Positions 1 to 64,000 of a DNA stretch of 64,000 nt are shown piece by piece (position 1 is the stretch's first letter; the number at the start of each line of letters is the position of its first letter). The DNA is from an uncultured Gemmatimonadales bacterium (GTDB lineage: Bacteria > Gemmatimonadota > Gemmatimonadetes > Gemmatimonadales > Gemmatimonadaceae): positions 2,208,001 through 2,272,000 of the forward strand of contig OY969695.1 in the NCBI GenBank assembly GCA_963701965.1, given 5' to 3'. The notes beneath the pieces are model-generated. The model had not been told where the DNA came from and did not search any database. It worked only from the letters and a program-made list of their open reading frames with translations. Made by a program: the position numbers and the translations under genes.

Positions 1-127
1 TCGTCGTCGACAAGCGCTGACGCCGACTACAGCGGATTACGCCGCCGGCTATCGAGATGATTTTGCCGTAGGGCGTTTTCGCGATAGATTACGAAATCGT
101 CATACGCTCGATTCCTGAGAGGATCCC

Positions 128-334
128 ATGGACGCGGTCACGCTCTCGCCCAAGTTTCAGGTGGTGATCCCCCGCCGCGTGCGCGAGGCCCTGAAGTGGC
201 AGCCGGGCGACAAGCTACAGGCGCTTATTGTCGGTGACGCCGTGCAGCTGATCCCGGTGCGCCCGATGCGCGCCATGCGCGGGTTCGCCCGCGGCATTGA
301 CACGTCGGTCGAGCGCGAGGACGACCGTGCCTAA
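128..334 (+). CDS. AbrB/MazE/SpoVT-family antitoxin (VapB-like)
   Basis: N-terminal VTLSPKFQVVIPRRVREAL..PGD swapped-hairpin motif; GAGG RBS; overlaps the PIN toxin gene. Confidence 0.9.
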   Translation: MDAVTLSPKFQVVIPRRVREALKWQPGDKLQALIVGDAVQLIPVRPMRAMRGFARGIDTSVEREDDRA

Positions 335-767
335 GCGCTCGCCCGGCGTGCGCGAGCGGCCGGCGGCGGCCCGGGCTCCCGGTCACAACGTCGTCGACTC
401 GTCGGCATGGCTCGAATACTTCGCCGACGCGCCCAACGCCGGTCACTTCGCGCCGGCCATCGAGGCAGTGGCCGGTCTCATCGTTCCTTCGATCACGCTC
501 TACGAGGTGTACAAGCGGCTCGACGAACAGCGCGGCCGTGCGTACGCCCAACGAGGTGTCGCGCAAATGATGCAGGGGGGAGTCGTCGACCTCGACGCCC
601 ACATCGCCCTCACGGCCGCGCAGACGAGTCGGGCCGAACACTTGCCCATGGCGGACAGCATCATCCTGGCCACATCGCGCCTGCATAAGGCCGAGCTATG
701 GACGCAGGACGACCACTTCGAGAACACGCCCGGCGTTCGCTACTTTCGGAAGGTCCTCAAGAAGTAG
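327..767 (+). CDS. vapC: PIN-domain toxin (VapC family)
   Basis: VVDSSAWLEYF, ITLYEV, MADSIILAT and WTQDDHF acidic PIN motifs; likely GTG start at 327 overlapping the antitoxin end. Confidence 0.9.
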   Translation: MPKRSPGVRERPAAARAPGHNVVDSSAWLEYFADAPNAGHFAPAIEAVAGLIVPSITLYEVYKRLDEQRGRAYAQRGVAQMMQGGVVDLDAHIALTAAQTSRAEHLPMADSIILATSRLHKAELWTQDDHFENTPGVRYFRKVLKK

Positions 768-887
768 TCGGCGGCCGGGCGACCGGAACCAATTCGACTG
801 TCGCATCGATGGGACCGGGAGTCCCACAACCGCACACGAGCCGTTGCACATCCGGCCGCAAGTGACTGAACGACAGAGAGTTACACG

Positions 888-903
888 CGGCACGATCCTG
901 GCT
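888..903 (+). promoter_or_regulatory. putative sigma-54 -24/-12 promoter
   Basis: CGGCACGatccTGGCT with GG(889-890)-N10-GC(901-902); TGGGAC-N5-GTCCCA palindrome upstream at 810-826. Confidence 0.45.
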
Positions 904-918
904 TTGGGGGTGGGCCAT

Positions 919-3363
919 ATGCGAGATCTCAAGGCCGCTTTCCGCTCTCTGGCCCGCGCCAAGGGCCTGTCGATCACCGTCATCCTCACGCTCGCCCTGG
1001 GGATCGGCGCCAACGCCGCGATCTTCACCCTGGTCCGCGGCGTGCTGCTCCGCCCGCTCGTCAACCGCGATGAGCAGCAGCTGGTCTACATTCACCAGAG
1101 CCAGAGCGGGTTCGGGGACGATAACGCCGAGTTTTCGGTCCCCGAGCTCAAGGACATTGAATCCGGTGTCCACGCGTTCAACGCATACGGCGACTTCTCG
1201 CAGATCGGCTTCGTGTTGGTGGGCCTCGGCGAGCCGCGCGAAGTCCGCGCGGGTGTCGTCGGTGGCTCGTACTTCGATGTCATGGGCCTCCATCCGGTCC
1301 TCGGCCGCCTCATCGGCCCACGCGATGACGGCCCGGCGGCGGCCGGCGTGGTCGTCCTGACGTACCGATTCTGGTCCTCGGTCCTCCATAGCGATCGCGC
1401 CGTGCTCGGCAAGACGGTGCGTCTCGGCAGCGGGGCCCTGGGTACGCGCAACGCCACCATCATTGGCGTCCTCGAGCCGTCGATCCCCTATCCGGCCGAG
1501 ACCGAGATCATCGGGAACATGGTCACGAGCCCGCATCATCTCTCGGCGACGATGGTGACGGGCCGCGTCCACCGCATGACGGAGCTCTTCGGCCGGCTCG
1601 CGCCCGGCGCGACCCTCGAGCAAGCGCGCGCCCAGCTCCAGACCGTGTATGCCGAGATGGTGCGACAACATCCCGAGGCGTATCCCAAGCAAGCCGAGCC
1701 CACCATCAGCGCGGTCCGTCTGCGCGACCAGATCACTGTCCGCGCTCGCCCGGTGCTGCTCGTCCTTCTTGCCGCCTCCGGCCTGGTGTTCATCATCGCG
1801 TGCTCGAACGTGGCGAACCTGCTGCTCGCCCGCGCGGTACGTCGGGAAAGCGAGCTCGCGGTGCGCGCCGCGCTCGGCGCCAGCGCGCGCACACTCCGCC
1901 GCGCCCTGCTGGCCGAAAGCCTGCTGCTGTGTGGGGCCGGGGCACTCCTCGGCGTGCTGACCGCGCGCCCCATGGTCGCGATTCTCGCCCGCTACGCGTC
2001 GCGATTCTCCGTCCGCGCGCTCGATCTCACGGTCGACTCCAGCATGCTCTGGGTCGGCGCCGGACTCGCGATCGTCGCGTCCGTGGTCCTCGCGTTCGTC
2101 CCGCGCCTCCCATCGGCAGGGTTCGGACTGGCGAGTGGCGGCGTGCGCATCACCAGCGGCACGAACCGCCGGCTCCAGCTCTTCGCGGTCACGCAGATCG
2201 CGCTTTCGTTCGTCCTGCTGACCGGCGCCAGCGTGCTCTTGAAGACCCTGCTGGATCTGCAAACCGCCCGCACGGGTCTCGACCTCGCGCACGTGCTGGC
2301 CGTCAACGTCCCGGTGGACGGCTATGGCCGCACACAAGCGCAGGTCGCCGAGTTCTACAAGGAAGCGACTCGGCGCGTAGGCCAACTGCCCGGCGTCGAC
2401 GGCGTCGCGTACGGGAATACGGTGCCCTGGCGTGACGGGGACTTCCGGTTCGGCATGGAGTTCTCAGCCGAGGGACACGCCGCAGCTTCGGCAGAGGACA
2501 AGCCCCGCGCCGAGTATCGCACCATCTCACCGGGATATTTCGCTGCGCTGGGCGTACCGATCCTCGCCGGGCGTGACTTCAATGATCTCGATCGCGACAC
2601 GGTCGACGAGGTCGTGATCATCAGCAAGACCGTCGCCGAGCGGATGTTCCCAGGCCAGGATCCGCTCAATCATCATGTGACGTGGACCGACCCCGTGATC
2701 CAGTTCGGGGGCATCCGACCGACGCCTCGCCGCATCGTCGGCGTCGTGGGCGACATCGACGATTTGCACGTCCTGCCCGGACCCACGCTCACCATCTACC
2801 ATCCCATCGAGCAAGAAGGCATGTTCGGCGGGCGCTTGTTCGTGCACACGCGCGCCAACCCCTACACGCTGGTCAGGCCGATCACCCGCACGATCCGCGA
2901 TCTCTCCGCGGATCAACCGGTCGAGCACGCGGCAACGCTCGCGGATGTGCGCGCCGATGTGCTGTCACCGGACCGCCTGAATTCCCTGGTGTTCGGCGGA
3001 TTCGCCATCGTCGCACTCGCCATCGCGATCGTCGGCGTCGCGGGCGTCCTGGCGTTCTCCGTCAGCGCCCGCACCCGCGAGTTCGGCATCCGTCTCGCCG
3101 TCGGCTCGCAGTCGAGCCGCTTGTTGGCGGGTGTCGTGCGTGAAGGGGCGGTGATGGCCACCGCGGGGATCGTCGCCGGCGCCGCGTTCGGCTATCTCCT
3201 GGCCCGCGTGGCCGGCAGCTACATCCTCGACGTGAAGATGCCGGGCGCGCTCCCCGTCGTCGTCTCGGCGGTGATTCTGCTGGTCGCCGCGATCGCCGCG
3301 TCGGTGCTCCCCGCCGCCCGCGCCGCGCGTGTCGACGTCATCCAAGCGCTCCGCTCGGAGTGA
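919..3363 (+). CDS. ADOP-type duplicated MacB/FtsX ABC permease
   Basis: LTLALGIGANAAIF, IACSNVANLLLAR..R..ELAVRAALGA, RTREFGIRLAVG, PAARAARVD..ALRSE; two MacB/FtsX halves; ATG 919 preferred as start. Confidence 0.92.
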   Translation: MRDLKAAFRSLARAKGLSITVILTLALGIGANAAIFTLVRGVLLRPLVNRDEQQLVYIHQSQSGFGDDNAEFSVPELKDIESGVHAFNAYGDFSQIGFVLVGLGEPREVRAGVVGGSYFDVMGLHPVLGRLIGPRDDGPAAAGVVVLTYRFWSSVLHSDRAVLGKTVRLGSGALGTRNATIIGVLEPSIPYPAETEIIGNMVTSPHHLSATMVTGRVHRMTELFGRLAPGATLEQARAQLQTVYAEMVRQHPEAYPKQAEPTISAVRLRDQITVRARPVLLVLLAASGLVFIIACSNVANLLLARAVRRESELAVRAALGASARTLRRALLAESLLLCGAGALLGVLTARPMVAILARYASRFSVRALDLTVDSSMLWVGAGLAIVASVVLAFVPRLPSAGFGLASGGVRITSGTNRRLQLFAVTQIALSFVLLTGASVLLKTLLDLQTARTGLDLAHVLAVNVPVDGYGRTQAQVAEFYKEATRRVGQLPGVDGVAYGNTVPWRDGDFRFGMEFSAEGHAAASAEDKPRAEYRTISPGYFAALGVPILAGRDFNDLDRDTVDEVVIISKTVAERMFPGQDPLNHHVTWTDPVIQFGGIRPTPRRIVGVVGDIDDLHVLPGPTLTIYHPIEQEGMFGGRLFVHTRANPYTLVRPITRTIRDLSADQPVEHAATLADVRADVLSPDRLNSLVFGGFAIVALAIAIVGVAGVLAFSVSARTREFGIRLAVGSQSSRLLAGVVREGAVMATAGIVAGAAFGYLLARVAGSYILDVKMPGALPVVVSAVILLVAAIAASVLPAARAARVDVIQALRSE

Positions 3364-3459
3364 TCGGCTCGAACCCCGGCGAATTGTTTTTCAACGCTCA
3401 TGGATCACGTTAAATCTTCGAAATTGTAGTTAAGGCCGCTCAACACTAGACTGGTCGGC

Positions 3460-4014
3460 ATGCGCCGCTCAGTCCTTTCGGGTCTCGAACTGCTGATAGC
3501 GATGGGCGCCACCTGCGCGCCGCTGTCAGCCCAGACCGATAACCCCACCGCGAATGGTGGGAACAATGCTGATTCATCCACCCAGCAAGCCCCATCGCTC
3601 GTCGGCACATGGATCCTTACGGGAGCCGACAAGCAGTTCCCCGACGGCATGCTGCTCGCCGACTATGGCCCGAGCCCACACGGCCAAGTGATCTTCACGG
3701 CCGACGGGTACTACTCCGTGCAGATCTACCGCGCGGCACGAACGAAGTTCGCATCAGGCGACAAATCCAAGGGCACGCCCGAGGAATACCGGGACGCGAC
3801 GCTCGGCATGAGTGATCACTTCGGCCGGTATAGCGTCGATCCCATCCATCACACGATCACCTTTCACATCGATCGATCATCGTATCCGAATATCAATGAC
3901 ACGTCGCCGGTCCGTCCGTACGAGTTGAAGGGTGACGTGCTGTCCTGGAGAGTCGAGGCAAGACCGGATGGCTCGGTGCCGATTACGACGATGCGCCGCG
4001 CATCGACTCATTGA
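3460..4014 (+). CDS. secreted lipocalin-like domain protein
   Basis: Signal peptide; LVGTWIL, YGPSPHGQVIFTADGYYSVQI, HFGRYSVD pattern. Confidence 0.8.
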   Translation: MRRSVLSGLELLIAMGATCAPLSAQTDNPTANGGNNADSSTQQAPSLVGTWILTGADKQFPDGMLLADYGPSPHGQVIFTADGYYSVQIYRAARTKFASGDKSKGTPEEYRDATLGMSDHFGRYSVDPIHHTITFHIDRSSYPNINDTSPVRPYELKGDVLSWRVEARPDGSVPITTMRRASTH

Positions 4015-4030
4015 CCGTTCGCCACAGGAG

Positions 4031-4654
4031 CTACGCCCTTTTCGCGGCGTGACGCGCGGAGCGCTCGACCAGCGTGGCCTTGACTGCCTGCCACTCGCTA
4101 TCGAGGATCGCAAAGTAGACCATATCGCGCCGCCGTCCGGAGTCGGCGATCAGATGCTGCCGAAAGATCCCTTCCTGGACCGCGCCAAGCCGCGTGATGG
4201 CCGCGCGCGACTGCGCATTGTTGGTCTCGGTCTTGAACACCACCCGGATGGCGCCCAACGTCTCGAAGGCGTGCGTGAGCAGCAGCAGCTTGGCCTCACC
4301 ATTCGCCCCCGTCCGCTGCCACGCCGGTGCGAGCCACGTATATCCGATCTCCAGTCGGCGGTGCTCCGGCGCGATCTCCATGTATCGCGTACTGCCGACG
4401 ACGTGACCGCTCGCCTGATCGACGATGACAAAGGGCTCCGACACGCCGCGCCGGCGCTGCTCGAGGGCCGTCGTCACATAGCGCCGCATGTCATCAACGC
4501 TCGCGATCGGCGCCGGCTGCCACCGCCAGAGCTCAGGCTCCAGCCCAACCCGCGCCAGCGCTTCCACATGTTCGAGCGTCAACGGCTCGAGCCGCACGAC
4601 CGATCCGGTGAGCGTGACCGGCTCAACGCGCACAGACACGCCCAGCGGAATCAA
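4031..4654 (-). CDS. GNAT N-acetyltransferase (RimJ/RimL-like)
   Basis: VRLEPL, GSTRY, LEIGYTWL..WQRTGAN.EAKLLLL.HAFE, N..SRAAI.RLGA.QEG..R. Confidence 0.9.
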   Translation of the reverse strand: MIPLGVSVRVEPVTLTGSVVRLEPLTLEHVEALARVGLEPELWRWQPAPIASVDDMRRYVTTALEQRRRGVSEPFVIVDQASGHVVGSTRYMEIAPEHRRLEIGYTWLAPAWQRTGANGEAKLLLLTHAFETLGAIRVVFKTETNNAQSRAAITRLGAVQEGIFRQHLIADSGRRRDMVYFAILDSEWQAVKATLVERSARHAAKRA

Positions 4655-4678
4655 AGAGGCGAACGATCACGCCCCATT

Positions 4679-5586
4679 CTAGCGTCCAACGGGCCGCGTG
4701 GCCACCAGCCGGTCACGGGACGTATGGAGGGTGGCGGGCGCGGGCTTTAGCGCACGGTCGTAGGCCGGCGTCCCCGCCGGATGCGGCCAGAACGCCACGC
4801 CCCATGGCGCTGGGTTGTCGGTCGTCCCGATATACGTCGCAGTTTGGGCGCCGCCGGCGGCGAGTTGCGCCGCGGTCAGGTGGTAGAGACCGCCGCGGAA
4901 TTCGGCGACCCACACCCCGCCGATGGCATCGAACGCGATGTTGTTCAAGCTGAACACGGTGTGCCCGGTCACGTTGATGCTGACCGTGGTCGTGGGCGTG
5001 ACTCCGGTGGCGCTCGCGGCGAGCTGGCTCGCCGCGAATTCGAACAGCGCGTTGCCCTGCTGCGCGACCCACAAATTGCCCGACGCATCGAACGCCGAGT
5101 AGCCAATGTTCGGCGCGTTGGTGAGTTGGAGCGTGATCGACGGATTGACGCTGACGGTTCCTGAGTGTGCGCGCTGCGATGGGTGAACGCGTAGATGCCC
5201 ACAGGGCCGAACAGATCCGTCACCCACAGATTGCCGCTGGCGTCGAACGCGAGGCCCCACGGACTGACCATGACCGGATTGCTCACCGCCGGCCCGATGA
5301 TCAGGTTCGGCGCGGCCGAGCTGGCGCCGTGCATCGCGGCGAGCTGATGGGCGGTGTACTCGCTGATGTCGAGGTGTGTCGCATCGTTGAAAAACAGGTC
5401 GCCATTGGTGTCGAACGTCACGCCCATGATCCGCGGGTTGTTGGGCACCGTGATCGTCAGCGAGGGCGTGAGGTTTCCGCCGGTGAGCAGCGACTCCGCG
5501 TATTCAACGATCGTGCTATTGCCGGCGACCCAGAGGTTGCCGCTCCGATCGACGGCGAGGGCGGTCTGCAGGGGTACGTTCGCCAG
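4679..5586 (-). pseudogene. NHL/SMP-30-like beta-propeller repeat protein, 5'-truncated and frameshifted
   Basis: Repeats LAVDRSGNLWV, LAFDASGNLWV, AFDASGNLWV, IAFDAIGGVWV split over two frames; shift at a C-run near 5181; frame opens right after a TAG with no ATG or signal peptide. Confidence 0.7.
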
Positions 5587-5639
5587 CTAGAGGAACCCGT
5601 CGTCGCCGGCGGTCAGGCGGAGTTTGGGTGGGCGTTCTG

Positions 5640-6050
5640 TCAACGGCCGAGCATGTGCGCGAGGTCCCGCCGTCGCCCCCATACGACGAAGCTCGAAAGG
5701 AGGAGCAGCACCACCGGCGCCGTCGGAGGAACGTGCAAAAAGAAGAGGTGCGCGGTGATGGCGCCGAGCATGATGACGGCGAGCAGCCCAGCCCCGATGC
5801 TCTTGGTCTTCGGCACCACGATCAACACGGCTCCGGTGAGCTCGAGGATGCCCGTTACGTACCGAAACCACTGGCCAATGCCCACGGCGTTGAAGAGCGC
5901 CACCATGGCGGGCGCTCCGATCAACTTCTGAGAGGACGCCCCGAGGAACGCCAGCGCGAGCAACGCCTGCACGCACCACAGGATGACGTTGAGCGCTTTG
6001 CCGGGACCGGTGTCGATGTTGCTCTGATGAGGAGTTGCCGATGCACTCAT
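5640..6050 (-). CDS. DoxX family membrane protein
   Basis: LW.VQALLALAFLGAS..KL, WFRYVTGILEL.GAVL, MLGAI.AHL; four hydrophobic segments. Confidence 0.88.
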   Translation of the reverse strand: MSASATPHQSNIDTGPGKALNVILWCVQALLALAFLGASSQKLIGAPAMVALFNAVGIGQWFRYVTGILELTGAVLIVVPKTKSIGAGLLAVIMLGAITAHLFFLHVPPTAPVVLLLLSSFVVWGRRRDLAHMLGR

Positions 6051-6077
6051 GGCTTCGTTCCTTGTGGTTGAATCGTG

Positions 6078-6410
6078 TTACGCGGCGATGGCGGATACCT
6101 TGACCAACGCGGCGGCAACTGCGTGATCAGCAGCCTCTGGTCCGAATGCGACGCCCTCTATAGTGACCAGCTCAATGTCATTGAGACCAATGAACGGAAG
6201 CGCCGCGCGCAGGTACGCTTCTTGGAAGTTGAATTGCTGCATCGGGCCTTCGCTGCAGACGCCGCCCCGGGCCAGGACCAGGTAGATCTTCTTGCCTTTG
6301 ATCAGTCCCTCTGGTCCATTGCTCGAGTAATTGAACGTCAAACGCGGACGCACGATATAGTCGATGTACGCTTTCAGGTTTGACGGAATGCCGAAGTTGA
6401 TCATCCCGTA
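6078..6410 (-). pseudogene. azoR: FMN-dependent NADH-azoreductase, C-terminal half only
   Basis: MINFGIPSNLKAYIDYIVR..LTF.Y...GPEGL..GKK.YLV.ARGG and YLR..L.FIGL.D motifs; N-terminal half absent. Confidence 0.8.
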
Positions 6411-6510
6411 CCGGGCCCAACCGTTGCACCCACGATGAACAAAGCCCGCCGGATCGCGGCGGGCACGTGGACCTTGATCTCCTTCGAGCCGGATGGGGGG
6501 GTGGCAGCCG

Positions 6511-7857
6511 TCAGAGCCACCCACCCTGGAAGCCTGCGCGGCGCAGACCTGCGATGATGTAAGGCGAGCGGCGGGTGATATTCCAAATCAACTCCGAGCG
6601 GTAGTTCTCGATCATGAGCGCGACCGGCCCCTGGTCGATCCCGAAGTGATAGGGGGTCACCCACCAGCCAGTGGAGCTGTCCGGCACTCGGTACGTCTGA
6701 TTGTATGATGCTTTGAAGCCGTAGCGCTTCGTCATGCCGAGGTCGAGCCCCGCCATGGCGCGGACGGTCGGGATGACGATCTCCGGAGCGAATGGCAGCG
6801 AGGCGACGGCGACCCAGGGCGCTAGCGTCCCGTCGTCAGGCCCGAAGGGTGCCCCGCGCGCATTGTAATCGTAGAACTGTCGCTGGACGCCGTTTACCAA
6901 CCGGCTCTCCCAGGCGGGGCCATCGGTCGCCGTAATCCCCCAGGCGAATTCGCCGTAGCCGGCGAACTCGAACGGATTGCGGCGCGCGTACTCTTGGTGA
7001 ACGAATGTCGCCTGCCGGCTGTTCTCGAAGTAGTTGCTGTGATGCTCCCGCATGAACGCATCGGCGAGGTCGCGAAAGTCGATCCAAATGTGCGAGAGCT
7101 GGTGCGTGAACAGCGGCCCGGAGTAGAGCAGCTCGCGGCCGTAGATCTCTCTCCATTGGTACGTCGAGCAATAGGCGGCGTAGCTCTCTGGCGGCAGGGG
7201 GCAGGTCGGTGAGCCGAGGGCGAGCAGATAGACGAGCAGCGCCTCATCGTAGCCCATCCAATAGTGGGGAATGAAGCCGCTCTCCGGGCGCCAGCCGTGG
7301 CAGATGGCCGGACCACCGTTCGTGGCCCATTCCCAGTCGGCGCGGCTATACAGCTCGTGGACCAGGCGACGAACCGCGGTTTCCTCCTCGGTATCGGCGT
7401 CGAAGTAGGCGGCACACGTGAGCATTCCGGCAAACAGGAATGCGGAATCGATGGTCGATAGCTCGCACTCCCAGACGCGCTCGCCCGTCTTCATGTCCAG
7501 GAAGTGATAGTAGAAGCCCCGATATCCGGTCGCATTCGACTGCGGTCCCTGCGGGCTGTCGCGGAAGAACCGAAGCCGCTTCAGCGCTAGCTCCGGAGCG
7601 AACTCGCGGGCGACGACGCCGCGTTCGACGAGCACGGGGAGATTGGCCAGCGCGAGACCCGTGGCGGCAATGCTTGCCGGTGCCCCGGGCGCGGTCTTGT
7701 CGCGGACCAGCCCATTGGTCGGGTTGCTCTCGTGGACGTAGTACTGCAGCGTCGTGAGCTGTAGCATGGCCAGCTCTGCATCACTCACTGAGCCACCGGC
7801 CACGTGCCCGGTCGTTCCGCGTTCGGTCGCGTCCATGATGGCCCCTACCCGTGGCAT
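6511..7857 (-). CDS. glucoamylase-family (GH144-like, putative beta-1,2-glucanase) hydrolase
   Basis: NGLVRD, SIAATGLAL, GYRGFYYHFLDM.TG.R, ELSTIDSA, GYDEAL, LF.HQ.SH.W, GIDQGP..MIENYR. Confidence 0.85.
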   Translation of the reverse strand: MPRVGAIMDATERGTTGHVAGGSVSDAELAMLQLTTLQYYVHESNPTNGLVRDKTAPGAPASIAATGLALANLPVLVERGVVAREFAPELALKRLRFFRDSPQGPQSNATGYRGFYYHFLDMKTGERVWECELSTIDSAFLFAGMLTCAAYFDADTEEETAVRRLVHELYSRADWEWATNGGPAICHGWRPESGFIPHYWMGYDEALLVYLLALGSPTCPLPPESYAAYCSTYQWREIYGRELLYSGPLFTHQLSHIWIDFRDLADAFMREHHSNYFENSRQATFVHQEYARRNPFEFAGYGEFAWGITATDGPAWESRLVNGVQRQFYDYNARGAPFGPDDGTLAPWVAVASLPFAPEIVIPTVRAMAGLDLGMTKRYGFKASYNQTYRVPDSSTGWWVTPYHFGIDQGPVALMIENYRSELIWNITRRSPYIIAGLRRAGFQGGWL

Positions 7858-7970
7858 ATCTCGGGCCCTCGGCCACGTGCACGATCACGGCAGGGGTCGT
7901 CGCCGGTGACGACGACCAAAGTACAATAGCAGTGAGCGGACGCTCGCTCCAAGATTGGTAGCGCCAAGAC

Positions 7971-9479
7971 GTGGAGGTACGGAACGTGGATGTCGTCTCG
8001 GTGGCATGCGACGTCCGACAGCCTGGCACGCCGCTGCCTCATGCATGGGAGCACACCGTCGGGAGCGGGCATGCGCTCCTCGCGCTACGCGCGGACTACC
8101 AGGCGCAACTCCAACGCTGCCACGATGAGTTGGGGATGCGCCACGTGCGCTTCCACGGACTTCTGTCGGACGATGTGGGAACGCTCGTCTGCGTGCAGAA
8201 CCACTTGCTCTATTCGTTCTTCAACGCTGAGACGATCTGGGATGCGCTCCTCGCGATGGACGTGCGACCATTCGTCGAGTTGAGCTTCATGCCGGCGACC
8301 CTGGCCTCGGGGCCGCAAGTCGTCTTCCACTACGCCGGCCGCATCAGCCCGCCCAAGGACTACACGGAGTGGGCCGAGCTCGTTCGGCGATTGGCCGCCC
8401 ACGCGGTGAGACGATATGGGCGCGACGAGGTCGCGCGTTGGTTCTTCGAGGCGTGGAACGAGCCGAATCTCGACGCGTTCTGGACGGGCAGCCAGAGCGA
8501 TTACTTCCGGCTCTATCAGCACACGGCACAGGCGATTAGAAGCGTCGATGACACGCTGCGCGTCGGCGGCCCCGCAACCGCCGGCAACGAATGGATCTCG
8601 GACTTTCTGGCCTTCTGCGAGCATACCCACGTCCCGGCGGACTTTGTCAGTACCCATCACTATCCGACCGATGCCTTCGGTCGGCCGGGCGACGACACGG
8701 TCGGTCAGCTCGCGGCCAGCACCCGAAGCGTGTTGCGTGACCGCGCCCGTGCGACGCACAGTCTGGTCGGCGACCGGCCGCTGTTTTACACGGAATGGTG
8801 TACGTCGTCCAACCCGCGCGACGCGCTGCACGATGAGCCGTATGCGGCGGCCGTCATCGTGAAAACCATGCTCGAGGCGCGCGGGTTCACGACCGGGTAC
8901 AGCTGGTGGACGTTCAGCGACCTGTTCGAAGAGAACTACTTCCCATCAGCGCCGTTCCATGGCGGATTCGGGCTGCTGACACTCCACGGCATCGCGAAGC
9001 CGTCGTATTGGGCCTTTGCGCTATTGCATCGTCTTGGTACGGATTTGGTGTTCGCCATGGAGAACGTCCACCCGACGGTCAATGCGTGGATCGTCCGGCA
9101 GCCTGACGACCGCGGCGTCACGGTCCTGCTCACCAATCACGCCTTGCCGCGCCACGACATCGCGACGGCGCACGTGCATATCGTGTTGAGCGGCATCGCT
9201 CGTCCCGCCGTGGTGATGACTCGCCGGATCGACGAGGCCCACGGTAACGCGAAGGCGCACTGGTGCACGCTCGGCAGTCCTGGCACGCTCTCGGTCGCCC
9301 AGGTCGATGAGCTCCGGGACGTGTCTCGCCTGGTGGCCGAACGGCAACCGTGGCGCTATGAAGACGGCGCGGTCCACATCGAGTTGGATCTTCCGCCTCA
9401 CGCGGTGGCGAGCGTGACGGTCGACACCTCGGTTGCGCCCGCCGAGCCGCCCGACGAATCGCCGACGCCCTGCACCTGA
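7971..9479 (+). CDS. GH39 beta-xylosidase-like glycoside hydrolase
   Basis: VRFHGLLSDD, PFVELSFMP, WNEPN (acid/base), DFVSTHHY, TEW (nucleophile), WTFSD.FEE, GGFGL. Confidence 0.9.
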   Translation: MEVRNVDVVSVACDVRQPGTPLPHAWEHTVGSGHALLALRADYQAQLQRCHDELGMRHVRFHGLLSDDVGTLVCVQNHLLYSFFNAETIWDALLAMDVRPFVELSFMPATLASGPQVVFHYAGRISPPKDYTEWAELVRRLAAHAVRRYGRDEVARWFFEAWNEPNLDAFWTGSQSDYFRLYQHTAQAIRSVDDTLRVGGPATAGNEWISDFLAFCEHTHVPADFVSTHHYPTDAFGRPGDDTVGQLAASTRSVLRDRARATHSLVGDRPLFYTEWCTSSNPRDALHDEPYAAAVIVKTMLEARGFTTGYSWWTFSDLFEENYFPSAPFHGGFGLLTLHGIAKPSYWAFALLHRLGTDLVFAMENVHPTVNAWIVRQPDDRGVTVLLTNHALPRHDIATAHVHIVLSGIARPAVVMTRRIDEAHGNAKAHWCTLGSPGTLSVAQVDELRDVSRLVAERQPWRYEDGAVHIELDLPPHAVASVTVDTSVAPAEPPDESPTPCT

Positions 9480-9521
9480 GAGGGGGGCGCGCCGCGTCGT
9501 CAGCGTCGGTGACGACCGTTA

Positions 9522-10130
9522 CTAGCGGTAGTTGCTGAATGTCGGTGGTTCATAGGCGTAAGTCGCCATGATGACACCAGTCGACGTCGCTTCACTCACC
9601 AGCAGCTTCATCGCGACTGGATGCGTGGTGCTGCCGAAGAGCCTTCTACCCTTTCCCAGCGCCAAGGGAAATGTCATCAGCAGGAGGCGATCGATGAGAT
9701 TGGCCTCCAACAGCTGCGGATAGAGGGTCGAACTGCCCCACAAGACAATGTCAGGCCCGTCGCCAGCTTTGACCTTCTTCAATTCGTCAACGCCGCGCAC
9801 CTGGTGGCTATTGACCCAGCCAAGGGTCCCCGTGCCGCTTGTCATCACATACTTCGTGGCCTTGGTGAGCACAGGCCCAATGGGATCGTCCCCAGGGACG
9901 TGCGGCCAATAGTTGGCCCAGATGTCGTACGTCTTGCGCCCGAACAGCAGGTCATTTGGCTTGGCGAGGGTGCCTACCATCCGCAGGACGGCGGCACCGG
10001 ATTTCTCATCCGAGTATTTCACGACCCATCCGCCAAGATCGAACCCGCCGCTCGGATCTTCAGTCGGGCCGCCAGGACCTTGCATCACGCCATCGAGCGA
10101 CACATATGCAATAGCAATGATCTTTCTCAC
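9522..10130 (-). CDS. dihydrofolate reductase-like / RibD C-terminal domain protein
   Basis: SLDGVMQGPGG..ED..GGF..GGW, LLFGRKTY, WGSSTL, P.ALGKGRRLF. Confidence 0.88.
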   Translation of the reverse strand: MRKIIAIAYVSLDGVMQGPGGPTEDPSGGFDLGGWVVKYSDEKSGAAVLRMVGTLAKPNDLLFGRKTYDIWANYWPHVPGDDPIGPVLTKATKYVMTSGTGTLGWVNSHQVRGVDELKKVKAGDGPDIVLWGSSTLYPQLLEANLIDRLLLMTFPLALGKGRRLFGSTTHPVAMKLLVSEATSTGVIMATYAYEPPTFSNYR

Positions 10131-10366
10131 TTTCGTCTCCTAGTGCCGGACGTCGTGACCGGATTCCACCCTGCGATCGACGGTTGGAAGAACGAGTTCG
10201 CGCGGATGCTGACAGACGACGCGATTCTAGGGGATCCTGAACTCTCGCTCTCTACTCATGAATCTATCTACGTTCCCGAGGCTGGCCTAGCAGAATATCA
10301 ATGTCGATGCGAACGGATGCGACGCGTCATTTAGCGCCAGTCTTCGATAGCCTGGCGATGATCACA

Positions 10367-11089
10367 TCATCGTCCGAATGCCCACGCCACCATCAGCGGG
10401 AACTCTTCTCGCCAGAATGCGCCACCGTGCGACCCCGCTCGCTCATTCATGACAACATCCGCGTCTGCATCGCGCAGCGCGTCCGCCCACGTCCTTGCGT
10501 TCTCGAGGAAGAAGGGCTCCTGTGTGCCAGCGACAAGGTAGGTGCGCGGAAGCGGTCTCGGCATAACGCCCGGCGGCTTGTAACCACCGCCGGGCGAGGC
10601 GCAGAAGACCGCGCCGTAGACATCGGGATGCCTAAGCCCAAGAGCGAGCGCCAGCTCTCCACCCGCCGAGACGCCGAATACGGCGGTACGTTCAGTGCGC
10701 AGCGCCACGCCAAACTGGGACTCAGTCCATCGGCGAACGTCCTCTACGAAGAACTTCTCGTGTCCGGCGAAGCGCTCCGGCTCAAAACCCGGTGAGTACT
10801 CATGGAGCCGCGGCATCTCGTCGGTCAGCCCATGTACGCCGACGATCATTGTGGACGGTACGTCGGCCTTCTCGAGCAACGGGCCCCACTGCGAGATTCG
10901 CTGACCGTCACCGGCGAAGACGATGGCTTCGGGCGGCTTCGGTGGCACGTACACCGTGACTTGCCTTCCGCCGTCGTACTCTAATGTGCCGGTGACGAAC
11001 TCTCCCGAGACTGCGCCGGTTGGTTTGGCGGGCGCTCCGTCGGACATACTGGGCTTGCTGCTGGCGTGATTGCCTGTTTGTTCCTTCAT
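10367..11089 (-). CDS. alpha/beta-hydrolase esterase (Fes-like)
   Basis: VTVYVPP, nucleophile elbow GVSAGG, GTQEP, GSHG..FW. Confidence 0.82.
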   Translation of the reverse strand: MKEQTGNHASSKPSMSDGAPAKPTGAVSGEFVTGTLEYDGGRQVTVYVPPKPPEAIVFAGDGQRISQWGPLLEKADVPSTMIVGVHGLTDEMPRLHEYSPGFEPERFAGHEKFFVEDVRRWTESQFGVALRTERTAVFGVSAGGELALALGLRHPDVYGAVFCASPGGGYKPPGVMPRPLPRTYLVAGTQEPFFLENARTWADALRDADADVVMNERAGSHGGAFWREEFPLMVAWAFGR

Positions 11090-11350
11090 GGCCTCGCCTT
11101 CATTCTTGAAGTTTGGACCATCACCCAGAGAATGCGAAACGCCGCGTCACCGTCGTTTGGAACAGACCGCGCCAACAAGCGTCGGGTCCCGTTACGCGTG
11201 GTTGTCGTCCTATGGTCACTCGTGGCCTGGCCTGACAGTGCGATGGGCCAGACGGGCGATTGGATGCTGCCGGCTTTCACGCCGAAAATGTACGACGCGG
11301 CGACCTATGACATCGACCGGAACGAAACCGGTTCGGTCGATGCGCTCAAC

Positions 11351-13798
11351 TCAGGTAGATGTGAGCGCGAGCGCGGGATTGACGCGGGTCGTCCGGAAGG
11401 CGGGCACGCTGGCGGCGCCGAGTGCCACCACCGCAAACGTCACGGCGGCGCCCACGAAGATACCCGGATCGTGGGGGCTGACACCGACGAAGAGTTCGGC
11501 CAGTATGCGCGTCAGGATCCACGCCGCGAGTGATCCGAGCGCAATGCCAATAGTCGCCAGCGCGAGGGCGCGCCGCACGACGTCGGCCATGACGTGCGAG
11601 TGACGGGCGCCAAGGGCGAGACGGACGGCAATCTCCCGCTGGCGCTGTCCGACAATGTACGCGAGGACGCTGTAAATGCCGACGACGCCGAGGAGGAGCG
11701 CGACGCTGGCGAAGAGCGAAGCGAGGAACGTGGAGAAGCGCGTCGAGCCCACCGATTGGTCGAGCCGCTCGGTCATCGTCTTGATGTCGGTCACCGGCAC
11801 CAGGCGATCCAGGCCCGCGACGGTCTGTTTCAGCACCCGCGTTTGGGCTTGCGGATCTCCCACGGTACGCAGTGAGACAAATACTTGGACGGCTCTCGCG
11901 CCGAGGAGTTGCGCGGTCGGTCGGTAGTACGTCGGCTCGAGGTCGGCGGCGAGCCCGTTCTCTTTGACCGGCGCGACGACTCCGACGATCTGCAGCGTAT
12001 CACTTGTCATCTCGGCGGGGCGATCGATGACGAGGAACTGGCCGAGCGGATCACGGCCATCGAAGAACCGCCTGGCGAAGAGTGCGTCTACGACGGCGAT
12101 TTTCGCCGCGCGACTATCGTCGGTTGCACGCATGCCCCGCCCGCGCAGCAATTGGATGCCCATCGTCCGGAAGTAGTCCGGGCTGACAGAATTCGCAAGC
12201 GCGGCCGGGGTATGACTCGGATCCGTTGGGGCATCGCCGAGTATGTGGAATGGGAATTTGCGACTCATCATCCAGGCGGGTATGATCCCGCTGACACTCG
12301 CGCTCGAGATGCCCGGTTTGGCTTCGAGCTGCTCGACCAGCGTCGTGAGAAATTGGTTCTGACGTTCCGCGGTCGGATAGCGCTCGGCCGGGAATGCGAT
12401 CTGGGCCGTGAGCACGCCGCGTGGTCGGAACCCCGGATCCATCAATTGAAAGCGCGCGAAGCTCTCGACGAAGAGTCCGGCCCCGGTCAGCAGCACGAGC
12501 GCGATGGCGATTTGCGCGATGACCAGTCCGTCCTGGAGGCGGTGCTGTTGCGCCGAGCCGGTGCCACGTCCGCCTTCTTTCAGGACGCTCGCGAGATCGG
12601 CGCGCGACGCCTGCCAGGCGGGGATGACGCCGAAAATAAATACCGTGGCGAGCGACGTGAGGCCACAGAACGCCACCACGCGGGCATCGACGCCGATATC
12701 CGTCAGTCGCGGCAGCGTCGGTGGCGCCAGCGCGCGCAGCACCCGTACGCCCATCATCGCGAGCACAACGCCGAGCGCCCCAGCCGCGATGCCGAGCGTC
12801 GCGGCTTCGACCACCAGCTCACGGACCAGGTGGCCGCGCGTGGCGCCGAGCGCGGTGCGCAGGGCCATCTCGCGCTCGCGCGCCAGGCATCGGACGAGGA
12901 AGAGGTTGGCGAGATTCGCGGCGCCGACGAGGAGGACGCAGCCGGCGGCGGCGAGCAGCATGACGAGCATCGGTCGTACCGGTCCCACCAGATTGTCGAC
13001 CAGTGAGCCGCTCGTCACGGACCAGTGCGCGTTCGATTTCGGATACGCCGCGGCGAGTTGATCAGCGATCGTCTTCAACTCCGTCTCACCACCGGCGGCG
13101 GTGACGCCGGGTGCGAGTCGGGCATACGTATCGAGATAGTGGTCGACGCGATCGGTCGCTTCGATCGGCTCGAAGAAGATGCGGGTCCACATTTCGACGG
13201 GGCCCGGCAACCCTCGCGGCATCACGCCCACGACGGTATAGACGTGCTGGCGCGTCGGACGCGCGTCGTTGGGGTTGTCGATCGTGAGCGTCTGACCGAG
13301 CGCGGAGGGCGAGCCTCCGAAACGGCGCTGCCAGTAGCCGTAGCCGATCATGACCTCGGCGGGGCCGCTCGTATCCGGCGCCAGCGTCCGGCCGAGGATT
13401 GGGGCGATGCCAAGCGTCGTGAAGTAGTTGGGCGTAACGGCGAGGCCGACGACGCGATCCGCCTCTTGGTCGCCGGCGACGGTCAGTCGCAGCGCCGTGC
13501 CGCAGCAGGCGACGGCGATCGACGAGAAGGCATGGCTCCGTGCTTGCCAGTCGAAGAAATTGGCGGTGGCGACGCCGGCGCGCGGCGTGTGCTCCGTCGC
13601 GTTGCTCTCCCAGAGAACCCGGACGCGATCCGGGTCGCGATAGGGGAACGCCTTGAGGAGCACGCCATCGACGACGCTGAACACGGAGGCCGTCGCGCCG
13701 ATCGCAACGGCGAGGGTGAGCGTTGCCGCAATGGTGAATGCGGGGCTTCCGCGCAGCCGGCGGAGCGCGAACCGGAATTCGCCAGGTGGCATTCTCAT
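11351..13798 (-). CDS. ADOP-type duplicated MacB/FtsX ABC permease
   Basis: LTLAVAIGATASVFSVVDGVLL, ANLANLFL.R..REREMALR.ALGA, RQREIAVRLALGA, PAFR.TRVNP. Confidence 0.92.
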   Translation of the reverse strand: MRMPPGEFRFALRRLRGSPAFTIAATLTLAVAIGATASVFSVVDGVLLKAFPYRDPDRVRVLWESNATEHTPRAGVATANFFDWQARSHAFSSIAVACCGTALRLTVAGDQEADRVVGLAVTPNYFTTLGIAPILGRTLAPDTSGPAEVMIGYGYWQRRFGGSPSALGQTLTIDNPNDARPTRQHVYTVVGVMPRGLPGPVEMWTRIFFEPIEATDRVDHYLDTYARLAPGVTAAGGETELKTIADQLAAAYPKSNAHWSVTSGSLVDNLVGPVRPMLVMLLAAAGCVLLVGAANLANLFLVRCLAREREMALRTALGATRGHLVRELVVEAATLGIAAGALGVVLAMMGVRVLRALAPPTLPRLTDIGVDARVVAFCGLTSLATVFIFGVIPAWQASRADLASVLKEGGRGTGSAQQHRLQDGLVIAQIAIALVLLTGAGLFVESFARFQLMDPGFRPRGVLTAQIAFPAERYPTAERQNQFLTTLVEQLEAKPGISSASVSGIIPAWMMSRKFPFHILGDAPTDPSHTPAALANSVSPDYFRTMGIQLLRGRGMRATDDSRAAKIAVVDALFARRFFDGRDPLGQFLVIDRPAEMTSDTLQIVGVVAPVKENGLAADLEPTYYRPTAQLLGARAVQVFVSLRTVGDPQAQTRVLKQTVAGLDRLVPVTDIKTMTERLDQSVGSTRFSTFLASLFASVALLLGVVGIYSVLAYIVGQRQREIAVRLALGARHSHVMADVVRRALALATIGIALGSLAAWILTRILAELFVGVSPHDPGIFVGAAVTFAVVALGAASVPAFRTTRVNPALALTST

Positions 13799-13913
13799 AT
13801 GCCGGTCTATTTAGCTCACGAGACGTTCGACGGCTAGGTCACCGTCAGCGCGTCCCAAATGCGAACACTTCGGTGGGGAATCGGAACACCCCTCCGGTGC
13901 ACCAAGCAGAGCC

Positions 13914-14327
13914 TCACGCAGGGGCACCATGTTTGCGCTGCGCGGTGGCACGCCATGGCACATGCTCCCACAGCCCGCGCGCCGAGAGCATGACGGAGAA
14001 GAGAGCGGTCACGCCGAGCGCGAGGAGCGTCCAGATAAAGAAGAAGGCTCCGTTGGACTTGGCGATCGCTCCGCCGACTCCCGCCCCCCCCATGTGGACG
14101 ACCGGGACGACCAACTCAAGGAGCGACGCGAGGAGGATGATGACGTACCCAGATCGCTTTCCGGCCAGCACCAGCGTTCCGTACAGCTGGACCACAAGAA
14201 TGGGCAGCACAATCAGGTCTGAAAGCGTTCCTGGCTCCATGCCCCGCACGATGTCGTCCGTCAGGTGCAACGTCATGAAGAGGATCGAGAGGAGAGACGC
14301 GATGGTGAGCGTACCGTTCTGTTTCAT
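13914..14327 (-). CDS. hypothetical 4-TM membrane protein
   Basis: AAGGAG RBS; hydrophobic helices, H..DD.VRG motif. Confidence 0.7.
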   Translation of the reverse strand: MKQNGTLTIASLLSILFMTLHLTDDIVRGMEPGTLSDLIVLPILVVQLYGTLVLAGKRSGYVIILLASLLELVVPVVHMGGAGVGGAIAKSNGAFFFIWTLLALGVTALFSVMLSARGLWEHVPWRATAQRKHGAPA

Positions 14328-14387
14328 TGGATATCTCCTTGTTAGAACTGGAGCACCCTGGTCTTGAAATGCGCGCGCGCAGGTGCT

Positions 14388-14810
14388 TTACGCTTTAGCA
14401 ACGCGCGGCTCACTGACAGGGGCAGCGCGGGCCGGTGCTGGTTCTTTTGTCGGAACGACGACAAGGAGCAAGACTCCAACACCGCCAATGATCACGATGT
14501 CCAAGGGACTGTCGGCTCTGTGAATCCCATGGGCCCAGGCCTCGGCTGATTGGATGGTCATCGTGAACGCATGGGCAAGGCTTGACCAAGCCCCATAGGC
14601 GATCAGCGAGCGATGCCTCGCCGGCTGCTTGACCGCCAGCAACAGAAAGACCCCGAGCACGGCGTTAAGGCTCGTGAACATCGGCAAGGCATCCTGATTG
14701 CCCTGAAGCCAACGGGAGTGCCAGAGCACATCGAACGTGATGTAGACCCAGGTGAAATAAAACAAACCCACCAAGACCAAGACGACCTGCACCGCGCGCT
14801 CGCGCTTCAT
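14388..14810 (-). CDS. DUF6632-like membrane protein
   Basis: LGVFLLLA.K.P.RHRSLIA..AWSS.AH..TM pattern; GGAG RBS before MKRER. Confidence 0.7.
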   Translation of the reverse strand: MKRERAVQVVLVLVGLFYFTWVYITFDVLWHSRWLQGNQDALPMFTSLNAVLGVFLLLAVKQPARHRSLIAYGAWSSLAHAFTMTIQSAEAWAHGIHRADSPLDIVIIGGVGVLLLVVVPTKEPAPARAAPVSEPRVAKA

Positions 14811-14850
14811 ACGGGTCTCCATTGGGGGAAGGAAACTTCTACCGGCGCTT

Positions 14851-17550
14851 CTACTCCGTCCGCAGCGTGATCGCGGGATCGACGTGAGCGGCTCGGGCGG
14901 CCGGTACCCAGGAGGCCAAGAGGCCAACGATCGCGAGACCGATCACCGACCCACCGAACGTGAAGGGATCGTGGGGCGTGATGCCGAAGAGCAGGCTGCG
15001 CAACACCTCGGTCGCGAACAGCGCTCCGACGAGACCGAAAGCGACGCCGCTCAAGAGGAGCGCTCCACCTTCTCCCAGGATCATCCCGCGCACCCGCCGG
15101 GCGTCCGCACCCAAGCTCATCCGGATGCCGATCTCGGCCGTGCGCGAGCGCACGGAAAACGCGAGGACACCCGCGATACCGACCATGGCGATCGCCACCG
15201 CCAGACCGCCGAACACCGCCACGAACATGGCGTTGAGGCGTCGCGGCGCCACCGACTCGTAACGGATCTGGTCCAGCGTCTCAATGTGCTCTATCAGCTG
15301 CTGGGGCGCCATGGTGTGGATCGTCCGCGCGATTGTCGCTCCCAGCGTCGGCGCATCAGACCCTGTGCGGACGACTAACGCGCCACTCGGAATGAACTCC
15401 TGCGCGAAGGGTTCGTAGACGGTTGGCTCAGGGTCACTCTCCACGCCGGACTCTCGCGCGTCCCGCACGACCCCGACGATCGTGCGCCAGTCGTCGGTAA
15501 AGGGGGTCACCTTGAGCACATCACCCGTCGGTGCGATCCGATGCCCGATCGGATCGGCGTCACCGAACATCTGTCGAGCAAACGACTCGCTGACGATCGC
15601 TACCCGAGGCGCGCCGACCCGATCGATCGCCTCGAATTTCCGCCCCCGAACAATGGGTATCCCGACGGCGCCGAAGTATTGGGGATCCACGGACCGGAAG
15701 GGAGCTCTCGGCGTCGGTTCGTTCGGCACCAGTGGCCGCCCTTCCACCTTCAAGTCGAACGTGAGGATCGGCTCCCGGAGCGGCGGGACCTCAGCCAGCG
15801 CCGCGACGTCCACGCCAGGCAGCGCGGCCACTCGATCTCGCATCGCCTGGTACCGCCCGAGGTTGGCCGGATTCAGACTCTGACGTAAGCGGTCTACCGC
15901 CAGTGGGAGTTCCAGCGTGAGCACGTGTTCCATACGGAGACCCGTGTCAACGGCCTGCAGCTTGGTGATTGTGCGCGCGAGGAGCCCGGCGCCGGTGACC
16001 AGCACCATCGAAATCGCCACTTGGCCGACGACGAGGTTGCGCTGGATACGCTGCCGACGAGGTCCGAGCGTCGCGCGGCTGCCGGCAGGCATGAGCGATG
16101 GGACGAGGGCTCGCAATCCATCGAACGGCTGGATGAGCGCCAGGCCGATCGCTGCCAGAAGGCTCGACAGCACTCCCACTCCCAGCACGACTCCGTCGAC
16201 CTGGATTTCGGCCGCCCGCGGGGAGAACTGCGCGGCAAACGACACGAGGAGGTGAAGTGTCGAGTACGCGACGAGCACGCCCAACACGCCTCCGCTCAGC
16301 GCTAGCAGCAAGTTTTCCGCGAGCAGCAGTCGACGTAATCGCGCGCGACCCGCGCCAAGCGCGGCTCGAATGACCAGTTCCCGCTCCCGTCCCACGCCAC
16401 GCATGAGCGTGACATTGGACACGTTGGCGCAGGCAATCAGTAGCACGAACCCCGCAGCCCCGGCAAGCAGCCAGACCGTAAGGGCCGCTCGCTCATCCAA
16501 CGCCGAGTGCAGCGACTCCACGGTGATCGCGTATCGCGCTGCCGGCTCATACGCCTCGGGGTGAGCCTGAAACATGTGGGCGGCAATCTGCTGCAATTCG
16601 CTGCGCGCTTCCGGGATCGAGCGGTTGGGGTCCAAACGAGCGAACACCTGCGACATTCGGTGTGTGCGAAGCGTGACCATGGTCGGGCTCAGCTGATGCG
16701 GGCTGGTCACCGTATTCGCGTACAGGTCGGTCGCATCGGGAAATCGTGGCCCGGGCTCCGCCACGCCCACCACCGTCACCGGCCGGTCGTTCAGACGGAG
16801 CGAACGGCCGATGACTCGGCGATCGCCACCGAAGCGATCCCTCCAGAACGGGTATGAGAGAACGGCCACCGGCGCCGCCGCGGCTCCATCATCGTGCGGA
16901 CCCAACACGCGGCCCAACGCGGGTGCTGTTCCGATGACGTCGAAGTAGTTGCCACTGACGATGCCGACGGTCACACGCGCCGGCGCTCCGTTGTGATCGA
17001 CGAGGATGAACGGCACGGCCGAGGAGTACTCGCCGAACTCGCGTATCGTTTTCGACGCGTGGCGATACTCCACCAACTCAGGGACGGAGAACCGCACATC
17101 CGTTCGCCCGGCGCCAGGCATGTCCTGCCGCAGCACCAAGACCCGATCGGCATCACGATTGGGGAGCGGCCGAAGCAGCGTGCCCCGGAGGAGCGCGAAC
17201 ATCGCGGTGTTGGCACCGATCCCGAGTGCCAGCGTGATGATCACCGTCGCGGCGTAGCCCGGCGCGTGCGTCAAGTTGCGGATCGAGACCCTGATATCCC
17301 CGATGAGCTCCTCGAGCCAGCGAAGGCCGCGCGCATCGCGCACCTGATCCTTCTGGAACGCGACCCCGCCCATGGCGATGAGAGCGGCCTTGCGAGCGTC
17401 GTCGGGCGCCATGCCGCGTCGAATGTTCTCGACGATCTGCCGTTCAATGTGGTAGTGGAGCTCTTCGTCGAGCTCCGCGTCGACGGTGCCGCGGCGAAAC
17501 AGTGAGCGCACACGGAGGGGGATGATGAGCGCCAGGCGATCGAGGTCCAT
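14851..17550 (-). CDS. ADOP-type duplicated ABC permease with N-terminal permease-prefix domain
   Basis: RSLFRR..VDAELDEELHYHIE prefix, TLALGIGANTAMF, LLIACANVSN, RTAEIGIRMSLGA, PAARAA.VDP..LRTE; directly follows padR. Confidence 0.92.
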   Translation of the reverse strand: MDLDRLALIIPLRVRSLFRRGTVDAELDEELHYHIERQIVENIRRGMAPDDARKAALIAMGGVAFQKDQVRDARGLRWLEELIGDIRVSIRNLTHAPGYAATVIITLALGIGANTAMFALLRGTLLRPLPNRDADRVLVLRQDMPGAGRTDVRFSVPELVEYRHASKTIREFGEYSSAVPFILVDHNGAPARVTVGIVSGNYFDVIGTAPALGRVLGPHDDGAAAAPVAVLSYPFWRDRFGGDRRVIGRSLRLNDRPVTVVGVAEPGPRFPDATDLYANTVTSPHQLSPTMVTLRTHRMSQVFARLDPNRSIPEARSELQQIAAHMFQAHPEAYEPAARYAITVESLHSALDERAALTVWLLAGAAGFVLLIACANVSNVTLMRGVGRERELVIRAALGAGRARLRRLLLAENLLLALSGGVLGVLVAYSTLHLLVSFAAQFSPRAAEIQVDGVVLGVGVLSSLLAAIGLALIQPFDGLRALVPSLMPAGSRATLGPRRQRIQRNLVVGQVAISMVLVTGAGLLARTITKLQAVDTGLRMEHVLTLELPLAVDRLRQSLNPANLGRYQAMRDRVAALPGVDVAALAEVPPLREPILTFDLKVEGRPLVPNEPTPRAPFRSVDPQYFGAVGIPIVRGRKFEAIDRVGAPRVAIVSESFARQMFGDADPIGHRIAPTGDVLKVTPFTDDWRTIVGVVRDARESGVESDPEPTVYEPFAQEFIPSGALVVRTGSDAPTLGATIARTIHTMAPQQLIEHIETLDQIRYESVAPRRLNAMFVAVFGGLAVAIAMVGIAGVLAFSVRSRTAEIGIRMSLGADARRVRGMILGEGGALLLSGVAFGLVGALFATEVLRSLLFGITPHDPFTFGGSVIGLAIVGLLASWVPAARAAHVDPAITLRTE

Positions 17551-17551
17551 C

Positions 17552-17887
17552 TCACGCCTCCTGAAGTCGGATGACCGCGCTGATCGCCGCCACGAGGCGG
17601 TCCCAGTTACTCGTCTCGACCTCGAGTTGGCGTCGCCCCGCCCGTGACAGCGAGTAGAACTTCGCTCGGCGGTTGTTCTCGCTGGCTCGCCATTCGGCAG
17701 TGATCCACCCCTGCTGCTCGAGCTTGTGCAGGGCGGGATACAGCGAGCCATCGCTCACCTGAAGCACGTCCGAAGAGAGTCGGCGCAGGCCCTGGCCGAT
17801 CGCCCAGCCATTCATCGACTCGAGCGCCAGCATCTTGAGGATCAACAGGTCCAGTGATCCCTGTACCAGGTCCTGCGGTTTGCTCAC
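17552..17887 (-). CDS. PadR family transcriptional regulator (acidobacterial type)
   Basis: QGSLDLLILK.L, GSLYPALHKLE..GWI.AEW..SENNRRAKFY.L...GR..L. Confidence 0.93.
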   Translation of the reverse strand: MSKPQDLVQGSLDLLILKMLALESMNGWAIGQGLRRLSSDVLQVSDGSLYPALHKLEQQGWITAEWRASENNRRAKFYSLSRAGRRQLEVETSNWDRLVAAISAVIRLQEA

Positions 17888-17895
17888 ACGGGTCC

Positions 17896-17916
17896 TCCAC
17901 TCGGTAACCGAGTGGA
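17896..17916. promoter_or_regulatory. perfect palindrome, probable PadR operator
   Basis: TCCACTCGGT-A-ACCGAGTGGA overlapping the padR RBS. Confidence 0.65.
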
Positions 17917-18033
17917 CGATATGCTATTGCTCCGTGGCTTGCAAGCCCCGATATCACGTTTCCAAACAGCCGAGGGGGCGCCCAGGACCAAAAACGTACA
18001 CACTTTTCGATTTCGGGCGGGATGCGAAACGGC

Positions 18034-18077
18034 GCCACCTCCTGGACTCGAACCAGACTCTCCTGATCCAGAGTCAA
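18034..18077 (-). repeat. degenerate copy of tRNA-Gln 3' half (att remnant)
   Basis: gccacctcctggactcgaaccag-actctcctgatccagagtca aligns with 28283-28325 with a few differences. Confidence 0.85.
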
Positions 18078-18339
18078 GGAGGGAAGGCGCTCAACTCCGG
18101 CACGTTACTCTCAAACCGAAGTTGCGCGTCTCGGCTTGCCGGAATACTTGGTGTACGTTGCCGGAGCTTGCCGGCACAACGTCCACTGGAACGCACACAC
18201 TTTTCATGCCCCCACCGGGCGTCGGTAGCGCGACAGCACCCATCGTCGGCGGCGGGCCACGCGCCGGACCTCCACGTTGCGCGCTACGCGGCAAGCCTCC
18301 GCACGGCCGGTACTGCTCCCGAATGGATACTGGTACTGA

Positions 18340-18729
18340 TCAGAAGCGCGTGTACCCCTCGGCCGGAGCGAGCACCGTATCCTCCACGAGCGCGCGCTCA
18401 ATGCCAGTAAGCGCCGACTCGAGCTCCGCGGCCGCGCCGGTCGATACACGCCCGGCCACCGTGAGTCGAATCTTGCACGCGTCGCCGAGTGGTTCGATGG
18501 CCACACTGAGCTCGCGCACACTCGCGCCGAGGTGTCCCCAGAACGCGCCTGGACTCACGAGGCCCGTCGCTGACGGCAACGCGTAACGGAGCGTGCCGCC
18601 GGCCAGTGGATGCCCACCGACAACGTCGATCAGCGTCAGGAGATGAGGCCGCCCGCGAAGCACACGGCCCAGGAGCGAGAGCGTCCGCTCCGCGGGCGCG
18701 TCGAACGCTCTCGTCACCGTCGTCGTCAT
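18340..18729 (-). CDS. hypothetical protein translationally coupled to catalase
   Basis: ATGA overlap with the catalase stop; no family recognised. Confidence 0.55.
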   Translation of the reverse strand: MTTTVTRAFDAPAERTLSLLGRVLRGRPHLLTLIDVVGGHPLAGGTLRYALPSATGLVSPGAFWGHLGASVRELSVAIEPLGDACKIRLTVAGRVSTGAAAELESALTGIERALVEDTVLAPAEGYTRF

Positions 18730-20207
18730 GACGCGGCACCGGCCAAACGGCCATCGGACAGGGCGGCCTCGGCCCCCAGGCCGAGCTTCTCCGCCACTCG
18801 CCGACCGTAATCCGGATCGGCGTTCAGGAAATGCGCGAGCTGTCGGCGCTGGACCTCGACGCGAGCCTGTCCAAGCCCCCGCGCAATGCGGCTCGTCAAT
18901 CGGTCGCGGTGGCTATCGTCGAACAGCCGGTAGAGGTCACCCGCCTGCGTAAAATCGTCCTGATCCGTTGAATCGAACCGGTCGGCCACAGCCGCGGCGA
19001 GGTGCCACGCCGGATCAGCGCAAGAGGGATCGGGCGCCGGCGTTCCCGCGACGCTATTCGGCCAGTAGTTCGGTTTGTCGCCGTACGGCGCCGTCGCCAG
19101 CGCTCCGTCGCGAATGTAGTTCGCGGCACTGTGGCGCGGCGCGTTGACCGGCACCTGGTGGTGGTTCACGCCGAGCCAATGGAGGTGCGCGTCGGCGTAG
19201 CTCACGAGGCGCGCCTGCAGCATTTTGTCCGGACTCGGACCCACGCCAGGCACGAACGCGCTTGGCTTAAAGGCGGCCTGCTCGACCTCGGCGAAATAAT
19301 TCTCGGGGTTCCGATTGAGCTCGAGGATGCCGACGTCGATCAACGGAAACTCGCGGTGCGGCCAGACCTTCGTCAGATCGAACGGATTCCAACGGAACGT
19401 CTCGGCCCGGCTTGCCGTCATGACCTGAATCGACATGCGCCACCGTGGAAACTGGCCGCGCGCGATCGCATCGAACAGATCCCGCTGGTGACTCTCCCGG
19501 TCTTGTCCGATGAGCTGCGCCGAGTCGTCGTCGTGAAGCGTGTCGATGCCTTGTAGCGTCCGAAAGTGGAACTTGCACCAGACGCGTTCGGCGTGGGCGT
19601 TCACGAGAGAGTACGTGTGGCTGCCGAACCCGTGCATGTGCCGATAACCCTTCGGAATGCCACGGTCGGAAAACAGCATCGTCACCTGATGCAGGGACTC
19701 GGGGCACAACGACCAGAAGTCCCACTGCATGTCCATGTCGCGCAGGTTCGTCCTCGGGTGCCGCTTCTGCGTGTGGATGAACATCTGGAACTTGTACGGA
19801 TCGCGCACGAAGAATACCGGCGTATTGTTGCCGACGAGATCCCAGTTCCCTTCGGCCGTATAGAACTTGAGCGCGAACCCGCGCACGTCGCGCTCGGCGT
19901 CGGCGGCGCCGCGCTCGCCGGCAACGGTTGAGAATCGCGCGAACACAGGCGTCGAATGGCCGAGCCGCTCGAACAGCTTCGCGCGGGTGTAGCGCGTAAT
20001 GTCGTGCGTGACCGTGAATGTGCCGTACGCGCCGGACCCTTTCGCGTGCACCGGCCGCTCGGGAATGCGCTCGCGGTTGAAGTGCTGCATCTGCTCAATG
20101 AGCTGGACGTCTTGCATCAACACCGGGCCGCGCGGGCCGGCGGTCAACGCCTGCGGGACGCCGAGCGGGGCGCCGTTGGCGGTTGTCAGAACGGGTGGCT
20201 GTTCCAT
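18726..20207 (-). CDS. katA: monofunctional heme catalase
   Basis: FNRERIPER.VHAKG (distal His), RFSTVAGE.G.AD..RD.RGFA.KFYT.EGNWDLVGNN, RL.SYAD (proximal Tyr). Confidence 0.95.
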   Translation of the reverse strand: MEQPPVLTTANGAPLGVPQALTAGPRGPVLMQDVQLIEQMQHFNRERIPERPVHAKGSGAYGTFTVTHDITRYTRAKLFERLGHSTPVFARFSTVAGERGAADAERDVRGFALKFYTAEGNWDLVGNNTPVFFVRDPYKFQMFIHTQKRHPRTNLRDMDMQWDFWSLCPESLHQVTMLFSDRGIPKGYRHMHGFGSHTYSLVNAHAERVWCKFHFRTLQGIDTLHDDDSAQLIGQDRESHQRDLFDAIARGQFPRWRMSIQVMTASRAETFRWNPFDLTKVWPHREFPLIDVGILELNRNPENYFAEVEQAAFKPSAFVPGVGPSPDKMLQARLVSYADAHLHWLGVNHHQVPVNAPRHSAANYIRDGALATAPYGDKPNYWPNSVAGTPAPDPSCADPAWHLAAAVADRFDSTDQDDFTQAGDLYRLFDDSHRDRLTSRIARGLGQARVEVQRRQLAHFLNADPDYGRRVAEKLGLGAEAALSDGRLAGAAS

Positions 20208-20232
20208 GTAGCGGAGGCTAGTGGCGGGACGT

Positions 20233-20280
20233 ATAGTTGTCCAAGATGGATTGTCTCGCATATCGATAGGTGGAACCTAT
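20233..20280. promoter_or_regulatory. OxyR/LysR binding site
   Basis: Perfect ATAG-N7-CTAT at 20266-20280 and ATAG-N7-AGAT at 20233-20247, between the divergent genes. Confidence 0.7.
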
Positions 20281-21181
20281 GGAATTGCATCAGCTCCGCT
20301 ACTTCGTCGCCACTGCCGAATGTGGCAACGTGAGCCGCGCCGCCGAGCGCTGCTTCGTCGCGCAGCCCTCCCTGAGCCAACAGCTCAAGAAGCTGGAGCA
20401 GGAGTTGGGCACGACGTTGTTCGACCGCCTCGGCCGCGGCGTCGCGCTCACCGACGCGGGCCGGGCGCTCCTCCCCCGCGCGCGACGCATCCTCGCGGAG
20501 ATCCGTGAGACGGAGGCGAATCTCAAGCGCGAAGCGGAAGACGGCCCCGGCACGCTCGTCGTCGGCGCCATTCCGACAATGGCGCCGTACCTGCTTCCAC
20601 CGGCCCTGCGCGCGCTGCGCCGCGCCTATCCCACGTGTCCTATCACCGTGCGCGAGGACTACAGCGAAGCCCTCGTGGGCGCGCTCGAGAACAACGAGAT
20701 CGACTGCGCGATCCTGAGCACGCCGCTCGACAATGTGCTGCTCGACGTCAATGTCATTGGGCAGGAGGAGTTGCTCGTCGCGCTGCCGCGGCGCCACCCC
20801 GCGGGCGAACGAGCCGAGCTCCACATCTCGGACCTGCGGGGCCAGCCCACGGTGGCGCTCGCCGACACGCACTGCTTGAGCCGCCAGATCGACCACTTCT
20901 GCTCGACGCGCCATATCGCGAGCCAGGTCGTCTGCCGCACGACCCAACTCTCGACGATCACGGAGCTCGTCTCACTCGGCCTCGGGCTTTCGCTCGTACC
21001 GGAGATGGCAGCGGCGACCGATCGGTCCGACCGCTGCCGCTACCTTCGGTTGCGCCCCGGCAAGCCGGTCCGGCAGATCGTCGTCGCGTGGCGAAAGGGA
21101 CGGAGCCGGCCGGTCGCTGCTGTCCGCTTGATCGCGGAAGTGACCGCGCGCCTCGCCACTGGACGTCACGCGCGACCGTAG
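20279..21181 (+). CDS. oxyR: LysR regulator, OxyR-like peroxide sensor
   Basis: LysR HTH (QPSLSQQLKKLE.ELG..LFDR); HCLSRQIDHFC keeps both redox cysteines; divergent from catalase. Confidence 0.82.
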   Translation: MELHQLRYFVATAECGNVSRAAERCFVAQPSLSQQLKKLEQELGTTLFDRLGRGVALTDAGRALLPRARRILAEIRETEANLKREAEDGPGTLVVGAIPTMAPYLLPPALRALRRAYPTCPITVREDYSEALVGALENNEIDCAILSTPLDNVLLDVNVIGQEELLVALPRRHPAGERAELHISDLRGQPTVALADTHCLSRQIDHFCSTRHIASQVVCRTTQLSTITELVSLGLGLSLVPEMAAATDRSDRCRYLRLRPGKPVRQIVVAWRKGRSRPVAAVRLIAEVTARLATGRHARP

Positions 21182-21324
21182 CCGCGAAGTCATCGACCAA
21201 CGTGGTCCGGTGGGGGCCGATCCCCTCGGCTCCAATGCCTCTACTGCAGAAACTCCGACGAAACTCCGACAGCGTGGGCGGGAAAGACAAAGCCCCGCAG
21301 CGACCAAGCGATGCAGGGCCTTCG

Positions 21325-21354
21325 AGTTGCCCCTCCTGGGCTCGAACCAGGACT
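21325..21354 (-). repeat. exact 30-bp copy of tRNA-Gln 3' end (att site)
   Basis: agttgcccctcctgggctcgaaccaggact is identical to 28279-28308. Confidence 0.93.
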
Positions 21355-21689
21355 GTGGACGCCGAGTCCGAAGGCGCCACCACCCGGGCGAGCAGGAGCG
21401 CTCGGTCAGGAGCTGCCGCGCAATGTCCCCATAGTGGCAACCCAACAAGCGGTGCACGGCGATCTCGCGTTAGCACGGAGTCCCAGCGCGCAGCAGAGCA
21501 AGTTGCCGGACGTTCACGCACCCGATGAGCAAACGCAACCAACCGCGTCGTGAGCATCGACAATAGGGCCGCGCGTCGCCGACCACACAGTGGCGTAGGG
21601 ACCACGGTGACGCCCCGGCATAAGGCAAACCATCCTGTCGAAGCATGGTGAGCCCTAGCGATCCCATGACCGACGCGATTGGCGCTCGC

Positions 21690-22073
21690 GAGCGAGCGTG
21701 CGTCGTGTCGATTCACTCTTCGGACCAGGCCGCCGGATAGGGCTCCGATTACAGCTCCGGCGGCGGCAACCAGCACCACTGTTATCGCGAGGACGCCGAG
21801 GCTCGGGATCCCATTCGGGGGCCTTCCAGGGCCGATCGCCCAAGACACCGCCCAGCCAATAGTCGCTTCGACAGCGGCGATGATGGCGACTCCCCATGAC
21901 GCCGCAGCGACGTTCACTCGGCGGCCGATCATAAACCCGAAGGCCGCATAGATCAGCCAAGAGTCGACAGTCGCATAACTGTACCGGAATCCGATCGTTC
22001 GAGACGCGACCGAAGCCACTAGGTCAAAGACGACGATGGCCAGCGCGCCCCACGAGACCAGTCTTCCGACCAC
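21690..22073 (-). CDS. hypothetical membrane protein (3' end uncertain)
   Basis: Four hydrophobic helices in the first ~120 aa; the ORF then runs on into apparently non-coding sequence across the att site. Confidence 0.5.
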
Positions 22074-22256
22074 GTTCGCACTCGGTTTCTCAAAGAGACG
22101 GCAATCATGCGCGGCGGAGCGGTCGACCGCCAGGCCGGCTCGCGCCTCCGTGTTACTGATCCGGAAGAGTCAGCCCCGCTCCTTGCCGCTTCTTGCCAGA
22201 TCTAACTCACACAGATCCTCACACAGCTTGGCGGGCCAGCGGCAGCTCGCTCCGCG

Positions 22257-22460
22257 CTACTGGGGAGGCAGCGTCGCGAGGAACGCATTCATCTCACGCA
22301 GTACGTCCGCCTCATTCGACCCAACCACCCAATGCGACGCGTTAGCTATTCGAACAACGTGCGCCGTGGGATTGGCGCGCTCGAACGCCGTCGCCTGGGC
22401 CGCAATGGCCGAATCGACGCCGGCGGGCACAACCGCGCTCATTGTGCCTTGTGCCCACGT
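22257..22460 (-). pseudogene. alpha/beta hydrolase C-terminal fragment
   Basis: AHVVRIANASHWV..SN..DVLREMNAFL typical catalytic-His terminus; no upstream domain. Confidence 0.55.
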
Positions 22461-22829
22461 TGTGCCCAGGGGTTTCCGCCAAGCGATTGTGCGTCGGCCG
22501 TCCTCTCTCACCAGGAGCCGGCAAGCGGCCGATCGCGCGTCAGATTTGCAGCGACGAGGATCGTGCGCCTGTCAAGCGATCCGGTCCGTCTCTAGGCATG
22601 GGCCCACACGCTCCAGGTCGGGTCGGACTTCATAGATCTTCAGACCAACGGCCTCTGCGACCTCAGCTTTGGCGAGCATTTCGAGCACGCCACGCTGGCG
22701 CTGGCGATGGCGGGATAACCACTCGCCGGTCGGCACGGTCGCCAAAAAGACGGTGGGCAGACGTCCGCGCAACGGGCGTTCCGTAGGATTCAGCCATCAA
22801 CGAGCCTCTTCACCGTGTCCGAGACCCCT

Positions 22830-23375
22830 ATGCGCCTCCGCAACCGCCTTGCCGTCATCACATCTCTCTCCACCCTCGCGCCAGCCGTCGTGCTCGCGCA
22901 GAAGGACCTCGCATCCTGCAAAGTCGTCTTCGATGCCACCCTCAAACAGCGGGGTACGCCATACCATATGTATACGATGCTCCCCACAAGCCTGACGGGC
23001 GGCAAACCCAAGCAGGACGAGATGATTAGCACCAAGGACAAGACTTACATCATGATCGAGGGCAAATGGAAAGTCAGCCCGATGACGCCAGAGGACAGCA
23101 GGAAGCAGGAAGAGGAGAACATCAAGAACGCCAAGACGTACAATTGCCATCGCGTGCGCGAGGAGTCGGTGGGCGGCGTAGCGGCCACGGTGTACGCCGT
23201 TCACAGCGAGAGTGAAGACGCCGACTCGGATGGCCAAATTTGGATCGCCAACGGCAGCGGGCTGCCGGTCAAGACCGAGATCGGCCTCGATTCCGGTGGC
23301 AGCGCCGCGTCAAAGGACCACATCTCGACCCGCTACGACTATAGCAACGTTCAGGCACCACCGGTTTCGCAGTAG
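22830..23375 (+). CDS. secreted hypothetical protein (possibly LolA/LppX-like fold)
   Basis: Signal peptide ending VLA-Q; EESVGGVAATVY, IWIA..SGLPVKTE, TRYDYSNV.AP. Confidence 0.7.
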   Translation: MRLRNRLAVITSLSTLAPAVVLAQKDLASCKVVFDATLKQRGTPYHMYTMLPTSLTGGKPKQDEMISTKDKTYIMIEGKWKVSPMTPEDSRKQEEENIKNAKTYNCHRVREESVGGVAATVYAVHSESEDADSDGQIWIANGSGLPVKTEIGLDSGGSAASKDHISTRYDYSNVQAPPVSQ

Positions 23376-23505
23376 GGAACCGCATCATTGGCGTCGAGCG
23401 GAGCTTCCCCCGGCGAGGCGCCGGGGCACCGACTTGGAGGGGATTGCACTCTACTCTGTGGACACGCTTTCTCATCTTCAGCGATTGGGTTGTTCCGTCA
23501 GCCCG

Positions 23506-23697
23506 TCACTGTTCACGGAACTCAAGCGAGCAGAATCGCGCCTTGGGAGGCGTGAGGTTCCAACGCTGGCAATGGGGACAGACAACCCAGAGGCGCCCCT
23601 TCGCCGCATCGAATGCCAGGCGCTGACCCACTGGGAAGCGCTCGACGACCTGGTTCGCGCCGAGCGGCGAGTGGCAGAATAGGCAGGTCGAGTACAT
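23506..23697 (-). pseudogene. N-terminal Zn-ribbon fragment of a conserved hypothetical protein
   Basis: MYSTCLFC..LGAN..VE.FPVG.RLAFDAAKGRLWVVC..C.RWNL, then premature end. Confidence 0.55.
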
Positions 23698-23837
23698 GCC
23701 TTTGGCTATAATCCGAGAGAACGACCGGCTCTGCCAGGGCAGTCGCACGCTATGCAAGCCGAGTTTGCGTTGGCCAATGGCACTTGAGTCTTCAGGCCTG
23801 CAGGGCTGATTGAACGATCGCGCTCACGTGCCCAGCC

Positions 23838-24380
23838 CTACTCTGCCACTGTCGCCGGCCGTCTCGTGTCATCGCGAAATACGCGGCGAATCCAGAGCGA
23901 CTGAAAGACGACAACTGCGACCGCGTAGTAGGCAAAGGCGACCGCTGGATAATGGCCCCACGAACGTGGATCCGGGCTCAGATACAGCATCACCGCGCTC
24001 ATCAACGCAAAACAACTCGCATAGGCCAGGGTCGCCGCGAAGGCCTGTGCTCTCGTCGACTTCCCTACCGCGGTCTCCAGCATCGCCGCATACTGCGCCT
24101 CACCGATGCTGCGAAAGAACCACGCGCTACGGAGATTCGATGCTGTGACCATGAACGATAGGATCAGAACGACAACGCCGAGTGCCGTGTTGTAATACGG
24201 CAAGAGGCACACGGCGATGGTGGCAACGGCGAAACGATACCCTAGACCCCGTGCAATTGGGTTCGCCTCCAGCAGCAGCTTGGGGCTGATGAGCCACGTG
24301 CTGCCGATGTCTCCAACCCGCGACAACAAGACCAATCCGGCGAACACGTGTACGAAGTGACTGCTGACAAAACCCGCCAA
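23838..24380 (-). CDS. hypothetical membrane protein (D..ST...EANP motif)
   Basis: AGGAG RBS before TTG at 24380; several TM helices. Confidence 0.65.
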   Translation of the reverse strand: MAGFVSSHFVHVFAGLVLLSRVGDIGSTWLISPKLLLEANPIARGLGYRFAVATIAVCLLPYYNTALGVVVLILSFMVTASNLRSAWFFRSIGEAQYAAMLETAVGKSTRAQAFAATLAYASCFALMSAVMLYLSPDPRSWGHYPAVAFAYYAVAVVVFQSLWIRRVFRDDTRRPATVAE

Positions 24381-24681
24381 TTCTTGGTTCTCCTGATCAG
24401 AGTCCGACCGAGGCGCAGCTCGTTCCGGGTAACCAGTCCCGATACGGCGCCTAATCGGGCATCGGCGCCCGCCCACGCTGTCGAGATCGTCGCAACAGCC
24501 CGGAGAAACTGCGCCGAAACTACTGCCGACACGCCTCAAACACTTCATCAGGAGTAGGCCTGGCGAGGAAACAAACTGCGACCCCGCTCCAAACTCGACA
24601 ATACCGGTCCAGTTGCGCCTAGCTATATTCATCCAGCGTGCGCAATTCGGCATTTGTTCGGCACCGGATCGGAGGATCTCT

Positions 24682-25443
24682 ATGAGCTCGACCCATACTG
24701 CGATCGAATGGACCGATGCCACGTGGAATCCGATGACGGGCTGCACGAAAATCTCCGCGGGCTGCGACTATTGCTACGCCGCATTGTTGGCACAAACCAA
24801 GACCCGCGACGTGTATCTGCGTCGACGCCCTGTTAAGGAGAGCGCGGCGAACCTAGCGGATCCGTTTGCGCCCCGCTTTTGGGAAGATCGACTACGGCAG
24901 CCGCTAAGCTGGCGCACTCCCAAGCGGATATTCGTCAACAGTATGTCTGACGTATTTCATGCTCACTTTAGCGTCGAAATGATCCGTGCCGTTTTCGACG
25001 TGATGGCTCAAGCCGACTGGCATCAATTTCAGCTATTGACGAAGCGACCAGATCGTGCTGCTCGACTCTCACCCAAATTGCCTTGGCCTAAGAATGTTTG
25101 GATCGGGACTTCGGTTGAGAGCATGAACGTCGCACACCGCGTCGATGCTGTGCGGAGTATCGGTGAAGCGGCCGTCCGATTCATATCCGCAGAGCCCCTG
25201 CTCGGTCCGCTCGACCAGTTGGACCTGAGCAATATTCAATGGGTCATCGGCGGTGGAGAGAGCGGGCCTCACTACCGCCCAGTTGATCCGGCGTGGGCGA
25301 TTGGCCTGCGAAATCTCTGTCGATCGAAGCGCGTAGCCTTCTTCTGGAAGCAATGGGGTGGGCGAACGCCGAAAGCTGGCGGGCGATTACTCGAGGGGAA
25401 GGAGTACAGCGCTTACCCGGCACCTCTACCTACCCGTCGGTAG
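24682..25443 (+). CDS. DUF5131 / phage Gp37-Gp68 family three-Cys protein
   Basis: IEWTDATWNP.TGCTKISAGCDYCYA, IFVNSMSD.FH, FQLLTKR, NVWIGTSVE, RFISAEPLLG, WVIGGGESG, FFWKQWGG. Confidence 0.95.
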   Translation: MSSTHTAIEWTDATWNPMTGCTKISAGCDYCYAALLAQTKTRDVYLRRRPVKESAANLADPFAPRFWEDRLRQPLSWRTPKRIFVNSMSDVFHAHFSVEMIRAVFDVMAQADWHQFQLLTKRPDRAARLSPKLPWPKNVWIGTSVESMNVAHRVDAVRSIGEAAVRFISAEPLLGPLDQLDLSNIQWVIGGGESGPHYRPVDPAWAIGLRNLCRSKRVAFFWKQWGGRTPKAGGRLLEGKEYSAYPAPLPTRR

Positions 25444-26635
25444 CGCCCGGAAACGCAAACTCGAGCGGTCGCTTACTAACCGCGTAACTTGCCAGTTCTT
25501 TCTTCAGATCGTCGCCCATGTGCGAGTAGAAACGGGTCTCTGCCAGAACAAATTCTTTTACGCTGTCTTGCGTGCCAGTCCAACGGACCCGTTTCCCCGC
25601 AAACTTCTTCCGCACCGCTTCGAGTATCGGTTGTAAGTCCGTGGTAATGTGAATCGTCATTGATTCCTTGGCGTCATCAGGCAATGCACTCTTATTGATC
25701 GCTGCTCCTATGACCGCCTTCATTTTCGTGAATGCGCGCGGCGACTTCGACGCATGAATCAAGTAGTACGCATGGCGATTGTCAGCGGTTCGAAGCGCGA
25801 ATGGAAGCACGTAAGTCGCGCCTAAGGTGATTAGAAGCTCAACGTACATTTCCACGGCACGTTCCGGCCTGCGTGAAATCGACGTCCTAATAAGCTCATT
25901 CGTCGCCGATTCATCGCCGTACGCTTCCCGCAAGATTCGCTCAGCCGCGGGTTTCGTGTAACCCAAAGCCCTTGCACTTGCTTCGACCTCCCTTCGTCTC
26001 CGCTCTTGATCCTCCACGTCAAACTCGGGGAACAGAGAAGGCCGATCCTGCAACTTCGCGACTTCGCGGTCGAGATCGGGCACCTCGCTGGCAACAACGC
26101 CAAGAAGTCGCACCGCAGACTCATCGGAGAACATCAAGAGCACCTCGCGGCGCTCACCCTCCAGAATCTTCTTAACCACGTCGCGTTTCAGACCATCAAC
26201 GCCGAACGGATCAAGGAAGAAGAATGCCGGTTCTTCCCCGATTTTCTGCAAGAGTCCGTCGACCTTTTCGGCGAACGTTGAATGCCTCAGATATGCCACC
26301 GGGTGTGGCCCAGACCGATCGATATCGTAGGGCGCCATGGCGGCCTCTAGTCGGCGAAATCGACCTGCGTCCTTTTCGATCGCCACTACTGTAACGCGTT
26401 TGCCGTGTCCCAATCGATCTTGTACTTGGACGGCTATTTTCGCCGCGATGACGGGCGACCCATCGTTCCCCAACTCGTCCTTTCCTGCGCCGGCGAACGC
26501 ATCGATGATCCAGACTCGCGAGAGCTTGGACAACAATATCATGGCCCAAGCCTTCAAGTAGCCATCTAAGATCAGATGCTTGAAGAGCGTGTGGGCTTTG
26601 AATTCTGCGAAATGGTCGTCGTGATTCGACAACAC
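25430..26635 (-). CDS. tcmP: three-Cys-motif partner protein (SAM-dependent methyltransferase fold)
   Basis: HT..KH.IL..YL.AW, IDAFAGAG..GSP, FFFLDPFG, YYLIHAS; adjacent to DUF5131; GAGGAGG RBS with GTG start. Confidence 0.88.
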   Translation of the reverse strand: MLSNHDDHFAEFKAHTLFKHLILDGYLKAWAMILLSKLSRVWIIDAFAGAGKDELGNDGSPVIAAKIAVQVQDRLGHGKRVTVVAIEKDAGRFRRLEAAMAPYDIDRSGPHPVAYLRHSTFAEKVDGLLQKIGEEPAFFFLDPFGVDGLKRDVVKKILEGERREVLLMFSDESAVRLLGVVASEVPDLDREVAKLQDRPSLFPEFDVEDQERRRREVEASARALGYTKPAAERILREAYGDESATNELIRTSISRRPERAVEMYVELLITLGATYVLPFALRTADNRHAYYLIHASKSPRAFTKMKAVIGAAINKSALPDDAKESMTIHITTDLQPILEAVRKKFAGKRVRWTGTQDSVKEFVLAETRFYSHMGDDLKKELASYAVSKRPLEFAFPGATDG

Positions 26636-26763
26636 TCCTCCTCTCGGTGGATCGCGTAGTACAGCGCCCAGATTGCGCTGCCGACGTGGTCACCGCAAGA
26701 GCCGAATGGGCTGGCGATTTCGAGTGAACGGGCAACTGTCTACGGTTCGATGATGTCCGTTGT

Positions 26764-26833
26764 GCGAGCAAGAGGATCGATACCGGTGCGTCGCGCCTTC
26801 GGCGCTTGCACCAGGTATCTGATCCCTGCTCGC
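26764..26833. repeat. 70-bp imperfect inverted repeat
   Basis: GCGAGCA..GGATC-GATACC-GGTGC..GCGCC-TTC-GGCGC..GCACC-A-GGTATC-T-GATCC-C-TGCTCGC. Confidence 0.75.
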
Positions 26834-27177
26834 CGCCATTCGCACCGGCTGCGCCGGCGCTCAAGGCGGATTGCAATCCTGCATGGTGACTAGCGCGCGT
26901 CTGGCGCAGGGCGACGACTCTTGGCTGCCCGGTCTAGCTCTTCCCCAAAGGTCGCCCAGTTCTGTCCGAATGCCGCAAACCAGCGCGATAGGTAGTCCCT
27001 CGAGATATTGCGCTTCCCCAACTCGGCATCAGACGCGTAGTTGGGATGGATTTGCGTTAGGAAGGCCCCCCGCTCCTGGGTTAGCCCTTTCGCTCCCGGA
27101 TTGCACGGAGCATCTGCCCGAGCACCGCTCGGTCGTCATTGGTGGGGGCACGCCCAAGGGGGACGAGTTCCCGCGCT

Positions 27178-27203
27178 AAAAGTCCACCCACCATCCGGTG
27201 GGT
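27178..27203 (-). terminator. putative intrinsic terminator of the toxSAS operon
   Basis: ACCCACC-ggat-GGTGGGT hairpin followed by ggacTTTT on the minus strand. Confidence 0.45.
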
Positions 27204-27238
27204 AACGGCAGATCGGCTTCGCCCGTGCGTCCCAGACG

Positions 27239-27496
27239 TCAGCCTCTGCCCTCAAGCAGTTGCGGCACACGGCCGGCAAGGGTTTCGAGCGCCTTGAAGT
27301 ACCGTCCATGCGTCCGCAACAGACCTTCCCTGTTCGCCGCCTCCAAGAGGACGATCTCGCGTTCGACGCCTTCGCGATTCAACACGATCTCCAGATCAAT
27401 GCGAGCATTTTCCGCCAGCGTCCGTTGGGAGTCGCTGAACGCTCGGATACTGACTAACTCCGCACGACCTCTGTCGTACTCAATCAGAAATAGCAT
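27239..27496 (-). CDS. putative CapRel-type antitoxin (stand-alone pseudo-ZFD-like domain)
   Basis: FLIEYDR..., A..AR..LE, EIVLLEA..EGL.RTHGRYF; GGAG RBS; overlaps the toxSAS stop by 17 nt. Confidence 0.7.
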   Translation of the reverse strand: MLFLIEYDRGRAELVSIRAFSDSQRTLAENARIDLEIVLNREGVEREIVLLEAANREGLLRTHGRYFKALETLAGRVPQLLEGRG

Positions 27497-28214
27497 TGTC
27501 ATCTCCAATCGCCGCTGAAAGGGTGCCGATAAGTTTCGCGAGATCTCGGTGCATCTGTGCGCGCGCCTCGGCGACCTTCGCCAACACTTGCGAGGAACCT
27601 TCGGGTTCGGCCGATCCGTTGGGCACTGAGAACGCCCGTTCGATCTCTTCATTTCGGGCGATGATTTCGGACATCGAACGCAACATCGATCGAGGAAGCT
27701 CAGCCCCTCCGCCGTACTTGATGTCCTTATCGTTCCGATCGGACAACTTCTCGGACAGCTCAGCCCATCCGTGTTGAAGCCAAGTGCGGACCTGAATCTC
27801 TACCGGCTTGCCATTCCTCTCTACAACGACGTGAACCGCTCGATAACCATGACTCGGCTCCCGGCGGCGATCGATCACACGCGCGTCGGCAAATACCGAG
27901 TGCAGCTGACCCACCACTCCATCCTGCTCGGACAGGTTCGAGACGATCAGCCGGCAACCAGCCATATCTTGAATTTGACTGAGGCGAATGCTCTCCCGAC
28001 GCAGTTTGTCCACGATCGCAGTAGTCGATTTCGCGGCTCGACCTGTTGGCTGCAGACCCAGGCGATCTCTGATTGTGGAGATGACGAATTCATAGGCTTC
28101 GCCGAAAGATCGACGGTAGTGGTCCAACAGCAGCAGGTCTGCCTCACTCGTATCGCCTCCCTTCAAACGATCACCAAGGCGATCGACCTGCGTCTTCGAC
28201 TCGCGCTTCGCCAT
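27480..28214 (-). CDS. RelA/SpoT small alarmone synthetase domain protein (CapRel-like toxSAS)
   Basis: SKTQVDRLGDRL, R.AKS..AIVDKL.R, LSQIQDMAGCR, GYRAVH, VEIQVRT.LQH.WAE..E, KYG. Confidence 0.85.
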   Translation of the reverse strand: MAKRESKTQVDRLGDRLKGGDTSEADLLLLDHYRRSFGEAYEFVISTIRDRLGLQPTGRAAKSTTAIVDKLRRESIRLSQIQDMAGCRLIVSNLSEQDGVVGQLHSVFADARVIDRRREPSHGYRAVHVVVERNGKPVEIQVRTWLQHGWAELSEKLSDRNDKDIKYGGGAELPRSMLRSMSEIIARNEEIERAFSVPNGSAEPEGSSQVLAKVAEARAQMHRDLAKLIGTLSAAIGDDNAISD

Positions 28215-28225
28215 TCGGACCCCCG

Positions 28226-28272
28226 AAAGAGCAAAACGGCGCCGAATGAGCTAAGCTCATACAGCGCCGTTA
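28226..28272 (-). terminator. tRNA-Gln intrinsic terminator
   Basis: AACGGCGCtgtATGAGC-tta-GCTCATtcgGCGCCGTT followed by a T-rich tail on the minus strand. Confidence 0.7.
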
Positions 28273-28280
28273 TTTACCAG

Positions 28281-28353
28281 TTGCCCCTCCTGGGCTCGAA
28301 CCAGGACTCTCCTGATCCAGAGTCAGGCGTGTTGCCAGTTACACCAAGGGGCA
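28281..28353 (-). tRNA. tRNA-Gln(CTG)
   Basis: Cloverleaf with TGCCCCT/AGGGGCA acceptor, CCTGA-CTCTGGA-TCAGG anticodon arm, GTTCGAG T-loop; no encoded CCA. Confidence 0.96.
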
Positions 28354-28446
28354 GTACGGTCCGGTCCCGGCGCGTCTGGACGCGCGCCAGGACCGAAAAA
28401 GAATGACGAGCCACCGCCCGCCCCCGCAAGCCCGGCGGACTGTGGC

Positions 28447-30612
28447 TTACTGCGTCACCGCCCCGGCCGCCGGGATCGTCATCCCCAAATTCGCCGCCGT
28501 GAACGTGATCGCGTCGGCCGTATTCGCGATCCGCTTATCCGTGGGCAGATACCCGTGGCTCCCCTCGGTCTCCACATGGATCAGGACCGGCTTGGCACAG
28601 CCCTGCGCCACCTGCATGGCCGCCGTGAACTTGTAGCTGTGACTCGGCACCACGCGGTCATCGTGGTCGGCCGTCGTCACCAACGTCGCCGGATAACAGG
28701 TACCCGCGTGCACGTTCTGCACTGGTGAGTACTTGATCAAGTACCGGAACGCCGTCGAGTCCGACGCCGAGCCGTACTCGCCGGCCCACGCGGCACCACC
28801 GGTGAAGTGATCGTAGCGCAGCATGTCCATCACCCCGACCGCCGGCAACGCCACGCCGAACAAGTCCGGACGCTGCTCCTCCACAGCCCCCACCAACAGC
28901 CCACCGTTCGATCCACCCTGAATGGCCAACTTCGCCGGCGACGTCACCTTTTCCTTCTCCAGATATTCCGCCGCCGCAATGAAATCATCGAACACGTTCT
29001 GCTTCTTCTCCAACATTCCGGCGCGATGCCACGCCTCGCCATACTCACCACCACCCCGGAGACTCGCCGTCGCATACACCCCGCCCAGCTCCAGCCACAG
29101 TGGGATATCCGAGGCGTAGGTCGGCGTGAGACTGATGTCGAACCCGCCGTACGCGTACAGGAGCGTCGGGTGCGACCCGTCGAGCACGAGCCCCTTCTTC
29201 GCCGTGATGAACATCGGCACCTTCGTCCCGTCCTTCGACGGATAGAAGACCTCCCGCGTCTCGTACCCGCTCACATCGAACGGCAACTTCGGCGCTTCGA
29301 ACGGGCGCCGCGTGTCCGTCGTGAGATCGTAGCGGAAAATCGTCGGCGGATAGAGCGGCGACGTGAACGCGAACAGGAGCTCGGGCGAATCCAACCGGGC
29401 GCCGATCCCAGCCACCGCCCCCACGCCCGGCAGCGCGATGTGCCCCTGCGCCACACCCCTGAGCGACAGGACATGCAGCTCGCTCTTCACATCCACGAGC
29501 TCCTCCAATACCAGATGCCCACCGGCCAACGCCGCGCTCTCGATGTGATTGTTCGACTCCGGCACGATCGTCTTCCAATGCGCCGAGTCCGGATGCGCAA
29601 GATCGACAGCGATCACCTTCCGCTTGGGCGCGCCATGGTCCGTCAACACGTAGAGCGTCGACCCCACAACGTCGAGCGGGAAATAGTCGGCCTCTGCCTG
29701 TGACACCACCGGCATCATCGGTGCATCCACGCGCGGATGCGCAGGATCGCCCAAGTTCACCACTCCCAGCGTCTTTATCGGATCGGTCCCCGGCGTCGAG
29801 ATCAGAAAGAGATACCGCCCATCCTCGCTGACCTGCGCCTGCACGAACCAGTTGGGCTTGTCGGCCCGCTCGTAGATCATCCGGTCCGCCGACTGCGGCG
29901 TGCCGACCTTATGGTAGTAGACGCGCTGATGCTCCAGGGCCGCGCTCAACTTCTGCGCGGCCGACACATCCGGGAACCGCTCATAGAAGAACCCGCGATT
30001 GTCCGCCGTCCACGACAACCCGGAGAACCGCACGTACTTGACCGTGTCCGCGAAATCCTTCCCCGTCGCCACGGTCCGCACCAACACGTCCCGCCAGTCG
30101 GCGCCCCCCTCGGACAACCCGAACGCGACGTACTTGCCGTCCGGCGACGGCGACCACTCCGCCAACGAGACCGACCCATCCGGCGACAACGTGTTCGGAT
30201 CAATCACCACCGACGGCGCCCCGTCCGCTCCCCGCCGCATATAGAGCACAGACTGCCGCTGCAACCCGCTGTTTTTTTGATAGAACCAGATCTTCCCCAA
30301 ATCACCGCGTACCGGCAAGGACGTGCGCGGAAAATTCCAGAGCTCCGTCAACCGCCGCTTCACGAAGTCGCGACTCGCCAGATGCGAGAAATAATCCGCC
30401 GTCACCGCGTTCTCCGACGCCACCCACGCATGTACCGGCGCCGCGTTCAGATCCTCCATCCATTGATAGGGCTTGGGCACCGGAGTCCCGAACATCGTGT
30501 CGACCACCGGGTCCGCCGTCGCCACCGGATAGTGCAGCCCCTGTGCGCCAGCCGGCGCGACCCCAATGCCTCCCACCACCACCGCCATCAGAAAAACGGT
30601 CGTACAGCGCAT
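28447..30612 (-). CDS. prolyl oligopeptidase (S9A), secreted
   Basis: Signal peptide; SKDGTKVPMFI, LYAYGGF, RGGGEYG, GGSNGG, DHDDRV, GSHG catalytic triad. Confidence 0.96.
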   Translation of the reverse strand: MRCTTVFLMAVVVGGIGVAPAGAQGLHYPVATADPVVDTMFGTPVPKPYQWMEDLNAAPVHAWVASENAVTADYFSHLASRDFVKRRLTELWNFPRTSLPVRGDLGKIWFYQKNSGLQRQSVLYMRRGADGAPSVVIDPNTLSPDGSVSLAEWSPSPDGKYVAFGLSEGGADWRDVLVRTVATGKDFADTVKYVRFSGLSWTADNRGFFYERFPDVSAAQKLSAALEHQRVYYHKVGTPQSADRMIYERADKPNWFVQAQVSEDGRYLFLISTPGTDPIKTLGVVNLGDPAHPRVDAPMMPVVSQAEADYFPLDVVGSTLYVLTDHGAPKRKVIAVDLAHPDSAHWKTIVPESNNHIESAALAGGHLVLEELVDVKSELHVLSLRGVAQGHIALPGVGAVAGIGARLDSPELLFAFTSPLYPPTIFRYDLTTDTRRPFEAPKLPFDVSGYETREVFYPSKDGTKVPMFITAKKGLVLDGSHPTLLYAYGGFDISLTPTYASDIPLWLELGGVYATASLRGGGEYGEAWHRAGMLEKKQNVFDDFIAAAEYLEKEKVTSPAKLAIQGGSNGGLLVGAVEEQRPDLFGVALPAVGVMDMLRYDHFTGGAAWAGEYGSASDSTAFRYLIKYSPVQNVHAGTCYPATLVTTADHDDRVVPSHSYKFTAAMQVAQGCAKPVLIHVETEGSHGYLPTDKRIANTADAITFTAANLGMTIPAAGAVTQ

Positions 30613-30620
30613 GTGATCTC

Positions 30621-31115
30621 CTAGATCCAACGTGGTACTCGCTCTCGATACCGCCGATAATCCGACCCAAACTCCGACTCGAGATACTTTTCCTCCCGAT
30701 CGATCACCAAGCGACGTACCACCACAACTTCGACCGCCACCATGAGGAGCGGCCACACGGCGTTCGCCATGACCGCGAGACCGGCGCTGACCATCGCCAG
30801 ACCGAGGTACATGGGATTCCGTGTCCAGCGATAGGGTCCGCTGATCACCAATGCCGTCGTCGGCCGATCGGGCCGCACGCTCGATCCCGTGCGCAAGATC
30901 ATCGCGAGCGCGACCACCACCAGCACTACACCGCCAACTAAGACGAACAGCCCCGGCGCCTGCCACACATATGGCGCCGCACTCCGCGGAAAGATGGGGC
31001 CGCCGAGCCACCACTCCAGCAAGAAACCCACGGCCAGCCCGACGATATAGTACAGCGGCGGCGGGATGCGCCCCCGGCGGTCCGGTCGCTCTTCGGTTTC
31101 AAACTCGTTCGCCAC
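30621..31115 (-). CDS. isoprenylcysteine carboxylmethyltransferase / PEMT family protein
   Basis: LVISGPYRWTRNPMYLG, EEKYL..FG.DY..Y..RVPRWI. Confidence 0.9.
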   Translation of the reverse strand: MANEFETEERPDRRGRIPPPLYYIVGLAVGFLLEWWLGGPIFPRSAAPYVWQAPGLFVLVGGVVLVVVALAMILRTGSSVRPDRPTTALVISGPYRWTRNPMYLGLAMVSAGLAVMANAVWPLLMVAVEVVVVRRLVIDREEKYLESEFGSDYRRYRERVPRWI

Positions 31116-31161
31116 GGGCCGAACTTACGGCCAGGGCGCGCCCGACCGCTAGCTTTCACCA

Positions 31162-32490
31162 GTGCCGTTTCGTGACCCCCGCCGCGCCGCCCGCGTTGGA
31201 CTCCTGGGGGCACTCCTCGTGAGCGCCCTGGTGAGCCTCGCGGCCTGCCACGACACCCCCCAAGCGTTCGCGCCCGGCGTCATCGCCGCCCGCACCAACG
31301 CCGACTCGTTCTTCCTGGCGCTGGAACAGCGATTCACCGCCGTCCAACGCTCGCCCCGATTCGCCGCGGCCCGCACGCTCCTGATCCGCGACGCGCTCGC
31401 CCCCTCGCGCGTATTCAATGATACCATCGCATGGAACGGGGCGGCGGCCGGCGGCGACCCGCCGCCCAATGTCCGCACGCTTACCGTACGCGGATCGTTC
31501 GCCAACAACGGCCACTACGTCCTGGCCGAAGACGCGGCCGCGACCCTGCCCGCCCGCTTCGGCGAAACCCTCCAAGTGGTCCGCCTGGAGCACATCACCA
31601 AAGGCCAATACGAGTGGACCACGCGCGCCGTCGGCGCCGTCGGCTCCCTCACCGGCGATGACCTGGCCCGCGTCCTCTCCGCGCTCATCTCGGCGTCCGC
31701 CACCCGCGCCGAACCCGCGCTCCGCACGGACTACCGGACCGCATTCCCACGCACCACCCAGACCGTGGGCCGCCTGCTCAACCTCGACACGCTGCGCACG
31801 GAACCGCTCGGCGACGGCACCACCGTCGTCACGCTCGTCACGAGTTTCCACCCCGAGCGCATCGCGGCCGCGTTCCCCGCGTACGCGAAATACATCAAGA
31901 AGTACGTGATGCCCTCACGGTTCGCGATGGTGGTCACAGACCACAGCAACGATCGGTGGATCGACCTGCGCGGCGCCCTCGGCACCGTCACCGTCACCGT
32001 GCGCGCCACGCGCGATGGCCACCTGGCGCCGCTCGCCGGCCCCCCGCGCGCGATGCCCGACTCGCTCCGCCTGACGTCCGAGTTCTTCGCCAAAGTCGCC
32101 ATCTTCACCGTCGGCCTCACCGATCTCGTCGCCGACTGCACCGCGATCCACGAGCCGCACGAACGCGGTTGGAACCTCGCGTTCCGCCATGAACCGCACT
32201 GGCACCTCCCCCTGGCCATGGCGCATTTCATGAGAGGCGCGATGCGCGAGCCGTTCGAAGGCACCGGCGCCGGCCTTCGCTACACGCTCAAAGACTCCGC
32301 CGGCGCCCAGACGCTCCTCTTTCGCGATGGCCACATCGCCATCAAAGAGAGCACCGTCATGAAATGGCTAGGAGGCCTCGGCAACTCCGCCGTCGGCGAG
32401 TTCGCGCAACTCAGCGAAGCCGAGGAAAACCGGTTCGACGCCGAGGCGTTCGGCGCCCTGCGCGCCGATATCGACGCTTTGCTGAGATAA
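31162..32490 (+). CDS. hypothetical lipoprotein
   Basis: LAAC lipobox after a hydrophobic stretch; long ORF with strong GC3 bias. Confidence 0.75.
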   Translation: MPFRDPRRAARVGLLGALLVSALVSLAACHDTPQAFAPGVIAARTNADSFFLALEQRFTAVQRSPRFAAARTLLIRDALAPSRVFNDTIAWNGAAAGGDPPPNVRTLTVRGSFANNGHYVLAEDAAATLPARFGETLQVVRLEHITKGQYEWTTRAVGAVGSLTGDDLARVLSALISASATRAEPALRTDYRTAFPRTTQTVGRLLNLDTLRTEPLGDGTTVVTLVTSFHPERIAAAFPAYAKYIKKYVMPSRFAMVVTDHSNDRWIDLRGALGTVTVTVRATRDGHLAPLAGPPRAMPDSLRLTSEFFAKVAIFTVGLTDLVADCTAIHEPHERGWNLAFRHEPHWHLPLAMAHFMRGAMREPFEGTGAGLRYTLKDSAGAQTLLFRDGHIAIKESTVMKWLGGLGNSAVGEFAQLSEAEENRFDAEAFGALRADIDALLR

Positions 32491-32649
32491 AAGCACGAGC
32501 GCCGCGAGCACGAAGCCCGCGGCGCGATCCGGTGTATGCTCTACTCTATCGTTCGAACCCGCTGGGGCATGCCACGCGCGCCGTCATTGGAACTCTCCGT
32601 CCTACCGAACAGCGGCGGGCAATATTTCCCCAAGCGAGCTACATACCAA

Positions 32650-32722
32650 TGGAGCTGAGGGGAGTCGAACCCCTGACCTCTGCAGTGCGATTGCAGCGCT
32701 CTCCCAACTGAGCTACAGCCCC
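32650..32722 (-). tRNA. tRNA-Ala(CGC)
   Basis: GGGGCTG/CAGCTCC acceptor with G3:U70; CTGCA-ATCGCAC-TGCAG anticodon arm; no encoded CCA. Confidence 0.95.
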
Positions 32723-32893
32723 GCACTTCCAGCCGCGCGAGTGTGTGCCGCAATCCAAGGTAGAGACTTGCGACCCAAAGTCAAGGTAACACGGGTTACA
32801 CGATGACGCGAGATCAACGCGCCAACTACCCGTTGCCGCAGGAGTTACGGGATCGAGACCTGACCGTCCCGACCCGCTGCCCTCGAAACCGCC

Positions 32894-33298
32894 CTACGCT
32901 GCCCCGTTGCTGCCGGCCGCGTCCCCGTGCGCCGCACGGGATACCCGGCTCCGATCCTCGACCGTCAGCTCATCTCCACCATCGCGACGCCGCGTCCGCG
33001 CACCAGCGCTCCGCGCTCCGCCGCCCTCACGACCTATGGCGGCCATGTGCTCGCGATCGCGACTCACGGTCTCGCCACCTTTCCGTCCCGCAACCCGCGC
33101 CTCATCGGCCGTCCATTCGTGCGCGGTTCCTTTCGCATGCGCGGCGCGCCCGCCCTTGCTGGCGATCTCGCGCTGCCGCTCCCGGTCCATCGAAGCGAAC
33201 CCACGATTGCTCGTTCCAGTGCGCTTCGCCGTCCCGGTGGAGGCCCGGCCGCCGCCGTCATGCACCTCCAACTCGCGATTGCTCTGTTCCGGCATCAT
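32894..33298 (-). CDS. KGG-repeat general stress protein
   Basis: RGFASMD..RQREIASKGG, AHEWT.DEAR.AGRKGG, DREHMAAIGREGG; GGAGGT RBS. Confidence 0.9.
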   Translation of the reverse strand: MMPEQSNRELEVHDGGGRASTGTAKRTGTSNRGFASMDRERQREIASKGGRAAHAKGTAHEWTADEARVAGRKGGETVSRDREHMAAIGREGGGARSAGARTRRRDGGDELTVEDRSRVSRAAHGDAAGSNGAA

Positions 33299-33352
33299 AC
33301 CTCCATCGCCATGTAGTCGCGGCCATGTAATCGGCCAACCAACTGTGCGGAC

Positions 33353-33368
33353 CGCAAGACAGAGACCA
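33353..33368 (-). promoter_or_regulatory. putative sigma-54 promoter of the KGG gene
   Basis: TGGtctctgtcTTGCG (GG-N10-GC) about 55 bp upstream of the start. Confidence 0.4.
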
Positions 33369-33562
33369 CGTCAGTCTCGACCACCGAAGCACCGTGTCGC
33401 TGATATAGCTCGACTTCGCACCTGACGCGAGGAGGGCTCAAGAATATTCCCCCAACGCCCGGTGCCCATCAAGCCCGGTCCGGCCCAGTACACAAGCAAC
33501 AAGCAGGCCCAGACGGCGCAGGCGCGTATTAGACCAAAGGTCGATACCGGTATATTGCACCG

Positions 33563-34513
33563 ATGTCACTGTCTCTCCGGTTCCTTGGCACCGCCGCCAG
33601 CCGGCCCACGATCGAACGCAACGTATCGGCGCTCGCCGTCGTGCGCGAAGGGGAGACGTTCTTGTTCGACTGCGGAGAAGGCACCCAACGCCAGATGATG
33701 CGCTATGGGATCTCCTTCGCCCTCGGGGACATCTTCTTTACGCACTACCATGCGGACCATGTCCTCGGCGTCGTGGGGCTCCTCCGCACCCTCCAATTGC
33801 AAGCGCGCACGGACCCCATGCGCCTCTGGGGGCCGCCGGGACTGGGACGCCTCCTCCGCCTCGTCGAATCGTTCGGCGGTGAGCGATGGGGATTCCCGGT
33901 CGAACCGACGGAAATCGAGCCTGGCGTCGCGATCAAGCGCCCGGGCTATGAAATCGTTCCCTTTCCGGTCGACCACCGCGGGGCCCGCGCCCTGGGCTAC
34001 GCCCTCATCGAGGAAACCCGCCTCGGACGGTTCAACCCGGATCTGGCGCGCGCGATCGGCATCCCCGAAGGACCGCTCTGGGGCCGCCTGCACAAAGGCG
34101 ACACGGTCACGCTCCCCGACGGCCGCACAGTCGACGGGGCATCGCTGGTCGGCCCCACCCGGCCCGGACGCCGCATCGTGATCACCGGCGACACGCGTCC
34201 GGCCGAATCAACCGTGGTCGCGGCGACCGGCGCCGATCTCCTGGTCCACGAGGCCACGTTCGCCGACGAGGAGGCCGCCCGCGCCGCCGAAACCGGCCAC
34301 TCGACGGCCCGCGAAGCGGCCACGGTCGCCGAGGGGGCCAAAGTCCGCCGGCTGGTCCTCACGCACTTCTCCGCGCGCTACGCCCGCGATCACGCGGACC
34401 TGGAACGCGAAGCGCGCGAGGTGTTTCCGGCCACGTCCTGCGCGCGCGACGGCACCGAGATCGTCGTCGCCTACGCCGACGAAATCGAGCCCGCGCCCGT
34501 CAGTCCTGCGTGA
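33563..34513 (+). CDS. rnz: ribonuclease Z
   Basis: FLGT...P..ERN, LFDCGEGTQRQ, THYHADH, GP exosite arm, GDTRP, HEATF, GHST, LTHFSARY. Confidence 0.96.
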   Translation: MSLSLRFLGTAASRPTIERNVSALAVVREGETFLFDCGEGTQRQMMRYGISFALGDIFFTHYHADHVLGVVGLLRTLQLQARTDPMRLWGPPGLGRLLRLVESFGGERWGFPVEPTEIEPGVAIKRPGYEIVPFPVDHRGARALGYALIEETRLGRFNPDLARAIGIPEGPLWGRLHKGDTVTLPDGRTVDGASLVGPTRPGRRIVITGDTRPAESTVVAATGADLLVHEATFADEEAARAAETGHSTAREAATVAEGAKVRRLVLTHFSARYARDHADLEREAREVFPATSCARDGTEIVVAYADEIEPAPVSPA

Positions 34514-34796
34514 GCGGCCGCGATCCGCGCGGACCAGTCCCTGCGGGCCGGATCGGCATCGAGCGGCGAAAGAGCCGCGCCAACGCTGGTTCGTCCAAGG
34601 CGTTCAAGACCGTCCGCACCTGCAAATGGCCGGTGACGTTGCGGGCGTCGGGCCCATTCGCCAGAAACCAATTGTAGCGGTTGCGATGGGGATCGCCCGG
34701 ATACCCGAACACGACCAGCGCGTTGCTGGACCCGGGAACTTGAACGGCGACGTTCCACGTCACCCCGTCCGGAGCCCGATAGGTGGTGCCTTTCAC
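34500..34796 (-). CDS. hypothetical protein
   Basis: GTGA overlap with the upstream DUF2203 gene. Confidence 0.6.
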   Translation of the reverse strand: MKGTTYRAPDGVTWNVAVQVPGSSNALVVFGYPGDPHRNRYNWFLANGPDARNVTGHLQVRTVLNALDEPALARLFRRSMPIRPAGTGPRGSRPLTQD

Positions 34797-35212
34797 GCCA
34801 CCACCTGCTCTTCCACCGGACGCCGCCCGACATACCCGGCGTCCACTTCGTGCCAGAATTGCACGCTTGGCTCACCCAACCGCCAGCACAGATACACGGT
34901 TCGTCCGTCCCGTTCCGCAGGAAAATCCACCAACCCGGTCTCGTAGTCCTTCAGCATCACCCCGAGCGCGTTCAACTCCCGCACGAACCGATCGACATCC
35001 GCCGCGATCGCGCTCGTCTCGCGCTCCAGCATCACCGCCCGGGGATCGGGCGTCGCCGCCGTCGCCGCCGCGGTCACCAGCTCGAACTCCCGCACGCGCT
35101 CACGCCAATGCGCGACCGACTCCACCACGTCCTCGACAATGCGACGCACCAGCGGCAGCATCTGCGTCGCCTGCTCCGCGGTAAAGCGCCGCATCTCCGG
35201 AGCAATCGTCAT
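34793..35212 (-). CDS. DUF2203 family protein
   Basis: FT.EQA..MLPLV, GV.LKD..GLVDFP, VYLCWRLGEP.V.FWH..AGY.GRRP. Confidence 0.9.
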   Translation of the reverse strand: MTIAPEMRRFTAEQATQMLPLVRRIVEDVVESVAHWRERVREFELVTAAATAATPDPRAVMLERETSAIAADVDRFVRELNALGVMLKDYETGLVDFPAERDGRTVYLCWRLGEPSVQFWHEVDAGYVGRRPVEEQVVA

Positions 35213-35244
35213 GATCGAATCGTGCGACATCCGACCAGGGATGG

Positions 35245-35757
35245 TCAAGGGCGCAAGCCGTTACTCTCGGCGGTCCGCTCCTCGAGCCTCCGCCGCCGGC
35301 GCTCCCGCGCCGCGGCAAACCGCCGCTGCTCGTCGGCGGTCTCGGGAACGAGCGATGGCACCGGCACGGGCCGGCCGTTGCGATCGACCGCCACAAACGT
35401 GAGATAACACGAATTCGTGTGGCGCCGCCGGCCGGACAACAGATCCTCGGCCTCCACGCGCACGCCCACTTCCATAGAGGAACGGCCGACGTAATTCACG
35501 CTGGCCTTCATGATCACGAGATCGCCCACGTGAATGGGCTCGCGAAAGTCGACGCGGTCCACCGACGCGGTCACGCACGCCATCCGCGCATGCCGGAACG
35601 CGCAAATGCCCGCCGCCTTGTCCATCATCGACAGGATCACGCCGCCGAACACGTGACCGAGCACGTTGGCATCCTGGGGCATCATCAGCTCGGACGTCTC
35701 GTGCTGGGAGGCGCGGACGGGCTTGGGCTCGAGCAACTCTTCGATGTCAGGCTTCAT
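35245..35757 (-). CDS. acyl-CoA thioesterase (HotDog fold)
   Basis: P.DAN.LG.VFGG.IL..MD, VTASVD.VDF..PI.VG, GRSSMEVGV.V. Confidence 0.92.
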   Translation of the reverse strand: MKPDIEELLEPKPVRASQHETSELMMPQDANVLGHVFGGVILSMMDKAAGICAFRHARMACVTASVDRVDFREPIHVGDLVIMKASVNYVGRSSMEVGVRVEAEDLLSGRRRHTNSCYLTFVAVDRNGRPVPVPSLVPETADEQRRFAAARERRRRRLEERTAESNGLRP

Positions 35758-37010
35758 TTCCAAGGCGCGTGCCGGCGGGGTCGATGAACAGGCCGATGGC
35801 GATGCTGTGGCGGCCTCGCCGAGGCGGCCCACAACCGGGGGATGGGCCGGTGCCGCGGGTGCGCGTACCGCACACTGCGCGCATCGTCGGAATAGAGCGC
35901 GGACTCGTCGAACGCTCTGACCAACGCCCGGAGGGTCACGGTGTCGCGCGGAACGCCGTCGAGCCAGAACACGCGATGGGCCGGCGCCGGCAACCGCGCC
36001 ACCGGCCAATCGCCATGCGCGCTGTCCCGGAGCGCCAACCGGATGCTGTTGTTGGCGGTATCATACCGGGCAACCAGGGTCACCCGACCATGCGCCCACG
36101 ACTGCCCCGAGGGCAAAGTGCTCCGGACCTCGCGCCACCAGGGCGGCAACCCCGGGGTATCCGGCACGCCCACCGGGCCGAGCGCCAGCCACCGGCCGCG
36201 ACCGCCGGTCCCGTGCCCCGGCACCACAAACGCGACGGCGAGGGCCCCGCTGGGCGCCTCCAGCGTATAGCTCAAGGGATCAAACGTGAACGCCCCGCCC
36301 GCCAACGCCCGCGCCGCCCGGCGTACCGACTCGTCGTCGGCGTCGCTGTCCCCGATGGCACGAATCGAGTCGCGCACGGCGCGGAACCGCTGCCGCCCGG
36401 CGGCCAGTACCCGGTCGGCCGACGGACCGACGACGGTCCGCAGGGGCGCGATGGCCCGCGCCCGCAGGTCGACCACGCCGTGCCGGCTGGTCTGACCGGT
36501 GCCGGCCTCGCCGTTGGCCGAACCGTGATAAGCGAACGACACGAAAGGACCGTGCAGATCGAGAATGTCGACCTCGCCCGTCACCGTGCTGGCAGGATCC
36601 TCGGCGGCATCCTCATCCGGATCGAGAGGCGCGTCATCGGGATGCCGCGCGGCGTACCCGGCGGCGGCTCTCCCAACGGTGCTGTCCTCGAACACGGCCA
36701 CGGAATCGCCATTCAAGAGATCCCGGGCGTAGATGCGCTGGCCGACGAAGACGGCATTGTAGAACGACCGGTCGTCGTCGGCGACGTAGACCTCGTAGAA
36801 ACGGTCCCCGTACTTCGTGAGCACGAGCGGCGCGCCGCGCACGTGCACGCCGTCGTGCCCCGTCGTCACCCAGAACGTCGAGTCACCCGCCGCGATCAGA
36901 AATTCGGCCGGCGGCGGCGCCGTCGCATGCCCGCGTGACGCACGCGCGGCAGGCCGCGCGCCGCACGCGGCGGTCGCCATCACCGTGAACAACAGCGGAA
37001 CGTGACGCAT
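35754..37010 (-). CDS. hypothetical lipoprotein
   Basis: TAAC lipobox; long ORF in operon with the thioesterase. Confidence 0.7.
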   Translation of the reverse strand: MRHVPLLFTVMATAACGARPAARASRGHATAPPPAEFLIAAGDSTFWVTTGHDGVHVRGAPLVLTKYGDRFYEVYVADDDRSFYNAVFVGQRIYARDLLNGDSVAVFEDSTVGRAAAGYAARHPDDAPLDPDEDAAEDPASTVTGEVDILDLHGPFVSFAYHGSANGEAGTGQTSRHGVVDLRARAIAPLRTVVGPSADRVLAAGRQRFRAVRDSIRAIGDSDADDESVRRAARALAGGAFTFDPLSYTLEAPSGALAVAFVVPGHGTGGRGRWLALGPVGVPDTPGLPPWWREVRSTLPSGQSWAHGRVTLVARYDTANNSIRLALRDSAHGDWPVARLPAPAHRVFWLDGVPRDTVTLRALVRAFDESALYSDDARSVRYAHPRHRPIPRLWAASARPPQHRHRPVHRPRRHAPWK

Positions 37011-37099
37011 CGTCGATGAATATAGTCTTGGTTCTCAGTAGGTCTTGCACAACGCATTACATTGTTCGACCGCAAATCGGCCGCACCCACCCATAATCG

Positions 37100-38230
37100 A
37101 TGACGCGCGCGACCCCTCTCCTGTTCGCGTGCACGCTCTCGGCGTGCACGACCCTGGCCGCTGCCCAAGCGCCGGCTCCCCTGCCGCCCCTCCGCGGGAT
37201 CTACGTCAACCGGTTCGCCGGCCAGAGTCCGAAAAAGATGCGATCGCTGATCGCGCTCGCGGACTCGACGGAGATCAACGCGTTCGTCATCGACATCAAG
37301 GACGAGTTCGGGATCAACTACGTCTCCACGGATACCCTCGTCCAGCGCAACGCCGGTCGCGCCGGGTCGATTCCCGATCTGGCCCAACTGATCGATACGC
37401 TCAAAGCGCACCACATCACCCCGATCGCGCGCATCGTCACGTTCAAGGACTCGGTCACCGCCCGCCTCAACCCGCGGTGGCGCATCCTGCAACCGGATGG
37501 CTCGCCCTGGCGGGACAAGAAAGGCATCACCTGGGTCAATCCGTACAGTCGCGACGTCTGGGAATACGACCTCCGCGTCGCCGAGGAGGCCGCGCGGTTG
37601 GGCTTCGAAGAGGTCCAGTTCGACTACGTGCGCTTCCCCGAGCCGTATAAGAGCCTGCCCCCCCAGATCTTCCCGGGCGCCCAAGGAGTAGCCAAGCCCG
37701 AAGTGCTGGCCGAGTTCCTGGCCACCGCCCGGGCCCGGGTCGCCAAGCACGGGGCGCGCACGACGGCCGACGTGTTCGGCCTGGTCACCGCCGGGGGCAC
37801 CCTGGAGGTCGGCCAGCGCTGGGAAAACATCGCCGGCGCGGCCGACGTCGTCCTCCCCATGGTCTACCCGTCGCACTATCCGCATGGATCGTACGGGATC
37901 GCGCGGCCGAACGCCGATCCGTACAAGACGATCTTCGCGGCCGTGTCCGATGCCCACAAACGCGATATGAAGCTGGGCATCGCGGGCGAGCACGTCCGCC
38001 CGTGGCTGCAGGCGTTCACGCTGGGCGCCCCGGCCTATGGCCCGGCACAGCTCCGCGACCAGAAGCGCGCCGTCTACGACGCGGGATACCAAGGGTGGGT
38101 GCTGTGGAACCCGGGCTCCCGCTACGACGCGATCGCCGCCGGCCTCGACCCGAAACCCCGCCCGGCAGGCGGATCGTCCGCGCTGGCCGCTAAGCGATCT
38201 CCACTCCCGCCCAGCGTTCGACAACCTTGA
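37100..38230 (+). CDS. putative glycoside hydrolase (DUF4015-like)
   Basis: RGIY, NAFVIDIKD, IARIVTFKD, WVNPY, GFEEVQFDYVRFP, PMVYPSHY, RPWLQAF. Confidence 0.85.
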   Translation: MTRATPLLFACTLSACTTLAAAQAPAPLPPLRGIYVNRFAGQSPKKMRSLIALADSTEINAFVIDIKDEFGINYVSTDTLVQRNAGRAGSIPDLAQLIDTLKAHHITPIARIVTFKDSVTARLNPRWRILQPDGSPWRDKKGITWVNPYSRDVWEYDLRVAEEAARLGFEEVQFDYVRFPEPYKSLPPQIFPGAQGVAKPEVLAEFLATARARVAKHGARTTADVFGLVTAGGTLEVGQRWENIAGAADVVLPMVYPSHYPHGSYGIARPNADPYKTIFAAVSDAHKRDMKLGIAGEHVRPWLQAFTLGAPAYGPAQLRDQKRAVYDAGYQGWVLWNPGSRYDAIAAGLDPKPRPAGGSSALAAKRSPLPPSVRQP

Positions 38231-39080
38231 CCACCTCGGCGTGATCGGCGTCCTCGCCGAGCACGCCGTGCGCCATCCGCATCAGCTCCGCGGTCAGTTG
38301 GAGGAGCGGACTGGGCACGCGCGCCGCGCGCGCGACCTCGGCCGCGATCCCGACGTCCTTGTCGAGCAGCGCCAGACGGAACGTGCGCGGAAATGCCCGC
38401 GTGACGACGCGCTGGGGGATCAAGTTCATTGACGCGTTCGATCGACCGCTCGACGCGTTGATCACGTCGAGCGCGACCGCGGGCGACACCCCCATACGTG
38501 CCAGAGCGGCCAATCCTTCGGCCGCCGACCAGAGATGCACGGCGAGCATGGCGTTGTTGATCGCCTTTACGGCATCGCCGCTCCCGACTGGTCCACAATG
38601 CACAATCTTCTGGCCCACGACCTGAAGCACGGGCTGCACCCGCTCCAGCACGGCGGCATCCCCGCCGCACATGATGGTCAACGTGCCGGCCTCGGCGCCG
38701 GACGTGCCGCCGCTCACCGGCGCGTCGAGATACGACACGCCCGCCCCGGCCAACCGCTCGGCGATCCGCCGGCTGCCGGCAGGGTCGCCGGATGTGAAGT
38801 CGACCCAGACCGCGCCCCGAGGGAGCGCTGGGAGCGCGCCGTCGAGGACGGATTCGACATCGGCCGACGTCGAGAAGCACGTGGCGACCACTTCGGCGCC
38901 CGACACGGCGTCAGCGATGGTCGGGGCGACTCGCGCCACATGCTGGGCGGCGAACCGGTCGGCTTTGGCGGGGGTGCGGTTCCAGACCGTGAGGTCGAAC
39001 GCGCGAGCGATGTGCGCGGCCATCGGCGACCCAATGTCGCCCAGCCCGAGAAACGCAATGCGTAGTGCTGTGCGTGGCAT
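38190..39080 (-). CDS. 3-hydroxyisobutyrate dehydrogenase family NAD(P)-dependent oxidoreductase
   Basis: FLGLG.IG.PMA, WNRT, DAPVSGG..GA..GTL.IM.GG, K.INN, KD. Confidence 0.92.
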
Positions 39081-39106
39081 GGCCGGAAATTAAGCGCCCG
39101 TCGGCG

Positions 39107-41017
39107 TTAATCTCCCGCCAGCGCCGCCTCCCGCACGGGCTTGGGGAGCGCGGGATCGGCCGCCAGGGGGATGAGACCGACGATCCCCTGCTCCAACCAC
39201 CGATGCTCGCCGCGCAGCACCTGCTGGGCGAGTCGATAGAGCGCCGGATCGTCTGGCCCGTACAGCGCCCGGAAAAGCTCCCGTACGCGTCCGCGCGCGG
39301 TGCGGCAGAAGACGTCGGCGAGGGCGACCGCCTCGCGCTGACCCTGCCCGGCCAACATCTGGGCCCGCGCGCACGCGGCCGACATGGCGAACAACTCGGC
39401 TCCAATGTCGACGGCCCGGAAGAGCACCATCTGGCGCTTCTCCAGCTTTGGGCCGAACCGGACCATCGCGTGGAAGATGGCCCGACCCAGACGCCGTGTG
39501 TTCCGCTCCGCGAACCGGAGATGGCGGGCCAAGGGTCCGAACTCGCCGTAGGCGCCGACCTGGCCTTTGCCAAACCACCGGGCGGCATACCACCGCGGAT
39601 AGAATTTGGCGATGCGGCCCACGGCGGCCCAGCGGGCCTTGGCGGACGCTTTCGGATCAACGAGCGCGAACGCGGTCTTGAAGTGGTGATCGACGGCCTC
39701 GCGCGCGATGAACAAGCGCATGATCTCCGACGATCCCTCGAAGATCAGGTTGATGCGAAAATCCCGCATCGCCCGCTCAACCGCAATGGGCGGCTCGCCG
39801 CGCCGGGCCAGGGACTCGGCGGTCTCGTATCCGCGGCCGCCGCGCGTCTGCAGGGTGTCGTCGACGATGCGCCAGCCGGCTTCCGTGTTGTACATCTTGG
39901 CGATCGCCGCTTCCAACCGGATGTCGTACCCGCCGCGCTCGTACAGCGCGGTCGACAGCTCGGCGATCGCTTCCATGGCGAACGTGTTGGCGGCCATGAG
40001 CGCGATCTTGTGCGCGACCGCCTCGTGCTTGCCAATGGGTTGACCCCACTGCACACGCTCGTTCGACCACCGGCGCGTGATCTCCAACATGGCCTTGGCG
40101 GCGCCGACGGCGCTCGCGGGCAAGGTGAGGCGGCCGGTGTTGAGGGTCGTCAGCGCGAGCTTGAGGCCTTTCCCCTCGCCCCACAAAATGTTCTCGCGCG
40201 GCACCCGGACGTTGGTAAATCGAATGACGCCGTTCTCTATGGCTTTGAGCCCCATGAAGCGCAGGCGGTGCGCGATCTCGAGACCGGGCGACGAGGCTTC
40301 GACAATAAAGGCCGTGATCTGCTTGCGGGGCTTGCCGTTGACGACGGCGTCGGGCGTGCGCGCCATCACGACATAGAGCTCGGCGCGCGTGCCGTTCGTG
40401 CACCAGAGTTTCTCGCCATTGAGCAAAAAGGCGTTGCCGCCTTCGACCGGCGTCGCGCTCGTCGTCATGTTCGCGGGGTCGGACCCGGCGTTCACTTCGG
40501 TGAGCGCGAAGGCGGAGATGGCGCCTTTGGCCAGGCGCGGAAAGAACCGGCGCTTCTGGTCGTCGGTGCCAAACAGCTTGAGGGGCTGAGGGACGCCGAT
40601 CGACTGTGAGGCCGAGAGCAGCGCGGTGAGGCTGCCGTCTTTCAATGTCACCATCTCCATGGCGCGGACATAGGTCATCTGCGAGAGGCCGAGGCCGCCG
40701 TACTCCTTCGGGATCTTGATGCCGAACGCGCCCATCACCCGCAGCTCCTGCACGATCCACTCGGGGATCTCCCCGGTCCGGTCGATCTCGTCGGAGTCGA
40801 TCCGGGTCAGCAGCTCTTTGAGCTTGGCCAGGAAAGGCGCGGCGCGCTGGGCCTCGGCGGGGTCTTCCTGGGGGTGGGGGTGGATCAGGTCGAGGCGGAA
40901 ACGACCGAGAAAAAGCTCGCGGACGAAGCTGGGGTGCGTCCACTCGGTCTCGCGGGCCGCTTCGGCGACGTCGCGGGCTTCCTGCTCGGAGACGGGACCA
41001 TGCTCGGTCGTGGCCAT
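39107..41017 (-). CDS. acyl-CoA dehydrogenase (ACAD9/VLCAD-like)
   Basis: [52 protein letters not shown]. Confidence 0.95.
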
Positions 41018-41036
41018 GCACTCCTCCTGATACGCT

Positions 41037-41735
41037 CTAATCTACCCGCCGAAATACCACGAACCCGGAGCCTGCGAGCGCGATGAGCGCGAAGGAGAAC
41101 CACTGGATCGCGTAGCTCAGGTGTGGCCCATCATCGAGGGCCGGCGCGCCGCGGCGCACCGGGCGGCCGGGGACAAATGCGGTGTCCCCGCCGAGTATGA
41201 CGCCGTAAGACGCCACGGGATACCCGGCCCAGTGGCCGATCGAGTCGGGACTCAGCCAGCGGACCTTGTTCGGGTACCCAGGGATCGACGCGGGACCGGG
41301 ACGCGCGGCCAGCTCCTCGACCTGGCCGTCCGCCGACAGGCTGTCGGCCTCCCGCCACCGCGCGTGGTCGATCGTCGCGGCGTCCGGCGAGTACACCCAG
41401 CCGCGGTCGACGAGGACCGCCGTGTCGGTCCCCGCGACGCGCAAGGGCGTCACCACGTCCACTCCGGGCGCGCCGTCGCGAATGCGGTTGGCCAGCGCGA
41501 CTTCGTGGGCATAGTCGTATACGCCCCGTAACCGCACCCGCCGAAACTGGGCCAGAGCCGTGTCGCGCGGCAGGTCCTTGAGACCTACCGGCGCGTCTAC
41601 CAGACGCCCCAAAATCTCCGCGTTGCGCTGGCGGCGTTCGCCGAGCCGGTGCAGCTGCCATACGCCGAGACGAATGAAGAGCGTGGCCGCCGCCGCGGCA
41701 CACAGGAGAAAGAGGGCGCGTTTGCCTCGGCTCAT
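41037..41735 (-). CDS. SURF1 family protein
   Basis: [38 protein letters not shown]; start at MSRGK. Confidence 0.92.
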
Positions 41736-41758
41736 GCGGTAAGCTAAGAGATCGCACG

Positions 41759-42233
41759 GGAGCGGCGGCTTGGCCGCCGCGACAGGCAACCGACAGTCGT
41801 TGTCTCGCTGTGGCGAAGGCCACAGGAGCGCGGCTTGGCCGCCGCGACAGGCAACCGACAGTCGTTGTTCTAGCTGTGGCGAAGGCCACAGGAGCGCGGC
41901 TTGGCCGCCGCGACAGGCAACCGACAGTCGTTGTCTAGCTGTGGCGAAGGCCACAGGAGCGCGGCTTGGCCGCCGCGACAGGCAACCGACAGTCGTTGTT
42001 CTAGCTGTGGCGAAGGCCACAGGAGCGCGGCTTGGCCGCCGCGACAGGCAACCGACAGTCGTTGTTCTAGCTGTGGCGAAGGCCACAGGAGCGCGGCTTG
42101 GCCGCCGCGACAGGCAACCGACAGTCGTTGTTCTAGCTGTGGCGAAGGCCACAGGAGCGCGGCTTGGCCGCCGCGACAGGCAACCGACAGTCGTTGTTCT
42201 AGCTGCGGCGAAGGCCACAGCTAGAACAACGAC
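41759..42233. repeat. 7 tandem copies of a 65-66 bp palindrome-rich unit plus terminal inverted arm
   Basis: Units start at 41759, 41825, 41891, 41956, 42022, 42088, 42154; consensus ggagcgcggcttggccgccgcgacaggcaaccgacagtcgttgttctagctgtggcgaaggccaca. Confidence 0.97.
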
Positions 42234-43030
42234 ATTTGCTCACCCAGTTGTTCCGGGTCGACCGGGTGTTGGCCGAGCGCCTGTTGCAGCGCCCGCGCCG
42301 AGGACGGGGAATGGCCAGCGAAATGATTATTGAAGTAGCCATACACCGTGCGCACACGGGTCGCCTCGGCGAGCCCGGCGAGCGCCCGGGCCCAGGCCTC
42401 GATCTCCCGCGACCGGTCGACTTGGATGCGCGAGTAGTCGACGATCTCGCGGTCGGGTCCCATCCATCGGAGATACAAGAAGTCCGCGGTCGGCCGCGCC
42501 GCAAGCGCCAGCACCGTCTTCCGCGGAATCCATCGCGCATCGACGAGCGCCAGCGCGACGTTGTGCTCGGCGAGCAGCGCCAACACGCCGTCGTAGATCC
42601 ACGCGCAATGGCGAAACTCGACGGCCACGCGGATGTCGCCCGGCAGAAGCGTCAAGAACGTCGCCAACGCCGGCAGCTCGACGGGCTCGAAGTCGGGCCC
42701 GAGCTGCACGAGCACGGGCCCCAGCTTGGGCCCCAGCTCCCGGGCCCGGTCGAAAAACTCCGCGACGAGATCACCCACATCCCGGAGCCGGCGCTCGTGC
42801 GTGACCTCCTGCGGCATCTTGAGCGCAAACACAAACCCCGCCGGACTCCGCTCCGCCCACGCCCGCACCGTCTTGACCGGTGGAATCGCGTAGAACGTCG
42901 AGTCAATCTCGACGGTGTCGAACCCCCGCCCGTACACGGTCAGATAGTCGCTGGCGCGCGTCCCCGGCGGATAGAACGGCCCAACCCACGCATCGTAGTT
43001 CCAGCCTTGGGTCCCGATCCGGACACGCAT
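42221..43030 (-). CDS. DUF72 (YecE/YunF) family protein
   Basis: IGT.GW.Y..W.G.FYP, VEIDSTFY, F.FALK.P..VTH, KLGP.L.Q, AVEFRH..W, YLR, YFNNH..G. Confidence 0.93.
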   Translation of the reverse strand: MRVRIGTQGWNYDAWVGPFYPPGTRASDYLTVYGRGFDTVEIDSTFYAIPPVKTVRAWAERSPAGFVFALKMPQEVTHERRLRDVGDLVAEFFDRARELGPKLGPVLVQLGPDFEPVELPALATFLTLLPGDIRVAVEFRHCAWIYDGVLALLAEHNVALALVDARWIPRKTVLALAARPTADFLYLRWMGPDREIVDYSRIQVDRSREIEAWARALAGLAEATRVRTVYGYFNNHFAGHSPSSARALQQALGQHPVDPEQLGEQMSLF

Positions 43031-43050
43031 GTCCGGAATCTAGCGAGCCC

Positions 43051-44493
43051 CTACCGGTACGTCTCGAAGAACCCCGTGCCGTCGCCGGCCAGCGCGGCGC
43101 CACCGGCGCGGCCACTCAAATGCGCGCGCCCCTTCATCTGGACGAAATAGGGATGAGCCGGACCAGCGGTCGGCGTCCGCGTCGCGACCGCGTCCTCGAT
43201 CTCGAGGTCGAGCCGCAGGGTATCGGCGCCGCGCACATCGGTCAGTGTGGCGTGCGCGGGTACGCGCAGCGAACGGCCGTCGACCGCGATGACTTTGCTG
43301 TCGTCGTACACGATCTGTCGCGGCCGGAACACCGTCCGGAAGCCAAGCGAATCGACGAGATACAGGAACATGGGCGCGGACGCGTCCAGCGAGTCGGGCG
43401 CGTGGACGCGGCCGTACAGGAGCCCGAACGCGCCGGCCCGCGTGGCACCCCACTCCCAGCTGACGCCGCGCCACACGCCCCAGTTGTGATCGTGATACGA
43501 CTGCGTGTGCTCGTAGTGCTGGCACCGGTCGTCGATGCAGAGGGATCCGGACGCGTCGGCGATCAACCCCGGCACGGTATAGCCGGACCGAAAATTCCCA
43601 CTCGTAAGATCGACACCAGGGAAATAGGCGCCCGGCGCGGGCGTGACGACCAGATCGACGCTGAGATGTCCGCGCCCACCCTCTTCGCGCGCCGTGGCGT
43701 GCACAGCGTAGCGTCCGTCGGGACGGACGCGCACCGATGACGACCCGAGGCTGACATCGGCCCGCGTCGCCGAGAAATGGACGTCCGCCGGCGGGACCAG
43801 AGCCACGAACCGCCGCGCCGGCCGGCCGGTCTCGTGGGTCGTGACCAGCACGCGGCCGCCGGCGCCGGCGACGATGAACGTGATGAACGCCCACCGGTTG
43901 CGGTCCGGCGACACGACGTTGAAGTAGTGCCACTCGGCCCACGTCTCGCGCCCGGCCCCCGAGACCGGCATCGCGTGAAAGTGGTCGATGTCATTCGCCA
44001 ACTCGAGCGCCGTGGGCGCCACCCACCGCCGGTCGGCGCTGTCGTCGTTCCACGCCCCGGCCAGGACGACCGGCGCGGCGCGCACCGCCCGTTGGGCCGA
44101 GGGGATGTCCCCCGACGCGCGCACCGTGCGCTCGACCCCGTCCCGCGTCGTGAGATAGAGGAGCGCGTCGTCATCCTGCGGCGCGACCGCGCGGACGTCG
44201 CGCGCCAGCCGCGGCGCGCCGAGCAGTTGGCGATACAGGAACCGCGCGTTGGTGATAGAGAAAAAGAGACCGCCCAGTCCCCCGGTCTTCATGACTTCGA
44301 TGTCGATCCCTTCCGGCAGCACCGTCACATCGCCGCCGCCGACCAACCGCTCGTCTTGCGCTTGATCGACCATCGCCTCGCCGATGGACAACAGCACGAT
44401 CATGACGGATACGCCCAGCCCGAACCCGAGGAAGAGGAGCAGGGACCGCCACGGTTTGTAGAGAAAGTTGCGCAATGCCAACAACGGCATCAT
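43051..44493 (-). CDS. fusion of MacB/LolE permease N-terminal half with AttH/CrtC-like domain
   Basis: LALRN...PWRSLL...G..LGV (TM1) plus periplasmic start; then EWHYFN, SYHDHNWG, WEWG, FFE motifs; no C-terminal FtsX helices. Confidence 0.75.
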   Translation of the reverse strand: MMPLLALRNFLYKPWRSLLLFLGFGLGVSVMIVLLSIGEAMVDQAQDERLVGGGDVTVLPEGIDIEVMKTGGLGGLFFSITNARFLYRQLLGAPRLARDVRAVAPQDDDALLYLTTRDGVERTVRASGDIPSAQRAVRAAPVVLAGAWNDDSADRRWVAPTALELANDIDHFHAMPVSGAGRETWAEWHYFNVVSPDRNRWAFITFIVAGAGGRVLVTTHETGRPARRFVALVPPADVHFSATRADVSLGSSSVRVRPDGRYAVHATAREEGGRGHLSVDLVVTPAPGAYFPGVDLTSGNFRSGYTVPGLIADASGSLCIDDRCQHYEHTQSYHDHNWGVWRGVSWEWGATRAGAFGLLYGRVHAPDSLDASAPMFLYLVDSLGFRTVFRPRQIVYDDSKVIAVDGRSLRVPAHATLTDVRGADTLRLDLEIEDAVATRTPTAGPAHPYFVQMKGRAHLSGRAGGAALAGDGTGFFETYR

Positions 44494-45224
44494 GCGCGGC
44501 GTCTCGACTCGTCGGCGACGATGCGGCCGTCGCGCATATGGACGACGCGCGCCGCGGCCGCCGCCAGATCCTCGTCGTGCGTCACGACGACAATCGTCGT
44601 GCCATCGGCGTTGAGCCGGCCGAAGAGCCCGATGATCTCGGCGCCCGTCTGGGCATCGAGCTCGCCGGTGGGCTCGTCGGCGAGCAACAGCGCCGGACGA
44701 TTGGCCAGCGCGCGCGCAATGGCCACGCGTTGTTGCTCGCCGCCCGACAGTTGCGACGGCCGGTGCCGCTCCCGGTCGGCCAGGCCGACGTACTCCAGCA
44801 ACGCGTGCGCCCGGGCCGCGCGTTCGTCGGGCCGCATGCGCGCTTCGGCCATCGGCAGCTCGACATTCTCGCGCGCCGTGAGCGTGGGCATGAGGTAGAA
44901 CCGCTGGAACACGAATCCAATGTGCCGGAGCCGGAACAATGTCGTCTGCGCGTCGGTCATGGCGCCGACGTCGAGCGCGCGAATCGTGACCCGGCCGCTC
45001 GTCGGCCGATCGATGGCGCCAAGGAGATTGAGCAGCGTCGACTTGCCGCAGCCGGACGGGCCGACGATGGCCACGTACTCGCCGAGACCGACGTCGAGAT
45101 CCACGCCCCGCACGGCCCGCACGATCTCGCCGCCGACCGGATACTCGCGCACGAGAGAGCGCGCGCTCAAGAGCACCGGGTGCGCGCGGGGACGCGGGCG
45201 GGGGGTGGCGATAGCGATGGTCAC
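44490..45224 (-). CDS. ABC transporter ATP-binding protein (LolD/MacB-like)
   Basis: GPSGCGKST, IGFVFQ, LSGGEQQRVAIARAL, LLADEPTG.LD, VVTHD; GTGA overlap with the permease. Confidence 0.95.
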   Translation of the reverse strand: MTIAIATPRPRPRAHPVLLSARSLVREYPVGGEIVRAVRGVDLDVGLGEYVAIVGPSGCGKSTLLNLLGAIDRPTSGRVTIRALDVGAMTDAQTTLFRLRHIGFVFQRFYLMPTLTARENVELPMAEARMRPDERAARAHALLEYVGLADRERHRPSQLSGGEQQRVAIARALANRPALLLADEPTGELDAQTGAEIIGLFGRLNADGTTIVVVTHDEDLAAAAARVVHMRDGRIVADESRRRA

Positions 45225-46411
45225 GCGATCGCCTCGCGGTGAAGGGTGTCGGCGATGGGCAGTGACGCCGCGCGCCAGGCGGGATAGATGCCGGCCAGGA
45301 GCCCCGACGTCAGCAGCAGCCCCAGCGCCGTCAGCGCCGCCGGGGCACGAAAGACAAAGAACTTGAAGGCCGCCGGGAGACCGGGAAACGCCGACAGGAT
45401 GTCGTTGAGCAGGCCCGCGGTCACGAGACCCAGCGCGAGCCCCAGGATGCTGCCGGCGATCGACATCGCCAGACCCTCGAGCACGATCTGCTTGACGACG
45501 TTCCACCGGCTGACGCCGATCGCCCGCAACACCGCGATCTCGCCAATCCGCTCGTTCACGGACACCGTAACCAGTGTCGTCACCAGCAGAAATCCGACAC
45601 CGAGGCTGATCGAACCGAGGATGAACGCCAGCTGGCGGAAGTAGCCCATGCGCTCGTCAACTTGTCGGAGCGCCGAATTCGTGGAGATCGCCGTGACGCG
45701 CGGGACCGCCGCTTCGATAGCGCGGCGCGCGGGTTCCGGGTCGGCGCCATTGCGCACACGAGCCATGACGAGAGAGACCCGGTCGGCGGTCGCCGGGCCA
45801 CCCATGGCTTGCAACACGGGCAACGGTACGGCCGCGACCGGTTGGTTCGCCGACGTGTAGTGAAATCGTCCGATTCCGGCGATGACCAGGCGTCGCCGTC
45901 CGCTGTAGGTGCGCAGTTGCGTGTCGAAGCCGGCGGCCACGTCCAGCGTGTCACCGATCTTGGCGCCCGTCGCGTCGAGGAATGGCGCGTTGACCACGAT
46001 CCGATCCGGCGCTGCCGAGCGGGCGCCGGAGACGCGCGTGTAGTCGCCTTGCACGGACTCATCGAGCCCGATGGCGAAACTCGTCGCTTCGCGGCGCCCG
46101 CCCCCGATGACGTGGATCTGGAGGCCGAGCACCGGGCTGACCGCGACCACGTCGGGGATCGATCGCAGCGTCTGGAGCAAGCGCGCCGCGTCGCCGATCG
46201 TGGCCTCGCTGTCGAATGGCAGCGTGCCTTTGGGCGCGATCCGGAGCTGGAAGCCCTGCACCAGCAGCAGCCGGCGGAAAGAGTCGTGCATGCCGCCGGA
46301 CAGCATCACCATGTCGAGCAGGAGCGCGCCGGAGACGGCGACGCCCGCCACCGCCAGCAGGGACCGCGCGCGGCGGCGGACCAGCGACTTGACGGCGAGG
46401 CGGACGCGCAT
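45221..46411 (-). CDS. ABC transporter permease (LolC/E, MacB-PCD + FtsX)
   Basis: TM1, periplasmic domain, SVNER..EIAVLRAIG, G.YPAWRAA.L. Confidence 0.92.
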   Translation of the reverse strand: MRVRLAVKSLVRRRARSLLAVAGVAVSGALLLDMVMLSGGMHDSFRRLLLVQGFQLRIAPKGTLPFDSEATIGDAARLLQTLRSIPDVVAVSPVLGLQIHVIGGGRREATSFAIGLDESVQGDYTRVSGARSAAPDRIVVNAPFLDATGAKIGDTLDVAAGFDTQLRTYSGRRRLVIAGIGRFHYTSANQPVAAVPLPVLQAMGGPATADRVSLVMARVRNGADPEPARRAIEAAVPRVTAISTNSALRQVDERMGYFRQLAFILGSISLGVGFLLVTTLVTVSVNERIGEIAVLRAIGVSRWNVVKQIVLEGLAMSIAGSILGLALGLVTAGLLNDILSAFPGLPAAFKFFVFRAPAALTALGLLLTSGLLAGIYPAWRAASLPIADTLHREAIA

Positions 46412-46414
46412 CGG

Positions 46415-47257
46415 CTAGCGCCCGAGGAGGGCCAAGGGGGGCCGACTGACGAGGCGCGCGGCGGCGGCCAGGCCTACACCGATACCCAGCAGGATCGACA
46501 CGACGACCGCAAAGCTCACGATCGCCGGCGTGACGAGGGAGAACATCAATGGCGTCTGATAAACGCCCTGGTAGTGCCAGTTGATCAGCAGGGATCCCAG
46601 CCAGCCCACAACGGCGCCCAGCGCGCTGCCGACGAGCGAGATCAGCGCGGCCTCGATCACGATCGTCAACACGACCGATCCGCGGGAGATACCCATGAGA
46701 CGCAGCGCCGCAATGTCCCGGCGTCGTTCGTCGACCTTGAGCAGCAGGATGCAGAGCAGGAATATGGCGCTGGCCACGATCGTGATGATGCCGATCGCCG
46801 CCTGAAAGCGGCTGAGCACGCGGAAGGTCTGCGACGTGCGCACGGCGATTGTCGCCGATGGATAGGCGCGGAATCCGAACGCGACGGCGTTGATCGAGGC
46901 CAGCGCGCGGGCTTGGGCCGCCGAACCGTTGGTGGCGATGGCGAATCGGTCGACGCGGTCCCCGGTGCCCAGCAGCCGTTGGAGGTCGCCCAGGTGCAGG
47001 CGGACGCGCGACACGTTGCGCGCGACTTCGGACGGATCGGCACTCCGCCGCGTGATCGCGGCGACGACGAACGTGTCGCCGCCCACGCCGCCCGCCTGGG
47101 GCGCGAGCACCACGCGGTCGCCGACGGCCAGATGCGCCTCGGCGGCCAACCGCTCGTCGATCGCGATCGTCGGCGCCGCTTGAGCAGGGGCGCCTTGCGC
47201 GCCGGCGCTGGTGGCCAGCGCGGCGACGGCAACGCAGATCTTCCAGACGTGCGTCAC
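46415..47257 (-). CDS. FtsX-like permease C-terminal half with its own signal peptide
   Basis: Signal peptide (AGA-Q), IAIDERLA...L.VGD.V.L, KVDERRRDIAALRLMG, three TM helices; lacks canonical TM1. Confidence 0.8.
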   Translation of the reverse strand: MTHVWKICVAVAALATSAGAQGAPAQAAPTIAIDERLAAEAHLAVGDRVVLAPQAGGVGGDTFVVAAITRRSADPSEVARNVSRVRLHLGDLQRLLGTGDRVDRFAIATNGSAAQARALASINAVAFGFRAYPSATIAVRTSQTFRVLSRFQAAIGIITIVASAIFLLCILLLKVDERRRDIAALRLMGISRGSVVLTIVIEAALISLVGSALGAVVGWLGSLLINWHYQGVYQTPLMFSLVTPAIVSFAVVVSILLGIGVGLAAAARLVSRPPLALLGR

Positions 47258-47267
47258 GAGATGGGCG

Positions 47268-47753
47268 CTACCGGAGCGAGCGCTCGCCGCGCGCCATCGC
47301 GTCGGCGGCGGCCGGCGCCACGGGATCGCGCCAACCGGCGCGCACCAGCAGCACGGGCACCATGGACCAATGCCTGACTTCGTTGGCCACGCTGCCGCGA
47401 AAGAGATCGGACAGGAATTTGTGGCCGTGCGTCGACATCGCGATCAACGAGCACTGCTCCCGTTCCGCCGCATCGGCGATCTCCTCGGCCGGATCCCCGG
47501 TCGCGAGGATGGCGTCGGCCTCGAATCCTTCTGTCTCCAGCTCCGCAGCCACGTGTTCAATGTACGCCCGGTCGCTCTTCATCTCCTCGGACTCGCGGAG
47601 ATGCAAATGCCGGATGTTCCTTGCCGCCCATCCATCGGCCACATGGATCAGCACGAGGGACGCCCCGCACATGCGCGCCAGGAGCCGCACGTGGGCGAGA
47701 ATGCTGGCATCGGCCGTGGAGTGCTCCAACGGCACGAGGATACGATCGTACAC
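47268..47753 (-). CDS. universal stress protein
   Basis: YDRILVPL, L.LIHV, GDPAEEI, LIAMSTHG, GSVA..V...PVLLV. Confidence 0.92.
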   Translation of the reverse strand: MYDRILVPLEHSTADASILAHVRLLARMCGASLVLIHVADGWAARNIRHLHLRESEEMKSDRAYIEHVAAELETEGFEADAILATGDPAEEIADAAEREQCSLIAMSTHGHKFLSDLFRGSVANEVRHWSMVPVLLVRAGWRDPVAPAAADAMARGERSLR

Positions 47754-47772
47754 GTCGACCTCCCCGGTTCAG

Positions 47773-48378
47773 CTAGCGGGCTCGCCCACCAGCGTCGCCA
47801 ACTGTCGCAAGAATGCGCTCCGTCATGCCCCAAACAACGTATTCACCGTGCCGAAAACTGGGCACGCGCCGTTCGACCCCCCGGGCCATGACGGTCGATT
47901 CGACCCCGGCATCGGGCGCGGTAAACGTCGCGAGGGGCACCCAAAAGGCGGCCGACACCTCGTCACTGAGAACTAAAGGCGACGAGAGCGGCCCCTGTAA
48001 CGCGACGACGTAGGGACGGACGCGCATGGCGTATCCCGACCGCGCCTGCAGGTCGTCGAGCGCGCCCAGCACGTGACCATCGCGCCGGAGGTCGATCCCG
48101 GTCTCCTCGAAGGTCTCACGCAACGCGGTATCCTCGAGCGACGCGTCGCCGGGCTCGACCCGTCCTCCCGGGAGGGCAACGTGTCCACTCCACGGATCAC
48201 GATCGTGCTCGGCGCGCTTGATCATCAGGATTTCGATCCGGTCGTCGACCTCCCGGAGCACCAACGCCACCGCGGCCTGCGCACCGTCCGTCCCATGGCG
48301 CGCCGCGCGGGGCGCCAGTCGGTCGACCAGTCGCTCGGAGATCGCGGTGAGCATGTCCCGGTGGGTCCTCACCGTCAC
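47773..48378 (-). CDS. NUDIX CoA pyrophosphatase
   Basis: AAV.L, PWSG.VALPGG..E..D..L..TALRETFEETG, EV...FWVP, VWGMT. Confidence 0.9.
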   Translation of the reverse strand: MTVRTHRDMLTAISERLVDRLAPRAARHGTDGAQAAVALVLREVDDRIEILMIKRAEHDRDPWSGHVALPGGRVEPGDASLEDTALRETFEETGIDLRRDGHVLGALDDLQARSGYAMRVRPYVVALQGPLSSPLVLSDEVSAAFWVPLATFTAPDAGVESTVMARGVERRVPSFRHGEYVVWGMTERILATVGDAGGRAR

Positions 48379-48737
48379 CCCTCGACCTCGCCGCCGGCGT
48401 CGACCCAGGCGCGGAATCCACCACGCATGGACGAAACCTTACTGTAGCCCATTTCGCGCATGGTGTCCGCGGCCAGCGCCGACCGGTTGCCGCTCGCGCA
48501 ATACACCACGACGGTGGCCTCGCGCGGCACGCGTTGCTCGATCGTGGTCTCTAATGTTCCGCGCGGAATGAAAACGGCGCCCGGCAGACGCCCGAGGTTC
48601 CACTCATTAGGCTCCCGCACATCCAGAAACACGACGCCGTCGCTGCCTTTAGTGCTCGCGACGGCCTCGGCTACTGAGACTTCAGGGATGCGGGTCTTGG
48701 CCGCGTTGATGAGATCGCTTCCGGTCCGAGGCGTCAT
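48375..48737 (-). CDS. rhodanese-like domain protein
   Basis: LDVREP.EW..G.LPGA..IP, VVYCASGNRS, M.GGF.AW. Confidence 0.92.
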   Translation of the reverse strand: MTPRTGSDLINAAKTRIPEVSVAEAVASTKGSDGVVFLDVREPNEWNLGRLPGAVFIPRGTLETTIEQRVPREATVVVYCASGNRSALAADTMREMGYSKVSSMRGGFRAWVDAGGEVEG

Positions 48738-48748
48738 GCCCCGAAATC

Positions 48749-48790
48749 TAAACGGGGTGCGGGGACACAGTCCCCACACCCCGCTTTTTT
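48749..48790. terminator. GC-rich hairpin with A/T tails, possibly bidirectional terminator
   Basis: aaaCGGGGTGcGGGGAC-aca-GTCCCCaCACCCCGctttttt. Confidence 0.7.
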
Positions 48791-48809
48791 GAGACCCTGG
48801 GACGGCGCG

Positions 48810-49817
48810 TTACGTCGTCGTAAGCGACGGCGACGCGGGGCAGCCGCTCCATACGGCCGTGACCGTCGTGCCATCGCTGAACTTGATCACCAGCGTACCG
48901 CTCACGACGCTGCCGATATTCGTCGTGCACGTATTGTCGATCACGAGCGGGGTGGGCGTCGACACCGTGAACGCAATGTTCCCGCTTTCAAGTTGGTTAT
49001 TCGCCTGCGGCACACTGATGAAATAGTTCCAACTGCCGTTCAGGCTGAGCGATCCGTTGGGTACGGAGAACGCCTCGGTGATGACGTCGCCGGTATACGT
49101 GTAGGTCGCCGCGAACTTTTCGGTGATGCCGATCGTGTCCGCCGTGCTACCCTCGTGTATCCCGAAGCCCCACGACGCGGTATCGGACTCCGCGATGATG
49201 CCGGGTGTGTTGCTCACGCCGATCGAGCCGTTGATACCCAGCGCGATGCTCGTGTCGGCCGACTCCTTGATCGAGATGCCGAAGTTCTTGAATACTTCCT
49301 CGAAATTGAGGCCGGGGCTGTTCGGCACCGGATCCCACACGCTGATGCTGCCGGTTTCGGTGAGCGATCCCGAGACGCAGTCCGACCCGAAGGCGATCAC
49401 GATGGTGTCCGTCGGGATGCCGAGCGAGTTGTACGTCGGATTGGCGGGGGTGGTGCTGGGACAATCGGTCGGAGTCGACTGCTTGGCGTGCAGTTGCAGT
49501 GACACCTTGGACGGGATCGAGCGGCCCAGAATGTGAGCGAGCGTCGCCGTGCGACGCGGCAGCGTGCGCTGGAAGCCGAAACCGACGAACGGATCGGTGA
49601 AGCCGCTGCTGAAGTCCGCGTTGACAATGTTCTGGACGGAGGACTCGACCTCAATGACGACCGAGCTGTCGAGGGCGGCCTGCTCGGCAGGGCTCAGCGA
49701 TTTGAACGAGTCGAGATTTTTCGGCGACGTGGCGCTGTCACTGCCACCGCAGGCGGCGAGGGTGAATACCGCGGTAATACCGGCGAACAGCGTGGCCATC
49801 GTGTACGGACGACGCAT
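48810..49817 (-). CDS. hypothetical Ser/Thr-rich lipoprotein
   Basis: LAAC-GG lipobox; beta-rich composition with four further Cys. Confidence 0.75.
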   Translation of the reverse strand: MRRPYTMATLFAGITAVFTLAACGGSDSATSPKNLDSFKSLSPAEQAALDSSVVIEVESSVQNIVNADFSSGFTDPFVGFGFQRTLPRRTATLAHILGRSIPSKVSLQLHAKQSTPTDCPSTTPANPTYNSLGIPTDTIVIAFGSDCVSGSLTETGSISVWDPVPNSPGLNFEEVFKNFGISIKESADTSIALGINGSIGVSNTPGIIAESDTASWGFGIHEGSTADTIGITEKFAATYTYTGDVITEAFSVPNGSLSLNGSWNYFISVPQANNQLESGNIAFTVSTPTPLVIDNTCTTNIGSVVSGTLVIKFSDGTTVTAVWSGCPASPSLTTT

Positions 49818-50023
49818 GCGGACAGGCTCCAGGGTTGGGAAGGTTGGCATAGGGCGCATCGCGACGTAGGCAGGACGACTGGCATCCCGCCGGCGCCACG
49901 CAAGGGAAACCGTGCCTTGCTGACGGGAGGAGCATACACCGGCGCCCTCACCAGATTTGTTATCGATTCCATTGACAACGAGATGATGACAAACGTCGGA
50001 TCGGATGCCCCTATCCTGCCGCG

Positions 50024-53000
50024 GTGCACTCTTTGCGCTCCGCGACGATGCTCCTCTCGTCCGCTCACGATTCCGTTACACTCGCTCCGATTCTCGCGGC
50101 GCTCCGATTCGCCGCTGCCAGACAGATAGACGCGGACGACCGCGCCCGCTTAGGTCTCGGCGCCCTGGCGAGTGAGGCCTGGGTCGCCCGCGGCGACGGT
50201 GCCCTCCGCGCCCTGATCATCACGCCCCGCGCCGGGATGCCGGCGCGGCATCTGGTTGGCCTCGTCGCCGAGCGCCTGGCGCGCCGCGCGCCACATCTGC
50301 TATGGCTTCTGATCGCGGTGGATAGCGGCGAGGCCGGGGGATCGCTGGCTTTGGCCGCGTGGTCGGCGGACCGCGTGCCGCCGCGCGTCGCCGCCCTCAT
50401 CGTCGACCGCGCCCACGTCGTCGAAAGTGACGCGGATACGATCGTCGCGCTGGAAGCCGCGGCCGCGATCGGTCCAACCGATCCAGACGGCGCGCTGACG
50501 CACACGCGCTGGATCGACATTCTGGGCCGCGAAGGCCTCGGGCGCCGGTTCCACCGCGCGGTCGCGCGGGCGGTCAATGCGCTGGCGGCCGGCAGCGAGG
50601 GACGCGCCGCGGCCAGCGAGCGGCACGAGATCGCCCTCCTGTACACGTGCCGGCTCCTGTTTCTCGCGTTTCTCGAGGCCAAGGGTTGGCTCGACGGAGA
50701 CCGCGCGTTTTTGGGACGCGCATTCGATCGCTGCGTCGCTGGCGCCGGCGGGGTGCACGCGCGCGTGTTGCTGCCGCTTTTCTTCGGCACACTGAACACA
50801 CCGCCGCATCGGCGCGCCGCGCGCGCCCGCGCGTTCGGACGCATCCCTTTTCTCAACGGCGGGTTGTTCGCGCCGGCGCCGGTCGAACGCCGGCGCGGTA
50901 TCCGCTTCACCGATGCCGCGCTCGGCGTGCTCTTTGGCGACGTCCTGCCCCATTTTCGCTTCCGGCCGCACGAGGACCACACCGAGTCGGCGATCGATCC
51001 CGCGATGCTGGGCCGAACGTTCGAGTCGCTCATGGAGACGGTCGCGCGACGGACGAGCGGCACGTATTACACGCCGCGGGCGTTGGTCGACACCGCCGTC
51101 GTCGCCGCCATCGCCCAGTTGTTGACGGGAGACGGGCTCACTGCCGCCGAGGCCGAGGCGTTCGTGCGAGGCGGACCAGTCGCCCACGAGCTCAGCGACG
51201 CAATGCGCGCGCGCCTCGGCTCCGTACGCGTTCTCGATCCCGCGTGCGGCTCAGGTGCGTTTCTGGTGCACGTGCTCGAGACCCTCGCCGCGCTCGCGGC
51301 GCGACTCGGCGACACCCGTCCCCTCGGCGAGTTGCGCGCCGCGATCCTGACGCAGTCGATCTTCGGCGTCGACACGAATCCGACGGCGGTCTGGCTCTGC
51401 GAGCTCCGCTTGTGGCTTTCCGTCGTGATCGAGAGCGAAGTCACAGATCCGCTCGCCGTTTCGCCTCTGCCGAATCTCGACCGCAACGTGCGCGTCGGCA
51501 ATTCCCTCGCGGGCGGCGGCGCGTCATGCACGAACGCCCCGGGCATAGCGCTCCTGCGCCGCCGCTACGTGACGGCGACGGGCACGCGCAAGCGCGCGGT
51601 CGCAATGGCGCTCGATCGCGCCGAGCGGGCAGTGGCCATCGCCCACGTCACCCGCACCTTGCAGCGCGTGCGCGGACAGCGCGCGGATCTCCTGGCGGCC
51701 GGGCGCGGACGTGACTTGTTCGGGCATCACGTGGCGCCACACACCGAGCGGCTCACGGCGTTGCGCACCGAGTCCCGGGCCCTGCGCCGGCAGTTGACGG
51801 CACTGCGGGACGGCGCGGCACTGCCATTCGCCTACGCCGTGCAGTTCGCCGAGGCGGCGCTGGGGTTCGACGCCATCGTCGGCAACCCCCCGTGGGTGCG
51901 GCTGCACAACATCCCGGCGTCGGAACGCGAGCGATTGCGCGCCGGGTTCCGCACGTTCCGCGAGGCGGCCTGGATGCACGGCGCGCGACTGGCGCGCGCC
52001 GGACAGGGCTTCGGCTCGCAGGTCGACCTCGCGGCGCTCTTCGCCGAGCGCGCCGTGTCGCTGTGCCGCCCCGGCGGCGTCATCGCGCTTCTGGTCCCGG
52101 CCAAGCTCTTTCGCGCCCTGGCCGGCGGCGGCTTCCGCGCCCTGCTCCGGCGCGACACGCGGATCACCGCGATCGAGGACTGGTCCGACGCCGAGCCGGC
52201 GTTCGACGCGGCGGTGTACCCCGCGCTCGTCGTCGCGCGTCGCGCCGATCCGGCCGGGACGCGCAATGCGATGACCCGCGTCGCCGTGCATCAGCGCGGC
52301 GGCCGCGCGCGCCGCTGGGTCGCGCCGGTCGATCGGCTGGCACTCGACGCCACGGACGGGTGTCCGTGGGCACTCATTCCGCCCGCGGTGCGCGGGGCAT
52401 TCGACGCGGTCGTCGCCGCCGGCGTGCCAATGCACGAGACGCGGTTCGGCGCGCCATGGCTCGGCGTCAAGTCGGGGCTCAACGCGGCATTCGTGGTCAC
52501 CACGGCCGATGACGGCGAAAACGCCGGTGACCCGGCTAGCGCCAGTGGGATCACCCGGATAGTCGGGCGCGGCGAGCGCGGTGCACCACGGTGTGGCCTG
52601 ATGGAAACGGCGCTCCTCCGCCCGCTCATCCGCGGCGAGACGATCACGCCGTGGGTGGCGCGCGGCCGCGAACGGCTCGTGTGGGCGCACGACGCCGAGG
52701 TCCTGCCCGAACACGCCGCGCGCTGGCTCGCGCCTTGGCGCCATCGTTTGCGGGCCCGGAGCGATACGCGCGGCGGCCGCTGGTGGCGGCTCTTTCGCGC
52801 GGAGAGCGCCGATGCCCGCCACCCGCGCGTCGTCTGGGCCGACATCGGGCGATCGCCGCGCGCCGCGGTGCTCCCGGCCGGCTGCCCGTCGGTCGCTCTC
52901 AATAGCTGCTACCTGGCGCGCTGCCCCGACCTCGGCGATGCGCTGGCATTCGCGGCGCTCCTCAACGGACCGCTGGCCGCGGCCTGGCTCAACGCCATCG

Positions 53001-53233
53001 CCGAGCCCGCGCGCGGCGGCTGGCGCCGCTACCTGGGCTGGACCGTCGGCCTCTTGCCCATTCCCCGCGACTGGCCCCGCGCCCGTCGTCGCTTGTCCGC
53101 GCTGGGCGAGCGCGCGATCGGCGGCGAGATCGTCGGACTCGACGAGCTGTGGGACGCGGCGGTCGACGCCTATCGTCTCCCGCCGGCCGCCGTCGCGCCT
53201 CTGGCCGCGTGGGTCCTGGGCCCGAGTCGCTGA
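50024..53233 (+). CDS. large N6-adenine DNA methyltransferase (Eco57I/type IIG-like) with C-terminal specificity region
   Basis: IPFLNGGLF, LGRTFESL, GTYYTP, VLDPACGSGAFL, IFGVD, LPNLD.N..VGNSL, FDAIVGNPPWV. Confidence 0.9.
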   Translation: MHSLRSATMLLSSAHDSVTLAPILAALRFAAARQIDADDRARLGLGALASEAWVARGDGALRALIITPRAGMPARHLVGLVAERLARRAPHLLWLLIAVDSGEAGGSLALAAWSADRVPPRVAALIVDRAHVVESDADTIVALEAAAAIGPTDPDGALTHTRWIDILGREGLGRRFHRAVARAVNALAAGSEGRAAASERHEIALLYTCRLLFLAFLEAKGWLDGDRAFLGRAFDRCVAGAGGVHARVLLPLFFGTLNTPPHRRAARARAFGRIPFLNGGLFAPAPVERRRGIRFTDAALGVLFGDVLPHFRFRPHEDHTESAIDPAMLGRTFESLMETVARRTSGTYYTPRALVDTAVVAAIAQLLTGDGLTAAEAEAFVRGGPVAHELSDAMRARLGSVRVLDPACGSGAFLVHVLETLAALAARLGDTRPLGELRAAILTQSIFGVDTNPTAVWLCELRLWLSVVIESEVTDPLAVSPLPNLDRNVRVGNSLAGGGASCTNAPGIALLRRRYVTATGTRKRAVAMALDRAERAVAIAHVTRTLQRVRGQRADLLAAGRGRDLFGHHVAPHTERLTALRTESRALRRQLTALRDGAALPFAYAVQFAEAALGFDAIVGNPPWVRLHNIPASERERLRAGFRTFREAAWMHGARLARAGQGFGSQVDLAALFAERAVSLCRPGGVIALLVPAKLFRALAGGGFRALLRRDTRITAIEDWSDAEPAFDAAVYPALVVARRADPAGTRNAMTRVAVHQRGGRARRWVAPVDRLALDATDGCPWALIPPAVRGAFDAVVAAGVPMHETRFGAPWLGVKSGLNAAFVVTTADDGENAGDPASASGITRIVGRGERGAPRCGLMETALLRPLIRGETITPWVARGRERLVWAHDAEVLPEHAARWLAPWRHRLRARSDTRGGRWWRLFRAESADARHPRVVWADIGRSPRAAVLPAGCPSVALNSCYLARCPDLGDALAFAALLNGPLAAAWLNAIAEPARGGWRRYLGWTVGLLPIPRDWPRARRRLSALGERAIGGEIVGLDELWDAAVDAYRLPPAAVAPLAAWVLGPSR

Positions 53234-55452
53234 TCACCACGCGCGCCGCGTTAGCGCGCGTGTGGCTCGGGGACGCGGTTGCTGTCCCTATCCAGCTCGG
53301 CGCGATCACGCTCCATCCCCACCAAGCCTCCGCCGTCGCGCGCCTGGAGCGGGCCCTGGCCGAATTCGGCGGCGCGCTGCTCGCCGACGAGACAGGACTG
53401 GGCAAGACGTACGTGGCCGCCGCCCTCATCGCCAGGGCCCGGCGCCCGCTGGTCATCGCGCCCGCCGGGCTCCGCGCGATGTGGCACCAGGCTTTGACGG
53501 CCAGCGGCACGCACGCCACCGTCCACTCGGTCGAGGCCTTGAGTCGCGGCCGGCTGCCGGAAGCTGGGTGCCAGGATCCCGGCGCAGCCGGGATCAGTCC
53601 AACCGACCCCGGATCTCGCGACGCGGAGCGTGGGCGAGATCTCGTCGTGGTCGACGAGGCCCATCACTTCCGGAACCCGCACACCCGCCGCTACGCAGCC
53701 CTCTCGGCGCTCGCCATCGGCGCCCGCGTCCTCCTGCTGTCAGCGACGCCCGTCCACAACCGGCGACGCGATCTCATCGCGCTCCTGGCGCTCTTTCTGG
53801 GCGCCCAGGCGGCCGACGAGACGACGCGGGGACGGGTCATCGTGCGCCGCCTGCACACCGCGGAGACGCGGCCGCGCGTGGATCCCACGCGGTGGTTGAC
53901 CGTTCCCCACGACGACGCAACGCTGGACGCGATATTGGCCCTGCCACCGCCGGTGCCGCCGAGCGACGGCGGCAGCGCCGGCGCGCTCGTGGCTCTCGGT
54001 CTCATCCGCCAGTGGGCATCGAGCAGCGCCGCCCTGCGCGCCGCATTGCGCCGGCGCCTGGAGCGCGCCGGCGCACTAGCCTCCGCGCTCGAATGCGGGC
54101 GGCATCCCACCGATCGCGATATCCGCGGTTGGTGTCTGGGCGACGGCGCCGTCCAGCTCGCCTTTCCCGAGCTGCTCATTCCCCAGCCGACCATGGAGGC
54201 GGGCGCGTTGCTCTCCGCCGTGCGCGCGCACGAAGCGGCCGTCGCCCAGTTGCTGCGCGACGTGCGCGACCGCCCTGATCCCGACATCGCGCGCGGCGCG
54301 CGGTTGCGCGCGATCATTGCGCGACACCCCGGCCAGAAGATCGTGGCGTTCTCCGTCTTCGAGGACACGGTGCGGGCCCTGGCGCGTCGTCTGGCGCGCG
54401 ACGCCCGCGTGTGCGCCCTGGGCAGCCGCGGCGGTGTCGTCGCCAATGGAACGCTGACGCGCGCCGCCGCGATCGCGCGTTTCGCACCACTCGGCACCGG
54501 CGCCGCCGACGCGATTGATGTATTGCTCGCGACCGACCTGCTGAGCGAGGGCGTCAACCTGCAGGATGCCTCCGTCATCGTGCACCTCGATCTCCCGTGG
54601 ACACCCGCGCGCATCGAACAGCGCATCGGTCGCGCGGCACGGCTCGGGTCGCCGCATGCGTGCGTCACCGTGTATGCGATGGCGCCGCCCGTCGCGGTCG
54701 AACGATGTCTCGGCGTGCAGCGCCGCCTCGAGGAAAAGCTTCGCCACGCCGCGCGCGGCCTCGGAACGAGCGGCCTGATCGTGCCGCGCGCACTGGACGT
54801 GACGTTCGACATGCGCGCAACGTGCGAACGGTGGCTTGCCGCCGGCGGTCAGCGAGAGTGCCAGGCAGGCTATCCGTGGGCCGCCATTCGCGCGCCGCGC
54901 ACCGGATATCTCGCCGCCGTCCGCGCCGGCGGTGTCCCGTCGCTCGTGGTCGATCTCGGCGACGGCCCAACAGACGATACGGATGCGGTGGCCCGCGCCG
55001 TATCGCTGGCCGATGGGCCGGTCCTAACGGCGCCGGCGCGCCCCGAGGGCACCGAGCGGGCGGCACGAGCCTGGGGCGCGCGGCGGTGCGCCGCCCGCGA
55101 CGCCGGCACGCTCGCCTCCGACGACCCGCGGCGCGCCGCAAGGCGGATCGCGCGGCGGATCGCGCGGGCTATTCGGCGCGCCCCCGCGCACCGGCGTCCG
55201 ATCGTCGCCGCGTTGGCCGCCCGCGCGCGCCGCGCGCTTGCGCCGGCCGGTGCCGGCACCGAGCGCGCCCTCGCCGCGCTCGTGGACGCCGCGCTCGCCG
55301 ACGAAGCCTGGCTCACCGCCGTCGCGGCACTCGCCCGCGCGCCACATCCCACCACCGCCACCGGTGGTGCGCAAGACGATGTGACCGTGCTCGCGCTGCT
55401 GCTGTTTCGCGCCGCGCCGTCGGAGTCGCGGGAGTGTCGGCCAGGGCCTTGA
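53230..55452 (+). CDS. SNF2-like superfamily 2 helicase
   Basis: LLADETGLGKT, VVDEAH.FRN, LSATP.HN, TDLLSEGVNLQ, DLPW.P..IEQRIGR; start uncertain (CTGA overlap at 53230 or GTG 53260). Confidence 0.88.
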   Translation: MITTRAALARVWLGDAVAVPIQLGAITLHPHQASAVARLERALAEFGGALLADETGLGKTYVAAALIARARRPLVIAPAGLRAMWHQALTASGTHATVHSVEALSRGRLPEAGCQDPGAAGISPTDPGSRDAERGRDLVVVDEAHHFRNPHTRRYAALSALAIGARVLLLSATPVHNRRRDLIALLALFLGAQAADETTRGRVIVRRLHTAETRPRVDPTRWLTVPHDDATLDAILALPPPVPPSDGGSAGALVALGLIRQWASSSAALRAALRRRLERAGALASALECGRHPTDRDIRGWCLGDGAVQLAFPELLIPQPTMEAGALLSAVRAHEAAVAQLLRDVRDRPDPDIARGARLRAIIARHPGQKIVAFSVFEDTVRALARRLARDARVCALGSRGGVVANGTLTRAAAIARFAPLGTGAADAIDVLLATDLLSEGVNLQDASVIVHLDLPWTPARIEQRIGRAARLGSPHACVTVYAMAPPVAVERCLGVQRRLEEKLRHAARGLGTSGLIVPRALDVTFDMRATCERWLAAGGQRECQAGYPWAAIRAPRTGYLAAVRAGGVPSLVVDLGDGPTDDTDAVARAVSLADGPVLTAPARPEGTERAARAWGARRCAARDAGTLASDDPRRAARRIARRIARAIRRAPAHRRPIVAALAARARRALAPAGAGTERALAALVDAALADEAWLTAVAALARAPHPTTATGGAQDDVTVLALLLFRAAPSESRECRPGP

Positions 55453-55479
55453 CCTTGACGCTGCGTCAGCCGGCATCGT
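55449..55479 (+). promoter_or_regulatory. MerR-type promoter/operator
   Basis: TTGACC, 19-bp spacer, CATCGT; dyad TGACGC-T-GCGTCA inside the spacer. Confidence 0.75.
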
Positions 55480-55485
55480 GTGCCC

Positions 55486-56130
55486 ATGCCGGCAGTCCTC
55501 ATGCAAACCGCGGTCGCGCTCCTCACCTACGCCTACGGCGCGAATTGGACGGCGGGACGCGCCCAGCGCGATATGTTGATGTTCGAGTATTACAGCGGCT
55601 GGGCCCACGGCGACGAGTACGTCTATCTCGAGACCCAGAACGTCGCGACGCACACCAATGGGTCGACCGTCGGCACCGGCGAAACCACACCCTACGCCGA
55701 AGTGCATGCCCGACTTGGCGGCGCCGTCGACGGGGGACCCATCCGCGGGCTGTACGTCGCCAACCAAATCGACGCGGGCCAAGGATACATTGTCCTCTTG
55801 TCCGGCGCCGGCATCCGGTGGGGCGGAGGGTTCCAGACGGACCTGTACCTCCGCTATGACCCCGGTCTGGCGAAGCCGACGTGGCAGGCGACCACGTACG
55901 GCGAATGGGCGTTCCGTATCGGACCTGTTCATGTGCGATACGGTGGGTATATCAAGGCCGTGGGATCCGAAGGGTCGTCGGTGACCTTCGTAGTAAGCGA
56001 TACGCGACTCGTGTGGGAGCCGGTTCGGCATCTGGGGGCCGGGGTCGCGCTGCGGCTGTGGCGCAACGATTCTGGTGTCCGGGGGATTGATCAGATGGTG
56101 CCCGAGGCCATCCTCCAATGGAGGTTCTAG
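55486..56130 (+). CDS. Tsx-like outer membrane beta-barrel
   Basis: L.FEYYSGW.HGD.Y.Y motif; alternating beta strands; terminal Phe (LQWRF). Confidence 0.6.
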   Translation: MPAVLMQTAVALLTYAYGANWTAGRAQRDMLMFEYYSGWAHGDEYVYLETQNVATHTNGSTVGTGETTPYAEVHARLGGAVDGGPIRGLYVANQIDAGQGYIVLLSGAGIRWGGGFQTDLYLRYDPGLAKPTWQATTYGEWAFRIGPVHVRYGGYIKAVGSEGSSVTFVVSDTRLVWEPVRHLGAGVALRLWRNDSGVRGIDQMVPEAILQWRF

Positions 56131-56882
56131 CGGTGTTACCGATCGGCGAGTTCGCGGAGATGGCTGGCGTCACGCATCGCTTGTTGCGGCACTACGAGGC
56201 CGTTGGCGTGCTGGCGCCCGCGGAAACGGACCGGCGTACCGGCTATCGCTATTACGCGCGAGCGCAGGTCGCGACGCTGCAGCGCGTGCTCGCCTATCGG
56301 GACGCCGGCGTGCCCTTGGCGGTCATCGCCGACTTGCTGCGAGACGATGCGCCGCGCGGGTTGCTCGAGCGGCAGCGCGACGCGCTGGTCGCGGCGCGGG
56401 TCGCGCTCGATCGGAAGCTCGAGCTGCTCGACGCCGAGATCCACCGGCTCGCCACGCGCCCGTTTCGAGTCAAGTGGACGGCGCCCGTGTGGACGGCGTC
56501 GGTTCGACGCTCGATTCCGACGTACGCCGAAGCGGATGCTTTGCTGCGGGAGCTCAAGGCCATGTGCGCCGCCCGAGAGGCGACGCCGTCAGCGGCGATC
56601 TGGCATTCGTGCCGTCCCGACCTGGGGCGCATCGATTGCGAGATGCAGGTCGTCTTTCGCCACGAGCGGCGGGGGTTGAGACCGATGCCCCGTCAGCTTG
56701 TCGTGAGCTTCGCGCACACGGGGTCCGACAGCGAGCTGCCGCTCATCTACGGAGAGATGAAGCGGTGGGCGGTCGCGGCGCGGTATCGCCCGTGTGGGCC
56801 CCTCCGCGAAGTGTACTGGAGTGGCGTTGACGGGCCGCCGATCACCGAGGTGCAGTTTCCGGTCAATCCTGGAGGCACATGA
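56118..56882 (+). CDS. MerR family regulator with GyrI-like effector domain
   Basis: IGEFA..GVT.R.LRHYE..G.L.P..D..TGYRYY; C-terminal REVY..ITEVQFPV. Confidence 0.9.
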   Translation: MEVLAVLPIGEFAEMAGVTHRLLRHYEAVGVLAPAETDRRTGYRYYARAQVATLQRVLAYRDAGVPLAVIADLLRDDAPRGLLERQRDALVAARVALDRKLELLDAEIHRLATRPFRVKWTAPVWTASVRRSIPTYAEADALLRELKAMCAAREATPSAAIWHSCRPDLGRIDCEMQVVFRHERRGLRPMPRQLVVSFAHTGSDSELPLIYGEMKRWAVAARYRPCGPLREVYWSGVDGPPITEVQFPVNPGGT

Positions 56883-57274
56883 ACAAATTCACGAATCCGC
56901 CAACGATGCCGGCGCTGCCCGGCTACTCGCAGGTCGTCGAGACGACGGGCCATCGCACGATCTACATCGCGGGACAGGTCGCCCTCGATCGCGCCGGCGT
57001 ACTCGTGGGCGCGAACGATGCCGAAGCGCAAGCGGCGCAAGTGCTGGAGAATGTGCGCTTAGCCGTGGAGGCCGCGGGCGGCGGTCTCCAGCATATCGTG
57101 AAGCTCACGCACTACGTGACGGACATGGCGACCGCGCTCCCGGCCTACCGAAAAGTGCGACAGACACTGGTGCGCTTCGATCCGCCGCCGGCGAGCACGT
57201 TCGTCGAGGTGCGCCGGCTATTTCGGGACGAATTTCTCATCGAGATCGACGCAGTCGCCGTGCTGCCGGACTAG
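56879..57274 (+). CDS. RidA/YjgF family protein
   Basis: GYSQ, IYIAGQV, PASTFVEV..L...LIEIDAVA. Confidence 0.92.
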   Translation: MNKFTNPPTMPALPGYSQVVETTGHRTIYIAGQVALDRAGVLVGANDAEAQAAQVLENVRLAVEAAGGGLQHIVKLTHYVTDMATALPAYRKVRQTLVRFDPPPASTFVEVRRLFRDEFLIEIDAVAVLPD

Positions 57275-57297
57275 CGCTGCGTTAGCTTCTGCCGGGG

Positions 57298-57957
57298 ATG
57301 CCCATACCACCCGCGCGGCGTGCGGTGCTGTTCGATCTGGATGGCACGTTGCTCGACACGATCGAGCTCCTCCTCAGCAGCGTGCGCTTCGCCTTTCGCG
57401 ACCGCCGCGGCTCTGTCCCGACCACGGAGGAATGGGTGGCGGGCATCGGCACGCCCCTCATCACCCAGCTCCGCGCCTACGCCACCGACGAAGCCGATCT
57501 GGCAAGCCTGATCGAGGGGTATCGCGAGTATCAGCGCGCCCATCACGATCAGCTGACGCGCGCCTACGCCGACGCCATCGAGACCGTGGCCGAGCTGCAC
57601 CGGCGCGGCCACCGCATGGCCGTCGTCACATCCAAGGCCACGGACATCGCCAACCGGAGTTTGACCTTCGTCGGACTGGACCATTACATCGAGTTCGTCG
57701 TCGGCTTCGACACGACCGATCGGCACAAGCCCGATCCGACACCCGTGCGCTATGCGGTCGAGGCGCTGGGTGTCGACGCGTCCGAGACCCTCTTCGTCGG
57801 CGACTCGCCACACGACATGCTCGCCGGAAACGCGGCCGGTGTTATCACCGTAGGGGCCCTGTGGGGGCCGTTTCCGCGCGCGGCACTGTTGGCCGCGGCG
57901 CCGCGCTACTCTCTGGACCGCATCGGCGATCTCCCGGCACTGCTGGATCGGCTCTAA
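57298..57957 (+). CDS. HAD superfamily hydrolase (PpaX/Gph-like)
   Basis: FDLDGTLLDT, VVTSK, KPDP.P, VGDSPHD. Confidence 0.92.
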   Translation: MPIPPARRAVLFDLDGTLLDTIELLLSSVRFAFRDRRGSVPTTEEWVAGIGTPLITQLRAYATDEADLASLIEGYREYQRAHHDQLTRAYADAIETVAELHRRGHRMAVVTSKATDIANRSLTFVGLDHYIEFVVGFDTTDRHKPDPTPVRYAVEALGVDASETLFVGDSPHDMLAGNAAGVITVGALWGPFPRAALLAAAPRYSLDRIGDLPALLDRL

Positions 57958-58051
57958 GAGACCGGAGGAGGGCAGGTGCGCCTCAACAGCATTCAAACCT
58001 TCAGGGCCGTCCGGCGATCTCAATTCGTGAGACGCATGAATAGCCCGCACG

Positions 58052-58645
58052 ATGCTCGTGGCGCCGCCTGAGGCGGCTAACGACGCCCAAGCCGCCCGCG
58101 CGGCAGAGGCGACCGATCTCTCGGCAGCCAATGGCGGAGATCGGGAGGCGTTCGAGCGGCTGTACCGGGCGCACGTCGATCGGGTGTTTTCGCTGTGCGT
58201 CCGGATGTCGGGCGATCGGGTGCTGGCGGAGGAGTTGACGCAGGATGTGTTCGTGCGGGCGTGGGAACGGTTGGCGTCATTCCGGGGCGACAGCGCGTTT
58301 GGCACATGGCTCTACCGGTTGGCGGTAAACGTCGTGCTCAACGCGCGGAAGACCGCGGGAAGACATTGGAAGCGGTTTCTGGACGAAAGCGGCAGCGAGT
58401 CCGACAGTTATGACAACCTGCCGCGCGAGACGGGAGCCTCCACTTCGTCTGATCCGGGAGGCAAGCTGGACTTGGAAACGGCGGTGGCGACGCTGCCGCC
58501 TGGCGCACGACGGGTGTTCGTGCTCCATGACGTGCAAGGATACCGACACGAGGAGATCGCCGAGATGCTGGGGATAACGTCGGGGGGCAGCAAAGCGCAG
58601 TTGCACCGGGCCCGGCTCCTCATGCGCGGCGCGTTGGCCCGATGA
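58052..58645 (+). CDS. ECF sigma factor
   Basis: AEELTQDVF.RAW, F.TWLYRLAVN, LP...R.VFVL....GY..EEIA..LG...G..K..LHRAR. Confidence 0.93.
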   Translation: MLVAPPEAANDAQAARAAEATDLSAANGGDREAFERLYRAHVDRVFSLCVRMSGDRVLAEELTQDVFVRAWERLASFRGDSAFGTWLYRLAVNVVLNARKTAGRHWKRFLDESGSESDSYDNLPRETGASTSSDPGGKLDLETAVATLPPGARRVFVLHDVQGYRHEEIAEMLGITSGGSKAQLHRARLLMRGALAR

Positions 58646-59331
58646 TGACACCAGAGTTGACCTGCGACGCGTTCGACGCGTCGCTGCCGGACTACCTCGA
58701 GCGATCGCTCGACGCCGCGACGGCCGCCGGCGCCCAACTGCACCTGGCGCGGTGCGAGCGGTGCGCGGCGCTGGTGCGCGATCTCGACGACATTGGCTCG
58801 CGGGCCGCGGAACTGCCGCTGCTCACGCCGTCGCGCGATCTGTGGCCCGGCATCGCGGCCCGCATTGAAGCGCCGGTCACGTCGATCGACGCCGGGCGCA
58901 TCGCCCGGACACGCGGCGCGCGCCGGTGGCTCTACGACGGCGCGATCGCCGCGGCGCTCATTGTCGCCACGGCGGGTGGCACGTACCTGGCCATGCGTCG
59001 CCCGCAAGCGGCGCGCGTCGCCCAGGGCTTCCCTCCCGCCGCCAGCGGCACCGTGACGACCGTCAGCGAAAAGCCCTCGGCCACGGTGACCTACGAACGG
59101 GAGATCGACGGCTTGCGCTCCATCGTCCGCGACCGGCGCAGTCAGCTCGATCCCAAGACCCTGGCCGTGATCCAGCGCAACCTCAGTGTGATCGACTCGG
59201 CCATCGCCGAGAGCCGGGCGGCGCTGCAACACGATCCCAAGAACGCGTTCCTGGCGACCCAGCTCGACCGCGCGTTGGATACGAAGCTCGACCTGCTCCG
59301 CACCGTCGCCTTGCTGCCGGCGCGCACTTGA
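58642..59331 (+). CDS. zf-HC2 anti-sigma factor
   Basis: HLARCERC zinc motif and a single TM helix; ATGA overlap with the sigma gene. Confidence 0.88.
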   Translation: MMTPELTCDAFDASLPDYLERSLDAATAAGAQLHLARCERCAALVRDLDDIGSRAAELPLLTPSRDLWPGIAARIEAPVTSIDAGRIARTRGARRWLYDGAIAAALIVATAGGTYLAMRRPQAARVAQGFPPAASGTVTTVSEKPSATVTYEREIDGLRSIVRDRRSQLDPKTLAVIQRNLSVIDSAIAESRAALQHDPKNAFLATQLDRALDTKLDLLRTVALLPART

Positions 59332-59350
59332 CCATCGAACCTGACTCCCT

Positions 59351-60370
59351 ATGCCCACTCTAATGTCGATCCCTTCGACCTGGCGCACGCTCGGCGTGGC
59401 GCTGGTGCTGGCCGCGGCGTCGGTCGCCGGCGCGCAGGAAACGCCGCCGACCCCGCCCACGCCCCCCACACCGCCGACACCGCCGTCACCCCCGGCCGTC
59501 TATTACGCCGGCAAAGCCTGGAAGCACTCGCACCACGACGATGACAACGACGGCGAGACGATCGACACGACCATTGCGTTCGCCGGGCCCGGCGGTACCA
59601 TCGATCTCGGGCTGGTCTCGGGTCGGATCACCGTGCGGGGATGGTCGCGCGCCGAGGCCAAGGTCCACGCCACGAGCGACGAAGGGCGGATCGAGTTCGA
59701 GCACAGCGCGAACCGCATTCTGCTGGACGTCCGGGAGCGGCACGACGGCGATAGCGAATTCGACGTGACGGTGCCGTTCGGCAGCCGGGTGCTCATGCGC
59801 AGCACGTCCGGGGACATCCATTCCGAAGGCGTGAAAGGCCCGCTCGAGGCCCGCACCGTGAGCGGCGAAGTCCAGGTCAGCGGCATCGTGGGCGACGCCG
59901 TGATCGAAGGCGTGTCCGGCGACGTGGGCGCCCGCGACATTGAGGGCAACCTGCGCGTGAACTGCGTCAGCGGCCTGATCACACTCGCCACGGTACACGG
60001 CGACGTCAATGCCTCCAGTGTGAGCGGCGACATCAGCTTGCCCAACGGCCGCTCCCGGAACGTCCGCATGGAGTCGGTGAGCGGCGAGTTGACCTACGGC
60101 GGCACCGTCGCACCCGACGGACGCTACGACTTCCACTCCCACTCGGGCGACGTGACGTTGCGGCTGCCGACCGACATCGGCGCCTCTCTCGGCCTCCAGA
60201 CCTTCAGCGGATCCATCGAGAGCGCGTTCAAGATCATCATCGCGGGCGATACGGACCATTGGGGCTCGGGGCAGCGGATCAACACGACGATCGGACGCGG
60301 CGGCGCGCGCATCACGGTCGAGACGTTCAGCGGCGATATCCGGCTGGAACATTTTTCACACGCGGAGTAG
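59351..60370 (+). CDS. DUF4097 beta-strand repeat secreted protein
   Basis: Signal peptide; PPT-rich linker; repeated (T/S)VSG(D/E)(V/I). Confidence 0.88.
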   Translation: MPTLMSIPSTWRTLGVALVLAAASVAGAQETPPTPPTPPTPPTPPSPPAVYYAGKAWKHSHHDDDNDGETIDTTIAFAGPGGTIDLGLVSGRITVRGWSRAEAKVHATSDEGRIEFEHSANRILLDVRERHDGDSEFDVTVPFGSRVLMRSTSGDIHSEGVKGPLEARTVSGEVQVSGIVGDAVIEGVSGDVGARDIEGNLRVNCVSGLITLATVHGDVNASSVSGDISLPNGRSRNVRMESVSGELTYGGTVAPDGRYDFHSHSGDVTLRLPTDIGASLGLQTFSGSIESAFKIIIAGDTDHWGSGQRINTTIGRGGARITVETFSGDIRLEHFSHAE

Positions 60371-60372
60371 CG

Positions 60373-61203
60373 ATGATTCGGACGACGTGGGCCGTAGCAG
60401 CGCCTTGCGCGGCGCTGGCCGTGATGGTGTGTAGCGCCAGTCCTGCCATGGCGCAGGCGGCCGGCGGGGATGCGGCGCCGGACTTTCACTGGACGGGCGA
60501 CGTCAGCGCCGGCCACTGGGTGCGCGTGCACAATATCTCCGGATCCATCCACGTCGAGTCGGCGGACGGCAATACCGTCGTCGTGGACGCCCATAAGAAA
60601 TGGCGGCACGGCGATCCCGCCGACGTGCGGATCGTCGTCGAGCGCGGCAGCGGGGATGGCGATGTGGTGATCTGCGCCTTGTGGGACCACCAGTCGACCT
60701 GCAACGACGAGAACTACAGCGGACGGCGGCATCACCATCACGACGACGACGATGACAATGACGTGTCCGTCGAGTTCACCGTGCGACTGCCCAAAGGCGT
60801 GAACGTCGGCACATCGACGGTCAACGGCAGCGTCTCGGTCAACGGCGCCACGGCGCGCGTGGAAGCCAAAACCGTCAACGGTCGCGTCGAAGCGAGCACC
60901 CTCGGCGGCCCGGTCCAGGCGCAAACCGTGAACGGCGACGTCGAAGTCCACATGTCCACCATCGCCAACGCGAACGATCTCGAGTATTCGACGGTAAACG
61001 GGTCGGTGACGGTGTATCTCCCGACGCAACTCAACGCCGAGATCGAGATGTCGACGGTGAACGGGAGCTTTCATTCCGACTATCCGCTGGCGCTGAGCGG
61101 CCGGATCGACCCACACCACCTGCGGGCCACGATCGGCAGCGGGGGCACCCGGGTGCGGTTCTCGACGGTCAACGGCAGCATCGAGCTGCGAAAGACGACG
61201 TAG
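60373..61203 (+). CDS. DUF4097 beta-strand repeat secreted protein
   Basis: Signal peptide; repeated TVNG(S/D/R)V. Confidence 0.88.
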   Translation: MIRTTWAVAAPCAALAVMVCSASPAMAQAAGGDAAPDFHWTGDVSAGHWVRVHNISGSIHVESADGNTVVVDAHKKWRHGDPADVRIVVERGSGDGDVVICALWDHQSTCNDENYSGRRHHHHDDDDDNDVSVEFTVRLPKGVNVGTSTVNGSVSVNGATARVEAKTVNGRVEASTLGGPVQAQTVNGDVEVHMSTIANANDLEYSTVNGSVTVYLPTQLNAEIEMSTVNGSFHSDYPLALSGRIDPHHLRATIGSGGTRVRFSTVNGSIELRKTT

Positions 61204-61248
61204 GGCTTGAACCCGCTATATTACAGAGACCTGTAATTGGAGTCCGTC

Positions 61249-61935
61249 ATGGGTTTCTCGTACGCGGGTGCACTTGCCCAGCCGGTCGTCCGCACCGGCG
61301 AAGAGCGGGCGACGCTCGTCCGTCGCACGTACGCGCTGGTGTTCACGGGTGTGTTGGCCACGATCGGCGGCGCACTGTTCTCGTCGACCCAGCCGGCGGT
61401 GCTGGAGGCTGTCGTGCAGCATCCCTTCATTGGGATCCTGCTCATGTTCGCCCCCTTGATCGCTGCCCAACGGGCGTACAACAAGTTCCCGGCCAACATC
61501 GGCCTGGTGTACCTGTTCACGTTCATCATGGGCGTCTATCTGGCGCCGACGCTGCTGTACTACGCCAAGGTGCAGCCCGGCGTCTTGGGTCAGGCCGGAT
61601 TGCTGACCGCCACGACGTTCGGGGCGCTGACGGGCTACGCCTTTGTGAGCCGCCGCGATTTCAGCGCGTGGGGCTCGTTCTTTTTCGTCGGCCTCATCGT
61701 CCTCGTGGTCACGTCGCTCATCAACGTGTTCCTGCAGAGCGCGGTGGCGCAGCTCTGGATCGCCGCGGCGACGGTGCTGGTGTTCTCGGGCTTGTTGATC
61801 TTCGACACGTGGCGGATCCGGAACACCTTCGGGCCTGACCAATACGTGTTGGCCGCGATCTCGATCTATCTCGATCTCCTGAACCTGTTCATGGCGATCT
61901 TGACGCTCCTGTCGGGCGGGCGCCGGCGCGGCTAG
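61249..61935 (+). CDS. Bax inhibitor-1/YccA family membrane protein
   Basis: Seven TM helices; LIFDT..I and IYLD.LNLF. Confidence 0.92.
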   Translation: MGFSYAGALAQPVVRTGEERATLVRRTYALVFTGVLATIGGALFSSTQPAVLEAVVQHPFIGILLMFAPLIAAQRAYNKFPANIGLVYLFTFIMGVYLAPTLLYYAKVQPGVLGQAGLLTATTFGALTGYAFVSRRDFSAWGSFFFVGLIVLVVTSLINVFLQSAVAQLWIAAATVLVFSGLLIFDTWRIRNTFGPDQYVLAAISIYLDLLNLFMAILTLLSGGRRRG

Positions 61936-63368
61936 CCGAGTCCACTGGCGACTCCCACACCGCCCCGTCGTGGAACCGCGCCACCAAGCTGAGCCGCAGT
62001 CGCTCGGCAATGGAATCAGGCCGGGCGACGTCGGGGTTTGGTGTGTCAAAGGCCACCATGACCCCATGCATCTGCCGCAGCCGGTCCCCGAACCGGTGCA
62101 GCATGAGTCCGTCCAGGGACTCCGGCAGGTCATGCGAGCCGCGGCCCACCAGGAAATACAACGGCGCCGACCAGTTGGTGTAGAGCGTCCGCCCGACCCC
62201 CGCGGTCCGGACCCACGCCACGGTCGGTGACGCACGCCAATCGACGTTGGCGAAGTCGTTCCCTTCGGTGAGCCCGAACTGCACGTCGCTCACAGTCTCC
62301 ACCAACGACACCACCGCCCAGGCCGTGCCCGCGGTCGCCGCGACCCAGCGCGCGGGCCACCGTTCCGCCCACCACACCGCGCCGGCGACGACGATTGCCA
62401 CTTCGCCGAGCAGAATGACCGGCGACAGAATACGGCTGTCGAACGGAATGCTCGGATCGGCCACGATCCGCGACACCAGCGTCATGGCGGCGAGCCCCAG
62501 GCCGATCAGCATCGCGCCTTGTACGACCCGACTGCTGCGCAGGACGCGGAGTATCATCGCGGCGAGAATGCCGGCCACGCCGGTCGCGGCGAGCCAGCGC
62601 AGCGATGTCTCGCTCAACCCAGGCGCGAGCCAGTCGGCGAACGTGCTGGCGCCCTGGTGCAGCGTCCGGCTCAAGCCCCCATAGTGCGCGAACTTGCGGA
62701 CGCTTGTCGATCGCACGCGGGACACCCACACACCAAGGGCAAACGCGGCGGGCAGCGCCACGGTCGCGGCATCGCGCCATCGTTGGCGCCACGGCACGCG
62801 TTGCAGCAACATCCAGAGCGCTAGGGCGCCCACCATCCCGGCACCGACATAGCGCACCAACACCGCGGCCGCCGCGCAGACCCCGACCAGCGCCCGCCAT
62901 CGCCACGCGGGCCGCTCGTCGGCCAGGATGAGCGCGCCCAGCGTCGCCAGCACCAGCGCGAGAAACAACGGCTCGCTCAAGACCGACAGAATGCACGTCG
63001 GCAATGGCGGGCGTGAGGGCGACGACGGCTACGGCGAGGACGCCCGCCCACGAGCCGACCACCGTGCCCACCAACAGATAGAGCACAGCGGCCGACAGAA
63101 ACGCCGAAAGCGCGAGGACGAGCCGCGCCGACTGCACGGGTGCGAAGCCCACGGCAATGGGCACGGCGATGGCCGTCGAAAATCCCGGCGGGAAATGCGC
63201 CAGCGCTTCCGTCGTGTCGGCGACCGTCCATTCGCTCGCCGGCACACGGTACGTCCCGGACCGCACGAGCGAGACCGCGGCACCGACGTACGAGACCGCA
63301 TCCGGGTCGAGTCCGGGCGCCGGCGGTCGGGTCGCCAACACGACGAGCGTAAAGGCGAGCGCTCCCAT
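61889..63368 (-). pseudogene. GT-C (ArnT/PMT-like) membrane glycosyltransferase, frameshifted
   Basis: PDAVSY..AA and HFPPGF in one frame; VLSEPLF and LVRYVG in the next; one extra base near 62990; start uncertain; may be a sequencing error. Confidence 0.7.
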
Positions 63369-63418
63369 CGCGAGCGCCCCCGCGACCGCGCCCCGGACCG
63401 CCGCGGGATGCCGCGCCG

Positions 63419-64000
63419 CTACGGCTTCCTCACCGAGTCGCGGGACGCCGGCGGGTTCTGCAATGTGTCAGCAGGGATCGCCGCTTTGTCTTTGAGCCCG
63501 GCGCCCTCGATGATGATCTCGACCCGGCGGTTGGCGGCGCGACCGTCCGCGGTCGCGTTGCTGGCAACCGGATTGGCTTTGCCGAACCCGTGCGACGAGA
63601 ATGATCGTGGAGTCGATGCCGCCGCCGATGAGCGCGGTCCGCACCGCCGCCGCGCGGTTCTGCGACAGGTTGATGTTGTACGGATCGCCGCCGGTGGCGT
63701 CGGTGTACCCTTCGACCGCAATGTGGTGACTCGGATATTGCTTGAGCACCGACGCGATCTGCCCGATGTTCTTCTGCGCCGCGGGCTTGATCGTCGCCTG
63801 CCCGACATCGAAGAGAATGTCGCTGAGCGAGAGCACGAGACCGCGCGCGGTCTCCTTGATGTTGGTCATCTCGCTCACCAGCGACTGCAGCTGTTGCATG
63901 GCCTGGCCCAGCTGGGCGTTGGCCGCTTCCGCCGCTTTGCGCAGCGAGTCGGCGCGCGCCTGGGCCGAATCCGCCCGCGCCCGCGCCGCCGCGCCCTCGG
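63419..64000 (-). pseudogene. OmpA-family protein (5' end outside window), frameshifted
   Basis: ILFD, VEGYTD.TG...N..LS..RA.AV in one frame; GFGK.NPVA.N.T..GR..NRRVEI in the next; extra base near 63600; may be a sequencing error. Confidence 0.78.

Follow-up and report, generated by a model that had tools for sequence, protein, structure and literature searches.

The locus raises the question of how a type VII ABC transporter might be built when its second permease is divided between two genes, one of which continues into a barrel domain, and of what such an assembly might do. It lies in a window of 64,000 nucleotides from an uncultured Gemmatimonadales bacterium (contig OY969695.1), and the positions below are those of this window.

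Organization of the locus

Four open reading frames, all on the minus strand, encode in turn a permease C-half, a complete permease, an ATPase and a fusion protein. The first gene (46415..47257, minus strand) specifies the 280-residue C-half of the second permease, consisting of a leader, the distal periplasmic half-domain and TM2-4 (FtsX at residues 154-274, E = 1.5e-17), and the second (45221..46411, minus strand) a complete 4-TM type VII permease of 396 residues with Pfam MacB_PCD at 17-234 and FtsX at 264-385. These are followed by a MacB/LolD-type ABC ATPase of 244 residues (44490..45224, minus strand; ABC_tran, E = 6e-35), whose start we took to be the GTG overlapping the stop of the preceding gene, and by the 480-residue fusion (43051..44493, minus strand), in which a permease N-half is joined to a predicted AttH-fold double barrel. 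Only 3 nt separate the stop of the C-half from the start of the complete permease, while permease and ATPase share a GTGA overlap and ATPase and fusion an ATGA overlap; this tight coupling bears out the four-gene operon proposed in the first-pass annotation. Hydropathy predicted four TM segments in the complete permease, three in the C-half and one in the fusion.

Complementarity of the permease halves

Using hhalign, residues 1-147 of the fusion were aligned with residues 1-130 of the complete permease, and residues 26-273 of the C-half with residues 133-385. In the frame of the complete permease the halves thus show zero overlap and a gap of two residues. The N-half comprises an N-terminal helix, TM1 (15-43) and the first half of the periplasmic domain up to W148 (44050..44493, minus strand); its match stops at LAGA (147), facing VSGA (130), and the C-half resumes with residue 26 opposite residue 133. 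The first-pass annotation had described a parallel of about 150 residues from TM1 to VSGAR/LAGAW, a C-half starting where that match ends and supplying TM2-4, and an IAIDERLA/IVVNAPFL register; all of these were recovered, the register being the one found by hhalign and the C-half alignment running through residue 385 with its three TM segments, and a check for an overlap or a large gap between the halves returned neither in the profile alignment.

The C-half match to the complete permease was strong (hhalign 99.5%, E = 7e-23), and Foldseek searches with the C-half were led by LolE, the top match, and MacB. For the N-half, profiles of close homologues gave a probability of 76-84% (E about 1e-5) and an alignment of 66 sequences gave 94.8% (E = 5e-8). 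Pairwise BLASTP missed this similarity (best E 2.5), and Pfam MacB_PCD aligned positions 1-117 of its 207 with fusion residues 17-155 at 20.8 bits, against a cut-off of 27; it matched 35 of the 66 fusion-family members at E ≤ 0.5. Overall identity in the N-half is about 30%, with R16, G23, G27, L34-L35, Q44, GGG52-54, P131 and W148 each kept in at least 60 of 66 members, more conservation than a simple membrane anchor should require. The source genome holds one N-half of this type only, which leaves no other evident home for the partner of the C-half.

The Porter subdomain is described as two beta-alpha-beta motifs flanking the Sabre (PMC5985334, PMC8277102). When the fusion was modelled alone, pLDDT fell below 50 at residues 43-78, and the lone model of the C-half lacked strands at 100-111 and 126-133; in these models each half lacks order where its partner should pair, although low confidence in a lone model could also stem from real disorder. 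A coevolution analysis of 171 paired loci, a shallow set with an effective depth of about 90, gave a top inter-chain score of 8.5, which we judged no higher than the 6.8-8.1 of shuffled pairings. The mapped-contact value for the top 100 pairs was 0.20 compared with a maximum of 0.10 in 12 shuffles, but a register-shift control reached 0.27.

A predicted Sec-type leader occupies residues 1-20 of the C-half (47198..47257, minus strand), with putative cleavage at A-G-A before Gln21. A hydrophobic 8-residue core was present in 160 of 165 C-half homologues compared with 4 of 60 control windows farther upstream, so that the signal peptide claimed earlier holds as a predicted hydrophobic leader conserved across relatives, and the sequences point to a real hydrophobic N-terminal segment. 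The leaders vary; their hydrophobic stretch is often no longer than 8-12 residues, many of them end in A-x-A/Q, and their median 19-residue hydropathy is 1.67 versus 2.3-2.5 for true TM1. Nevertheless, 89 of 160 are TM-like, with a 19-residue hydropathy of at least 1.6, and would be compatible with an uncleaved anchor instead of a cleaved leader.

Predicted fold and conserved motifs of the barrel domain

The AF2 model of the fusion (mean pLDDT 84) confidently predicts that residues ~175-480 (43054..43971, minus strand), which would be periplasmic, form two orthogonal flattened beta-barrels in an AttH-like double-barrel fold. The top Foldseek match was AttH itself (NE1406, PDB 2ICH, with PF07143 and PF17186; E = 2.4e-12), a protein whose genes are described as adjoining LolD-like ABC transporters (PMC2954199). 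In VIA, 2ICH gave Z 24.3 (rmsd 3.5, 283 residues aligned), the next unrelated row Z 7.4, and AttH, Fsa2/CghA/Phm7, 25-PSL and kievitone hydratase together spanned Z 21.8-24.4, with identities of 9-16% among the structural matches. Since about 3 Z units cover proteins as different as AttH, Diels-Alderases, a steroid lyase and a hydratase, the fold points to no single chemistry for the barrel. PDB sequence searches with the fusion returned nothing significant, neither PF07143 nor PF17186 was found in any of the 66 family members at E ≤ 0.5, and faint Pfam echoes were those of tocopherol cyclase (13/66) and AsqO_C (7/66). The domain first recognized by its EWHYF...YHDHNWG...WEW pattern after the N-half is therefore AttH-like in predicted fold but belongs to none of the Pfam AttH/CrtC families, which refines its earlier AttH/CrtC-like label.

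The motif that opens the first barrel, W185-A-E187-W-H-Y-F-N192 (43918..43941, minus strand), resembles the EWWY of canonical AttH, and W185, E187, W188 and Y190 are kept in 65 of 66 members. A candidate active site is formed by Y333-H-D335-H-N-W-G (43477..43497, minus strand), every residue of which is kept in 63-66 of 66, as are the near-invariant polar residues E187, Y333, H334, D335, H336, N337, Q452 and E477. In the alignment with canonical AttH, D335 falls on the W-M-D Asp, and the Y333-x-D335 spacing equals that of Y266 and D268 in CrtC, which are essential there and belong to the catalytic set H239, W241, Y266 and D268 (PMC4717167). The linker between N-half and barrel (residues 149-184; 43942..44049, minus strand) is itself conserved at D150, D154, W157, P160, D170, F172 and H173, and its length is nearly fixed, the W148-E187 spacing being 36-42 residues in 60 of 66 members.

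Conservation and distribution

The same four-gene order was found in 170 of 174 loci (57/57, 91/94 and 22/23 by source), which belong to Gemmatimonadota and to a distant clade under the name Vicinamibacterales, and a near-full-length fusion was present in 108 of 301 Gemmatimonadota genomes, about one third of those sampled. Databases mostly label the fusion 'hypothetical protein'. None of 253 fusion ORFs carried a C-half and none of 165 C-half ORFs an N-half, the one flagged case (L060) being an envelope extension; the loci examined thus held no unsplit orthologue, and the split proved to be conserved across relatives. Among the capped set of candidates scored, the longer relatives of the C-half included four close ones, all of which we read as frameshift chimeras with neighbouring genes, and the longer relatives of the fusion consisted of one protein whose extra C-terminal part is unrelated; the absence of an unsplit ancestor from these searches is weak evidence. 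Judged from these comparisons, the permease split is old, with a layout spanning at least two phyla.

Canonical attEFGH-type examples are also present in Gemmatimonadota. An intact fusion occurred in none of the 16 canonical-AttH genomes compared with 108 of 301 overall (naive p = 6e-4, with carriers clustered in few genera), which is only consistent with replacement. Neighbourhood clustering revealed no biosynthetic gene common to the Gemmatimonadota and distant-clade loci and no cross-phylum neighbour, and hence gave no clue to the substrate.

Transporter class

The ATPase motifs are intact, and 100-107 of 110 homologues keep them (Walker A in 103, the signature in 107, Walker B in 107 and the H-loop in 103); the best NCBIfam models are those of MacB/LolD, below their cut-offs. 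The complete permease, with long alignments to MacB, LolE and LolF, contains the 4-TM Porter/Sabre unit of type VII transporters, whereas the second such unit is complete only when two genes are combined (1 + 3 TM). Of the LolCDE/MacB-type assignment made at first pass, the type VII, MacB-like character of ATPase and permeases was upheld and the Lol pathway was not: the permeases scored 50.1 and 39.8 bits against the lolCE family, far below its cut-off of 362.45, and a 339.7-bit LolC/E gene and LolA lie elsewhere in the source genome. We rejected MacAB-TolC, since the ATPase is a separate gene and not fused to the permease; among recurring neighbours at 90 loci no periplasmic adaptor or outer-membrane duct was recognised from the clustering alone, and such partners could lie elsewhere.

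Canonical attEFGH was rejected in view of the fusion of the barrel to the permease N-half and the absence of PF07143/PF17186 from all 66 family members; the source genome has no AttH with PF07143 + PF17186. In a FastTree analysis of 73 of 101 segments, with weak deep nodes, the two permease families of the operon were sisters (support 0.38) and grouped with neither AttF nor AttG. Membership of the YbbAP-TesA system was rejected on its 10-TM YbbP and GDSL hydrolase, as opposed to the 4-TM and 1+3-TM chains and AttH-fold partner seen here.

Proposed assembly and alternative explanations

We lean slightly towards the reading that the four gene products make up a single type VII ABC machine, with a second permease rebuilt from two chains and with lipid passed to the tethered barrel. 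We consider assembly of the split permease itself to be probable, and given this assembly, lipid extraction coupled to catalysis seems more likely than not; we infer a lipid or isoprenoid function for the barrel. The fusion would insert N-in/C-out via TM1, placing its half-domain and barrel in the periplasm, and the C-half, having lost TM1, would export its half-domain by a signal peptide and then insert TM2-4. The two Porter beta-alpha-beta halves would pair and the Sabre would close around the cut. Stalk zippering driven by the ATPase dimer (mechanotransmission) would push substrate up towards the barrel, whose place corresponds roughly to the docking sites of TesA and LolA on their own transporters, and the conserved Tyr/His/Asp/Trp cluster could carry out acid-type chemistry, as in known AttH-fold enzymes; alkene hydration, dehydration and cyclisation are candidates, and the substrate is probably an isoprenoid. 

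With the same three-chain assembly, the barrel might instead perform no catalysis and serve as a carrier or sensor, much like a permanently tethered LolA: once a lipid or hydrophobic compound is extracted, it would take it up, retain it or pass it on. AttH barrels are calycin/lipocalin-like, the 2ICH structure paper reports no large cavity in AttH and favours a role in lipid binding or transport over a catalytic one (PMC2954199), a hairpin of the complete permease occupies the LolC/LolE/LolF Hook position, where LolA is recruited (PMC8277102), and the neighbourhoods lack pathway genes. However, the near-invariant polar residues look like an active site, the structural matches other than 2ICH are all titled enzymes or enzyme complexes, and shuttling is impossible for a membrane-bound carrier, so that we regard this as unlikely. 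It is less likely still that the assembled machine moves no substrate and that its ATP-driven movement switches the attached barrel on and off, with a target in the periplasm or envelope, in the manner of FtsEX-EnvC. Type VII mechanotransmission is described as serving regulation besides extraction (PMC5985334, PMC12646458), and a linker conserved in sequence and length is what mechanical coupling would produce, but the permeases are nearer to MacB/LolE/LolF, with a full Sabre, than to FtsX, and the AttH-fold substrates named in the literature found are hydrophobic.

A different possibility, which we rate as improbable though a little less so than such switching, is that the halves stay apart, the C-half being a truncated permease that keeps its leader as a TM1 substitute and the fusion an anchored AttH protein with a vestigial permease piece. 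The TM-like leaders and the divergence of the N-half, unseen by BLASTP and under the Pfam cut-off, would fit this, but the two break points complement each other exactly, conservation of the N-half extends across phyla, a Porter subdomain cut in half would probably be unstable on its own, and the leaders, being variable and short-cored with A-x-A/Q ends, fall short of true TM1 in hydropathy. A local rearrangement, a frameshift artefact or a decaying LolCDE paralogue is very improbable. A frameshift-broken lolC/E-like gene does occur elsewhere in the same assembly, and frameshift chimeras exist among database homologues; however, some 1.9 kb and two genes separate the halves, whose order is reversed, the layout recurs at nearly all loci, the ATPase motifs are intact, and better LolC/E (340 bits) and LolA genes are present in the genome.

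Comparison with known systems

The published catalogue of type VII arrangements comprises homodimers, heterodimers and fused double units (PMC5985334); it includes no permease divided within its periplasmic domain in which a signal peptide takes over the export role of TM1. Our literature search did not find a split permease with a fused AttH barrel. We tentatively propose, at somewhat less than even chances, a natural split type VII permease with a three-chain membrane core, one periplasmic domain made from two separately exported polypeptides and an AttH-fold enzyme covalently held over the extraction pocket. Such a machine, powered by ATP and acting in the periplasm, would tailor an envelope lipid in Gemmatimonadota and Acidobacteriota and offer a hard-wired alternative to attEFGH. 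If assembled, it would indicate that a Porter/Sabre domain can form in trans and that the mechanotransmission motor offers a natural mounting site for enzymes.

The barrel shares its predicted double-barrel fold (Z 22-24) with kievitone hydratase (7A0Q), Fsa2/Phm7/CghA and 25-phosphosteroid lyase (9FZN), and the spacing of its Y-x-D motif with CrtC. An AttH-like hydroxy-GDGT synthase (Hgs) is also known (bioRxiv 2025.10.20.683597). The literature found describes none of these AttH-fold enzymes, CrtC included, within a transporter chain. With LolCDE-LolA the locus has in common 4-TM permeases that here would likewise form a heterodimer, a separate ATPase, the Hook-position hairpin and LolE as the top fold match of the C-half, but LolC and LolE are single chains whereas the second permease here would comprise two.

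The attEFGH operon of Agrobacterium and Rv0986-0988 of Mycobacterium are described as uniting an ATPase, two MacB-type permease units and AttH (PMC3982062, PMC2954199), the same inventory as here, and the EW.Y and D-bearing barrel motifs align. In five of the six canonical att loci fetched, however, the permease units are fused in one chain of ~850 residues, the sixth having two pieces, and canonical AttH is encoded separately and has a leader of its own, whereas here the barrel is fused inside the cut permease. The fusion may thus serve as a Rosetta stone for the long-unexplained attEFGH/Rv0986-0988 class: its architecture is an argument for a physical action of AttH barrels on the transporter, as recently shown for TesA, and if this is true, canonical AttH proteins would also dock on their transporters. 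[quoted passage not shown] There, the GDSL hydrolase TesA is a protein apart and YbbP forms one 10-TM chain; here, three membrane chains would carry an AttH-fold domain that is joined on at the Sabre subdomain.

Two genes of one operon encode complementary halves of a permease

The four genes of the operon are coupled and all lie on the minus strand: a C-half protein of 280 amino acids (46415-47257) that matches only FtsX in Pfam, a complete permease of 396 amino acids (45221-46411) with both MacB_PCD and FtsX, an ABC ATPase of 244 amino acids (44490-45224), and a fusion protein of 480 amino acids (43051-44493) that matches the first 117 of the 207 MacB_PCD positions below the Pfam cut-off. 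By hydropathy, the complete permease has four TM segments, the C-half three and the fusion one, and the features of the ATPase and permeases identify this as a type VII ABC system.

The first-pass annotation had proposed that the fusion and the C-half carry complementary parts of a second permease, and profile alignment confirmed this. Pairwise BLASTP gave no detectable match for the N-half and found the C-half only in part. In profile alignments, fusion residues 1-147 aligned with residues 1-130 of the complete permease (94.8%, E 5e-8 once the profile held 66 diverse fusion sequences), and C-half residues 26-273 aligned with residues 133-385 (99.5%, E 7e-23); the profile behind these residue ranges and the C-half score includes the unpublished genome G157, and no claim depends on G157 alone. 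In this fold, one sheet is formed from interleaved strands of two beta-alpha-beta motifs, and each half should therefore need the other to be complete. These motifs make up the Porter subdomain (PMC5985334, PMC8277102). Most of the complete permease can be aligned to MacB, LolE and LolF, and from this alignment we infer that the cut lies within the Sabre subdomain and separates the two motifs. In single-chain models, fusion residues 43-78 have a pLDDT below 50 and the C-half lacks a strand at 100-111 and 126-133; these gaps of order would fit mutually dependent halves, which is suggestive but not proof.

A signal peptide had also been assigned to the C-half. Directly before the conserved start, an 8-residue window with a hydropathy of at least 2.0 was present in 160 of 165 C-halves, as against 4 of 60 windows taken as controls from further upstream, and 157 C-halves have a start codon near this leader. 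The leader sequences are variable, and A-x-A or Gln stands at the end of many. Their 19-residue hydropathy has a median of 1.67, lower than the 2.3-2.5 of true TM1 segments, although 89 of 160 lie at 1.6 or above; a cleaved signal peptide appears to be a better reading than an anchor, which is less likely. The hydrophobic leader is conserved, and its cleavage is predicted.

The split is conserved among relatives

The relatives belong to Gemmatimonadota. A scan of species genomes confirmed at least 519 loci, of which 80 were kept, and 114 of an even sample of 301 genomes from the phylum (a tally that includes G157) matched: 108 near full length, three marginally and three partially. Homologues down to ~30% identity were recovered when a profile was searched against 1.84 billion representatives. 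At the level of sequence clusters, one has members named Armatimonadota, and in a distant metagenome clade one of ten clusters has a member named Vicinamibacterales, which we take to belong to Acidobacteriota.

Gene order was compared in 174 loci whose sequence extends 3.1 kb or more upstream of the fusion; neither the AttH loci nor the short-flank loci L081-L110 belong to this set. In 170 of the 174, all four genes are present in one shared order and on one strand (57/57 from close genomes, 91/94 from the phylum sample and 22/23 distant loci, although some genomes may recur between these sources and related genomes do not count as independent). Three of the four exceptions are fetched stretches that end before the C-half. 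The fourth, L185 (2192-4379), is the only one of the 174 in which the C-half is in frame with the complete permease; this single ORF has lost the ends of both, probably through deletion or assembly error.

The possibility of unsplit orthologues had been raised at the outset, and the permease was split in the orthologues examined, with the C-half inside none of 253 closed fusion ORFs. Of the 165 C-half ORFs, a single one (L060) raised a flag for permease similarity upstream, and there the leader directly precedes the conserved start; 98 of the 165 have an in-frame stop no more than 60 codons upstream of the C-half. Searches for longer, unsplit forms, which scored a capped set of candidates, returned frameshift chimeras and one unrelated extension. 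The split architecture is real and conserved. In P0365, a 995-amino-acid homologue, the entire fusion is followed by a C-terminal extension with PD40 repeats at its end.

The fusion carries a predicted AttH-fold barrel

The AlphaFold2 model of fusion residues ~175-480 contains two beta-barrels (mean pLDDT 84). The top Foldseek match was AttH NE1406 (2ICH, E 2.4e-12), and VIA-align gave Z scores of 21.8-24.4 for 2ICH, Fsa2, CghA, Phm7, 25-phosphosteroid lyase and kievitone hydratase before falling to 7.4; independently, the ESM Atlas returned CrtC/Lipocalin_9, Svf1 and Diels-Alderase clusters. None of the 66 fusion members matched PF07143 or PF17186, and 13 of them matched tocopherol cyclase weakly. 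The domain annotated as AttH/CrtC-like is predicted to have the AttH fold but falls outside the canonical Pfam families.

Residues W185, E187, W188, Y190, G304, Y305, P308, Y333-G339, W341, W346, W348, Q452 and E477 are each present in 63-66 of the 66 members. An alignment of the second barrel with six canonical AttH proteins had a probability of 60% (E 9e-5) and placed D335 on the Asp of W-M-D. Two CrtC residues, Y266 and D268, are essential, and the latter has been proposed as the acid (PMC4717167); by spacing alone, Y333 and D335 are candidate equivalents. The linker from W148 to E187 measures 36-42 residues in 60 of 66 members, and this near-constant length suggests a fixed geometry.

A stand-alone relative of the barrel (L308, 851-2137, genome G055) reads EWHHFN...GYHDHNWG, lacks the permease N-half and has no Pfam match; no ABC gene was detected within the 8 kb fetched around it. 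The ESM Atlas also holds a large unnamed cluster of 351 amino acids, commonest in Actinomycetota.

Genomic surroundings

Upstream of the operon in the window lie Usp, Nudix and rhodanese genes (47268-48779). In ~43 of 90 loci (e.g. L077 and L079) the upstream genes are what we take to be a DtxR/MntR-like regulator and an NRAMP-like transporter, which in Gemmatimonadota looks like lineage synteny. Comparison of neighbourhoods found no neighbour gene common to Gemmatimonadota and distant-clade loci. Between the ATPase and the fusion, L123 carries an inserted, leader-bearing gene of the endonuclease/exonuclease/phosphatase family (3933-5531), and L032, L050, L052 and L057, from several Gemmatimonadaceae, carry an inserted ~200-amino-acid unknown protein (~6330-7000).

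Elsewhere in the window, a tandem array between SURF1-family and DUF72 genes (41755-42220) comprises 7.1 copies, with 98% matches, of a 66-bp unit whose fold consists of three small hairpins; the array was found nowhere else in the genome. A 1069-amino-acid Eco57I/N6-methylase-type protein (50024-53233) is probably a restriction-modification enzyme.

A possible extract-and-modify machine

The single TM segment and the N-in topology of MacB-type permeases imply that the barrel should be periplasmic, where it would be attached in the Sabre region. We lean towards reading the operon as a machine that extracts and modifies its substrate with a covalently mounted enzyme. This reading draws on three precedents: in YbbAP-TesA the enzyme sits atop the periplasmic domains, its active site turned towards the transporter, and the authors of that study suggest lipid extraction for hydrolysis, which they call unconfirmed (PMC12646458); AttH genes adjoin LolD-like ABC genes (PMC2954199, PMC3982062, PMC4051167); and an archaeal membrane lipid is hydrated by an AttH-like enzyme (bioRxiv 2025.10.20.683597).

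Four other explanations were weighed. The barrel might instead be a tethered carrier, the strongest of the competitors though itself rather unlikely. That the halves do not reunite at all seems improbable, and a role of the barrel as part of a regulatory switch slightly more so. An artefact is very hard to credit.

A plausible origin would be the insertion of a barrel gene, stop codon included, into a permease gene, whose orphaned C-terminal part then acquired a signal peptide.

Comparison with known systems

The open-access PubMed Central and bioRxiv texts, as far as they were accessible, described neither a split permease of the MacB type nor a fusion of a permease with AttH, and neither appears in the list of type VII arrangements in a 2018 review (PMC5985334). 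Identity with LolCDE was rejected: both permeases score far under the lolCE family threshold (50.1 and 39.8 against 362.45 bits), and the source genome has better LolC/E and LolA genes at other sites. An intact lolC/E-like gene is found in this genome at 332973-334217. Another lolC/E-like gene on contig C1 of the genome (199282-200524; L304, L305 and L310) spans two overlapping frames, probably because of an assembly indel.

Six Gemmatimonadota genomes contain canonical attEFGH-type operons (L217-L222) with an ATPase, a duplicated ~850-amino-acid permease and a separate AttH. The AttH C-terminal family occurred in 16 of the 301 genomes and the intact split system in none of these 16; canonical AttH and the intact fusion were thus never found together in the sample, an exclusion signal that is weak once genera are considered. 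One genome with canonical AttH (G239) carries a barrel fragment with stops (L309, 4790-5074), near which no ABC genes were detected, a possible remnant after replacement. The permease tree did not tie the operon permeases to AttF or AttG, 28 of its 101 segments having been dropped for short alignment. The parts list of attEFGH is similar to that of this operon, yet when its membership is tested the operon falls outside attEFGH.
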